This document shows positions 1-64,000 of a stretch of DNA of 64,000 nt, piece after piece. A program made the translations under genes and the position numbers. This DNA is from Prasinococcaceae sp. CCMP 1430 (taxonomy: Eukaryota; Plantae; Prasinodermophyta). Positions within the stretch are counted from its first letter, which is position 1, and each line of letters starts with the position of its first letter. The DNA lies in contig RQSC01001125.1 of the NCBI GenBank assembly GCA_013416795.1, forward strand, positions 1 through 64,000, read 5' to 3'. The notes under the pieces are model-generated. The model ran no database searches. It was not told the DNA's origin and saw only the letters and a list, made by a program, of their open reading frames with translations.

Positions 1-96
1 TTCGAACGCGCAGGCCGACCGCGCGACGGATGCGCCGGGGCGCGCCGCCACAGCCACGCCGGGCGCCTCGGACGCGGCCCGGCCAACGCAGCCGCC

Positions 97-792
97 ATGC
101 CCGCGTACGAGGGCTCCTACGGCGGCACCCTGGAGGAGCAGTGCCGTCAGTGGATCGAAGAGGTCACCGGCGAGGCACTCGAGTGGGACGAGGGCGCCGA
201 GCACGGCGCGCTGTGGGGTGCGCTCAAGAGCGGCGTCGCGCTTTGCGCGCTGCTCAACAGGCTCGCGCCGGGCACCGTCAAGCGCGTGAGCGCCTCCGAG
301 ATGCCCTTTCCGCAACGCGAAAACGTGCAGGCGTTCTGCGACGGCTGCAAGGCGCTCGGCGTGCCGCCCCAGGATGGATTCACCACCGTGGACCTCTTCG
401 AGGGTGAGTGCAGCGCCAGGCCGCCCCGCGAGGCGACGGGCGCGACGCGCGCGCCCCTCGTGGTCCTCGGGCGCCCCTCAGCCCGCGCGCCAGCCCCTGG
501 GCCCGCCCGCCCGCCGGACGGCCGGCCGGCAGCCTCCGCTGACGCCGCGCTCGCGCCCGCCCGCGGACCGAACCGGCTGCTGGCCCCCGCAGGCAAGAAC
601 ATGCGCCAGGTGACCATCTGCCTCAGCGGCCTCGGCCGCCAGGCGTACGAGATCCCGGGCTGGGAGGGGCCCTGCCTCGGTCGCGCCAAGGCCCGGGGAA
701 CCGAGTCGGGCTTCGTCGTCAAGCAGGACGGGCTATGGGGAAAGGCAGGCGGGCAGTTCAGGGCGACAGCCGGCGCCAGCTCGGTGCGGTAG
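97..792 (+). CDS. Calponin-homology (CH) domain protein, transgelin/calponin-like; 2 exons (97-403, 593-792)
   Basis: QWIEEVTG...LKSGVALCALLNRLAPGTVK...FPQRENVQAFCDGCKALGV...FTTVDLFEGKNMRQVTICL is a typical type-3 CH motif set. Intron 404-592 (GTGAGT...CGCAG) gives ...DLFEG|KNMRQV. Confidence 0.85.
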   Translation: MPAYEGSYGGTLEEQCRQWIEEVTGEALEWDEGAEHGALWGALKSGVALCALLNRLAPGTVKRVSASEMPFPQRENVQAFCDGCKALGVPPQDGFTTVDLFEGECSARPPREATGATRAPLVVLGRPSARAPAPGPARPPDGRPAASADAALAPARGPNRLLAPAGKNMRQVTICLSGLGRQAYEIPGWEGPCLGRAKARGTESGFVVKQDGLWGKAGGQFRATAGASSVR

Positions 793-907
793 GGCGCGCG
801 CCGAGTCGGCGCAGCGCCGCCATCGCGCGCAGCGTCGATGCGGCGACGTTCGCAGCCACGAAATAATACTGTACGTACATATTATTACCCCGCCGTCCGT
901 CGCGCGT

Positions 908-1435
908 TCACCCCATCGCCGCCCCCTCGGCCGGCTGCAGGTTGCACGTGCTCGCGCTCGGGTCGCATCCGTCGAAGAGCTCGAGCAGCGGCATGCCCTC
1001 GGCGTCCTCCGGCGTGAAGCACGCGCACCTCGCCGCGCCTCCCCCCTTGGCGCTTGGCTCGCGGCGAGGGACGCGGCCGTCCTCGCACCACAGCACGCTG
1101 CCCGTCGCCCTGGTCCAGCGGCTGCTGCACGCGGGGTAGCGCGCCGCGTGCTCCTTCTTCGCCGCCTCCTCGCGCTCCGCCTCGGCACACTTGGCTCGCA
1201 CCTCGCGCATCGCGGCCGTCTCCTCGCCGCGCTCGTCGTAGAAGCGGCCGCGGAGGACCCCCACCCGCGCGTACGTCTCGTGCGTCTCGTAAAACTCCCA
1301 CCAGTCGACGAGCGCCGCGTGCTCCTGCGGCGACAGGCCCTCGAGGTCGTCAGTGAGCCCCTCGCCCTCGAACTCACCGGTGATGTACGCGCGGCTCGCG
1401 TCGCGGCCTGCGAAGAACGCGTAGCCGCCACCGCC
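908..1435 (-). CDS. Cytochrome b5-like heme/steroid-binding protein, neuferricin (CYB5D2) type; 3' exon only, 5' part lost in gap 1469-1738
   Basis: GGYAFFAGRDASRAYITGEF...LTDDLEGLS...W.EFY...Y..VG.L.GRFYD, followed by the Cys-containing tail YPACSSRWT..GS..WC...CACF typical of neuferricin. Confidence 0.8.
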   Translation of the reverse strand, partial: GGGGYAFFAGRDASRAYITGEFEGEGLTDDLEGLSPQEHAALVDWWEFYETHETYARVGVLRGRFYDERGEETAAMREVRAKCAEAEREEAAKKEHAARYPACSSRWTRATGSVLWCEDGRVPRREPSAKGGGAARCACFTPEDAEGMPLLELFDGCDPSASTCNLQPAEGAAMG

Positions 1436-1468
1436 TGCGCGGATGGGGAGGGCGCGCGCGCGGGGGGG

Positions 1469-1738
1469 NNNNNNNNNNNNNNNNNNNNNNNNNNNNNNNN
1501 NNNNNNNNNNNNNNNNNNNNNNNNNNNNNNNNNNNNNNNNNNNNNNNNNNNNNNNNNNNNNNNNNNNNNNNNNNNNNNNNNNNNNNNNNNNNNNNNNNNN
1601 NNNNNNNNNNNNNNNNNNNNNNNNNNNNNNNNNNNNNNNNNNNNNNNNNNNNNNNNNNNNNNNNNNNNNNNNNNNNNNNNNNNNNNNNNNNNNNNNNNNN
1701 NNNNNNNNNNNNNNNNNNNNNNNNNNNNNNNNNNNNNN
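1469..1738. other. Assembly gap (N run)
   Basis: Run of N. Confidence 1.
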
Positions 1739-2462
1739 CGCGCGGGGCGCCGTCGCCGCCGGCCATGGCGGGTGGCGCGAGCGGCTGTTCGACGAGCTCG
1801 GCGGGCCCGCTCCTTCGGATGGGCGCGCACCGCCCGCGCGGCCGTCGCGCCCAGGCTGTGGCACCCTCCTCGCGCGCCCATCCTGCCTCCAACCCCCACC
1901 CCATTCCCGACCGCCCGCACAGCGCTCGCGCTCGCCCTCGCGCTCGGCCCGGCGGCGCCGCCCCCCCGCGCTGCGGCGCCTCCTCGGAGACCCTCTTGTG
2001 CGCATTCAGGCTTTCGCGCGCGGCTCACGCCCCCGCGCGCACACGCGGCGGCGGGGAGAGGGTGGTACAGTACCAGGTCAAAAAGAATTGAGGAACGTCT
2101 GGTTTTCCCATCAAAAAAAGACAACAGAAAATAGCATCATTCGAATGCAAAACGTGGTCCCGAGTCAAAACGCATCACACCGAGAGGCGGCCGGCCGCAC
2201 GCGCCCCCTGGCCCTCCGCTCCCTCTCTTGGGGACACCGCGGAGGGGGGGCTGAGGGAGGAGGACTTGGCGGGGGTGGGAGGGGCGATGCGGCGCGGAGC
2301 GCGCGCGTGCGGTGAGCAACGGGGGGAGAGAGGGGAGGCGGGGCGGGCGCCACACCCGCTCCGCCCCGTGTGGGGCCTGCCCAAGGAAGAGGGGGAGCGA
2401 GGGGGGTGAGGGGCCGGGCCGCCGCGAGCGGTGCGCGCGAGCGGGCGACCGCCGCGGCGGCT

Positions 2463-4595
2463 ATGGAGCGATACTTCAAGCCCATCGCGGCTGCGATCGG
2501 CGCCGGCGCGCAGCGAGTAGGGGAGACGACGCCCCTGGAGCCGCAGCCCGCGAGCGAGCCGACGGAGGAACAGCCCAAGCCACCGCAGGAATCCGAGCGG
2601 CTGCGGCAGCCGGGAGAGGCGAAGCCGCAGGATCTGGCGCCCAACGGGCCGCCGCTGCGACACCAATCGCAGTCCAAGGACCAGCCCGCAGCGGAGGAGG
2701 CGCGGCCGGCCCCGCGGACGGCACCGCCGCAGGAGCCGCAGGAGCCGCCGCTGTCGCCAATCAAGGCGGCCCCGGCGCAGCCGTCGTCTCCGGTCGCGGC
2801 GGGCGCGCTGCACCTGCAAATGCCCACCCCCTCCGCGTCGCCGCGCGTGCGCGCGCCTCGCGAGTCGCCCGGGGCGAAGCGACGCGCCGCCATGACCGAG
2901 GAGGAGCGCCAGGCCAAGAAGGCGGCGGCGCTCGCGCTGCTGCCCGACATACAGCCGCCGCTGCCCCCGGGATCGAGGCCGCCGCCAAAGCCGCCGGCAG
3001 CCCTCGCGCCATCGCCATCGCCGTCCAAGCCGCGGTCGCAATCAAGGAGCGCGGCGGGCGGGCGATCGCCGCTGGCGGGCGCGGCGACGCCTGGCGCTCC
3101 CGCGCCTACCAAGGGCGCTGCTGGGAGCGCCGCCAACCACTCGGCCGCGATCGCTGCTGGCAGCTCGGGCGGTCCAGGAGGGAGCGCGAACGGGACGGCC
3201 GCTGGCGGCGGCATGGATGCGGTCGCAGCGAGCACCCCAGCGCACGCCACGGCCCCGGCCGCCTCTCTGCCGGGGGGCTCGCCCGCGACCCCGGCAACGG
3301 CGCTGTGCGAGCCGGCCGCGCTCCGCGGCGTCGCTGGACGCGAGCGCGAGCTGGCCGCCCAGGAGGGCGACGGCGTGCTCTCCTTCAGCGTGCACTCGTG
3401 CGCGGGCGCGGGCAGCCCGCTCGTCGACCTCGAGCGCCTGGTGGCCCTCAAGGTGCTCTTCTCGCGCCAGCTGCCCAACATGCCGCGCGAGTACATCGTG
3501 CGGCTGCTGTTCGACCCGCGCCATCGCTCGCTTTGCCTGCTCAAGCACGGCAGGGTGATCGGCGGCATCACGTACAGGCCTTTCAGGGAGCAGAGCTTCG
3601 CAGAGATCGTCTTCTGCGCGGTGAGCGCTGACGAGCAGGTTCGCGGCTACGGGAGCCGGCTCATGACGCGCATGAAGCTGCAGGCGCTCCGCTCGGAGGG
3701 CGTGGACCATTTCCTGACGTATGCGGACAACAACGCGATCGGCTACTTCGCCAAGCAGGGCTTCACCAAGGAGATCTTCATGCCGCGCGAGCGCTGGCAC
3801 GGCTTCATCAAGGACTACGACGGCGGCACGCTCATGGAGTGCGCCTTCAGCGAGGCCGACCAGCGCTGGAGGGCCGACTTCCCTCGCATCATCGCGTCGC
3901 AGCGCGCGGCGGTGGCGGCCGTCGTGCGCAAGCTCTCGAACTCACACGTGGTGCACCCGGGGCTCGGCGCGTTCTCCGCTCTCAAGGAGCGCGAGGAGCG
4001 CGGGCTGCCCGCGCCGCCGGGCGAGCTGCGGCCACGGGTGGCCGCCATGGACATCCCTGGCGTGAACGAGGCTGGCTGGAGCGCCGAGGACGTGGGGCCC
4101 ATGCTGTGCTTCGCCGCGTGCGTCGAGCGGGCGTCGGTGGAGAGGCACCAGTACATGGCGGCGGCCTATGAGGCGCGCCAGAAGGGGGCCGACCCGCCGC
4201 GCTCAGAGTGGCCCAGTAGGTCGCCCGCGTTCGAGGCGGCGCAGCAGGCACAGATGGCGGCCATGCACAAGGCCCTCACGGACCACGCGGACGCGTGGCC
4301 CTTCCAGGAGGCGGTTGACGTCAGGGAGGTGCCGGACTACCTCACGATCATCAAGGACCCCATCGACCTGAGCGAAATCGGGCGGCGCGTGGTGCAGGGT
4401 GACTATTATGCCACCGTGGAGATGTTTGCCGCGGACGTCAGGCGCATGTTGGACAACTGCAGGCTGTACAACGCCCCGTCCACCATCTACGCTAAGTGCG
4501 CTCAGCGTCTCGAAGGGTTCTTCAACCAGCAGATGCTACAGAAGACCATCATCATGGAGCCGGCCACGCACGCGCCTCCGGGGGCGCATACCTAG
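2463..4595 (+). CDS. GCN5: Histone acetyltransferase GCN5 (GNAT domain + C-terminal bromodomain) with a long Pro/Ala-rich N-terminus
   Basis: LKVLFSRQLPNMPREYIVRLLFDPRH; GGITYRPF..QSFAEIVFCAV...QVRGYGSRLM; FLTYADNNAIGYFAKQGFTKEI; IKDYDGGTLMEC; bromodomain DAWPFQEAVD..EVPDY..IIKDPIDL...NCRLYN. Confidence 0.95.
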   Translation: MERYFKPIAAAIGAGAQRVGETTPLEPQPASEPTEEQPKPPQESERLRQPGEAKPQDLAPNGPPLRHQSQSKDQPAAEEARPAPRTAPPQEPQEPPLSPIKAAPAQPSSPVAAGALHLQMPTPSASPRVRAPRESPGAKRRAAMTEEERQAKKAAALALLPDIQPPLPPGSRPPPKPPAALAPSPSPSKPRSQSRSAAGGRSPLAGAATPGAPAPTKGAAGSAANHSAAIAAGSSGGPGGSANGTAAGGGMDAVAASTPAHATAPAASLPGGSPATPATALCEPAALRGVAGRERELAAQEGDGVLSFSVHSCAGAGSPLVDLERLVALKVLFSRQLPNMPREYIVRLLFDPRHRSLCLLKHGRVIGGITYRPFREQSFAEIVFCAVSADEQVRGYGSRLMTRMKLQALRSEGVDHFLTYADNNAIGYFAKQGFTKEIFMPRERWHGFIKDYDGGTLMECAFSEADQRWRADFPRIIASQRAAVAAVVRKLSNSHVVHPGLGAFSALKEREERGLPAPPGELRPRVAAMDIPGVNEAGWSAEDVGPMLCFAACVERASVERHQYMAAAYEARQKGADPPRSEWPSRSPAFEAAQQAQMAAMHKALTDHADAWPFQEAVDVREVPDYLTIIKDPIDLSEIGRRVVQGDYYATVEMFAADVRRMLDNCRLYNAPSTIYAKCAQRLEGFFNQQMLQKTIIMEPATHAPPGAHT

Positions 4596-4755
4596 CTGGC
4601 AGGCGCGCCGTGATGGTGCCAGGCGAGGCGAGGCGAGGCGGGGTGCATCGCGTCGCGCATGTACATAGGCGCTCACCGGGCTGCGCGCGCGGGCGGGCGA
4701 CGAATAAAGTATCATACAATTACGTACCAGTTTGGCGCGCGCCCCGGCGCTGGCT

Positions 4756-6942
4756 CTAGACGGCGTGCTCGTGGCCCGCGGCCGAGAGCAGCGTCGCGCG
4801 TTCGTCGACGGAACCGTCACGAGCGGCCGCCTTGGACGCGCGCAGCCGCGCGCTGCCCTGCACGGCTTCGGCCACGGTGTTGGGCATCGGAGCGCCGCGC
4901 GTCTCGACCAGTGCCACCTGTCGGGCGCGGCGATGGAGGCCAAGCGCGCGAGAAGGGGGGTGCGGGGAGCACAGGTGAGCACAGGATGGGAGGGAATGCC
5001 GCACGGTGGCATGGCGCGACTGCACGCGCCCCGCTCGACGCACGACGCGCGCGCGCGCACCTCGGTTACGAGTGCGCCCAGCAGCCCGGCGAGCCCGAAG
5101 ATGGTGAACGAGACCGTGTCGGGCACGATTGACACGAGGCCGGTGGCCGCGGCGCTGCCCACACGCGCCATCTGAGAGCAGATGCCAACGCCGGCCGTGC
5201 GCTGCAGCGTGGGCATGAGCTCCGCGGCGTACACGTACACGGCGGCTTCGCATGCACAGCGGAGGGCGGCGCGGAGGCGAGAGAGAGCGCGGTGCCGCGT
5301 CGCGGGGGAGAGAGGGTGGTAGCAGACGTCGGCGCCGTCAGCGACGCGTCGCACGCGGGTGCAGGCAAGCGAGCGACGGAGCGCGACAGATTTCGCGCCT
5401 CGCTCTCGGCGCGCGGCAGGTCCGCGGCCGCGCACCGAAGGCCGCTGCCCCCGCGAGTTTACCGACGACGGCCGCCGACGTCTCGGCGGTCCCGTCGAGC
5501 ACCACCACAAGCAGCGTGGACGCGCTCGCGAGCGCCATGCACGCCGACGTGGTGTGTTTTCTGCCGAAGCGCGGGTGCGTCACCAGCGCGCCGAAGAGCA
5601 GGCCCGGCAGCTCCACCATCGCGAGGATGGCCGTCGTGGCGTATAGGCTGCCTGGCAGGTTCCCCGCCGAGTTGTTCACGCCGTAGTACACCATGCCGCA
5701 CACCGCCCACACGAAAGTAATGCCGGCGGTGATCATCGCCATGCGCGCGGTGCTGAACAGCACGCCCACCCCGCGCTCGCCCGCCGAGTTTGCCGCGCCC
5801 GCGCCGCCCGCCGCGGCGCCGCCCGCGCCCGCGCGCCCGTGCGCGCGGATGGCGTCCACCGCAGCCGGCGGCAGCCTGGAGCGGCTGGCGTCGGCCGCGC
5901 TCTCGAGGAGCGCCAGCGCCTCGGCGTGCCTGCCCTGCCCGATGAGCCAACGGGGCGACTCGTGCAGATGCATCGCCGAGGCGGCGAGCAGCGCGACCGC
6001 CTGCACCGCGACGCCCAGCGTGAGCGCGCGCCAGCCCCGCGCGTAGTACGCCATGAGCACGAGCCCCGCCTCGGCGGCCGCGAAGACAACGTGGTAGTAG
6101 CCCACGCCCACGAGGTTCACCCACTGCTGCGGCAGCGCCTCCGCGCCCAGCACGTACGACACCACGCCGTTTCCGCCCATGCAGAAGCCCAGCGCGCAGC
6201 GCACGGCCGCGTACGACCAGTAGCCGGGCGCGGCCGCCGCGCCGAGCGCGAGGGCGGCCGCCGCGCCCAGCGAGCCCAGGAAGGCGCGCCGGCGCCCGAT
6301 GCGGTCCGCCGCCGCGCCCCACGCGAGCGCGCCCAGAAACCATCCGGGGATGAAGTATGCCACGCCCAGCGCCGACAGCTTCCATCGGTCGCCGCACACG
6401 AGGCAGAAGTCGTGCGCGACGGTGCCGCGTCCGCCGGCGGCGGGCGGCGCATCGCACGCGCAGGCGCTCTCCCCGGCGTCGTACGCGCCCTCCACGAAGA
6501 TGTGCAGCGTGACGCACTGCGCGCCGAGCCACCACGCGGCGCCCGTGAGCAGCGCCTGGCGCGTCTGCCACGCGCCCAGCCCCAGCAGGAACCACGCCTT
6601 GATCGACTGCGACACCGAGCCGACCAGCGAGCCGGGGGCGCCGGAGGGCGGGGGTTGGCCCGCGAGCGTGTCGAGCGCCACCTCGAGGGCGCCGAAGACG
6701 GAGAGGTGGTTGTGGTGCGTCGCCGCCGGCCCGTTATCGTCGCTGTCCGATTCGCCGTCGTGTGTGTGGAGGGCGTTTCCTGAGGCCCCCGAGGAGCCGG
6801 GATTCGAGGAGGGCTGGTGGTGGTGGAGCAGTGCGCGCGCGAGGTCGCCGTCCGCGCCGCCGCCGTGGAGCACCTCGCGCGCGAGCGTCGCGCCCGCCGC
6901 GCGCGCCGACCGCGATACGGGCACGTTCTCGAGCTGCGCCAT
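4756..6942 (-). CDS. MFS transporter, organic cation/SLC22 (OCT)-like; at least 3 exons (about 6942-5426, 5250-5065, 4920-4756)
   Basis: TVAHDFCLVCGDRW, GAAADRIGRRR (MFS motif A), LHESPRWLIGQG, MVYYG, MVELP, VYAAELMPTLQR..GVG, LVETRGAPMP; multiple hydrophobic segments. Confidence 0.9.
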
Positions 6943-7268
6943 CTCGCGCCGCCCCCCCCTCCCCCCTGCGCCGCCGCGCGCGGCGCCACTGCCGCCCCTC
7001 CCCCTCGTCCGCGACCGGTGCGAATTGCGCAATTGAGAAAGTAATAAATACCCTATAGTATCTAACCCTAACTTTGGCGCCTACCGAACCGGACCCGCGG
7101 GTGCGCGCGAGATTCCCCGCTTTCGGTTGGCTCCGGTTCCCCGCGCGCGGCGACAGGGTTGGGGGGGGGAGGGGGACTGCAGGAGCGCGGCACAGGCCGC
7201 GCGGCCGGCGAGTGCGGAGGCAGCAGGCGGGGACGGGCACGCGACGGGCGGGCGGACGCGCGAGCAAA

Positions 7269-8027
7269 ATGGGCAACAAACATCCGCAGCCCTCGCACAC
7301 GCACGACTACATTCCCATCACGGGCTTGCAGCAGTGCCCGCGCGGCATGCACCTGCCGCCGTCCATCGCGCTCTTCGTGCCGCCCCCTGAGTGGGACAGC
7401 ACCATAGCGCCGCGGCTCGACCTGGCGTTCGCGCTGGCCCCACGCGGCAAAGACCTGGCCCGTTTTTTTCTCTACGTCCTTCCTGTCATCGTGGTGGTCA
7501 TCGTGTTGCCCACAGTCTTCGCCCCAAAGGTGGCGAGAGCCCTGCCGTCACTCGTGATCTTCTTGTTAACTGTGCCCGCAGGGTTCTACTGGCTCGTCCG
7601 GGAGTTTAAGTGGTCACGCGCCTTCCACGAGGCGTGCGGCGAGCTCAACGGCGCGCTCGTGCCGCGCGGCGTGAACCTCTTCCTGCAGAGGGGCGGCCAC
7701 AAGGGACGCCTCAAGTGGCTGGGCGTCGCACACCCGCCAGTGGTCTACCCAGGCATGACCGGGCAGCAGCCGCAGGCCCACATGGGCGCCGCGCCGCCGC
7801 CGATGACGTACGCACCGGGAGCGCCGCCGCCGATGGGGTACGCGCCGGGGGCGCCGCCGCCGCACCAAGCCGTGGTCATCGGCTCGGGCTCTGCGCCCCA
7901 GCTGCCGGCCGTCGAGGTAGGCGGCGCCGGAGCTGCCGCGGGCGTCGGCGGGAGTGGAATGTCGTCGGAGATGGCGCCGGCGCAGCAGCCAGGCGACGCG
8001 CTCGTCTATGAGACCGTCGCGAAGTAA
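7269..8027 (+). CDS. Hypothetical membrane protein (two TM segments, Pro/Gly-rich C-terminus)
   Basis: ATG in AAAATGG context, GC3-rich codons, hydrophobic segments FFLYVLPVIVVVIVLPTVF and LPSLVIFLLTVPAGFYWLV, repeated GAPPPM(T/G)YAP. Confidence 0.75.
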   Translation: MGNKHPQPSHTHDYIPITGLQQCPRGMHLPPSIALFVPPPEWDSTIAPRLDLAFALAPRGKDLARFFLYVLPVIVVVIVLPTVFAPKVARALPSLVIFLLTVPAGFYWLVREFKWSRAFHEACGELNGALVPRGVNLFLQRGGHKGRLKWLGVAHPPVVYPGMTGQQPQAHMGAAPPPMTYAPGAPPPMGYAPGAPPPHQAVVIGSGSAPQLPAVEVGGAGAAAGVGGSGMSSEMAPAQQPGDALVYETVAK

Positions 8028-8162
8028 TCTTAACGACGCGGACGCGGGCGCACGCTGGGCCGCAGGTTTGACAAGTAAAGAGGTGTATATGTGTGAAAGG
8101 TGGGGGGAGGGGGACGCGGGACCGCCGCGCTCTTCCGTGCGCTCTCCGACGCCACAGACGTC

Positions 8163-9764
8163 TCACAGCTTGGCCGGGCCCGCCGTCCTTGAGGGCGTGC
8201 GCATGGTGACGAACTCCTCCGCGGCGCTCGGATGGATGCCAATGGTGGCGTCGAAGTGCGCCTTGGTCGCGCCGGCCTTGAGCGCCACGCCAATGCCCTG
8301 CATGATTTCGGGCGCGTCGGCGCCCACCATGTGCACGCCGAGAACCTTGTCGCTCTCCTTGCCCACGATCATCTTCATGAGCGTGCGCTGCGCGGTGCCC
8401 TCCACCATGGTGTACTTGAGCGGCTTGAAGGTGGAGAGATAGACGTCCACGGGCTCGCCGGCGCGCTGGATGGCCTGCTCCTCCGTCCAGCCGACGGTGC
8501 CCAGCTCGGGGTCGGAGAAGACCGCGGCGGGAATGAGGTCGTAGTTAGGCACGGCGGGGCCGTCGGGGCCGAAGGCGCTCTCGGCGAAGCGCATGCCCTC
8601 CATGAGCGCCACGGGGGTCAGCATCACCTTGCCGATGCAGTCGCCCACCGCCCAGATGGACGGCACGCGCGTGCGGTTGTGCTCGTTGACCACGACCTCG
8701 CCCTTGCGGCCGAGCTCCACGCCGGCCTCCTCGAGGCCGATGCCCGCCGTATTGGGCTTGCGGCCGGTGGCGAACATGACCACGTCCGCGTCGTACGTGG
8801 CCTTGTCCGTCACGAGGGTGAGGCCCTCGCCGCCGGGGCCCTCGGTGACCTCTTTGGGCACCTCACCCGGGTGCATGTGCACGCCCTTGGCGGCGTACTG
8901 CTCCGCGAGGAACTTGCGGCAGTCGTCGTCGAATCCGCGCAGCGGGTGGTCCGCGCGGTACACGAGGTGCACCTCGCTGCCGTAGCCGTGGAAGATGCCC
9001 GCGAACTCGACGGCGATGAAGCCGCTGCCGTAGATGACCACCTTCTTTGGCCGCTGCGGCAGCACGAGCGCCTGGTCGGAGTTGATGACGCCCGGCAGGT
9101 CCACGCCGGGGATGTTGGCCGGCACGGATGCGGTGGAGCCCGTGGCCACGAGAATGTTCTTGGCGGTGACGGTGCGGCCGTTAATGGACACCGAGTTCGG
9201 GCCGGTCACCCTGGCGTGACCCTCGATCATCTCGACGCCCGCGTTGCCGAGCAGCCTGGCGTAGATGCCGTTGAGGCGCGTGATTTCCTTGTTCTTGTTG
9301 GCGAGCAGCGCGGACCATTCCTCGGGCGGCGTCGCGCCGCCGTTCTTCCAGCCGAAGTGCGGCGCGTCGGCGAAGGCGTCGTGCAGCTGCGCGCCGTAGT
9401 GCATGAGCTTCTTGGGCACGCAGCCGCGGATGACGCACGTGCCGCCCGCGCCGCCCTTGGCGCCCCACTCGGACACGAAGTCGAAGGGCAGCTCGCAGAT
9501 GGCCACCTTGGCGCCGAACTTCTGCGCGGCCCAGCGCGAGGCGCGCACGCCGCCACTCCCCGCGCCGATCGTCACGAGGTCGTAGTCGTAGGCGCCGTCG
9601 GCGCCGCCGCCCGCCATGGCGGCGGCCGCCGCCGCGCGTGCGCGCGAGTAGCCCGCCCGCGCTTCTGCGCCTGCACCCCCGCACGCGCACCCACGCCGGC
9701 GGCGGCGCCGCCACTCACTCGGCAGTCGCCGCGCGCCACTCAGCGCTCGGCCAGAGGCGACCAT
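8163..9764 (-). CDS. GR: Glutathione reductase (plant type), intronless; core start at ATG 9617, in-frame upstream ATG at 9764
   Basis: YDYDLVTIGAGSGGVRASR, redox centre GGTCVIRGCVPKK, GSGFIAVEFAG, HPSAAEEFVTMR; ends in AKL. Confidence 0.95.
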   Translation of the reverse strand: MVASGRALSGARRLPSEWRRRRRRGCACGGAGAEARAGYSRARAAAAAAMAGGGADGAYDYDLVTIGAGSGGVRASRWAAQKFGAKVAICELPFDFVSEWGAKGGAGGTCVIRGCVPKKLMHYGAQLHDAFADAPHFGWKNGGATPPEEWSALLANKNKEITRLNGIYARLLGNAGVEMIEGHARVTGPNSVSINGRTVTAKNILVATGSTASVPANIPGVDLPGVINSDQALVLPQRPKKVVIYGSGFIAVEFAGIFHGYGSEVHLVYRADHPLRGFDDDCRKFLAEQYAAKGVHMHPGEVPKEVTEGPGGEGLTLVTDKATYDADVVMFATGRKPNTAGIGLEEAGVELGRKGEVVVNEHNRTRVPSIWAVGDCIGKVMLTPVALMEGMRFAESAFGPDGPAVPNYDLIPAAVFSDPELGTVGWTEEQAIQRAGEPVDVYLSTFKPLKYTMVEGTAQRTLMKMIVGKESDKVLGVHMVGADAPEIMQGIGVALKAGATKAHFDATIGIHPSAAEEFVTMRTPSRTAGPAKL

Positions 9765-10241
9765 CGCCACAACTTACATTGCAATTATTATCAAAACATC
9801 CCATGGTGGCCTTCCATCAGCGAGCGGTGGCAGGGCGCGCGCACGCGTGCGAGATTGACGAAGGTGGCGGGTGCGCTGGAGCTGGACCGCCTTGGGGCTT
9901 CCCGCGTCACCTTTCGAGAGCTCCCTCCGCCCTGTAGCTGCGCGCGGCTGGCGACGTTCGCTCGTTCGATGGGGGACGACAACAGCCTCGACGTCGAGGC
10001 GCGTTGATCAATGAACAATCTGTACACAGTACTACACACACGCGCAGGCCGCCCGCGCAATGCGCGCGGGGGGCATCGGGCTGGGAATGTGGCATCCTGC
10101 CACGTCCTGCGAGCTGGCGCAGCTCGTTTTGGGGGACGCGCACGCCGCACCGGAGGCGCGAGCGGCCGGGCGAGCGCGGTCGGCCTCGTGCGGGCGGGAT
10201 AGACGCTGGCAGCCAGGGGCGGGGGCGCACCTCCGCGCCGC

Positions 10242-12900
10242 TCACGCGAACATGGCATCGATGGCGGATTCTCCAGGGGGCTCAAGCAGGCCTCGACTGC
10301 CGTCGCCGCCGCCGTCACCGCCGCCCCCGTCGCCGCCGGTGAGGTCGACGATGTCGCCGTCACCGCCGGTGAGGTCGACGACGTCAACCACGCCCATGGC
10401 CGCTTTGGCGGCTTCGACCGAAGCGGCGAGCTCGAGCTGCGCCCGCCGGCGCACGGCCATTCGCACCCCCGCGCCCGCGCCCTTGCTCGCAGCGCCGCCG
10501 GCGGGCGGCTTCGCCACGCCCGCGCGTGCCACCTTGAGCCGTTCCTTGGACTCCTGCCGGCGCTCCTTGCGCAGCTGCGCGCGCGTCTTGCCGCCAGGCG
10601 CCCCGGCACCGTCGTCCTCGCCGGCGCCCCCGAGCCGCCTGCCCGCCGGCGCGACAAGCACGCCGCCGGCGCCGCTCGCGCGCGCCTCGAAGCCATCGGC
10701 TGAGTCGAGACCCTCGAAATCCTCCATGGGCCGGCCGTCGAGCACGGCGTGCAGCAGGCTTCCGGGGGTCGCCTCGCCCGGCGCGGCGCGCTCCGCGGCG
10801 GCGGGCGCGCCGGCGAGGACCGCGTATTCGTAGCGGCCCTGCTCGCCGGCGTCGTGCGTGTACCAGCCGCACGCGGCCCGCAGCGCCGCCGCCGCCTGGC
10901 GGAAGGCGCCGCGCCAGCGCTTGAACTGATGCGCGCTGCTGCCGATGTCGCGCCCGCGCTCCTGCGGGTCCTCCGCGGCGAGCATTCCGCGCCGGCGGCG
11001 CGGGTCGGAGAAGTCCACCAGCGAGCGCTTGGCGCGTTTGCCGCCGTGCTGCAGCGAGAGCGCCTCGGCGTCGAAGTCGAAGGTCGGGTGCGAGGCGCTG
11101 GCGTCGCGGCCACCGAAGCGCGTGAAGAAGGTGCACAGCAGGGATGCGAGCGTCGGCTCGCCGCCCGGGCGCGGCTGCTCCCTTGAGCGCGCGGAGGCGC
11201 CGGCGCGGGCCATGCGCACGTGGCACGCGGCCATGAGCGTGAGCACGTACGAGGATATGCCGCCGTTGAAGGCCTCGTTGAGCCCGCGCGCGCGCAGGAA
11301 GGCCTTGAGCGCCAGCACGAGCGGTGCGAGCAGCGGCTCTTCGCGCTGCATGGCCAGCACGGCGCCCACGGCCTCCAAGCCATTGGTGGAGCCCACCGAC
11401 ACGTCGGCAGCTATGCCGTTTCGGAACACCAGCTTGATGATGGGTACGCGCGCTTTGGATATCACCTGTGCCTTGGACACCTCGCTGCCAGAGCGCAAGC
11501 GGTTGGCCAGCCTGTGGGAGTCAGGCAGCGGGGCGCGCGGGTGGGATGGCGCGGGTGCGTGGGTTCGCGGGTTGGGGAAAGGTGGATGTCAGCGTGCCAG
11601 TGGCGGGAGCCGGGCGCAGTGAGCCGGGCGCAGTGAGCCGCGCGCAGCGCCCGCGCGCGTCGGTGTCTCCCCGCGGGGATCTCGCCCGGTGAAAGGCCAC
11701 CTCATGCAAAGCGTCGATGCGAGGGTGGTGAGTAGTGGGCTGGCTCGCACAGGCCGACGTGCGCGCGGGCGCGGGCGTCCGGGCGCGCACCTGAAGAGGG
11801 CCGACACAACCCGTTTCTTTTCGGTGGACGTGTACCCGCCGCCGGCCTTGTTGTTCTGCACGCCGATGCCAAGCACGCACGCGTCCACATCGGCGCCGGG
11901 AAGCGACAGGCCATTCGCGCGGCTGCCGAACAGCTCCACGCGCGCGGCATTGCCGATGGTCGCGCGGCAGGCCGTGCGCAGCTCCTTCATGACAGGCGCG
12001 AGGCTCGCGTCGCCGTGCGTCGCCGCGTGCTTCGCGCAACGCGCGTGAAAGGCCGTCATCTCAGCGCTAAGCACGTCGTCGGCTGAGGCACCTTGCGTCG
12101 AGGCTGCCGCGCCCGCGCTGCAAGACGGCTCGCCCTGCTCGCCCTGTGCGTGGCGCCGCGTCGTCGCGAGAGCGGGCGCCCGTGGGGTCAGCATCCCGTC
12201 GCGTGCACGCGCGGGCGAGCGAGCGCGCGAGCGCGGCACATGAGCGCGCGTCTCCTCACCTCGTTCCCCGCGCCACCGGCCACGCTCGAAACGCCCAGCA
12301 CATCGGCCCACTCTGCGATGAGCGCGGCCTCGCCCGCGGGCTTGACGCGGCCTGGCGCCGCGGGCGCGGTGTCAAAGAGGGGGCGCACGCTCGCGGCGCC
12401 ACGCGCTCGCGCCGCGCGCGCCTCGTCGCGCGCTCGCCGCAGCCACGCGCTCGCGCCGCGCGCGCCTCGTCGCTGTCGGCGCCGCCCCCTCGCGGCGCTC
12501 TCGCCTTGGGCGCGGCGCTCTTGGCCTTTGGCGAGGAGGCCTTCTTGGCCCGCCCCGAGGCTGCCTTTGCCGCCTTACCCGCCTTGCCACTCTTCTTTGA
12601 CCCCGGCGGCGCGCGCGCGGCGGCCGGCGCGCCGCCCCTGGTGAGCTCCTGCAGCTGCTTCGCGATGCGCTTGGCGGGCGGGGCGTGCGGCGTGTGCGCG
12701 CTCTCCGAGAGCTTCGCCCACGTCCCGGCGGCCACCTTGCGCTTCGATACCAGCGCGGCCGCCCCGCCCTTGGCTCCTGCCTTGGCGCCGCCGTTGGCCG
12801 GCTTGCGCTTCGCGACTGCGCCAGCGGGCGCCCCGGCGCGCCCCTTAGCGCCGGCGCGCGACGGCCTGCTCGCCACCGCGCGCGTGTGGCAGCCGGCGAG
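10242..12900 (-). CDS. Non-canonical poly(A) polymerase / terminal nucleotidyltransferase (TRF4/PAPD5 family); multi-exon, start codon unresolved
   Basis: VELFGSRANGLSLPGADVD (GS...DxD), KARVPIIKL...ADVS, LVLALKAFLRARGLNEAFNGGISSYVL, LAAEDPQERGRDIGSS. Intron 11512-11790 joins SALFR|LANRLRSG; a further intron lies at about 12147-12260. Confidence 0.88.
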
Positions 12901-13431
12901 CCGCCGCAACCAACAGCCGCCGCCGCCGCCGCGCGGCGCACCGACCGAACGCCGAAAGAGGGCGGAGCGACCAACCGAAACCGAAACAACGAACGAACGA
13001 ACGACTCATCCAACCATCGACCAATGCAATTCACGCCCCCAACCAACGAATAATCGCGATTCGAATTCGATCTCGCCCTCGAATGATCGATTCATGGCCG
13101 GCCCGCCAACAAAAATCAATCAATCAATGGCGCCAACCGGCGCTCGCCGACCTGTCCAAGCGCTGGCCGCGGGCGAAAGCGCATCGGAGACGGCGTTGCC
13201 CGTCTCTGCGCGCGCGCGGCTCTGCCGGCAGGTGCGCCGCGGCGCGGCGGCAGTGCGTGTCTATTCTCCACCCACCCACCCACCCACCCGGTGCTTGACG
13301 AGCACGTCCGGCATCACCAACCAACCCAAGTGCCGGCACAGCCGTTGACACCGACAACAGACAAGACGCGGGGATGCTCCATTACTTCGCTAGCGGCCGT
13401 GCGTTGGGCGTGCCAACGGCCAGCGCGGCAA

Positions 13432-16400
13432 TCAGAGCGCGTCTACGACGTCCAGCCGGACGGTGAGCGGTCTCTGCGGCACCTCCGCTGGTCGCGCCTC
13501 GAGGGTTGCCGCCACGAGCTCGTCGAAGTCCTGCTGCGTCTCCAGACGAATGAGGTCACCCTCGCGGTCCAGGTAGCGCATCTTCAGCGCGGCGGGCGGG
13601 GCGCAGCCGATGGCGGTGGCCACGCGCGCGATGACGGTGGCGAGCGCAGCTTGCGCGGCGGGCATGCGCACCCGCACAGTTTCGCCTCCGTACCTGCGCG
13701 TGATACATTGTCGAACGCGAAGATGCGCAGCGGCATCACGGGTCAGCCACGCGGGTGTGGTGGTGGTGGCGTCGTGTGTGTGGTGGTGGTGGTGTAGCGC
13801 AGTTTTCACGAGTGGCACGAGCGTCCAGGGTGAGCGCACGCACTTGGCTTTGATCACGATGTCTCCGCTGTCTCCGCACGCAGTCACGTCGGACCCCGGC
13901 TGCGTAATCTGCTGCTGCTGCAGCGCGTTGGTCTGTGGCAAGTTCTCTTGGTGCACGTAGCCGCTCGCAGTGGGGTCGTTGGTGTTGCCCCCCTCGGGGA
14001 AATTCGACGCCTCCTCGGGCGAGCCGTCCTTTCCAGCACCGCGCGGCACCACGTGGTGGGGCGCGGGCGGGGCTGGGCCGATGGGAAGGGCGCCGACCGC
14101 CAGGGGTGGCACTCCTGCCAGCCTTGCGAGGATGTGATGCGGGCCAGCGTGCGGGAGCTCTGCTTTCTGCATCAAGTGCGCGGCCTGATGGCCCGCCGAG
14201 CCGCCACAGTCCTCGCCATTTGCAGGCGTGCTGACGCCAACGAGCTGTGCGAGCATGCCGGGCGTCAGGGCATGCGTCGCCAAAGCGTAGGGGGCGTTAG
14301 TCTGCCCAGGCGTGGCCGGAAGGCTCCCGGGGAGGGGCGTCAGCGGAAATGGCGACATGCCAGGGCCGAGCGGCGTAAAGCCTTGCAGGCTCAGCAGCGG
14401 CGGCGTATGGCCCGACTGTCCCAAGGGGAGGGAAGCGCCTAGCCCCGCCATCATGCCCCGCGGGGGCACATCTCGTGGCATGACCCCTTGTAACGTCTGC
14501 GTGCCGTACTGGTATGGTGAGAGCTGAGGAGGGCCGCCTCCTTGCCGAGGGGGGGCGACCGCGGCGTCGCCATTGCCCGCATCAGGCACGGCCTCGGTGT
14601 GCCCGTAGAGACCGGCGGACGCCGCTAGCCTCTCGCCGTGGGGCAATGACGACGGTGTGCGCGCGTGCTCGCCAGCGACACCGCCGCCGTCGGCGCCAGA
14701 TGGCGTTGCACCAATCGACCCCAGCGCCCCCCCGCTGACGTCCTCGTGCAGCTTGCGCAGATCAGAGTCCATAACGTCCATCTTCTTGAGCTTCCTGCAA
14801 GGCCAGCGCATGATGCCGTGCGCGCGGCAGATGCGCTTTAGAGTAGTCGTGCAGACGCCGAGCGCCTTGGACGCGTCGACGAGCTTCATGTGGAAGTGAC
14901 TCTGCAGCGTCTGGATCGAAACGCCTCGATCAGACTGCTTTCGCTTTTTCGCGCTCTGTTTGTCACCCGCCGTGTCGCGCGCCGATGGGTTGGGATCATC
15001 GGCAACCCCTGTGGCCGCAGCTCGGGCGACATCCGTCGGCTGCGCTGCCCGCTCGTCGTCTTGCTGCACGAGCTCGATGCGTTTGAGCTTTTGCAATTTG
15101 TTTCGATGCTTGGACGAGCCATAAAATGTGCCGCTGTCCTCCTCCACCGCGCTCGATGGGGCGTGTGCTGGCGCCGTCGTGGCGCCACCAGCCGCGGTTG
15201 CAGCGGTCGCAGCAGCTGCAGCAGCGGCGCGTGCGGGCAACTCGCCAGCTAACGCCTCCTCCGCTCTCTCCTTGGCCTCGGAGTCCTCGCGTGCTCGCCT
15301 CTCCCTCTCGAGGCGGCCGATGTCATCGGGCAGCACCAAGCGCACATCGACTCCGCATTCCTTCGCGCCAGTGCGCGTGAGCTCTGCAAGCTGAGCGATG
15401 ACCCTGGCAGCGGCGGTGGCGACGGCGTCGCTGCTGCGGGAGGCCATCCCCCGAAACACAATCTCGACAACGACGCGGCATGTGCGGCTCTGCTCTGCGT
15501 CGCCTGCCGCCACCGTATGTGTCTGTGCCATCTCACGCGCTCGCTCCTCCCCCGTGCTCCCCGCCACCGTCTGCTCTGCGGGCGCTCCATCTCTCTGAGA
15601 GCCGCCGTCCTTGGTCCCTCCTTGCCGATCGGCCTCCGGCTCGCGTGCGCCCGGCGCACTGTCCTCGGGTAACGGCATTTGGACAGCGTCTATTGCGCAC
15701 GAGGCCAAGCTGGTCGCTCCGCTGATGCGCGCCACGTCCCGCAGGGGACACTCGAAGAGGTCGGCGGAGGCGAGGTCGGCCGTCACCACCAGGGAACCCT
15801 CGTCGAAGGCCCGCACGACACTGGGCGTTCGTGTCGATGCCTCAGATTGCCGATAGCTCGCCGTCGACGTGTCGTAACTCTGCGAGCAGCACACGCGCCG
15901 GTAGCCCCAGGCGGCACTGCCTTTACCTGAGACAGCGAACGGGAAGCGCGCGGCGGAGAGGCACGGCGGGCTTGGTGCAGTTCGCAGGGCATCCGGCTGC
16001 GGCCCCCGCTGTTGCAGTTCGTCGCCCCCCTGGCCGCTCAGGAACCTTGCTGGACCGCCGTCGTCGAGCGCCCAACACTGAACCAGCATCACCTCGACGT
16101 CGCCCACCGCGCCGCCGCCGCTGCGAGCACAGTCGAGGCCAGAGTCACCACTGAGGAGTTTGATCATCGCTGGCGCGAGTCCTGCCGGCACGGGAACGCG
16201 CGGGACGCCGGCGAGGTCGGCGCTGCCCCACGCGCCCGGGGGGACCGCCACGTCCACGCTGCCCGCCGCCGCTGATGGCGGCGGCGGCGGGCTCGTTTCG
16301 ATCCCCTCCTTTCGTAGCAGCGCCTTCACACGCCCGCACATCTCCTCTTTGAAGTGGATATCTTCCGCCAGGCTGGTGACCTCGAGCACGCCGTACGCGC

Positions 16401-17042
16401 CATTGAAGCCGTGCGGGGCGGCCCCAGGCGTCGGCTCCTCGCTCGCGCCGATGAAGAGCGGCAGCGCCATGGTCGCGCGCACGCCCAGGGAGTATGCTTT
16501 GCCGAGCCGTAAGAATTCTTCGTCTCGATAGAGGCTGACGTTCGGGCTGAATTCCGGCCGGCCGCTCAGCAGCACGCGCCCGGGCATGTGCGCGCGCGCC
16601 GCGCCGCGCGCGAGGCGCATGTCGAAGTCACAGCTGTGGGTGCGATACCGCGCGAGCGCCCCATTCGGGCTGCGCGACGCTCCGCCCGCACCCAGCGCGA
16701 ACGGCTGCCCGAGCGTCCTGGCCATGTGCGAGCCACCCTTTGACTGGACGACGCGCCACACCTGTGCGATGCAAGCGAGCGGTGCGAGCGCGCGACGCCG
16801 TTGCTGTAAGCTCGGCAGGGCGTGCGCGGGCGTGCGCGTCGCATGTTTTTTTGGCGGCGCGCTCTGATCGCACTACGCCGGGTGGGTCTCCCCTCCGACC
16901 CGCGCCGCGCGGCGGGGCGCGGAGGCGCGCAGACGCTCTCGCCGACATCCCGCGCGCCACGTACCTGCACGAGAATGTCATCGGAGCTCTCCGCGGCTCG
17001 CGTGCACACGCGCTGAAGGGCGGCGTTGTAGTCGTCGGACAT
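13432..17042 (-). CDS. NLP: NIN-like protein (GAF-like N-terminal region + RWP-RK + C-terminal PB1); exons 17042-16965, 16761-13844, 13693-13432
   Basis: Exon1+2 join gives DILVQ|VWRVVQ...RTLGQPF (NLP N-terminal motif). RWP-RK domain SIQTLQSHFHMKLVDASKALGVCTTTLKRICRAHGIMRWPCRKLKK. Splicing of 13694-13843 gives PB1 VIKAKYGGETVRVRM...MRYLDREGDLIRLETQQDFDE. Confidence 0.92.
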
Positions 17043-17353
17043 ATTTCAGGGAAACCCCTCTCTCCCCTTCCCTCGGTGCGTACCACCAGCGACGAGCCAC
17101 AGGGTGGCTCGCCGCCACTCTTGACGGGCGCACGCGCGTCGCTGGCGCCCCCGCACGCGCACGGCCGGCCGTCAGGGCGGCCGGCGCCTCGTGCCAGTCG
17201 GGCCCGAGATGCCCACTGGCTGGCGGCGGTGCGCGCGCGCTGCCCCGGGGCGCCGTTTTTGCTGTTTGGCGCCGAGCGAGAGGCGGCCGAGGAAAAAAAA
17301 AACGCGGTCCCACGAGCGGCGCTCGGGCGCTCCCGCCCGCGCGGCCGCTCCGC

Positions 17354-18009
17354 NNNNNNNNNNNNNNNNNNNNNNNNNNNNNNNNNNNNNNNNNNNNNNN
17401 NNNNNNNNNNNNNNNNNNNNNNNNNNNNNNNNNNNNNNNNNNNNNNNNNNNNNNNNNNNNNNNNNNNNNNNNNNNNNNNNNNNNNNNNNNNNNNNNNNNN
17501 NNNNNNNNNNNNNNNNNNNNNNNNNNNNNNNNNNNNNNNNNNNNNNNNNNNNNNNNNNNNNNNNNNNNNNNNNNNNNNNNNNNNNNNNNNNNNNNNNNNN
17601 NNNNNNNNNNNNNNNNNNNNNNNNNNNNNNNNNNNNNNNNNNNNNNNNNNNNNNNNNNNNNNNNNNNNNNNNNNNNNNNNNNNNNNNNNNNNNNNNNNNN
17701 NNNNNNNNNNNNNNNNNNNNNNNNNNNNNNNNNNNNNNNNNNNNNNNNNNNNNNNNNNNNNNNNNNNNNNNNNNNNNNNNNNNNNNNNNNNNNNNNNNNN
17801 NNNNNNNNNNNNNNNNNNNNNNNNNNNNNNNNNNNNNNNNNNNNNNNNNNNNNNNNNNNNNNNNNNNNNNNNNNNNNNNNNNNNNNNNNNNNNNNNNNNN
17901 NNNNNNNNNNNNNNNNNNNNNNNNNNNNNNNNNNNNNNNNNNNNNNNNNNNNNNNNNNNNNNNNNNNNNNNNNNNNNNNNNNNNNNNNNNNNNNNNNNNN
18001 NNNNNNNNN
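17354..18009. other. Assembly gap (N run)
   Basis: Run of N. Confidence 1.
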
Positions 18010-18474
18010 CGCGCCGCGGCGCGCGGCCGCGGCGGCGCACGCGCTGGCCATCGCCATTGCCGCGGCGGGGGCGGGGGAGCGGAGTGCGACGAGCCTCGCG
18101 CGCGACGCCTGGAGGCCTTCCTGGGCGGCGCTCCTCGTGCGCTCCGTCACCGGCGTGTGGCACCGACGCCACCCAACCGATTGCAACCGACCCCGCCGTC
18201 CGCCGGGCGGCCGCTCTCTTTTTGATGGCCTTTTGCGTCGCCGCCGGCAGAATCTTTTTCCCGCGTGGCGTCGCGCGGCCGGATCGTTCGGCCAGGGTGG
18301 CAGCCCGGCAGGGGAGATGCGGCGCACAGACACAGGCCGCTGCACTTTCTTAGAGTTACAGTTGGCAGCACCTCGCTCCGTAGCCGCACCCGAGCAGCAT
18401 GGGGGTCTCACCCTCTAGTAGATACTCTAGTCGGTAAATCCTCGACGCGTCGGCGCCGCCTGCGAGGGACCTAC

Positions 18475-20763
18475 CTACCTGCGCAGGTTGGCGAAGATGC
18501 CGTCCAGGTTGTCCCTGCCGCCGCCGGGCGCGCTGCGTCCTTCGCCACCGGCGCCCGCGCTGGCCGCGCGCGATGCGAGGCGCGCCTTGGCCTCCTCCCA
18601 CGAGCGGTCGCCGCCGCCGCCGCGAACGGCGCTCCCGGCGTACCTGCCGCCGCCTCCGCCTCCGCCGTAGCGCGACTGCTGCCCCACCTCGCGCGTTCCG
18701 CGCAGGGGCCGCCCGTCGGCCGAGCCCGTCTCACCCACCAGCAGCTCAGAGGCTTCGCCGCCGTCGCCTCCCAACGAGAGCTCATGGCGCTGAAGCAGCC
18801 GCCGGCACCTCTCCTCGAGCGCCACCATCCTGTCACCCCCGTCGTCGTCGTCAATGTCCGCGTACTCGTCCGCGCTCGAGCTGAAGAAGCGTCCCACAAG
18901 CCGTCCGCAGCACCCGCCCACATTGAGCAAGGATAGCGCGCACACCACCACGAGCACAATGGGTGCGTACGAAACGAAGTCGCGCCCGCCGAAGATGGGG
19001 ATGCGGTCCATGACGTGCATGGTCTTTGAGAACGCCGTCGCCGCGCCCTCGCGCTTTGCGCCAGGGCACCCGATGGAGCCGTAGGGCGGTGTGTGCAGCA
19101 CGGCCAGGAAGTTGTACGCGAGCGGCGCTGCGAGACGAGCCATAAGTGCCGCGTTGAGAGTAAGGCTCACCGCGTCCGAGTGCCCGGGCGTCAGCGAGTA
19201 GTGGTTGAAGAGCCTCACCTTGAAGAGCGAGTAGTAGGTGCACACGACGACGTACAGCAGTGGCAGCAGGGTGTAGGCGGCGAGCAGCCACCCGTCGTCC
19301 GAATCCTCCGTGCCCTCTCCGCCGCACGCCGAGCGGACCAACGCAGAGAACGCGCTTAAGTCCGAGCTCAGGCCCGTGTACGAGGCGGCCGTCACCTCGG
19401 CGAGCACGGTGGCGACCGAGGCCGCCGCGAGTGCCACCGAGCCCGCGCGCCGCACCCACGGCTCAACAAAGCACACCCACATGCGTCGCACGCCCGAGCC
19501 TGAGAGTGCGCCCGCGCCGTACGCTGCTCCGCTCGCCTCCTGCGCGCACGCGTCGGCGGCGCGCGCAGCGCGCGCGGCTCGTGCGGTGGCGTCCTCCCAG
19601 CGCGCGACCGTCGCACGCGCGCGCCGCAGGCGGCGCCGCAGCGCCGCCACCCCGGCGACGTCCGCGTCGTAGTCCTCCGCGCCGCCCTCCTCAACCGCCG
19701 CCTCCACGTCACCCTCGTCGACCTCGCACGCCCACGAGCTTTCGCGCGACTGCGCCTGGGCGCGCGCGCGGGCCTCCGCGTCCTCCTCCAGCACCACGTT
19801 CACGTACGGTCGCAGCTCATCCCGGCGGCTCATCTGAACGTCGACGGCGCCCAGCGCTCCGCGCGCCGCGCGCAGCTCCGCCGCGGCGCCGCGGGCGCTT
19901 CTCGCGCACGAGTCGAGCTCAACAAAGGCCCAACGGCGGCGGGACGACACGCCGGCGTTGCGCCACGCGCTACGGGGAATCTCCACCATCCCGTACCCCA
20001 GCGCAGCGAGCGCGACGAGCAGGCCCCACGCGTTCGACGCTGCCATCGCGACGCCCGCGAGGCCGCCCACGCTGAGCTCACCGCTTGCAATCAGCAGCAC
20101 TACGCCCAATGCGCCCACGCCGCCGACCGCCGCATAGAAGAAGGCGTTGGTGCGCAGCGCGTGCTGCGCGCGCGCGCGCGCGCTGAAGGCGCCGCTGTCC
20201 GCGTACATCTGCACGAAGGGCAACAGCGCCCACGTGAGCACAAACATCGACCAGTAGACGCCCGACCACAGCGACGTGAGCACCGCCTCGGCGTCGTGTG
20301 TGCCGGCGCTGCTCTTCGCAAGCGTCGCCTGCACGTCGGCCGGCGTGAGGGCCAGGATCGACAGGCAGCACGCCCATGTGTACCTGTCAGTGCGCGCGCG
20401 TTGACCGGGTCGGGTTTGGGTAGGAGGTCGGGGAATGTGGGTCAGTGGCAAAGCGCTCATCTGGAGAGGACAGGAGGGTGGCAGGCGCGGGAAGGAGCAG
20501 CACGCGAGGGCGAGACCACCAGACAGCGGCGCGCGCAGTGTCGCGCGAGGTGGCGGGCCCGTATGCGCGCAGATGCATGACAGAAAGAAGGGATGCGGGA
20601 GGGGGCGCGTCTCCGCTCGTTCGCTCGCTGGGCGCGCGTACCACGTGATGGCGAGCGTCGCCGCGCCGTTGACTTTCAGCCCTGCCGAGAAGCGCATGAG
20701 CTGCAGGGCGGCAGCAAGCGCCGTGGCGGGAAGCAGCAGGGCCAGCGACAACGGCACCGCCAT
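18475..20763 (-). CDS. LMBR1-like membrane protein (LMBRD2 type); intron 20384-20641
   Basis: Spliced ITWYTWACCLSILALTPADV; WSGVYWSMFVLTWALLPFVQMYADSG; LGYGMVEIPRSAWR; CTYYSLFKVRLFNHYSLTPGHSD; RLAAPLAYNFL. Confidence 0.9.
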   Translation of the reverse strand: MAVPLSLALLLPATALAAALQLMRFSAGLKVNGAATLAITWYARPASERAETRPLPHPFFLSCICAHTGPPPRATLRAPLSGGLALACCSFPRLPPSCPLQMSALPLTHIPRPPTQTRPGQRARTDRYTWACCLSILALTPADVQATLAKSSAGTHDAEAVLTSLWSGVYWSMFVLTWALLPFVQMYADSGAFSARARAQHALRTNAFFYAAVGGVGALGVVLLIASGELSVGGLAGVAMAASNAWGLLVALAALGYGMVEIPRSAWRNAGVSSRRRWAFVELDSCARSARGAAAELRAARGALGAVDVQMSRRDELRPYVNVVLEEDAEARARAQAQSRESSWACEVDEGDVEAAVEEGGAEDYDADVAGVAALRRRLRRARATVARWEDATARAARAARAADACAQEASGAAYGAGALSGSGVRRMWVCFVEPWVRRAGSVALAAASVATVLAEVTAASYTGLSSDLSAFSALVRSACGGEGTEDSDDGWLLAAYTLLPLLYVVVCTYYSLFKVRLFNHYSLTPGHSDAVSLTLNAALMARLAAPLAYNFLAVLHTPPYGSIGCPGAKREGAATAFSKTMHVMDRIPIFGGRDFVSYAPIVLVVVCALSLLNVGGCCGRLVGRFFSSSADEYADIDDDDGGDRMVALEERCRRLLQRHELSLGGDGGEASELLVGETGSADGRPLRGTREVGQQSRYGGGGGGGRYAGSAVRGGGGDRSWEEAKARLASRAASAGAGGEGRSAPGGGRDNLDGIFANLRR

Positions 20764-21101
20764 GGCTGCCCGCGAAGCACCCCGCCTCGCAACCACGGCA
20801 CTCCGCCTACCCACAACCCCACCCCGGATGCGCTCGCCCGGGTGCCGGGCCGGGCCGGCGCACGCGCCGTGCGCGCTCTCTATGCCACCTCCGGCGCCCA
20901 CCCGCCAGCCCGCGCGCCCGCCCCCCTCCCTCCCGCGGGCGCGCGCCGCGCCCGCCCCCATCACGGCAGCGCCAGGCGCTCGGGGAACCCACCCCGTCCT
21001 CGCGGGTGCGTTTTGCACTGCGTTCCCAAAAAAGCAACAACCAACATAGACCCTAAAAATAACCCTATATATGGTTAGGGTATGGCAGCGCGTCCGCGTG
21101 G

Positions 21102-21850
21102 TCATTGCGCTCGCGCCTGCCTCGCGATCCGCCGCTGCTCCTCGAGCACCGTCAGCAGGGCCGCCTTCGTGTCCTCCATGCTGCAGCCGGTGTCAATGAC
21201 CACGTCCGCCCTCCTGCGCTTCTCCTCGTCGGGCATCTGCTTTGCGAGGATGGCGTCGAGCTTGGCAGCGCTCATGCCAGGCCGCGCGAGCACCCGCTCG
21301 CGCTGCGCGGCCTCGGGCGCTGATACCACCAGCACGGCATCTAGCACACCCGCGCAGTCGAGGCGCGTCTCGTAGAGCAGCGGGACGTCCAGGACGACCA
21401 CCTGGCGCGCGCCGCGAAAGAGGGGTCGCGAGTGCCGGCGCGAGGGAAGTCAGTTGCAGTTGCCGCGGCGGACCGCGCGCCCGGCGGCGAGAGCGGAGCT
21501 GGAGGCGCGGGCGGGCGCGCGCGTACCTCGTGCCCCTCCGCATCGCGCTCCTCGAGCCAGCGCTCGCGGTGCGCCGCGACGAGCGGGTGCACGACGCCCT
21601 CGAGCGTCTTCATCGCCGCGTCATTGCCCACAACGAGGGCGCCGAGCGCGCGCCGGTCGACACCGCCGTCGCCGCCGAGCACCTCGCGGCCAAAGGCCGC
21701 GGCCACCGGCTCGACCGCCGCGCCGCCTGGCGCGTACAGCTCGTGCACTGCGGCGTCGGCGTCCGCGACGGGCACGCCCGCGTCGCGCAGCACGGCCGCA
21801 CACGCGCTCTTGCCCATGCCAATGGATCCCGTGAGGCCCAGCACGCGCAT
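21102..21850 (-). CDS. coaE: Dephospho-CoA kinase (CoaE family); intron 21402-21526
   Basis: [15 protein letters not shown] (P-loop), [68 protein letters not shown]. Confidence 0.93.
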
Positions 21851-22400
21851 CGCCGCTGCCGCCGCCGCGGCTGGTGGGGTGCGAGGTGATCAACGAGGTG
21901 ACCTTCTTGCGCGAGAGCGTCTGCATCGCGGCGGGCGCGCGCAGCGGCATGCGCACGCGCGCGCGCGTGCGCTGTGGCGACCAGCAGCTCGCCGCCCTCC
22001 CCACGCACTCCCAGCTGCAGCGCTCGCAGACGGGCGTCGCGACATGCACCGCCGTGAAGAGATTGTGCAGGCGTCCGCATTGACCGACGATCCAGACTGC
22101 TTGGCGACGTCACATGGCCATGAATGGCTTCAAGCGTTTGGTCTGTGGGAGGACGCGTGGGCCCGTGAACTTGCACGAGGACACGCCTAGCTAGCGCGCT
22201 CTTCGCACGCGCCAGGCGGACGCCGCGCAGGGCGGCCTGTAGCGAGACACCGCCCGTGCGAGGCAGACGCAGCTAGCTGACTGGAGAGCGCAGCAGAAGA
22301 GCCAACAACATCATTAGTGCACCGCCAATCGTCCCCAATTCGGTAGCCATTCTCTAGCTAGCCGCAGCTAGCTCGAGTAGCGCGCGACCGTAACCCACCT

Positions 22401-32574: not shown

Positions 32575-33894
32575 GATGCCAACATCGAGATGTGGAAGAT
32601 CAAGCGCCTTGTGAAGGCGCTTGAGGCCGCGCGCGGCAACGGCACGTCGATGATCTCGCTCATCATGCCGCCCAAGGACCAGGTGAGCCGCGTGCAGAAG
32701 ATGCTTGCCGATGAGATGGGCACGGCCACCAACATCAAAAACCGCGTCAACAGGCAGTCGGTGCTCGGCGCGATCACCTCCGCCCAGCAGCGCCTCAAGC
32801 TCTACAGCAAGGTCCCCCCCAACGGCCTCGTGCTGTACACCGGCACCATCCTCACTGACGAGGGCAAGGAGAAGAAGATCAACATGGACTTCGAGCCCTT
32901 CAAGCCCATCAACACGTCGCTGTACCTGTGCGACAATAAGTTCCACACCGAGGCGCTCTCCGAGCTGCTGCAGGCCGACCAGAAGTACGGCTTCGTGGTG
33001 ATGGACGGCAACGGCACGCTCTTCGGCACGCTCTGCGGCAACCACCGCGAGATCCTGCACAAGTTCAGTGTCGAGCTGCCCAAGAAGCACGGTCGCGGTG
33101 GACAGTCGGCGCTGCGTTTCGCGCGCCTGCGCCTCGAGAAGCGCCACAACTACGTCCGCAAGACGGCCGAGCAGTGCACGCAGATGTTCATCACGAACGA
33201 CAAGCCCAACGTGGCGGGCCTCATCCTGGCGGGTAGCGCCGACTTCAAGACCGTGCTCAGTGAGTCCGAGCTCTTCGACCCGCGCCTGAAGGCCGTTGTG
33301 CTCAACATCGTGGATGTGTCGTACGGCGGCGAGAACGGCTTCTCGCAGGCGATCGAGCTCTCCGCGGAGTGCCTGGCCAACGTCAAGTTCATCCAGGAGA
33401 AGAAGCTGCTGTCGAAGTATTTCGACGAGATTTCGCAGGACACGGGCAAGTACGTCTTCGGCGTGCGCGACACCCTGTGCTGCCTCGAGATGGGCGCCGT
33501 GGAGACGCTCATCGTGTGGGAGAGCCTCGACGTGACGCGCCACGTGCTGCGCAACTCTGCCACGGGCGAGGAGACGGTGGTGAACCTCTCGCCCGAGCAG
33601 GAGGCCGAGTTCTCGTTCCAGGACAAGGAGACAGGCGTGGACCTCGACAAGGTCGAGTCCAAGCCGCTGCTGGAGTGGTTTGCCGAGGAGTACAAGAAGT
33701 TCGGCTGCACGCTGGAGTTCGTCACCAACCGCTCGCAGGAGGGGTCCCAGTTTTGCAGGGGCTTCGGCGGCATTGGCGGCACGCTCCGCTACCAGGTGGA
33801 CTGCAGCACGTTCGACGAGGAGCAGTACGAGGCGTACGAGGACGACGCCGACTCGGGCAGCGACGCGTGGGATAGTGATGAGGACTTCATCTGA
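32575..33894 (+). CDS. eRF1: Eukaryotic peptide chain release factor 1; main exon (acceptor CAG at 32572-32574); first coding exon/start unresolved
   Basis: [66 protein letters not shown]. Confidence 0.97.
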
Positions 33895-34226
33895 GCTGCA
33901 TTGTCCACATACATTCACACACACACACACACACACACAAGCCGCCAACGCCACCTCGTGATTAGCGTGGGCGGCGGCAAGGCCTGTGCGCTCGCGCGCG
34001 TCGCCCGCCCAGGCACGCGCGGGTCACATGCCGCACCACATTATAATACTTTCGTGCGAGGCATCGGCGCACACCTGCGTCGTTCAAACCTGCGCGCGTT
34101 CGCGATGTGTCGCGCGTGCGCGCTATGTCTATGCTGTGCCAAATAAAGTAATGGTCGCATCGCACGCGCCACAGGGCACTGCTGGCACGGGGCCGATGGG
34201 AGTGCACCAGAATCGAGCTCGCCGCA

Positions 34227-37200
34227 CTAGGCAGCTATCCCGCCGCCCGCCTCGTCGACAATGCCGAGCTCCACCTTGAACGCCGCAAGCATTTTTTGGT
34301 ACACCTTCTCCTCGGCCTTGATGGTGAGGTCGTCGTCGGTGTTGCTCTTCCCCCCGTCGCCCTCGCCGTCGCCGCCGAGCTCGCTGTCCGTATCCGCGCT
34401 GGCGTTGACAGCGCCAGAGCCAAGCCCACCCGCCGAGCTCTCCTGCGCCGGTCGTGCGCGTGTTGCCTCGCCTGACCCTCCGTCGCCGCGGGCTGACAGC
34501 AGCTCTGCGAAGTACTCCACGCGTGCCTCCTCGCGGCTGAGGAAAGCCGCCATGGTCGCCTGCTCGCCTGCCACCGGCCGGCGCAGACTACGGGGCATCT
34601 CAACGATGTGCAGCACGCCGCTCTCGTCACCAGCCGCGAGCAACTGCGGCGTGGCCTGCGACGAGAATTCCAGAGAAGTGACGGCGCTGCTCGCAACGGT
34701 CGCCACCATCGAGGGCTCGTGAGAGCGGTCGAGGAGGTCCCACGCCTCTAGCAGGCCGTCGGCGCGAGCGACAAAGAGCACACCGGGCCGACTGGGCGAC
34801 CAGCAGCCTGATGTGAGGTACGTGGCCGCCGAAGCGCTCGAGAAGATGGGGCTGCTCTTGCCCTCGCGCCACACACGGAACGAAAAGTCCGCCACGGTCA
34901 TCACCACATCCGAGAAGAACGGCGAGCGGGCCACGGTCTTGACTGGCCCACAGTGCGCGTCGTTGCTCCAAAGCATCGTGCCGTTTCCGCCTGGCGACGC
35001 AGGAACGCCATCCGCGCCCGCGCCTCCCGGCGCCCCCCCCACTGCTCCATCCCCCGCGTCGCCAGCCCCCGCACCCCCGCCCCCGCCGCCGGACTTGTCG
35101 AACGAGGCGAATACTACGTCGCCATCCTCAGACGCGCAGAAGAATCGCGCCGGGGCCGCCGAACCGGGTGCGGCTAGGCAGAGCTTGAGCGCACCCAGGT
35201 CGCCCGCGCCATCAAGCCTGGCGAGGGGCGTGACGTGCGCGGGCACCCACTGGGGCTCGCCCTTTTTGCCCGAGCTACTGATCGACAGCTGCCCCTTCGC
35301 GCGGTAGTCCCAGAAGCACAGCCGCCCGTCGGCTGCGATTGTCGCAAAGAAGCTCGTGTCAGCGCTGCTACCCGACCGCAGGTGTCCGCCCCTGGCAATC
35401 CCCATATCCGCAGGTAGCCACTCGAGCCCGGTGATGGCCATCTTGTGCGAGGCCTCGACGGCGCTCAGCCGGCTGGTGGACACCACGGAGACGCCCGCAG
35501 CCGCGCCCTCGTGATCGGCATCCGCAGCTGCCAGCGCGTCCTGCGTGCGCGAGCGATCTGTATTGCGTCTCTCCACCTTGCGCGTGTCCCACAGCGCCAC
35601 CTGGCCGTTGTACATGCCGCCGGCGACGATCTCGGGCCGCCGCGGGTTGAAGCGGAATGCCATGACGTCCGCGGGCGACTCGAGCACAAGCTGCGGGTGG
35701 ATTGGGTCCACGAAGTTCCAAACGAGCACGGTTGCAGTGCCGACGGCGCCGGCGTTCTCGAGACGCTCGTCGAAGCTCTGGCGCGCGGCGCACGCCACGC
35801 CCACCGCGCCGTGCTCTCCAGGCATCCAATCGACAGCGCTCACCACCTTCGACTTCGAGTACGTCAGGTGTGTGAACGACTGGAACTCTGAGATGACATT
35901 CTCGAGCCTGTTGCCCGGCGCGCTATCTTCATCGGCGAGTGCCGCAAGGTCGTCTAAGAAGAGATCTGCCACCTCGTTTTGCTGCAGTGCGTGGCCCATC
36001 CGCGACGTCACGCTCTCCAGGAAGGACGCAAGGGCTGGCGCGCCGACGGCGGCCTTGCGCTCGGCTTTGGTGAATTGCAAGGGCTCCGACTGCGTTGCCC
36101 CGTTGCGAGGCCGCCCGGGCGCCGCCTGCACGCCCGCATCGGCCGTCGGCATGACACCCTGGCACCCAACCTCCATCTCTGCTCGGCGAAGCTCAAAGTT
36201 GGGGTCCTTGTGTGGGCGGCACTCCATCTGACCGCTCGACCAGAGCTCCTCCGCGTCGCGATCGGCGAGCTTCAGGCGCTCGCCGAAGCCGCGGCGGGGG
36301 CGCGAAAAGGCCATGCGCACACGCCCGCGCAGCGGGTGCACCGCGCGCTCCGCCAGCTCCGCAGCAGACCCCAGCTCCATCCACGGCTTGGCCTTGGGTC
36401 GCCCGCGGTTTGCTTTGCGCTCGGCCTTCTCCCGCGCGATGCGCTCGATGTCCTCCTGCTCGCGGCGCTTCTCTTCCTCGTATGCCTCGCGCTGCGCCTC
36501 GACGTCCGCCATGAGTTGGGCCTGCACCTCGGCGCTGACCACGAGAATCCAGTTGTTGCCGTCGCCAAATTTGTCGTTCGGATTGTACAGCATGGCGAGC
36601 TCGTCCCCTTCGACGGCCTCGATCTTTTTCTTCGAATTGGCGAAGTCGGAGATGGCGCCGCGGAACTGGATGTCGTCGAGCACCTTCTGCTTGTCCAGCA
36701 AAAACAGCACGCCAACCTCGGCGGCCTCCTCGTCCACCTCGACGATCTTGAGCGTCGCAGCCGTGAGAAAAACCGACTCGACCCCCTGGGGGACATCGTT
36801 GGCCGAGCCCTCGCCGAAGATGGCGTCCTCGTCGATCTTAAACACGGGCTCGGGCTCGGGCTCTGGTTCCGCGGCCTCCTCGGCGTTCACGGCCTCGGTG
36901 ACCTCGGCCGCAGCGGCCGCCTCGGGGTTCGCGATCAGCTGCATGTGCGAGCGCAGCGTTTCAATGGCGCCCGCCGTGGAGCAGATGATGAAGTTGTTGC
37001 CGTCACCGAACTTGTCGTTCTCATTCACAAGCAGGGGTACCGACTCATACCCATCGAGCGACTTGAGCCCGTCCTTGGCGCAGTCGAAGTCCGATATCGC
37101 GCCGCGAAACTTGAGGTCGTCGAGCATCTTGGCGAGCGACACGAACACAGGTGTGCCGACGTCGCAGTCGACGGGATCTACGTCGACGATGCCGAGAGTG

Positions 37201-37844
37201 GTGCCAGAGAGGAACGCGGACACGAACCCTTCGGGCACGGGGTTGCCATTGCCCTCGCCGAAGAGCTGCACGCATGGGTTCGAGGTGGGCCGGGGGTGGG
37301 GTGGGGTGGGGGGGGTACCACGCGCGCGTCAGCACTCGAGTAGTCGAGCAGCCAGCGGAGCGCGTGGAAAGAGAGCCAGAGGAGCTGCAACATCTGCCGC
37401 GAAGGCACCCCGCTGGCTCGTTTGCCGCACGCGCGTGCAGGCGCGCGCAGGACGCCGCAGCATGCGCCGCGCATGGCGCGCGGTGTCGCGCCGCGTGCCC
37501 CGCGCTGCCTCCCGTTGCCGGTGCCGCCGTCACTGTAGCGTGCGCACCTTGTCCTCGTCGTACTCAACGTCGGGCCACGCAGCCGCGAGTGCATCGGCGC
37601 CCTCCCCTTCCCTGTCGGCCTCAGCGGCGCCCTCCGCCGCGGGCGTGACCCCAGCATCCGCATCGCCTCCCCCCTCGTTGCCGCTGTCGGCGACAGCCTC
37701 TGCGTTCTCCGCGACGGGCGCCGCGCTGCCGTCGGCCCCGCCGGCGTCGGCGCCGTTCGACGCCTGCTCGGCAGGCTCTGCGACCTTCTCCGCGGCTGAA
37801 GGCTCCGCCTCCGCGGGCGGGGCCGCTGTTTCACCCTCCGCCAT
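34227..37844 (-). CDS. WDR63: WD-repeat axonemal dynein intermediate chain WDR63/DNAI3 (Chlamydomonas IC140 type); exons 37844-37548 and 37265-34227
   Basis: Acidic N-terminus; FRGAISDF/DKFGDGNN motifs; ISEFQSFTHLTYSKSKVVSAVDW; VLVWNFVDPIHPQLVLESPADVMAFRFNP; SPFFSDV; WSPSRPGVLF...DG.LEAWDLLDRSHEPS. Confidence 0.88.
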
Positions 37845-38035
37845 CGCGTGCCCCCACGCCTGCCCCCCGACGCTCACCGCGCAAGCACTTCGAACGCGCG
37901 GGGGAGCACGCGCGCTCCGATCGGACACGGTCCCCTCCCCCCAGCCCCCGTGCCCCCTCGCGCACGCGCGCGCGCGCTCCGGGCCTCTCGGGCCTCGGCA
38001 CGCGCGCCGAGCGCGCGGCTCGGCGCGCGTGTGGC

Positions 38036-38037
<2 letters not shown>

Positions 38038-38087
<50 letters not shown>
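38038..38087. repeat. Poly-C/poly-G homopolymer of about 50 nt
   Basis: Uninterrupted C run. Confidence 0.97.
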
Positions 38088-38886
38088 ACGCCATCTCCAC
38101 CCCGACCCCCGCGCGCGCGCGTCCGCCGAGCGCGGCCACAGCACCGCCCCAAACCCAGCCACAGCCACGACCGCCGAGGACCGGACCCGGTATTCACCGG
38201 GCAGACCCGGCTGAGCACCCCATCTCCCGAGAACGACCCCGGATCACCGCCGGCCGTCCCCGGCGTCCGAATGCGGCGCTGCGCGCGCCGCGCCGCGCGG
38301 CCCCTGTCCCGAAATGGAAATGCCATCCGCAGAATTCCACACTCATGAGGGATTTGGATTTGATACGTACCATCAGGATATGTAGTACAAACGACGGAAT
38401 CCAAATGGCGCTGGCTCTTTGCAAAAAATGCATCTGTTTTGACGTGCGTGTGCGCGTAGCGCGCGCGCGACGCGCCCGTCCTTCCCGCGCCCAGGAACGC
38501 GCATGCGTTTTGACTGCAGGCGACCGGCCGTTCCCCGACCGACGGGCGCGCGCGCGACGCGCCGCGCGAGCCATCGACTCGAGCCGCGCTGGGGCACACA
38601 CCGCCGGCCCGCCCGCCCGCCCGTATCTTGCTGGCCGGAGCCCAGGCATTACTCAGTCCCGTCCGTTTCTCACGTCAGGCGGGCCGGGCCAACCAACCGC
38701 CCGGCGCCCCTCGCTCCAACGACCCAGGGAGAATCTAGCTCAGATCCCAAGGAGGTGGGGGTGGCCCCACAGAGCGCGCCCGCGCGCTCGCGGGGTGTGG
38801 GCGCACGCGCGCGCGGGGGGGGGGGGGGCTGAAGGCAACAGCGACACGGCGCCCGGCTGCCCGCGACCGGGGTGGAGTCGCGAGCG

Positions 38887-41800
38887 ATGCGCGCGCCGGC
38901 GCGGGCGGCGCAGCTCGCCGCGGCGTGGCTGCTCGCACTCGCGGCGGCGGCGGGGGCGCAGGTCCTCCCCGAGATTGGAGCGAGCGGCTCAAACTCAACC
39001 GCTGGCGGCAGCGACAGCCCCTGCGCACGCGCGTACGAGTACGTGCCGCGCGGATGCATGCGCTACCGCACGAGCGCGCGCTGCGAGCGGCGCTCCTAGC
39101 GCCCGCGCGCCTACCCCTCGGTCGCCCGCGACTGCGCGCGCACTCCCTGACGCAGCAGCGGCGCCGCGCTCCCGCTGCGCGCGCGAACGCAGGCTTGGCG
39201 CCACATTCGGCTCAGCGTGCCCCAAGGACTGCTCGTACGACGTGGGCGAGAGCGGCTCCGGCCCCGAGTGTAAAAGGTATCAGCCCGAGTACGGCGTCAG
39301 GTGCACCGCGACGCGCTCGCAAAGCGACGACTGCCTCGCGGTGCTCCAGGAGATCCTTGGCGACGACGACGCCAAAGCATGCCTGGCCGCCGACCTTTCC
39401 ATCAGCGAGAAGGAGCTCGTCAACGGCGTGGAGTACATCGCGGGACGGTGTGCTCTCGTCAGCGACGACGCCGAAGAAGGCCCCGATGCTTGCGCAGCCA
39501 GCTTAACCGGCCCGTGGCAAGACTTTTCGAACAACTGCCCGAAGGTGCGCAGAGACGCCCGAGGACGAGGCTTCCAGAGGGCGCCAGTCTGCCCAGGCGC
39601 GGGATGGTCGGCGTCACGCGCGCGCGCGCGCGCGCGCCCGTCGCCCGAACGCGAGCGCAAACTCTCACGCGCGCCCCCTGGCCTCGCCTGCTGACCCCCT
39701 CACCGACCCACAAACGCCCCCCCTGCCTGTCATGCTCACTCGTGCAGGACTGTACAAATGATCCCAGCGAATACGGTCGCTACCGCGCCTGCGAAAGCGA
39801 GGAGGAGCAAGAGTACGGTAATGCGTGCTCGGAGCCTTCGCTCAACTGCGTTGGGACCCTAGACGCACTCACCGCGGAAGACTTCGCGTGTTTTGCGCAG
39901 GCGTACCTTGGCAATGCCATCGCCGGAGAGGACCTGCAAGGCATCTTCCTTCTGTACCTACGCCCCGCCTGCGCAGGCGCAGCCACAGGCGAGTGTGCCG
40001 CGTCGAACGCGCGCTGGGCGCGCTGGCCGCAGATGTGCCCCCAAGACTGTGCCGACTGGTGAGAGGCGCGCCTCCGCGGAGCGATGCGGCAACGCGCGAG
40101 CGAGCGTTGGCGCGCTGAGCGCGCGAGCGCTCGCAGCGAGCTCGTCGCAACATTTGCGCGCGCAAACGCGCGCCGCGCTGCGGGTATCGGTGCTGACTGC
40201 GCGCACCACGCCAGCTCGGAGGACCCAGACTCCGAAATGCGCTGCTGCGAGAGGGGTGAGGAAGAGTATGGACACGCCTGTCGCGAGAGTGAATGCGCGG
40301 CATACCTCTCCTCGTTCACTCACGAGGACTTGGAGTGCCACCCCTCAGTGATCACCGGCGATCTTCCGATCGACTCGCTGGTGGAATATATGGGGCAGTT
40401 CGCATCTGTGTGCTCGCCGGGTGCGTCAGAGTGTCACGAAGCGCCCAACTACTTCCAAGAGGTAGACGAAGCGTGCGAGCGCGACTGCACTACGGATGAT
40501 GACGACCGTGACTTGCCGCAATGCGAGCGCGGGCAATACGAGCGTGGCAAGAAGTGTGCCGGGGACAAGAAGGTGCGCCCGCGCGTTCGTGCGGGGCGGC
40601 GCGGGCCTGCGGATACCCGGGCGATCGGGCGCGCCGCGCGCGAGCGCGCTTCGTTCGCTCGCAATACGCTGCTCACGCGCGCGTTTGTGCTGCGGTCTCA
40701 CAGTGCTCCAGGGCCTTCGAAAAGGCATTCACCGAGGAGGCTGCGACGTGCTTCATCGAGGCGGCTCAGGGACGCCAGACGGCCGCCATCGAGTTTATGG
40801 TCAATGTTGTCGGCCCCACACTAGGTGCGCAGGGCGCAGGGCGAAAGGCGTAGGCGTCCTCTGCGCGTGCGTGCGTGCGCACGGGCGGGCGGGCGCGCGC
40901 GCGCGCGTGGCCGCGTCTTCACCTTTGCACTCGCGCGGGTTTCTCTGACCCCAGCGAGCGCTGCAGGGTGTGACGCCGACTTTGATTGCGACGTGGACGA
41001 TCTATCCTGCATCGCGGATGAGGAGTGCGGTGAGTCATTCCAGGCGGTTACCGTTGACAATTACTGCGAGGACATCGAGTCCTTGTTGACAGGCCCGTGC
41101 CTCAAGAGTTGCAACAAGTGCGTGAAAAAGTACGTGATTGAACGCTTCCAGAAATCGGTGTGCGGCGATCGCAGGTCTGGCCCGGCCGACCTGACAGGCG
41201 AGCCGGCCGAGGCATCGTGCTCGACCAAGACGCTCTATCAGTGTGGCCTGGACTCGAGCTGCTTCTTTTCGCAACCGCTGCGGCGCTGCTTCGACAAGCC
41301 CAGCGGCTGCGTGGGACTGGACCAGGCGGCGTGCGGCGCCGCGGCCTCCATGGGCTGCTTCTTTGATCCCGATTCCGCGCTGTGCCTCAGCTTCTCTCCG
41401 GCTGAAGCCGGGTGTCGCGCTGTGGAATCACTATTCAGCGCATGCCCCGCCGATTGCACCAACGACTACGAGGGCGTGACTCCGTGGCTGCCGCTCTGTG
41501 ACGGGGCGCCGCAATACGGGCGTCTCTGCAGCACGAGCAGCATGTGCGCGGATGCCATCCGCGACGCCGACCCCGAGTTGCTGGGGGCGGCGCTGCGCGA
41601 GCCGTCTGACGAGTCGCCTGAATCCTTTTGGAGTTGGTCGCTGTTGGAGCTGCTCTATCAGTGTCAATCCGAAGCCGCGGAGGACTTCCCGTTCTATCCA
41701 ATGTGTGGTGACTCCTGCGACTTCGACATATCCCAGGACGTCTGCGACGGCGTGGAGGACTTCTTCCGCAGCCGCGACTGTCTCGATTCTTGCAGCCCCT

Positions 41801-44800
41801 TGCAGGTACAGGCCCTTGAACGCGCCAACGTGAAGTTGGGCTGCCGCAAGAATGAGCGCGACTTCAGCGATCACGAGGCCACCGGCGCATGTGGAGGCAT
41901 AGGCAGCAACGACGAGTGCGACGACGACGACGAGTGCATGTGGTCGGCTAGTGCACAGCGCTGCCTCGACCGCGAAGACCACCTCGAATGCCACCACTTC
42001 TCGGCTCAGAGCTGCCCCGTGGGCGACGAGGAGGAGCGCAGGACATTTGCTCTCTCAGAGGACGTACAAGTGTGCCGCGAAGTCCAGCACAGGTGCCAGC
42101 ATCATGCCACGCGCGCCGAGTGCGATGCGGACGACGACCTTTGCGTGTGGTATAGCCTCAACGAAAGTGCGTACGGCACGTGCGACAAGCCCGCCGACGA
42201 CTGTTACGAGTATCGCACCGCAGACTCGTGCACCGAGACCTATCACGCAGAATGCAAGTGGAATGCAGCGGTGGGTGGAGGAGGCGCGTGCGAGAGGATG
42301 CCGGAAGGCTGCGCGCGCTTCAGCGGGCGCGATGAGTGCGAGAGCGACGAGGCGCGCACCGAATTTGGGTGCATATATGACTCCGCCCAGGCGAGGTGCA
42401 TGGACCCACCGAACTCGTGCTACGAAATCACCTCAGAGAGCACTTGCGCTGCGGTGTTTGACTTGTACTCGGAGGGCGTCCTGGATGATGAGACCTTCAA
42501 GGGCGGCTGCAAATGGACCAATGCGGATGGGTACTCGTACTGTGGGTACCCGTGCAATTGCTGCAACGACCATGGCAGCGATCGATACACGTGCTCTGCC
42601 GATCCCCAATGCTACTTCGTTGAGGAGGGAGAGGAGCAGTCGTGTAGGGAGCTACCATCAAGCTGTTGGGAAGTGGGATCAGAGACACACTGCCGCGCTC
42701 CGTGCTTGTGGCATGACGACCGCTGCCAGAACCCTCCCGAAATGAGCTGTGGGGAAATCAAAGACACTTTTGGCGCGGAGGCGTGCGAGGCTTTTGACGA
42801 CTACAAGAAGTGCGTGTTGCTGGAGGACGGCGCATGTGAGGAAGCCTCGTGCAGCTCGTACACGAACGCCTTCCAGTGCGACACGCGATCCAATGGCCAG
42901 TGCCGCTGGGACGGCCCGCACGGCTCCGGCAAGTGCCGCAAGTACATGGGTTGGTGCGATGGGTACAATCAGGACTACATGGCGGGGGAGACGGAGGATT
43001 CGCGAAGAGAGGACTGCGAGGCGACGCGCAATTTCTTCTACGAGTGGAGCAAGCCCTGTACTTGGAGAGACGGACGGTGCGCTGATACGGTGGACGAGCA
43101 GGTCCACATCTGCAAAGGCGAGGAGTCTGGGCGGGTGCGTTTCACACGCGCGCGTGGTGCAACCGAGCGAGTATGCGTACTACTCATTCGGTCGCTCTGC
43201 CCGCCGCGTCCGCCCGCAAGTCTCGCTGCGCGCCGGCGCGCCAGCCCGCTGCGCTCGTGCTGACGCGCCGTCGCCGGATGCGTGCGCGCGGCCGCGCCCG
43301 TGGGCGCTACGGGTGCCGTTTTGGCTGGTTTCCATCACCGGCGCCGACGCCGCCTCACCCCGCATCCCCCCCCCCCTCCCCCCCCCCTCCCTCGACACCC
43401 CCGTCGACGACGTCATGCCGCATGGACAAGGCCTGCACTGGCGTCAGCCACTGCGAGTGGGTTCCAGGCTCCGAGGACTATGAAGGCATGGTCTGCCGCC
43501 CCAAGTCCTGCCGCGAGGCCACTGACGCGGACGCTTGCAACATGCTGTCCGAGGCCATGCCCTGGTGCTACTGGGAGCCCGAGGAGGGCGTGTGCGTCAC
43601 GCAAGCGCGGGAGTGCGTCGACCTCTCTGGCGACCCGCTCGCTTGCGAGTTGGACGGGCGCTGCAAATACCGCCCCGCAAGCGAGCTCGGCGTGGTGGGT
43701 GGTGCCCACGGAACGTGCGAAAACAAATGGGATAGTTGCAGGCCTTTCGCAGGGCGCGACGAGATGTGTGGGAACGGGGAGTTGTTTGGCTTCAAGCAAT
43801 GCAAGACCAGTCCGGTGGGTGGCACGGGCAACATCGTGCGATGCGACGAGTCGAGGCCAGACGACTGCGGCTCGTTCTCGGACGCGGATAGCTGTGCTGA
43901 TGCGAACGCTTGGCGTTCAGGCTGGGATTCGCGGAGGTGCGTGTGGCGCCCCCGCCTCGGTGGTGACGGCGGCGCCTGCATTGACACAGATGAGAACGAC
44001 AAGTGCGCGGCGGCGACGACCGAGGAGTCCTGCGAGAACACAATGGATCAAGCTGGGGAGATCTGCCACTGGGCAACGCCCGAGTACTTCGAACCGATGT
44101 GCATTTCGCGCCCTTGGAGCTGCTGGGACGTGATCGACCAGAAGGGATGCGCAGCAGACATGACAATAAGTGGGAACGAGTGCATGATGTACACGGAGAA
44201 AAAAGAGTGGGCAAGTGGCGACAATATCTGCCAAGACTTCAGCTGCCACGAGCTTGCCAACGATCGATGCGAGGGCGTTCTGGGTGGAGCACGTTGCATG
44301 GTGAACGACTGGGGAGGGTGCGAGGATTGGAAGTGCGATCGATTCGGCGACAGCGAGGACGAGTGCGCTGCCGCTGGTGGCGGGGGGTTGTGCCTCATGC
44401 ATCCGGAGCGCAGGGAGTGCTTGCCCGCGCCGTGCTCGTCGTTCGACTCGCAGGACACATGCGAGGACGACAGGGGCGGCTCGCGCAAAGCGAGGTGTGG
44501 CTGGCTGGATGGCACATGCATAGAGATGCTTGGCCACTGCGGCGAATACGACCACCACAACGCTGATATGGGGAGACCTTCCCAGGACGCCTGCATGTGG
44601 CACGAAGGCGGAGGCCACTGCAGGGTCCGTCGCTGGGGCTGGGATTCCCATGCAACCAGCTGCACCGAGGTGGACGACGAATGCGCGGAGATTTCAGATG
44701 CGGGCGAATGCGAGGACGAAGGCTGCGCCTGGCACTCCATCCGGCTCCCCGGCGGCGGCGAGGCACACGCGTGCTTCGAAGGCGGGTATTGGTCATGCGA

Positions 44801-46413
44801 TGATGGCGCCTACAGCGAGGAAGCGTGCGAAGTGGCTTCCACTGCCGACCGGCGATGCGCGTGGTTCCCCGACGCGACAAGCCGAGCAGGCGTGGGCAGG
44901 TGCAAGGAGATTCACGACGAGAACCAGTGCGAGGCACGCTCCTCGCGCAGGAGCTGCGAGGGTAGTTGGGAGGACTGCATGTGGGCAAGCGGCGAGAGGT
45001 TCACGCGCTGTCAGAGCAGCCCTCAGTCGTGTCACGAATACAGCGAAAACGACGGCGAATTGATCTCGGCTTGCGCATCGCACGGCGACGGCACGACGTG
45101 CGCAGTGCGAACAGACTTGGAGTGGTCCAGCTGCGAAGATGTGCAATACGGCATACCTGGCGGCTGGAGTGTCGACCGCACTTATTGTGACGACGCCTCC
45201 GTAGAGGGGTGTTCGAGCAAGAGCAACCGCAAGGTTGGCTGCGTGGTGAGCGAGCCCACCTGGATGCATCCCGAGGGCGTGTGCGTTCTTGGGGCCACCG
45301 TCGCCGACGTCACCGAGCTCGAGATCGTCAGGGGGCGCGCGACGAGCGCCCTCGTGGGCACACGCGTGCGCGTCGAGGGAATCGTGACGGCGTCCGGGGT
45401 GGGCCCATCCGAAGAGTTCTCGTATGTGCAGCACGACGGCGCCGGCGTGGCGGTGCGATTGCCCTTGCGCAGGGGGCAGCGCGTTGCGATCACCGCGTAC
45501 GTGGGCTACGAGGTGCGACCGTGGATGCGCGCTCGTTCTCGCGTGGCGCGCGCATGCGCTTGGCGCTGGCGCGAGCGCCCATGCAAAGGTAGCTGACAGA
45601 ACGGGGCGGCGTCCCGCACGCGCGCGACGCGCACGCACACACTCACTACCGCCGAAAAGGACGGGCGGGCATCTCTCGCATTCCCCTCGGTGTCCTATCT
45701 GGGCGCCGCCACCAGCAAGGAGCTTCGGAATGCTGTGGCCGAGACCACCATCTCCGCGCTGCAGTACGACGTGGCCGTAGGCACGCTGGTATCTATACAG
45801 GGAGTGATGCTCGGCAACTCCTGGGGTGAATGGGACTACCCCAGGCGTTTCGACGCCTTCGATGGCAACTTCCGGGAGCTGCGAATCGCATTCAGGTGGT
45901 ACCTCAAGGAGGACGAGGACGATCATGACCTGGGCGAGCTGGATGTCTCCTCCGGTGACTACCTCGCGTCGGTCGTGGGGTTGGTGCTCATCATTGATGG
46001 TGCGCAATGCGCACGTGTGTGTCCGCCGCCTGCGCGTACAGCACTGCTTTTTCGTGGGTCGGAGTAGAGAGTGGCGTGGTGGGTGGTTTGCAAAGAGGAC
46101 AAGCGTGCAATGTGCTAACGCGATCCACCGCGGTCGGGCCCGCCGCCGCCGCGCCGCAGATGAGCTCACGCTCGTGCCGAGGGACCGCGACGACGTCGTG
46201 GTGGGCAGGCCCCCCGCGGACGACGACTCGAAGAAGAAGAAGAAGAAGAGCAAGAAGAAGGAATCGGCCAAGAAAGCCAAGAAGGCCAAGAAACTCTCCA
46301 AGAAGCAGGTCAAGAAGCTCTGCAAAAAGGCCAAGTCGAAGAAGAAGTGCAGGAAGGGCGACGCCAAGAAGCACTGCTCCTTTAGCAAGAAGAAGGGCTG
46401 CGCCCCGAAATAG
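38887..46413 (+). CDS. Large secreted Cys-rich mosaic protein (about 2,050 aa, 9 predicted exons: 38887-39038, 39193-39544, 39748-40058, 40215-40572, 40704-40824, 40967-~43134, ~43431-45512, 45660-45999, 46160-46413)
   Basis: Signal peptide MRAPARAAQLAAAWLLALAAAAGA. Phase-compatible GT-AG introns link successive Cys-rich ORFs. Nuclease-type OB-fold-like segment near the C-terminus; Lys/Cys-rich tail. Confidence 0.8.
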
Positions 46414-46764
46414 GCACAGGGCGCCACACGCGCTCGGGCGCCTGTAGCAGAAGACACGGGCGTGCACCTGCCCATTAGCGCACGCTCGGGGAAGGCAAGC
46501 CCGCAGCGCACGGGCTGTGCTCGTCATCGAGCGTGCCGCGGCTGCGCCCACGCGTTCGTAAGTCTTCCTGACGTTCCTGGCGCCGGCGCCCGCTTCCGTC
46601 GCGCGAAGCAGACAGAGGGGGGAGAAATGGAGGCTCGTTTAAAAATAAAAAATGGGGGCTTGTCCGTCCGGGAGACCTGGCACGCCGCTGCGCGCCACAC
46701 GCACGGGCGCGCGCGCACGCGCGCGCACACGTGCGTGCGAGCACACACACACGCACACACGCAC

Positions 46765-47409
46765 ATGAGTTATCTCATCCCGCACCTGGCCAACGGCTGG
46801 GAGGTTGACCAGGCCATCCTCAGCGAGGAGGAGCGCGTGGTGATCATGCGCTTTGGCACCGACGGCGACGCGACGTGCATGCTCATGGATGAGGTCCTCG
46901 CGGGCATCATGGACAAGATCAAGAACTTCGCAGGTGTGGAACGCCGGGCGAGAGCGCGCGAGCGCGAGCGCGAGCGCGAGCGCGAGCGCGAGTGCGTGCG
47001 CGTGCGCGTACGCTTGCGCCGCAGCCGCAGATGCGGCGCAACGCTGACGCGCTGCGGCGCAACGCTAACGCACCGGCGCGCCGCTGCTGTGCCCGTCTAC
47101 CCCACGCTCCCACCCACCCATCCCTCGCGTGCGCTGCGGACGAGTGCAGTCGTGTACTGCGTGGACAACCAGAAAGTGCCGGACTTCAACTCGATGTACG
47201 AGCTTTACGATCCGTGCACGGTCATGTTCTTCTTCCGGAACAAGCACATCATGGTGGACCTGGGCACGGGCAACAACAACAAGATCAACTGGGCGCTCAC
47301 CGACAAGCAAGAGTTCATCGACATCGTGGAGACCGTGTTCAAGGGCGCGAGGAAGGGCCGCGGCCTCGTGGTCTCGCCCAAGGACTACTCCACCAAGCTC
47401 CGGTACTAG
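46765..47409 (+). CDS. DIM1: U5 snRNP thioredoxin-like protein Dim1/TXNL4A; intron 46934-47149
   Basis: MSYLIPHLANGWEVDQAILSEEERVVIMRFG...CMLMDEVL; VPDFNSMYELYDPCTVMFFFRNKHIMVDLGTGNNNKINWA...KGRGLVVSPKDYSTKLRY. Confidence 0.97.
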   Translation: MSYLIPHLANGWEVDQAILSEEERVVIMRFGTDGDATCMLMDEVLAGIMDKIKNFAGVERRARARERERERERERECVRVRVRLRRSRRCGATLTRCGATLTHRRAAAVPVYPTLPPTHPSRALRTSAVVYCVDNQKVPDFNSMYELYDPCTVMFFFRNKHIMVDLGTGNNNKINWALTDKQEFIDIVETVFKGARKGRGLVVSPKDYSTKLRY

Positions 47410-47584
47410 CACCTGGGGTCGGGCAACCCACATACAGTATGTATACCACTCCCCAGTGTATTTGTATTCTTGCCGATGGCCCATCGCCCGCGCGCCTGCG
47501 CGCGTGGGCTGGCGCAGTGCGGTGCTCATGAGGGCGCGTGCTGCGCGCGCGGCCCTGCGCAGAGCAACATGTTCTTTACTGTGC

Positions 47585-48245
47585 CTACCAGGTTCCGACG
47601 GCGTGCTGCGAGGGGTTCTCATAGGCCTTGAGGTCCCACTTTGTGCCCACGGCGAACGGCTCGCTGATTTTGACACCCGCGTCCGTGACTGTGCCCATGA
47701 CGAACTTGTTGATTGAGTTCTTGTCGCGGTAGTAACACACGGACAGGCAGCGCTCCATCAGCGCGCGCGCCTCCACGGCGCTCATGTCCGGCCTGTGCTC
47801 AGCGCGCAGCAGCGGGATGGCCAGGTGGTTGCCGAAGCCCGTGGCAATCATGTCATCTTTGTACGCAATCCCCAGCAGGTTGACCGACCCCAGGAAGCTT
47901 TCCCCCTTGCTGCGACCGGCGACCACGAGCGAGTTCCACAACGGGTCGAGCTTCGAGCGCCTGTTGTACATCACGCGCGTCAGGTAGCTGTGGACCTCCT
48001 TGGGCTCCAGCGGTGCGCCGTCATCCTCACAGAAGTCGTCGGTGGCGATCTCGTCCAGGTACTTCATGATCTGTGTGGCGTCCGACACCTCGCCGCCGAA
48101 ACCAAGGCACGTCGTCTCGTTCACCTTCTTAATGCGCACGACGTCCTTGTAGCGCAAGGTCGAGCCGTAGGCGGCCAGTGTGTCCGCGGCGATCATCACG
48201 CCGTCCGCGTACGTGAACGCCACCACGGATGTGCCCGTCACGTAC
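47585..48245 (-). CDS. PBG1: 20S proteasome subunit beta-7 (PSMB4/PBG1 type); main exon; short upstream propeptide exon(s) unresolved (about 48340-48600)
   Basis: YVTGTSVVAFTYADGVMIAADTLAAYGSTLRYKDV, GEVSDATQI, YLTRVMYNRRSKLDPLWNSLVVAG, ATGFGNHLAIPLLR, YYRDKNSINKF. Confidence 0.95.
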
Positions 48246-49193
48246 TGGGTTGCGCGCGGCAGCGGCAACAGGCGCAGGCATCAGACCGCGTTTTCGCACC
48301 GCGGCAGCGAGCGTTGGGCGAGGCGAGTGGGTCAGCGTACGTGCTCGGCCGCGCGTGAATGGCACTCGCAGCGAGCGCGGCCGTGAGCAGTCAATCAAAG
48401 GTCGGCGCTCTGGGAGCGGCATTCCCGAGCGCCCCGCCGCGGTGCTCCTGCGCAGCGCCATGCTGCACGCACCGGGTACTTTGTGTGCGACTTCGGCCCC
48501 GCGCGCCCGGGCAGCTCCACCGCCGGCGGCGCCGACCGCGCGGGCGCGACGCCACGCGAGCGAGCGCATGCGATCCTGCCGGCATCTGGAACGCCATATC
48601 GCGCGCCGTCGCCCGCACGGGCGGGGGTGCGAGGCGGCGCCCCTCGCGCCTCGTGCGCGCAGTGGGCTGCGCAGCACGTGCCGAGCGCGTCGCGCGCGCG
48701 CGCGCCGGCAGATCTTCCGCTCGCCGAAACCGCTGCGCCGAAAGCGCTGCGCTCCGCAGTTTCGATTGGCGATCCGCAGCCCGCGGCGCGCATGGGCGCC
48801 CATAGCGGAACGCAGAGCGCAGGACCGGACGGGACTTTGAAATCCGCACGCGGGTGCCAACGCGATACCAATGCGCAATGCGAACATATTGACATTGGTG
48901 CATGCAGGTGCACCTGCACAGCGCACGCGCGGTCCTCCACTGCGTGCGCCGCGATGAGCGGCCAGTGAGTGCGGGCGCTGCAGAGCCCCCCGTGCACGGC
49001 ATGGCACAGCGCGGTGCAGGCAGGGCTGCACAGAGCGCGCGCAGCGCAGGGGAGTGCGGTGGAGCGAGAGCGAGCGGTGGAGAATTGATTGAAGGTGTTG
49101 TAGTTACATGTGCGGCGCCGCTCTGTGGTGCCGCCCCGCCGCGGGGAAGAGTGCCCGCGCGGCGAGGCCCTGGCAGAAAGGCGTAGCTTAGAA

Positions 49194-50060
49194 TTACTTG
49201 GCGACAGGGATGGTCGCCTTCACCGCAGCGGCGAGATCCGCGTCGGTGGTCCACGGCGGGAAGCTCCACTTCTTGTCCACCTTCGCGAGCGGGCGAGCGG
49301 GCGGGCGGGCAGACGCATTCGCAGCGAGCGCGAGGGATCACGCGGCGCGGCGCAGGCAGAGGTCAGGGCGCGTGCGCATGTCCATGTCAGCGCTAGCGCA
49401 GGCATGTGCGCGCTTGCCGGCGCGCTGCACGCAGGATTTCCCAACGAGCGCTTCCGCCGCGAGCGTTGCCGGCAAGGCCGCGCGGTCGCGCACAGGCGAA
49501 CGCACCATCGTCGTGACGTCGTACTCGTGGTCCGGGACCGCCGGCTGAGTGTTCTCGATGAATTTGCCGTAGAAGCGGCCGGACAGAGTGAGCCAGTCCG
49601 TGCCGCGGACATGGACGCCGGCCTCGAGGAGGCCCCAGTAAATCATGCCGAGGCAAACGTAGAGGGTAAGCAGGATTGCCGTGATGCGCGCCCAGTCCTT
49701 GGGGTAGATGCCAAGGATCTTGCCGGCGTTGCTCTGTTGAAGAGGATCAGTGGGGATGAGGGGAGGGGGGGGGGGGGTAGAAGGACCGTCAGTGCGTGCG
49801 CTGCACGTGCACTTGTGCCGGCGCACATCACATTCCTTTCCACACTGGGCACAAGCACGCGCGCGCACGCCCACACGCAGACGGCACCGGGACCGCTCGG
49901 CAGCGTGGGCCCGCGAGCACGCATGCACGACCGGGCGCGATCCCTACGGCGCCTGCAGGTGCATCAGCGGCAGCGGCCGGCCGCGGCCACCGCTGCTGCA
50001 GCCGCCCCGCCCACTGGCGGGTGGGCGGTGGATGGGTTTGGGACGGAGCGGCGCTGCCAT
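49194..50060 (-). CDS. Small single-pass membrane protein; confident exons 49733-49506 and 49280-49194, first exon uncertain (candidate ATG 50060); TM region resembles the Na+/K+-ATPase beta subunit
   Basis: CTGAT branch point + CAG acceptor at 49734-49736, GTGCGT donor at 49505, GC3-rich codons; SNAGKILGIYPKDWARITAILLTLYVCLGMIYWGLLEAG...YDVTTM|VDKKWSFPPWTTDADLAAAVKATIPVAK*. Confidence 0.75.
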
Positions 50061-50636
50061 TTTTCCTGCCGCATTTCGTGCGCTTTTCCCCAGCAGGCTT
50101 GCGGGCGCGCGCGCCGGGGTGTGCCCACTCCTCCCGCCTCCCTCCCTCCCTCTCCACGCCCCCGATCGACGCGCTCGAGGTTCGGGCGGGACGCGCGTCG
50201 CAAGTGCCGTGATGGCATCGCGGAGGTGCGCGCGCGGGCGTGCAGGGATAGGCGCGCGCGGCCGACGTCGCGCGCGCGCGCGCGCGAGCACCCCCGCCCG
50301 CCCACCCCAAAAAGCCCAAAAAACGGTGCAAAAAGTGACAAGAGAAAACCCTCAGCGTACACACGCACGCACAGGGGCGCGGGCGTGCACGCACTGGGGC
50401 CACGCCGTCGCCAACCGACGCGCGCACCTGCCAATCGCAAACACGCGTCCGCGCGCCTTCGGATTGGGAGCAGTCAAGCAGCGCGTCGATTCATGGAGTC
50501 TGGTCAGAGGCGCGGAGCGAGACTCAGGGGCAAGTGTCAAACTCAAGTTTTGCGTTCAACAACATTGGCGTGTGTGATCCAGCGACAAGCGCAACGGCGT
50601 CTGTCGCCACGGGTGGCGCGTGGGCCGTGCCGACGC

Positions 50637-50891
50637 TTAGCGGCCGGCATCCGCGACGATGAGCTCCAGCGGCTTCTGCACGGTGGGGGCGTACACGCCG
50701 CTGGCGAACACCAGCGCCACGCCCGAGCCCACGATCACCAGGGTGAGGATCCAGCCGAGGACCACCTTGCCCAGCAGCTTGTAGTTGACGCCCTTCGAGC
50801 CCTCCATCCACGCAACGGCGGAGGTGGCGCCCACCTGGCAATGCGTGGTGGACAGCGGCCAGCCCTGGCGCGAGCCGATGATGATCACCAG
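50637..50891 (-). CDS. C-terminal fragment of a PiT/SLC20 (PHO4/PTB-like) phosphate transporter; the rest is missing at the single-N join 50892
   Basis: IIGSRQGWPLSTTHCQVGATSAVAW...GVNYKLLGKVVLGWILTL is the second PiT signature. Confidence 0.85.
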   Translation of the reverse strand: MVIIIGSRQGWPLSTTHCQVGATSAVAWMEGSKGVNYKLLGKVVLGWILTLVIVGSGVALVFASGVYAPTVQKPLELIVADAGR

Positions 50892-51438
50892 NACGCGCGC
50901 GCGCCGGGCGACCGGCCGCGGGACGCCGCGTTTCGGCGCCGCGCCACCGCGTTTTATTAGACTAGACTAGACTACATATTCGTAGTTTTATTTGGCTCCC
51001 GCCGTGACACATTCTCTGACGCGCGGCGTGGGGCGAATGCGCTTTGACGAGTCAAAATCAAAATCAAAATAAAAATAAAAATAAAAAAGCCGTCGGTGGC
51101 ACAGGCCAAACAGCAGGCAGCAGGAGCGTGCGACCCACGAAAAAGCAACACGAAAACCTCTCAACCGCACGCACTTTTTAATCTAAGAAAAAGAACAGAA
51201 AAGAAGAGAAAAACGGGCGAAAAAAAAAGGCGGCCGGACGCGGCACCCGAACGGGCGGGGAGCGGCGACGCGCCGGTCCGCGCCGCGCGCGGGAGCGCAG
51301 CGCTCGCGGCGGCGGGCGACGCGTCTGCGGCGTGGGTGCGTGTGCGTGTGCGTGTGTCTGTGTGTGTGTGGCCAGGGGGCGTCAGACGCACGCCTTGGCG
51401 CGCGGGGGGTGCCGGCGCGGGCGCGCGCGGGGGTAGCG

Positions 51439-51987
51439 ATGGACGAGGACGAGCAGGGGCTCACCGAGGAGCAGCTCGTCGACCATGAGGAGATGGACAC
51501 GATCATCCGCGAGGTGCGCGAGCGGCCGCGCGGGCGAGGCGGGCGCCGCCGGTGTGTGGACGAGTCGGAGGCCGCGTGACAGCGCGCGTTGGCGAGTGGC
51601 ATGTCCCTGGCGCGCGCGATCGGATGTTCCCGTCGCCTGCGCGCGCCCCCCTCGGCGCGGCTGGTGTCGGCGAGAAAGCGCTGACGGCCATGCGCACGCG
51701 CGCACGAACCGCAGTCGATCGAATCGGTGCTGAACGACCAGTCGTTCGCGCTGGCAAAGATTGACACGTGGTCGAACAACGTCATCGAGGCATGCCTCAA
51801 GCGCTGCTCGGCGCTGGGCAAGCCTTTCAAATACGTGGCCACAGCGCACCTCGCGCAGAAGGCCGGCGCGGGCATGCACGTGGCGAGCACGAGCCTCACC
51901 GACCCGCGGACCGATGGCAAACTCTCAGTCACGTGGGGCAACAACACCATGCAGTGCGTGGTCACTGTCTACTGGGTTTCTATCTAG
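51439..51987 (+). CDS. TCTEX1: Dynein light chain Tctex1/DYNLT type; intron 51514-51714
   Basis: TIIRE|SIESVL...WSNNVIEACLKRC..LGKPFKYV....QK.GAGMHVAS....D..TDG...V.W.N.TMQCVVTVY. Confidence 0.93.
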
Positions 51988-52184
51988 CTAGGCACGCGTA
52001 CATGCGCACGCGGGCGTGGGAATGGCGTCGCGACCGCGGACACGCGCGCGCATGTTTGTTCAATATGTGCATGAGTAGGACAGACTCTCTCCCTCTCTCG
52101 CGCGCGCTTGCGCTGCGTGCGGGAAGTTGTGTACATACATTTACAGCAGCACGTCCTGATGGCTCGGTTTTGTGGCACGCAGCC

Positions 52185-53830
52185 TCACGGCAGCCTGTGG
52201 GTGGCATCTGCCAACAGGCCGGCGTGCGTGCACTCGAACGCACGGTGCTTGTAGACGAACATGGCCACGTGCGTCACGGCCACGTATGCGAGAGCGAGCG
52301 CCGTGCGCGTGCTCATGCCTCGAGGCAGAACGCGCGTGGCACCGCGCGAGGTCGACGTCGACGGCTTGGACGTGCGCGGCTCGCCATCCTCCGCCTCGAT
52401 CGTGATGCTCGAGAGCGGAACGTGCAGGCTCTCGAGAGCACTCTTGCGCGGCGCGCGCCGACTGGCGCTTGCTGTCGTCGCCTGTGCGTGCGCGCGCGCA
52501 TCCTCGGCATCGCGACGAGCGTGCTCCGCGGCATCCTCCGCAGCGGTGACGCGCGCGCGAAGCGCGGCGATTTCGTCGGCGCCGACCTCAGCAACACTTG
52601 CCCTGCGAACAGAGCTCGCCTCCTGGGCGCGCTCCGCCGCTGCGCGCGCCTCGGCCTGGGCAGTCGCAGCGCGCTCGTCTGCGGCGCGGCGTGCCATGGC
52701 GAGCTCGCGTGCGTCGTCGTTTGCTGCGGCGGCGCGCACCTCGGCCTCGGCGATCAGCTTGCGCGCATTGGCAAGCTCCCCCTCAGCGGCGGCCGCTCGC
52801 GTCTCGGCCGCACTCGCCGCAGCCTCGACCGCGGAGAGCTTGGCAGCGCTTGCCGCGTGCGTACTCGCGAGTGCAGCGGTGAGCTCCTCCTCACGCGCGG
52901 CACGCGACGCGGCTTCGGCGCGAAGCGCCGCATTGCGCGAACGCTCCGAGTCTGCCTCTTCCGCTCTTGTCGCGGCCTCGGCGCGTGCCATGACCAGTGC
53001 GTCGCGTTCGCGCGCGAGCTCGGTTCGCAGCGCCGTGACTTCCGCCTGCAGCGCACCCTGCACGTTCACGGCCTCGTCGCGCACCCGCGCTGCAGCCGCA
53101 TCGAGCGTTGCGCTGAACGTCGCCGCGCGTCGCGCGTTCGCCTCCTCGACTTCAGCAACGCGCGCCTCGGCGGCGTCTGCTCGCTGGATCGCCTCCGAAA
53201 GCGTGCGCTCTGCGGCCTCGGCGCGCAGCATCGCCGCCTCTCGTGCGCTCTCCGCGGCGAGCGCCGCGTCCCTCGCGAGCGCCGCGTCCTCGCTCGCCGC
53301 TCGTGCGGCCTCGCGCAGCGCTCCTGCTTCGGCGCGCTCCGCCTCAGCAACGCGTTGGGCAGCTGCGCAGCGCTCCTCCAATGCGAGCGCCTCAGCGGCG
53401 CCGCCGTTCGCTCTTGCAGCGCCACGCTTCAGCTCTGCCAGCTCCGCGCCCACGCGATGCGCCTCCGCGCGCGCCTCCTTCGCCTGCCGCCTGTACGCGT
53501 CGGCCGCTCCAGCGCTGCTCTCGGCGGCGTCGCTCGCACGCGCGCGCTCGCCAGCAGCCGCGCGCAGCTCCTTCTCCGCGCGTGCGCAATCTGCCCGCAG
53601 CGCGTCTCGCTCGGCACGCAGGGCGGCCGCCTCGTCCGCGGACGCGTCTGCCTCAGCCTGCAGGCCCCGCATGCGCGTCTCCAGGCGCTCGGCGAGCGCC
53701 GCGACGCGCGCCTCAGTCGCGCGCCTCTCGTCGGCCTCTCGCGCCGCAGCATCGCGCGAGGCGGCGGCGTCCGCCTGCGCCACCGCCAGCGCCGCGCGTA
53801 GCGCCGCCTCCCCCGACGGCCCGCCCACGT
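52185..53830 (-). CDS. Long coiled-coil protein with a C-terminal TM anchor (golgin-84/CASP-like); 5' end unresolved
   Basis: About 450 aa of A/E/R heptads; terminal TM TALALAYVAVTHVAMFVY with the Y...H pattern of golgin-84/CASP anchors. Confidence 0.7.
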
Positions 53831-54700
53831 CCCCTGTCCCGACGCCGACGCCCGCCCCGCTCCGCGCGCCCGCCGCCGCGCCGCAGCCCCTGGCACGCCC
53901 TCGCGGCTCTCGAGCCCCCCAGCCCCCCACCACCCTCCTCGGGGAGGCGCACCTGCGCCGCCCGCGTGCCTGTGCCACCACCCTCCCCGCGCCTGCCGCT
54001 GCTGCCGCTGGCTGTCGCGAGGGACCCGAGCTGCGAGTTCAAACTCTGGCATGCACAGTCAACCACAGACCCTATTTTATGCCAAGGCGATTTTATCATC
54101 ATGACTTTACTGTATGGCGCTTTAGTGCGCATGCAAACCTTAATGTAGTAAACCTAAACCTCATCGCGCGCGCGCGCACGCGTTCCGTCCCGGCTGAGTC
54201 AGCGCCGGCGCCATATCTGGCAGCGCGGCGGGCGAGCGCGCTTGCGGCTCTGTACCGCGGGGCGTGTGACCGCACGTGCGTGTGCGTGTGGGTGGGTGGG
54301 TGGGTGGGTGCACGTCCCTACGTGAGCGTGCGTGCGTGTCTGTACGCGTGCCTGCGTGCGTGTGTGCCTTGTGCGTGCGGTGCGCGCGGCGGCGGCATAG
54401 CAGAGGTGTGGGGCGCCGCCAACTCGGGCCGCGACAGGCGCTGTGCCTGCAGCGACTGCTCGGTACGGAGGACGCCTTGGCTGTGCCGATGGCGGCGTTG
54501 GTGCAATCACTCTCGCACGTACGCACATGCGCACGCGCACGGGCACCCTCGCTCGCGCGCGGGCGCGCGGATGTGAGGGTGCGCGTCTTTCCCACGCGGC
54601 GCTGCGAGCGGCTGCTGCCGCCGATGCACGCCACCAAGGAGGGCAGCGCTGCAGGGGGTGAGGGCCGCGACGTGTCGCCGCAGCCGCGCGACACGTCGGG

Positions 54701-54860
54701 AATGTACAACCCCGACCGCGCGGGCGTACGCGCATCTGAGGACCCCGAGCACACCGTCGAGGCGCTCTTCGACTCGGTGATCGTCGTCGGCTTCCTCGCG
54801 CTGCTGGCGCTCGTCGGCGTTGTCGTCGTCGTCCTCGCGCCGGCCGCGGACAACTACTAG
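54701..54860 (+). CDS. Possible last exon of a small tail-anchored membrane protein
   Basis: GC3-rich codons encoding FDSVIVVGFLALLALVGVVVVVLAPAADNY*; 5' structure unclear. Confidence 0.4.
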
Positions 54861-56324
54861 GCGAAGAAGAGGGGGGGGGGCTACACACGTACGTGGTCTA
54901 TGACAATGCAAAGAACGACCGAGAGCGCCGCTTCGAAGACGGACGCAGCCGTCCCAACGCGGCAGACGCCGGACAGCGCAGAGAAGAGAGCGATGATGAG
55001 GATCGCCGTGCACAGCACCGACACACACACGCGCCTGCCCCCACCCCCCCACCCCCTACCCCCAACACACGCAAGCAGGTGTGGACACGCTGCGACCTCC
55101 ATCGACTGCTGCTGTGCGAGTGGGGCGCAGGCGCGCGTCCACGACGGCTGCGCCCCCCTCCCTCCGCTCCTCCCCTCCCTCGCCGGAGGACGAGTGCGTG
55201 AGGTTTTGAGGTTTGTTTTTAAGGTATAGGGTTTCATAGGGTCTAAAAAATGCGTGCGCTGCCGCGCGGCGTCCTCCCAAAGACCTCGGCGGCGCTCCTC
55301 TTCCCCTCCCCCTGGCCGGCCCCCGCGGGGCGTCACGCGACGGCGAGGGCGACGGCGGCGAAGACGGCCGCTGCGGCGGCGAAGCACGACGCGGTGATGG
55401 CGGCGAAGGCGCCGGCGCGGCCCATGCCGAGGCGGCTGGCGGAGCAGCGCGAGCGCTCGCGCACGCACCAGCTCATCTTCATACTCGGCCTCCACCGCCG
55501 CGCGGCTTGGCTGAGCAACCGCGCGCATGGCGCACTGCTGGGTGCTTGCGCGACGACGCCCCGCCCCGCACTCGCCCTTGCCGGTGCTACGCAAGACAGC
55601 TCCCGCGCGCGCTCAAGCGCGCGCGGAAAGCGCAGCCGCCGCGGCACGCAGGCTCGCGCGCCGCGCCGCCAAAAAATCGCGCCACGTACGGCGAGCTGTC
55701 GGCAGGCTGCTCACGTCCTCCTGCGGCGACGCCTTCCGCGCGCTGAGTGGCGCCCTCCTCCACACACTCACACCCTTACCCCGCAACCTGCGGAGCAGCC
55801 CGCTCGCCTCCCCGCGCCTGACGGGACCGCGGCACCCGCCGTCGCCCGTGTGTGTGCGAAAGAAGCATATCCCCCTCCCCGGAGAGAGCCCTGCGGTCCG
55901 CTGCGGCCACGCAGAGGCCAGAGGGCGCCGCCGCCGCTGCCCTCCTCGCCGCCGTGGCCGGCGTCGCCAGCGCCCTCGCCGAGGACCTCACGCCACGTGC
56001 CCGCCACGTGGCATATCTTTTTTTTCTTTTTCGAGCCCCGCTTTTGACGTCGCTTAAATGTACCCACGGGAGACTCTGTGAATGTCAAAATGAATTGGAA
56101 AATTCGAAACTGTTTTTTTTTCGAACGCGAGCGTTCGATTCGCCTGCCAGCGAGGGACTGCAGGGGACGGGACGGCGGCGGTGCCACGCACAGGAGGGGC
56201 GGCGCTGCCGGCGCGAGGCGCGGCGCGGTGGGCGACGCCGCGGCGTCACGAGCGCCCGCACGTTACCGTCCGCGCGCGCGAGCCGGGAGCGAGCGCCGCG
56301 CACCCTGGGGCGCGCGAGAGGGGG

Positions 56325-58273
<1,949 letters not shown>

Positions 58274-58647
58274 NNNNNNNNNNNNNNNNNNNNNNNNNNN
58301 NNNNNNNNNNNNNNNNNNNNNNNNNNNNNNNNNNNNNNNNNNNNNNNNNNNNNNNNNNNNNNNNNNNNNNNNNNNNNNNNNNNNNNNNNNNNNNNNNNNN
58401 NNNNNNNNNNNNNNNNNNNNNNNNNNNNNNNNNNNNNNNNNNNNNNNNNNNNNNNNNNNNNNNNNNNNNNNNNNNNNNNNNNNNNNNNNNNNNNNNNNNN
58501 NNNNNNNNNNNNNNNNNNNNNNNNNNNNNNNNNNNNNNNNNNNNNNNNNNNNNNNNNNNNNNNNNNNNNNNNNNNNNNNNNNNNNNNNNNNNNNNNNNNN
58601 NNNNNNNNNNNNNNNNNNNNNNNNNNNNNNNNNNNNNNNNNNNNNNN
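58274..58647. other. Assembly gap (N run)
   Basis: Run of N. Confidence 1.
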
Positions 58648-58874
58648 AGCGGCACGGAGTCGGGCACCCGCGCGGACGGTGCGAGCGCGACGCACCTGAC
58701 GGGCCTGCGGCGCAGCGAGCTGGAGGCGTGGGCGGCTGGCGCGCTGCCGGAAGGCCTCGCGACGCCCGCGCGCGCACGTGCGCTCTGGCGAGCGCTGTAC
58801 GCTGCGTCGACCGACCCGGACGCCGTGTGGCCTGCCACGGCCGAGTCGCTCGTCGCGGCGGGCGTGGGCGGGAA
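58648..58874 (+). other. Isolated exon-like fragment resembling the N-terminus of RlmN-family radical-SAM RNA methyltransferases
   Basis: HLTGLRRSELEAWAA...P.RARALWRALY...W....ESL...G..K fits the remembered L.G....EL..W...P..A..LW..LY pattern; GTACGT donor at 58875. Confidence 0.5.
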
Positions 58875-58879
58875 GTACG

Positions 58880-59983
58880 TGGCGGCGGCGGCCGCTGGGA
58901 GCTCGCGGCCGAGCACGCGGCGGCGGCACGGCGCTGCCGGCGCCGCTCGCGGCGGCGGCGTGCCTGTTTTGCTTCACGCTCGGCGCCACGCTCAACACGA
59001 TGGATGCGCTGCCGTCGCTCGGCGCGGGCGCCGGGTTCGGGCCGCACGGGACGGCTGTCCGTGCACACGTGCGGCGAGCAGCGGCGGAGGTCAAGCGCAT
59101 CGGCGCGATTGATCCTGTGCCTGGTGGGGATGCACGCTCGGGCGGGCCGCGCGACGTGTTTGCAGCTGATTCCGCTGCAGCGAGCGGCGGCGGTGGTGCG
59201 AGTGGCGGGGACGCGCACTCGGGAGGGCTTCACGGCGTTCCGCTGCCCGCTGGCGCGCAGCAGTACCGCACTGCGAGCGCGGTGGGCGCCACGGGCAATA
59301 ATTACCTCAGCGTGTACCCCTTCCAGGTGTTGAGCTGGTCACCGCGAGCACTCTACTTTCCAGCCTTCGCCAACCACTCGTTGTGCGAGGAGATCATCAA
59401 GATGAGCGAGCGGCGGCTTGGCCCCTCGGCGCTAGCGCTGAAGCGCGGCCAGACCGCCAAGGGTACGGAGGACATACGCACGTCGAGCGGCACCTTCTTA
59501 TCGGCCAATAGGGATGGCACCGGTGCGCTCGCCTGGGTCGAGAGGAAGATTGCCGAGGTGACTGGCGTGCCGCCCTTTCACGGGGAAGCGTTCAACGTGT
59601 TGCGCTACACTGCAGGCCAGCACTACGACCAGCACTACGACACCTTCGATCCGGCTGAGTACGGCAAGCAAAGCTCGCAGCGCATGTACTCATTTCTACT
59701 GTACCTCAGCGACGGCGTGGAGGGCGGCGAGACCATTTTTCCGAAGAACGACGAAAACCTGCTGAGGAGCGTCGACTACAAAAGTTGCGACGTCGGCCTC
59801 AAAGTGAGCCCGCGCCGGGGCGATGCGCTGCTCTTCTACAACATCGCGGTGAACGGCACCTTCGACAAGGCCAGCCTGCATGGCGGTTGCCCGGTGAAGC
59901 AGGGGACCAAGTGGGTGGCGACGAAATGGGTACGCGACAACGCCCACGGCGAGCTTCGGGACGGGCCCTTCGACGCGTGGTAG
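58880..59983 (+). CDS. P4H: Prolyl 4-hydroxylase (plant/algal type II membrane, 2OG-Fe(II)); start codon unresolved
   Basis: FQVLSWSPRALYFPAF, IRTSSGTFL, GEAFNVLRYTAGQHYDQHYD (HxD), LYLSDGVEGGETIFP, SLHGGCPVKQGTKWVATKW; N-terminal TM ALPAPLAAAACLFCFTLG. Confidence 0.93.
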   Translation, partial: WRRRPLGARGRARGGGTALPAPLAAAACLFCFTLGATLNTMDALPSLGAGAGFGPHGTAVRAHVRRAAAEVKRIGAIDPVPGGDARSGGPRDVFAADSAAASGGGGASGGDAHSGGLHGVPLPAGAQQYRTASAVGATGNNYLSVYPFQVLSWSPRALYFPAFANHSLCEEIIKMSERRLGPSALALKRGQTAKGTEDIRTSSGTFLSANRDGTGALAWVERKIAEVTGVPPFHGEAFNVLRYTAGQHYDQHYDTFDPAEYGKQSSQRMYSFLLYLSDGVEGGETIFPKNDENLLRSVDYKSCDVGLKVSPRRGDALLFYNIAVNGTFDKASLHGGCPVKQGTKWVATKWVRDNAHGELRDGPFDAW

Positions 59984-60507
59984 AAGCCTACGCGTTACGC
60001 TGCTGAGCAGCCAGCGGTGTGCAGCGAGCTCGTTCCCCAGCGGCGATCACCGGCCCGCGATGGCGCCGGTCACCCTCCTTCTCGCATGTGAACCCTAATA
60101 AGGCAACCCATTGTCACCCCAAAACTCCCATTTGCTTTCGAGTCTCATTTCATCCAGTCAACTTGCATTGAACCCAAACGTCCCCAGCGACGCGTCGCGA
60201 GGTCAAAACGAAGGGTCGGGAACGCACACAGGGAAAATTCCATCAGAAACGCTGATCCGATCGCGCAATACTGCGGCCGGCGCCACAGCGCGCGCGCCGG
60301 GGCGACGGGCAGGCGGGCGGGGCGGTGTGGCGCGGCGCGGCCGGGGCGCTCGCCAGTGAGGCCCGCGAGTCGGGCGCGTNCGCGCGAGCGGGCGAGCGGG
60401 CGCGGCTGCGGGCTGGCGGCCGGCCGGCGGCGAGGCGGATAAGGCAGGCGAGGCGCATGGCGTGTGGGCGAGCGATGCGATCGATGCGTAAGCCCGAGTG
60501 AGCTGAC

Positions 60508-61809
60508 ATGACCCGCCCGCCCTCGCCGTGCCGCGGACGCCGACACCGACGACACCGCCGCTGGCGACGACGACGTTGTTGCTGCCGCACGCAATCGCAC
60601 ACGCGCCCCAATTCGTGGACGCAGATCACCATCGCCTTTGCCGCCGTCGGCATCATATACGTCGGTGCGCTGATCGCCAAGTTGTTCACCTACACTATCG
60701 CGTGGGTGCGCCCGGGCCGCAAGCTCCGCAAGTACGGCCAGTGGGCGGTCGTGACCGGAGCCACCGACGGTATCGGCAAGGGTGTGTGCACGCGCGTCCC
60801 CCCCCCCCCCCCCCCGACCCCACCCCCTGGGTGTGTTGTCTGCGCTCATGCTCTTCGCGTGCTCGCGACGCGCTGACGCTTCGTGTGCCGCAGCGTACTG
60901 CTATGAAATGGCTAAGCAGAAACTCGACGTCGTGGTGATGGGCCGCACCGAGTCCAAAGTGAAGGAGCTCTGCTCGGCGCTCGAAACCAAGTACGGCGTC
61001 AAGACGCTCGCGCTGGTTGAGGACTTCAGCGCGGCTGATCAGGCGATGTTCGACCGCGTCGCGGGAGCCCTCAAGGGCCTTGACGTGGGCGTGCTTATCA
61101 ACAACGTGGGCATGTCGTACCCCCACGCGAAATATTTCACGGAGTGCGTGCATCGCGCGGCGCCCGCCGTCCCCGAGTGACACACACACACGCACACACA
61201 CACACACACCAACACCCCGACACCACAACACCCGCCCCCACGCCCCCTCGCCGTGCGCGCGCATGCGATCTTGCGTGTCTGTGCTGACAGGATGCTCGCA
61301 GGGTGGACTCGAAGCTCATCGATGACCTGATTCGCATCAACATCTACACGACGACGCAGATGACCAAGACGGTGCTGCCCGGCATGGAGGCGCGCAGGCG
61401 CGGCGCGGTCGTCTTCATCGGGAGCGGGAGCGCGACTGTGCTGCCCACCGACCCGCTGTATGGTGTGTACGCTGGTGCCAAGGGCTACGTCGAGCAGTTC
61501 GCGCGCGCGCTCGCCGTCGAGTGCAAGCCGCGTGGGGTGGATGTGCAGTTGCAGGCGCCGCTCTTCGTTGCCACCAAAATGGCGAAGATCCGCAAGGGCT
61601 CGCTCACCGCGCCGGCGCCGGCGGTATACGCGCGCTGGGGCACGGGCGCCATCGGCTACGAGACCGTCACGACGCCCTACTGGGTGCACACCATCATGTG
61701 GGGCATCATCTCGCTCATGCCACTCAAGCTGTGGGACGCCATCCGCATGTCGCAGGTGCGCTCCATCCGCAAGAGGGCGCTCGCCAAGAAGGGCAAGAAG
61801 TCTTCCTAG
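60508..61809 (+). CDS. KCR1: Very-long-chain 3-oxoacyl-CoA reductase (KCR1/HSD17B12-type SDR); introns 60782-60893 and 61144-61301; start uncertain
   Basis: YGQWAVVTGATDGIGK|AYC, LDVGVLINNVGMSYPHAKYF, GSGS, YGVYAGAK (YxxxK), VQLQAPLFVATKMAKIR, TTPYWVH, RKRALAKK. Confidence 0.93.
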
Positions 61810-62241
61810 GCAGAGCGGGCGGAATGCCTGGGGCCTAGCGCGCATGCGGCGCGCCTTAGGGTGCTGTAGATGTCGTGCTTGCGAAAATGTCTTTAAAAAG
61901 TAACGTGCTGGCGTGCGTTGCGTGCGTCGTGCATTTCGTCGTGCATGGATGCATGCGCGCGAAGCGATGCGTGCACACCGTCGTTGGGTGTCATCGCGCG
62001 CATGGAGCCAACTGCATTGAGGAGGCAGGCACTGCTGTCCACATGATGGACGATAGGATCGATAGATGACATGGTAGTGACATAGTAGTGGCGTGTGAAG
62101 GTGAGATGTCAGTGGTAGAATCGGCATTCGTGGTGGTTCTCGGGCGGACACAGTGGGCATGACGCGCTGCCGGTGTGTGCGTCGGTGCACACGGCGTGGG
62201 CGTCGGCACGGCGGCGATCCGGACGATCGTTGGAGTCAGTG

Positions 62242-64000
62242 TCAGAAGAAGAAGCTGAAGGCGCTCATGTTCGGATCCAGGAACTGCGTCGAGCGCGCAG
62301 GTTGGTCAGGCGGGGTCGTCTTCGCCGCGGACGCCGCCTGTGCCATATCGGCAGCACGGCTGCGCGCTGATGAGTCGTCATGCAGGACGCCCCTGCTCGC
62401 CTCAAAGTGAAGCGATTTGGGCGCATCGAGCGCGTCAGGGTGAAGCAGGGGCAGCGGAAGAGGCGGGGGAGCTGGGCGAGTACGAGGAGAGATGTCCGTG
62501 TTGGCAGTCGGAGGCGTCGGTGTTGGCACAGGCGCGAGCGTGTGGCCATGATCGTCGTGCAAGCGTGGCTGCCGCGTCGTAGGCTGCTGCGGGCTCCTCA
62601 GGGCCGAGATGCGGTTGGGCACAGCAGGAGTTGACCTGCTGCTTGCGAGCGGCTGACGAGCCGATGCCGGGAGGCGTTGCTGCGAACATTCATTCAGGGC
62701 CCCTTGCCGCTGCTGCGCGAGAATGTCGCTGGCCATGCGGAAGGATGAGAATGGGCTGTGCCCAGCCCCAGCACCCGGTACCCCCGCCGACCCGCGTGGT
62801 GAGACGCGATCCCTTGCTGCAGACGAGAGGTCACGTGACGAGGACGAGGACTGCCTCTGTCGCAACGCTGCGAGGCGAGCAGCTTCTCCGGGGGGCGTGC
62901 CCGTATCGCTCGATTGCTGCCGTGTCTGCGGCTGCTGGATGAAGTGCTGCACCGACACCCCGTCTCCCCCAGCGAGGTCAACAGAATGAGCGCCCTCATC
63001 AAGGTGCTGCAGATCATACAAGAAGGATCCTACTGGTGAAGGCACTTGTTGGACTCTGCTGCTGGGAGTGACATCAGATGGTGGCGGGCGCGTCGTCGGC
63101 TCCAGCGGGTGTGGCTGCTGGTGCCGGTCATGTGCTGAAAGCCAAAAGCCACTGCCGCTCCCCCCGTGCACCGGTGCTTGTTTGGGTGGTGCTTCGTGGG
63201 TGGCCGATGGTGGTGCTGGCGCTGCGTCTGTTGCTGCACCCAGGCCACTGACACCAATCTGATGCCCCTGTTGATCAAACGCGGGCGTCGTCATCGCCGC
63301 CGCTGCCATGCCTCCGTGCGTTGCGGCCCCTACCGAGGCCCCCTGCCGCAAGGTGTCGAGAGCTGCGGGTGTCCTTTCACCAAGAGCGAATCCTGCGTGG
63401 GCGTCGCCACCGGCATTGTCTGAAGGGGTGTCGACGTCGTTTGTGAGAAGGGGCTGACGCCGTGGTGCCTTGCGCGAGCTACCGCCGGAGCTCGTGCCTA
63501 GTGTTCGTTTTGCAGCGGGTGCCTTGCTGGCGGTCTTGCGTTTGCCAGGTTCGCACTCGGCAAGCGACTTTCGCCAACGTGACCAGTCGTCGTCGTCCCA
63601 CATGAGACCCCTCTTGCTGCAGGAGCGTCGCCATCATGTGACGGTGATTTGAGTTTGCGTAGTGGAAAGCGGATCGAGTTTGAGATCGCGCGCGCGCTGA
63701 TTAGCTACTGCCAGTTCGAGCTCTACTCACAATGCTGGGATAAGTGCGCGCCGCATGGCTTTCCTTCCGCTGGTCCGCCGCGCTTGGCGCGCGCTGAGCG
63801 CATGCGTACCAGCACATGTGCTTGCATGTAGTGCGGTCTTTGCAACGGCACTTGCAAGGCGGACGCCCCTGCATCCCAGTTTTCTGCTTCTTCTTTTGAA
63901 GTTCCTGAGCCTGTTCCAGCCGCTGCTGCTGCTGCTGCTGCTGCTGCTGCGTCTGTGCATCAAGGTCCACCTGGAACTCGCTATCGGTTGTGCTAGGCGT
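62242..64000 (-). CDS. 3' end of a probable MER3/HFM1 meiotic DNA helicase: C-terminal Zn-binding motif plus a long disordered tail; intron 63617-63809; the gene continues beyond the window
   Basis: Splicing TG|GTACGC...CTGCAG|C gives CKCRCKDRTTCKHMCCKRG, matching the Mer3/HFM1 C-x3-CKD[KR]-x2-C-x-H-x-CCK-x-G motif. It joins in frame to the 62242-63603 ORF. Helicase core is not visible. Confidence 0.6.

Follow-up and report, generated by a model that had tools for sequence, protein, structure and literature searches.

The beta subunits of animal Na,K- and H,K-ATPases carry an ectodomain of ~240 aa that is glycosylated and has three conserved disulfides, and it is this ectodomain that the SYGQ motif in the M7-M8 loop of the alpha subunit binds. 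A meeting abstract reports that the alpha/beta complex is less heat stable after combined replacement of beta-1 Phe38 and Phe42, or of Tyr39, Tyr43, or Phe50, and describes the opposite face of the beta-1 helix as tolerant of replacement (PMC2268108). A preliminary description of the locus studied here stated that beta subunits are regarded as essentially animal proteins, and the literature agrees: green algae are without a known beta subunit, an insert between M7 and M8 of their alpha subunits having been proposed as its equivalent (PMC7911474), and the origin of beta has been placed in Holozoa, with the SYGQ assembly motif occurring outside animals only in choanoflagellates (PMC9609216). Chlorophytes have several classes of P-type ATPase, including P2C pumps in which all of the Na+-site residues are present (PMC3355532), and Ostreococcus and Chlamydomonas do have P2C pumps. 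In full-text literature searches, we found no paper that describes a beta-like protein in green algae. A conserved algal protein with a beta membrane module would be a concrete candidate for a pump partner, and it bears on how algal Na,K-type pumps fold, exit the ER, and occlude K+ without beta.

Results

Structure of the gene

The small three-exon gene predicted at 49194-50074 on the minus strand of the window (the whole stretch of DNA that was analyzed, 64,000 nucleotides) is a real gene; its parts are listed in Table 1. Exon 2 begins at a phase-0 acceptor (49734/49733) and has no in-frame ATG ahead of the membrane helix, so that the coding sequence must begin in a further exon upstream. The ATG at 50074 is in phase with this acceptor and, together with a GTGGGC donor at 50014-50009, gives 20 codons, which we infer to be exon 1 (50074-50015). 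With an alternative donor at 49990, also in phase, exon 1 would have 28 codons. The upstream regions of the window gene and of a Tara Oceans relative could not be convincingly aligned over exon 1. The preliminary description had placed the gene boundary at 50060, but the ATG there does not match the phase of the exon 2 acceptor. The spliced open reading frame that it proposed was recovered, since the 33-residue string that it quoted is residues 4 to 36 of the exon at 49733..49506 (minus strand), and the short C-terminal ectodomain that it put at ~70 aa is, by translation, 68 aa past the helix.

Table 1. Predicted features of the gene and its protein, with positions in the window and, for individual residues, the beta-1 residues with which they are aligned by profile A1
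Feature	Position	Strand	Beta counterpart	Remarks
Exon 1	50015..50074	-		Putative; ATG + 19 codons, basic cytosolic N-tail
Intron 1, 281 nt	49734..50014	-		C-rich polypyrimidine tract, CAG acceptor
Exon 2, 76 codons	49506..49733	-		Juxtamembrane motif, membrane helix, and conserved post-helix block
Intron 2, 225 nt	49281..49505	-		GTGCGT donor, AG acceptor
Exon 3, 28 codons + TAA	49194..49280	-		WSFPPW and C-terminal helix
Cytosolic juxtamembrane motif ILGIYPKDW	49692..49718	-	FLGRTxxSW (animal beta)	Family consensus LGIxxxxW
Membrane helix, W14-L36 of exon 2	49626..49694	-	Residues 32-54 of beta-1
Extracytosolic block after helix, E37-F58	49560..49625	-		Arg43 invariant, G56 and F58 near-invariant (column statistics)
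G8 (family)			Gly26 (beta-1)
W14 (family)			Trp32 (beta-1)
I17 (family)			Ile35 (beta-1)
L21 (family)			Tyr39 (beta-1)
L24 (family)			Phe42 (beta-1)
Y25 (family)			Tyr43 (beta-1)	In 20/21 sequences
L28 (family)			Leu46 (beta-1)
Y32 (family)			Phe50 (beta-1)

Exon 3 is closed by a TAA stop at 49196-49194. The join between exons 2 and 3 is confirmed by the Tara Oceans relative on contig L001 (53 to 58% identical), because this relative, which is without intron 2, reads straight through the same exon 2 and 3 frame uninterrupted. GC3 is 0.86 in the coding sequence, compared with 0.72 to 0.74 in the introns, in a gene region of ~70% GC. Between the window gene and the Tara relative, dN/dS is 0.67 at a dS of 0.65, a comparison that is near saturation and affected by strong GC3 bias.

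The environmental protein P0001 is 100% identical to exon 2. Both public environmental gene calls at this position, P0001 and P0027 (161 and 235 aa; 49338-49928), are unspliced read-through ORFs that run into both introns, and no correctly spliced public model of the gene was returned by any search. Public annotation misses or mis-models small spliced genes such as this.

Features of the predicted protein

The predicted product of ~124 aa consists of a short basic N-tail, one membrane helix of ~23 residues, and a 68-aa (40 + 28) outer tail in which both Cys and N-x-S/T sequons are absent. Lys and Arg residues of the 124-aa model are concentrated in the N-tail, and by the positive-inside rule this charge distribution favors an N-in, C-out orientation, which is the topology of beta subunits. 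The protein would be a single-pass type II membrane protein, with a short cytosolic N-tail, one helix, and its C terminus outside. One face of the helix is conserved (W14, I17, L21, L24, Y25, L28, Y32, and L36), and G8 and W14 of the juxtamembrane motif, which align with beta-1 G26 and W32, are near-invariant in the family. The E37-F58 block that follows the helix is family specific and has no counterpart among beta chains. In exon 3, WSFPPW (49251-49268) is this protein's version of a family [FY]PW motif, of which PW is conserved family-wide. A link between [FY]PW and the YYPYY motif of animal beta was considered and dropped, there being no search result in its favor.

AlphaFold2 models of two relatives (the Bryopsis member and the orthologue P0002) have block-mean pLDDT values of ~95 to 98 over the helix, and pLDDT values below 55 over the outer domains, which have no confident fold in these two models. 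The P0002 model contains a small hairpin at LGI..W, a helix of 33 residues, and another helix at the C terminus (residues 108-121). A Foldseek search of the PDB with the low-confidence model of the Bryopsis member gave no match.

A family in marine green algae

An exhaustive phmmer search of 1.84 billion proteins with exon 2 (E<=1e-3) gave 21 matches, of which 19 carry the motifs that define the family; the other two, a repeat protein and a bacterial-looking protein of 516 aa, are clearly spurious and were dropped. The motifs are LGIxxxxW, LY..LGL.YW in the helix, an invariant Arg 7 residues past the helix, an FGDF block, and a distal [FY]PW. In the window protein they take the forms ILGIYPKDW, LY..LGM.YW, R43, YGKF, and FPPW; this protein departs from the family at two positions, where the usual Pro51 is Ser and the usual D57 is K. 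The preliminary description had suggested that homologues be sought in other marine algae, and they are indeed found in Bryopsis sp. KO-2023, Cymbomonas tetramitiformis, and Pyramimonas obovata (a complete transcript ORF), all annotated "hypothetical" or "uncharacterized" with no precomputed Pfam domain. The remaining members are marine metagenome or transcriptome sequences. In all, there are ~19 relatives, none of them annotated, with 25 to 58% identity and from several green-algal classes, the closest being from Tara Oceans contigs (53 to 58%). Based on these motifs, we place the window protein in a marine green-algal family that has no annotation.

No homologue from Ostreococcus or Chlamydomonas was among the exhaustive phmmer matches to the single query exon 2. 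A word-indexed homology search with exon 2 gave no candidates, and one with P0012, the most beta-like member of the family, returned only P0012 itself and P0013. Across the family, the outer parts range from ~40 to ~175 aa, and many of them are Cys rich and end in C-x-N-P. The window protein is among the short, Cys-free forms, and the term "ancestral" that had been applied to it is not sustained by this range.

Two further members were seen in their genomic context. P0012 is encoded at L005:2286-2789 (plus strand; ENA metagenome, eukaryote) and has a second exon that encodes an outer domain with VFPW; its intron translates in frame to His/Thr-rich low-complexity sequence, and the public protein model ends inside the intron. 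P0034 is encoded on L009:1-4015, a compact eukaryotic contig of 70 to 75% GC that is likely to come from another GC-rich picoalga, and it has a HAD-riboflavin kinase fusion gene downstream and a MYG1 gene 80 bp away.

Similarity to the sodium-pump beta subunit

By itself, the window sequence is no more beta-like in these searches than expected by chance. A Pfam scan of the window exons gave nothing at E<=10, and phmmer with exon 2 against the PDB (177,635 distinct sequences, with matches listed at E<=10) gave no beta chain at that threshold, the best match being SecG at 0.045, with a xylanase also matched by chance. The closest orthologue, P0002, likewise gave only chance matches in the PDB and no significant beta chain; the chance set for exon 2 and P0002 was SecG and PsbB.

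The family profiles, on the other hand, retrieve beta chains. With profile A1 (19 sequences), all 16 PDB matches are Na,K- or H,K-ATPase beta chains, the best being 8k1l_B (E of 1.6e-4), with a HMMER bias of 0.0. With profile A3, made from a re-made alignment, 14 of 15 matches are beta chains (best E of 1.4e-3), and with profile A5, which is the family alignment minus its three most beta-like sequences, the matches are weaker (best E of 8.5e-3) but are again beta chains in 14 of 14 cases. Searched alone against the PDB, P0012 has beta chains as its top 12 matches (best E of 0.007), in a gapless alignment of 47 aa that spans the non-hydrophobic cytosolic segment W..[FW][IL]W....FLG.....W. P0012 is tied to window exon 2 at an E of 7.6e-6 in the library of 1.84 billion proteins and has the family FPW motif in its next exon, and it therefore genuinely links the two groups. 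The profile searches depend on one another, and the beta chains belong to a single family; taken together, the results amount to a single profile match over ~45 residues (half of them hydrophobic helix) that is specific, repeatable, and of moderate significance. Generic helix composition fails as an explanation for this match because the thousands of unrelated membrane proteins in the PDB are essentially absent from the results. The similarity beyond generic transmembrane composition on which the preliminary description depended is to that extent borne out, with almost only beta chains retrieved from 177,635 PDB sequences.

PF00287, the Pfam family of beta subunits, is the sole recurring Pfam family and the top Pfam match in 7 members (E of 0.0016 to 0.34), with every match confined to profile positions 8-54 of 284. 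The score of every member is below the gathering cutoff of 23.3 bits; the best is that of P0012 (18.1 bits; E of 0.0016), and the other six members have E values of 0.0018 to 0.34. At the profile level the similarity covers beta-1 residues ~13-58. It ends at the helix, and the outer domain has no similarity to the beta ectodomain; the window protein has no large (~240-aa), glycosylated, three-disulfide ectodomain.

These results divide the central claim of the preliminary description, that of a beta-like homologue, into a part that holds and a part that does not. The family profiles do retrieve beta chains, and the similarity of the juxtamembrane segment and helix to bona fide beta chains is seen at the family level only, the window sequence alone having no match. 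The proposed HMMER check against PF00287 was similarly divided, with no match to the window exons and a top-ranked but sub-threshold match in 7 members. The 10 gapless identities in 33 positions that had been counted against beta-1 become 9 of 33 against the beta-1 sequence of the PDB match, in which the first residue, taken to be G, is K. The resemblance to X,K-ATPase beta subunits is supported as specific at the level of family profiles. The family is not to be filed under PF00287, because its scores stay below the gathering cutoff and it lacks the ectodomain features. The best name for it is a beta-like family of green algae; it would work like the beta membrane module, from which it probably descends.

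Conservation of one helix face

Along the helix, conservation recurs with a period of ~98 degrees (shuffle P values of 0.006 to 0.0001, depending on the bounds of the segment). Because L21, L24, Y25, and Y32 align (Table 1) with beta-1 aromatic residues at which combined replacement is reported to lower alpha/beta heat stability, the conserved face of the family coincides with the alpha-contacting face of beta.

Neighborhood of the gene

At none of the four loci that were compared (this window, Bryopsis, Cymbomonas, and the Tara relative) does a P-type ATPase or alpha gene adjoin the family gene, and synteny around the gene is not conserved across them. Its neighbors in the window are the ordinary housekeeping genes of a DIM1 (U5 snRNP) homologue and a proteasome subunit (46462-47409, plus strand, and 47585-48268, minus strand). 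Upstream, on the same strand as the gene, is an 83-aa C-terminal piece only of a PHO4-family phosphate transporter (50637-50888, minus strand), and two Pfam scans of ORFs found no further PHO4 exons within ~2.5 kb upstream. This piece may be a gene fragment, the product of an odd intron, or an assembly join. There is an ambiguous base at 50892, just before the PHO4 piece, and beyond it the sequence of the 50637-51230 region is AT rich and of low complexity (tagtc repeats, followed by tttta/ttttg runs), which is unusual for a genome of 70% GC. Elsewhere in the window, low-GC stretches occur at 16001-18000 (0.49) and 58001-60000 (0.57), compared with a window average of ~0.69.

Discussion

It is extremely improbable that the locus is no gene at all but a chance ORF in DNA of 70% GC. 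GC-rich DNA does yield long spurious ORFs in all frames here, and the environmental gene callers produced only the unspliced read-through sequences P0001 and P0027. Against this, there are relatives of 25 to 58% identity in several green-algal classes, one of them a complete transcript, as well as canonical splice sites, an intronless orthologue that confirms the exon join, and the higher GC3 of the coding sequence than of the introns. A different reading accepts the gene but takes it to belong to an orphan green-algal family of type II membrane proteins that resemble beta by convergence or by chance; in that case, the conserved side of the helix would serve self-association or some other partner, and the function would be at the surface, in the cell covering, or in the secretory pathway. 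The sub-threshold Pfam scores, the lack of any beta match to the window protein or P0002 alone, and the lack of synteny with a pump gene are all consistent with such convergence. So is the nature of the rest of the protein, since the best-conserved features (the invariant Arg, FGDF, and [FY]PW) have no beta counterpart and the variable ectodomains, often Cys rich and ending in C-x-N-P, are more like those of surface proteins. However, four separate searches retrieve essentially only beta chains from among thousands of membrane proteins, the match reaches into a cytosolic segment that is not hydrophobic, and the conserved helix positions coincide with functionally mapped aromatics of beta-1. 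We consider convergence rather unlikely and infer homology; that the cytosolic juxtamembrane motif and helix are homologous to the module of animal Na,K-/H,K-ATPase beta is, from these comparisons, likely.

If the module is truly homologous to that of beta, its partner could still be something other than a P2C pump, such as a P2A, P2B, P2D, or P3A ATPase, or its role could be unrelated to pumps, as is that of mammalian BetaM. To our knowledge, the beta helix module pairs with P2C alpha subunits in all characterized cases, and the solved structures retrieved by the profiles are beta chains of Na,K- and H,K-ATPases. SYGQ, for its part, binds the beta ectodomain, which the algal family does not have in any case. 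A different partner would be in keeping with the several classes of P-type ATPase that chlorophytes carry (PMC3355532) and with the co-option of beta homologues for other roles (PMC4778017). On balance, we regard a partner outside P2C as improbable.

The reading that we favor, with somewhat better than even confidence, is that this gene, with its beta-homologous module, most likely encodes a small beta-like accessory subunit of the P2C pump of the alga. Once inserted in type II orientation, the protein would use the conserved side of its helix to dock onto M7/M10 of the P2C (Na,K-type) alpha subunit while the pump is being assembled in the ER. The candidate subunit would stabilize alpha as animal beta does, acting as a partner in assembly and stability. 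The short outer tail, which includes Arg63, YGKF, and FPPW (124-aa numbering), would rest on the surface of the membrane, where it could touch the extracellular insert of alpha, and this M7-M8 insert of the algal alpha would take the place of the missing beta ectodomain.

A broader proposal, which we put forward tentatively, is that the helix and juxtamembrane module is far older than Holozoa and that marine green algae have two-subunit P2C pumps, in which a mini-beta of ~100 to 240 aa gives the helix and the M7-M8 insert of alpha gives the cap. Animal beta would then be an ancient anchor that was fused to a later, larger ectodomain. If true, this would either move the two-subunit P2C architecture much earlier in eukaryotes or reveal a transfer between lineages, and it would define the minimal part of beta that is needed for pump assembly. 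Heterologous expression of algal sodium pumps, for example in the engineering of salt tolerance, might also become easier.

Comparison with known accessory proteins

Accessory subunits of P-type ATPases are not confined to animals. The CDC50/LEM3 beta subunits of P4 ATPases are needed for ER exit of their pumps and are widespread outside animals; no similarity to CDC50/LEM3 was seen in our searches. FXYD/gamma proteins, phospholamban, and sarcolipin are, like the algal protein, small single-helix proteins; they are accessory proteins that pack on the membrane domain of P2 ATPases. FXYD proteins differ in being type I with an FXYD motif, and the SERCA regulators phospholamban and sarcolipin differ in being tail anchored; neither group showed similarity to the algal family in the PDB or Pfam searches.

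The closest resemblance is to the Na,K-/H,K-ATPase beta subunits (PF00287; ATP1B1-4, ATP4B, and insect Nervana), which are also type II proteins with one helix and, in the cytosol, a short basic tail. Both groups have an LG(4-5 residues)W juxtamembrane motif, and the algal helix has a Tyr aligned with beta-1 Tyr43, on a face aligned with Tyr39, Phe42, Tyr43, and Phe50. Unlike beta, the algal protein lacks the 240-aa glycosylated three-disulfide ectodomain and instead has an outer part of ~40 to 175 aa with motifs of its own (the invariant Arg, FGDF, and [FY]PW). The algal family also differs in that it is sub-threshold in Pfam and lies outside Holozoa, and its partnership with a pump is that of a candidate. 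The remaining comparison is with the M7-M8 insert of algal P2C alpha subunits, which has been proposed as a stand-in for beta, mainly in marine green and red algae (PMC3355532 and PMC7911474). That proposal is unproven, and the insert, being part of the alpha chain, adds no membrane helix, whereas a helix is what the algal protein would supply.
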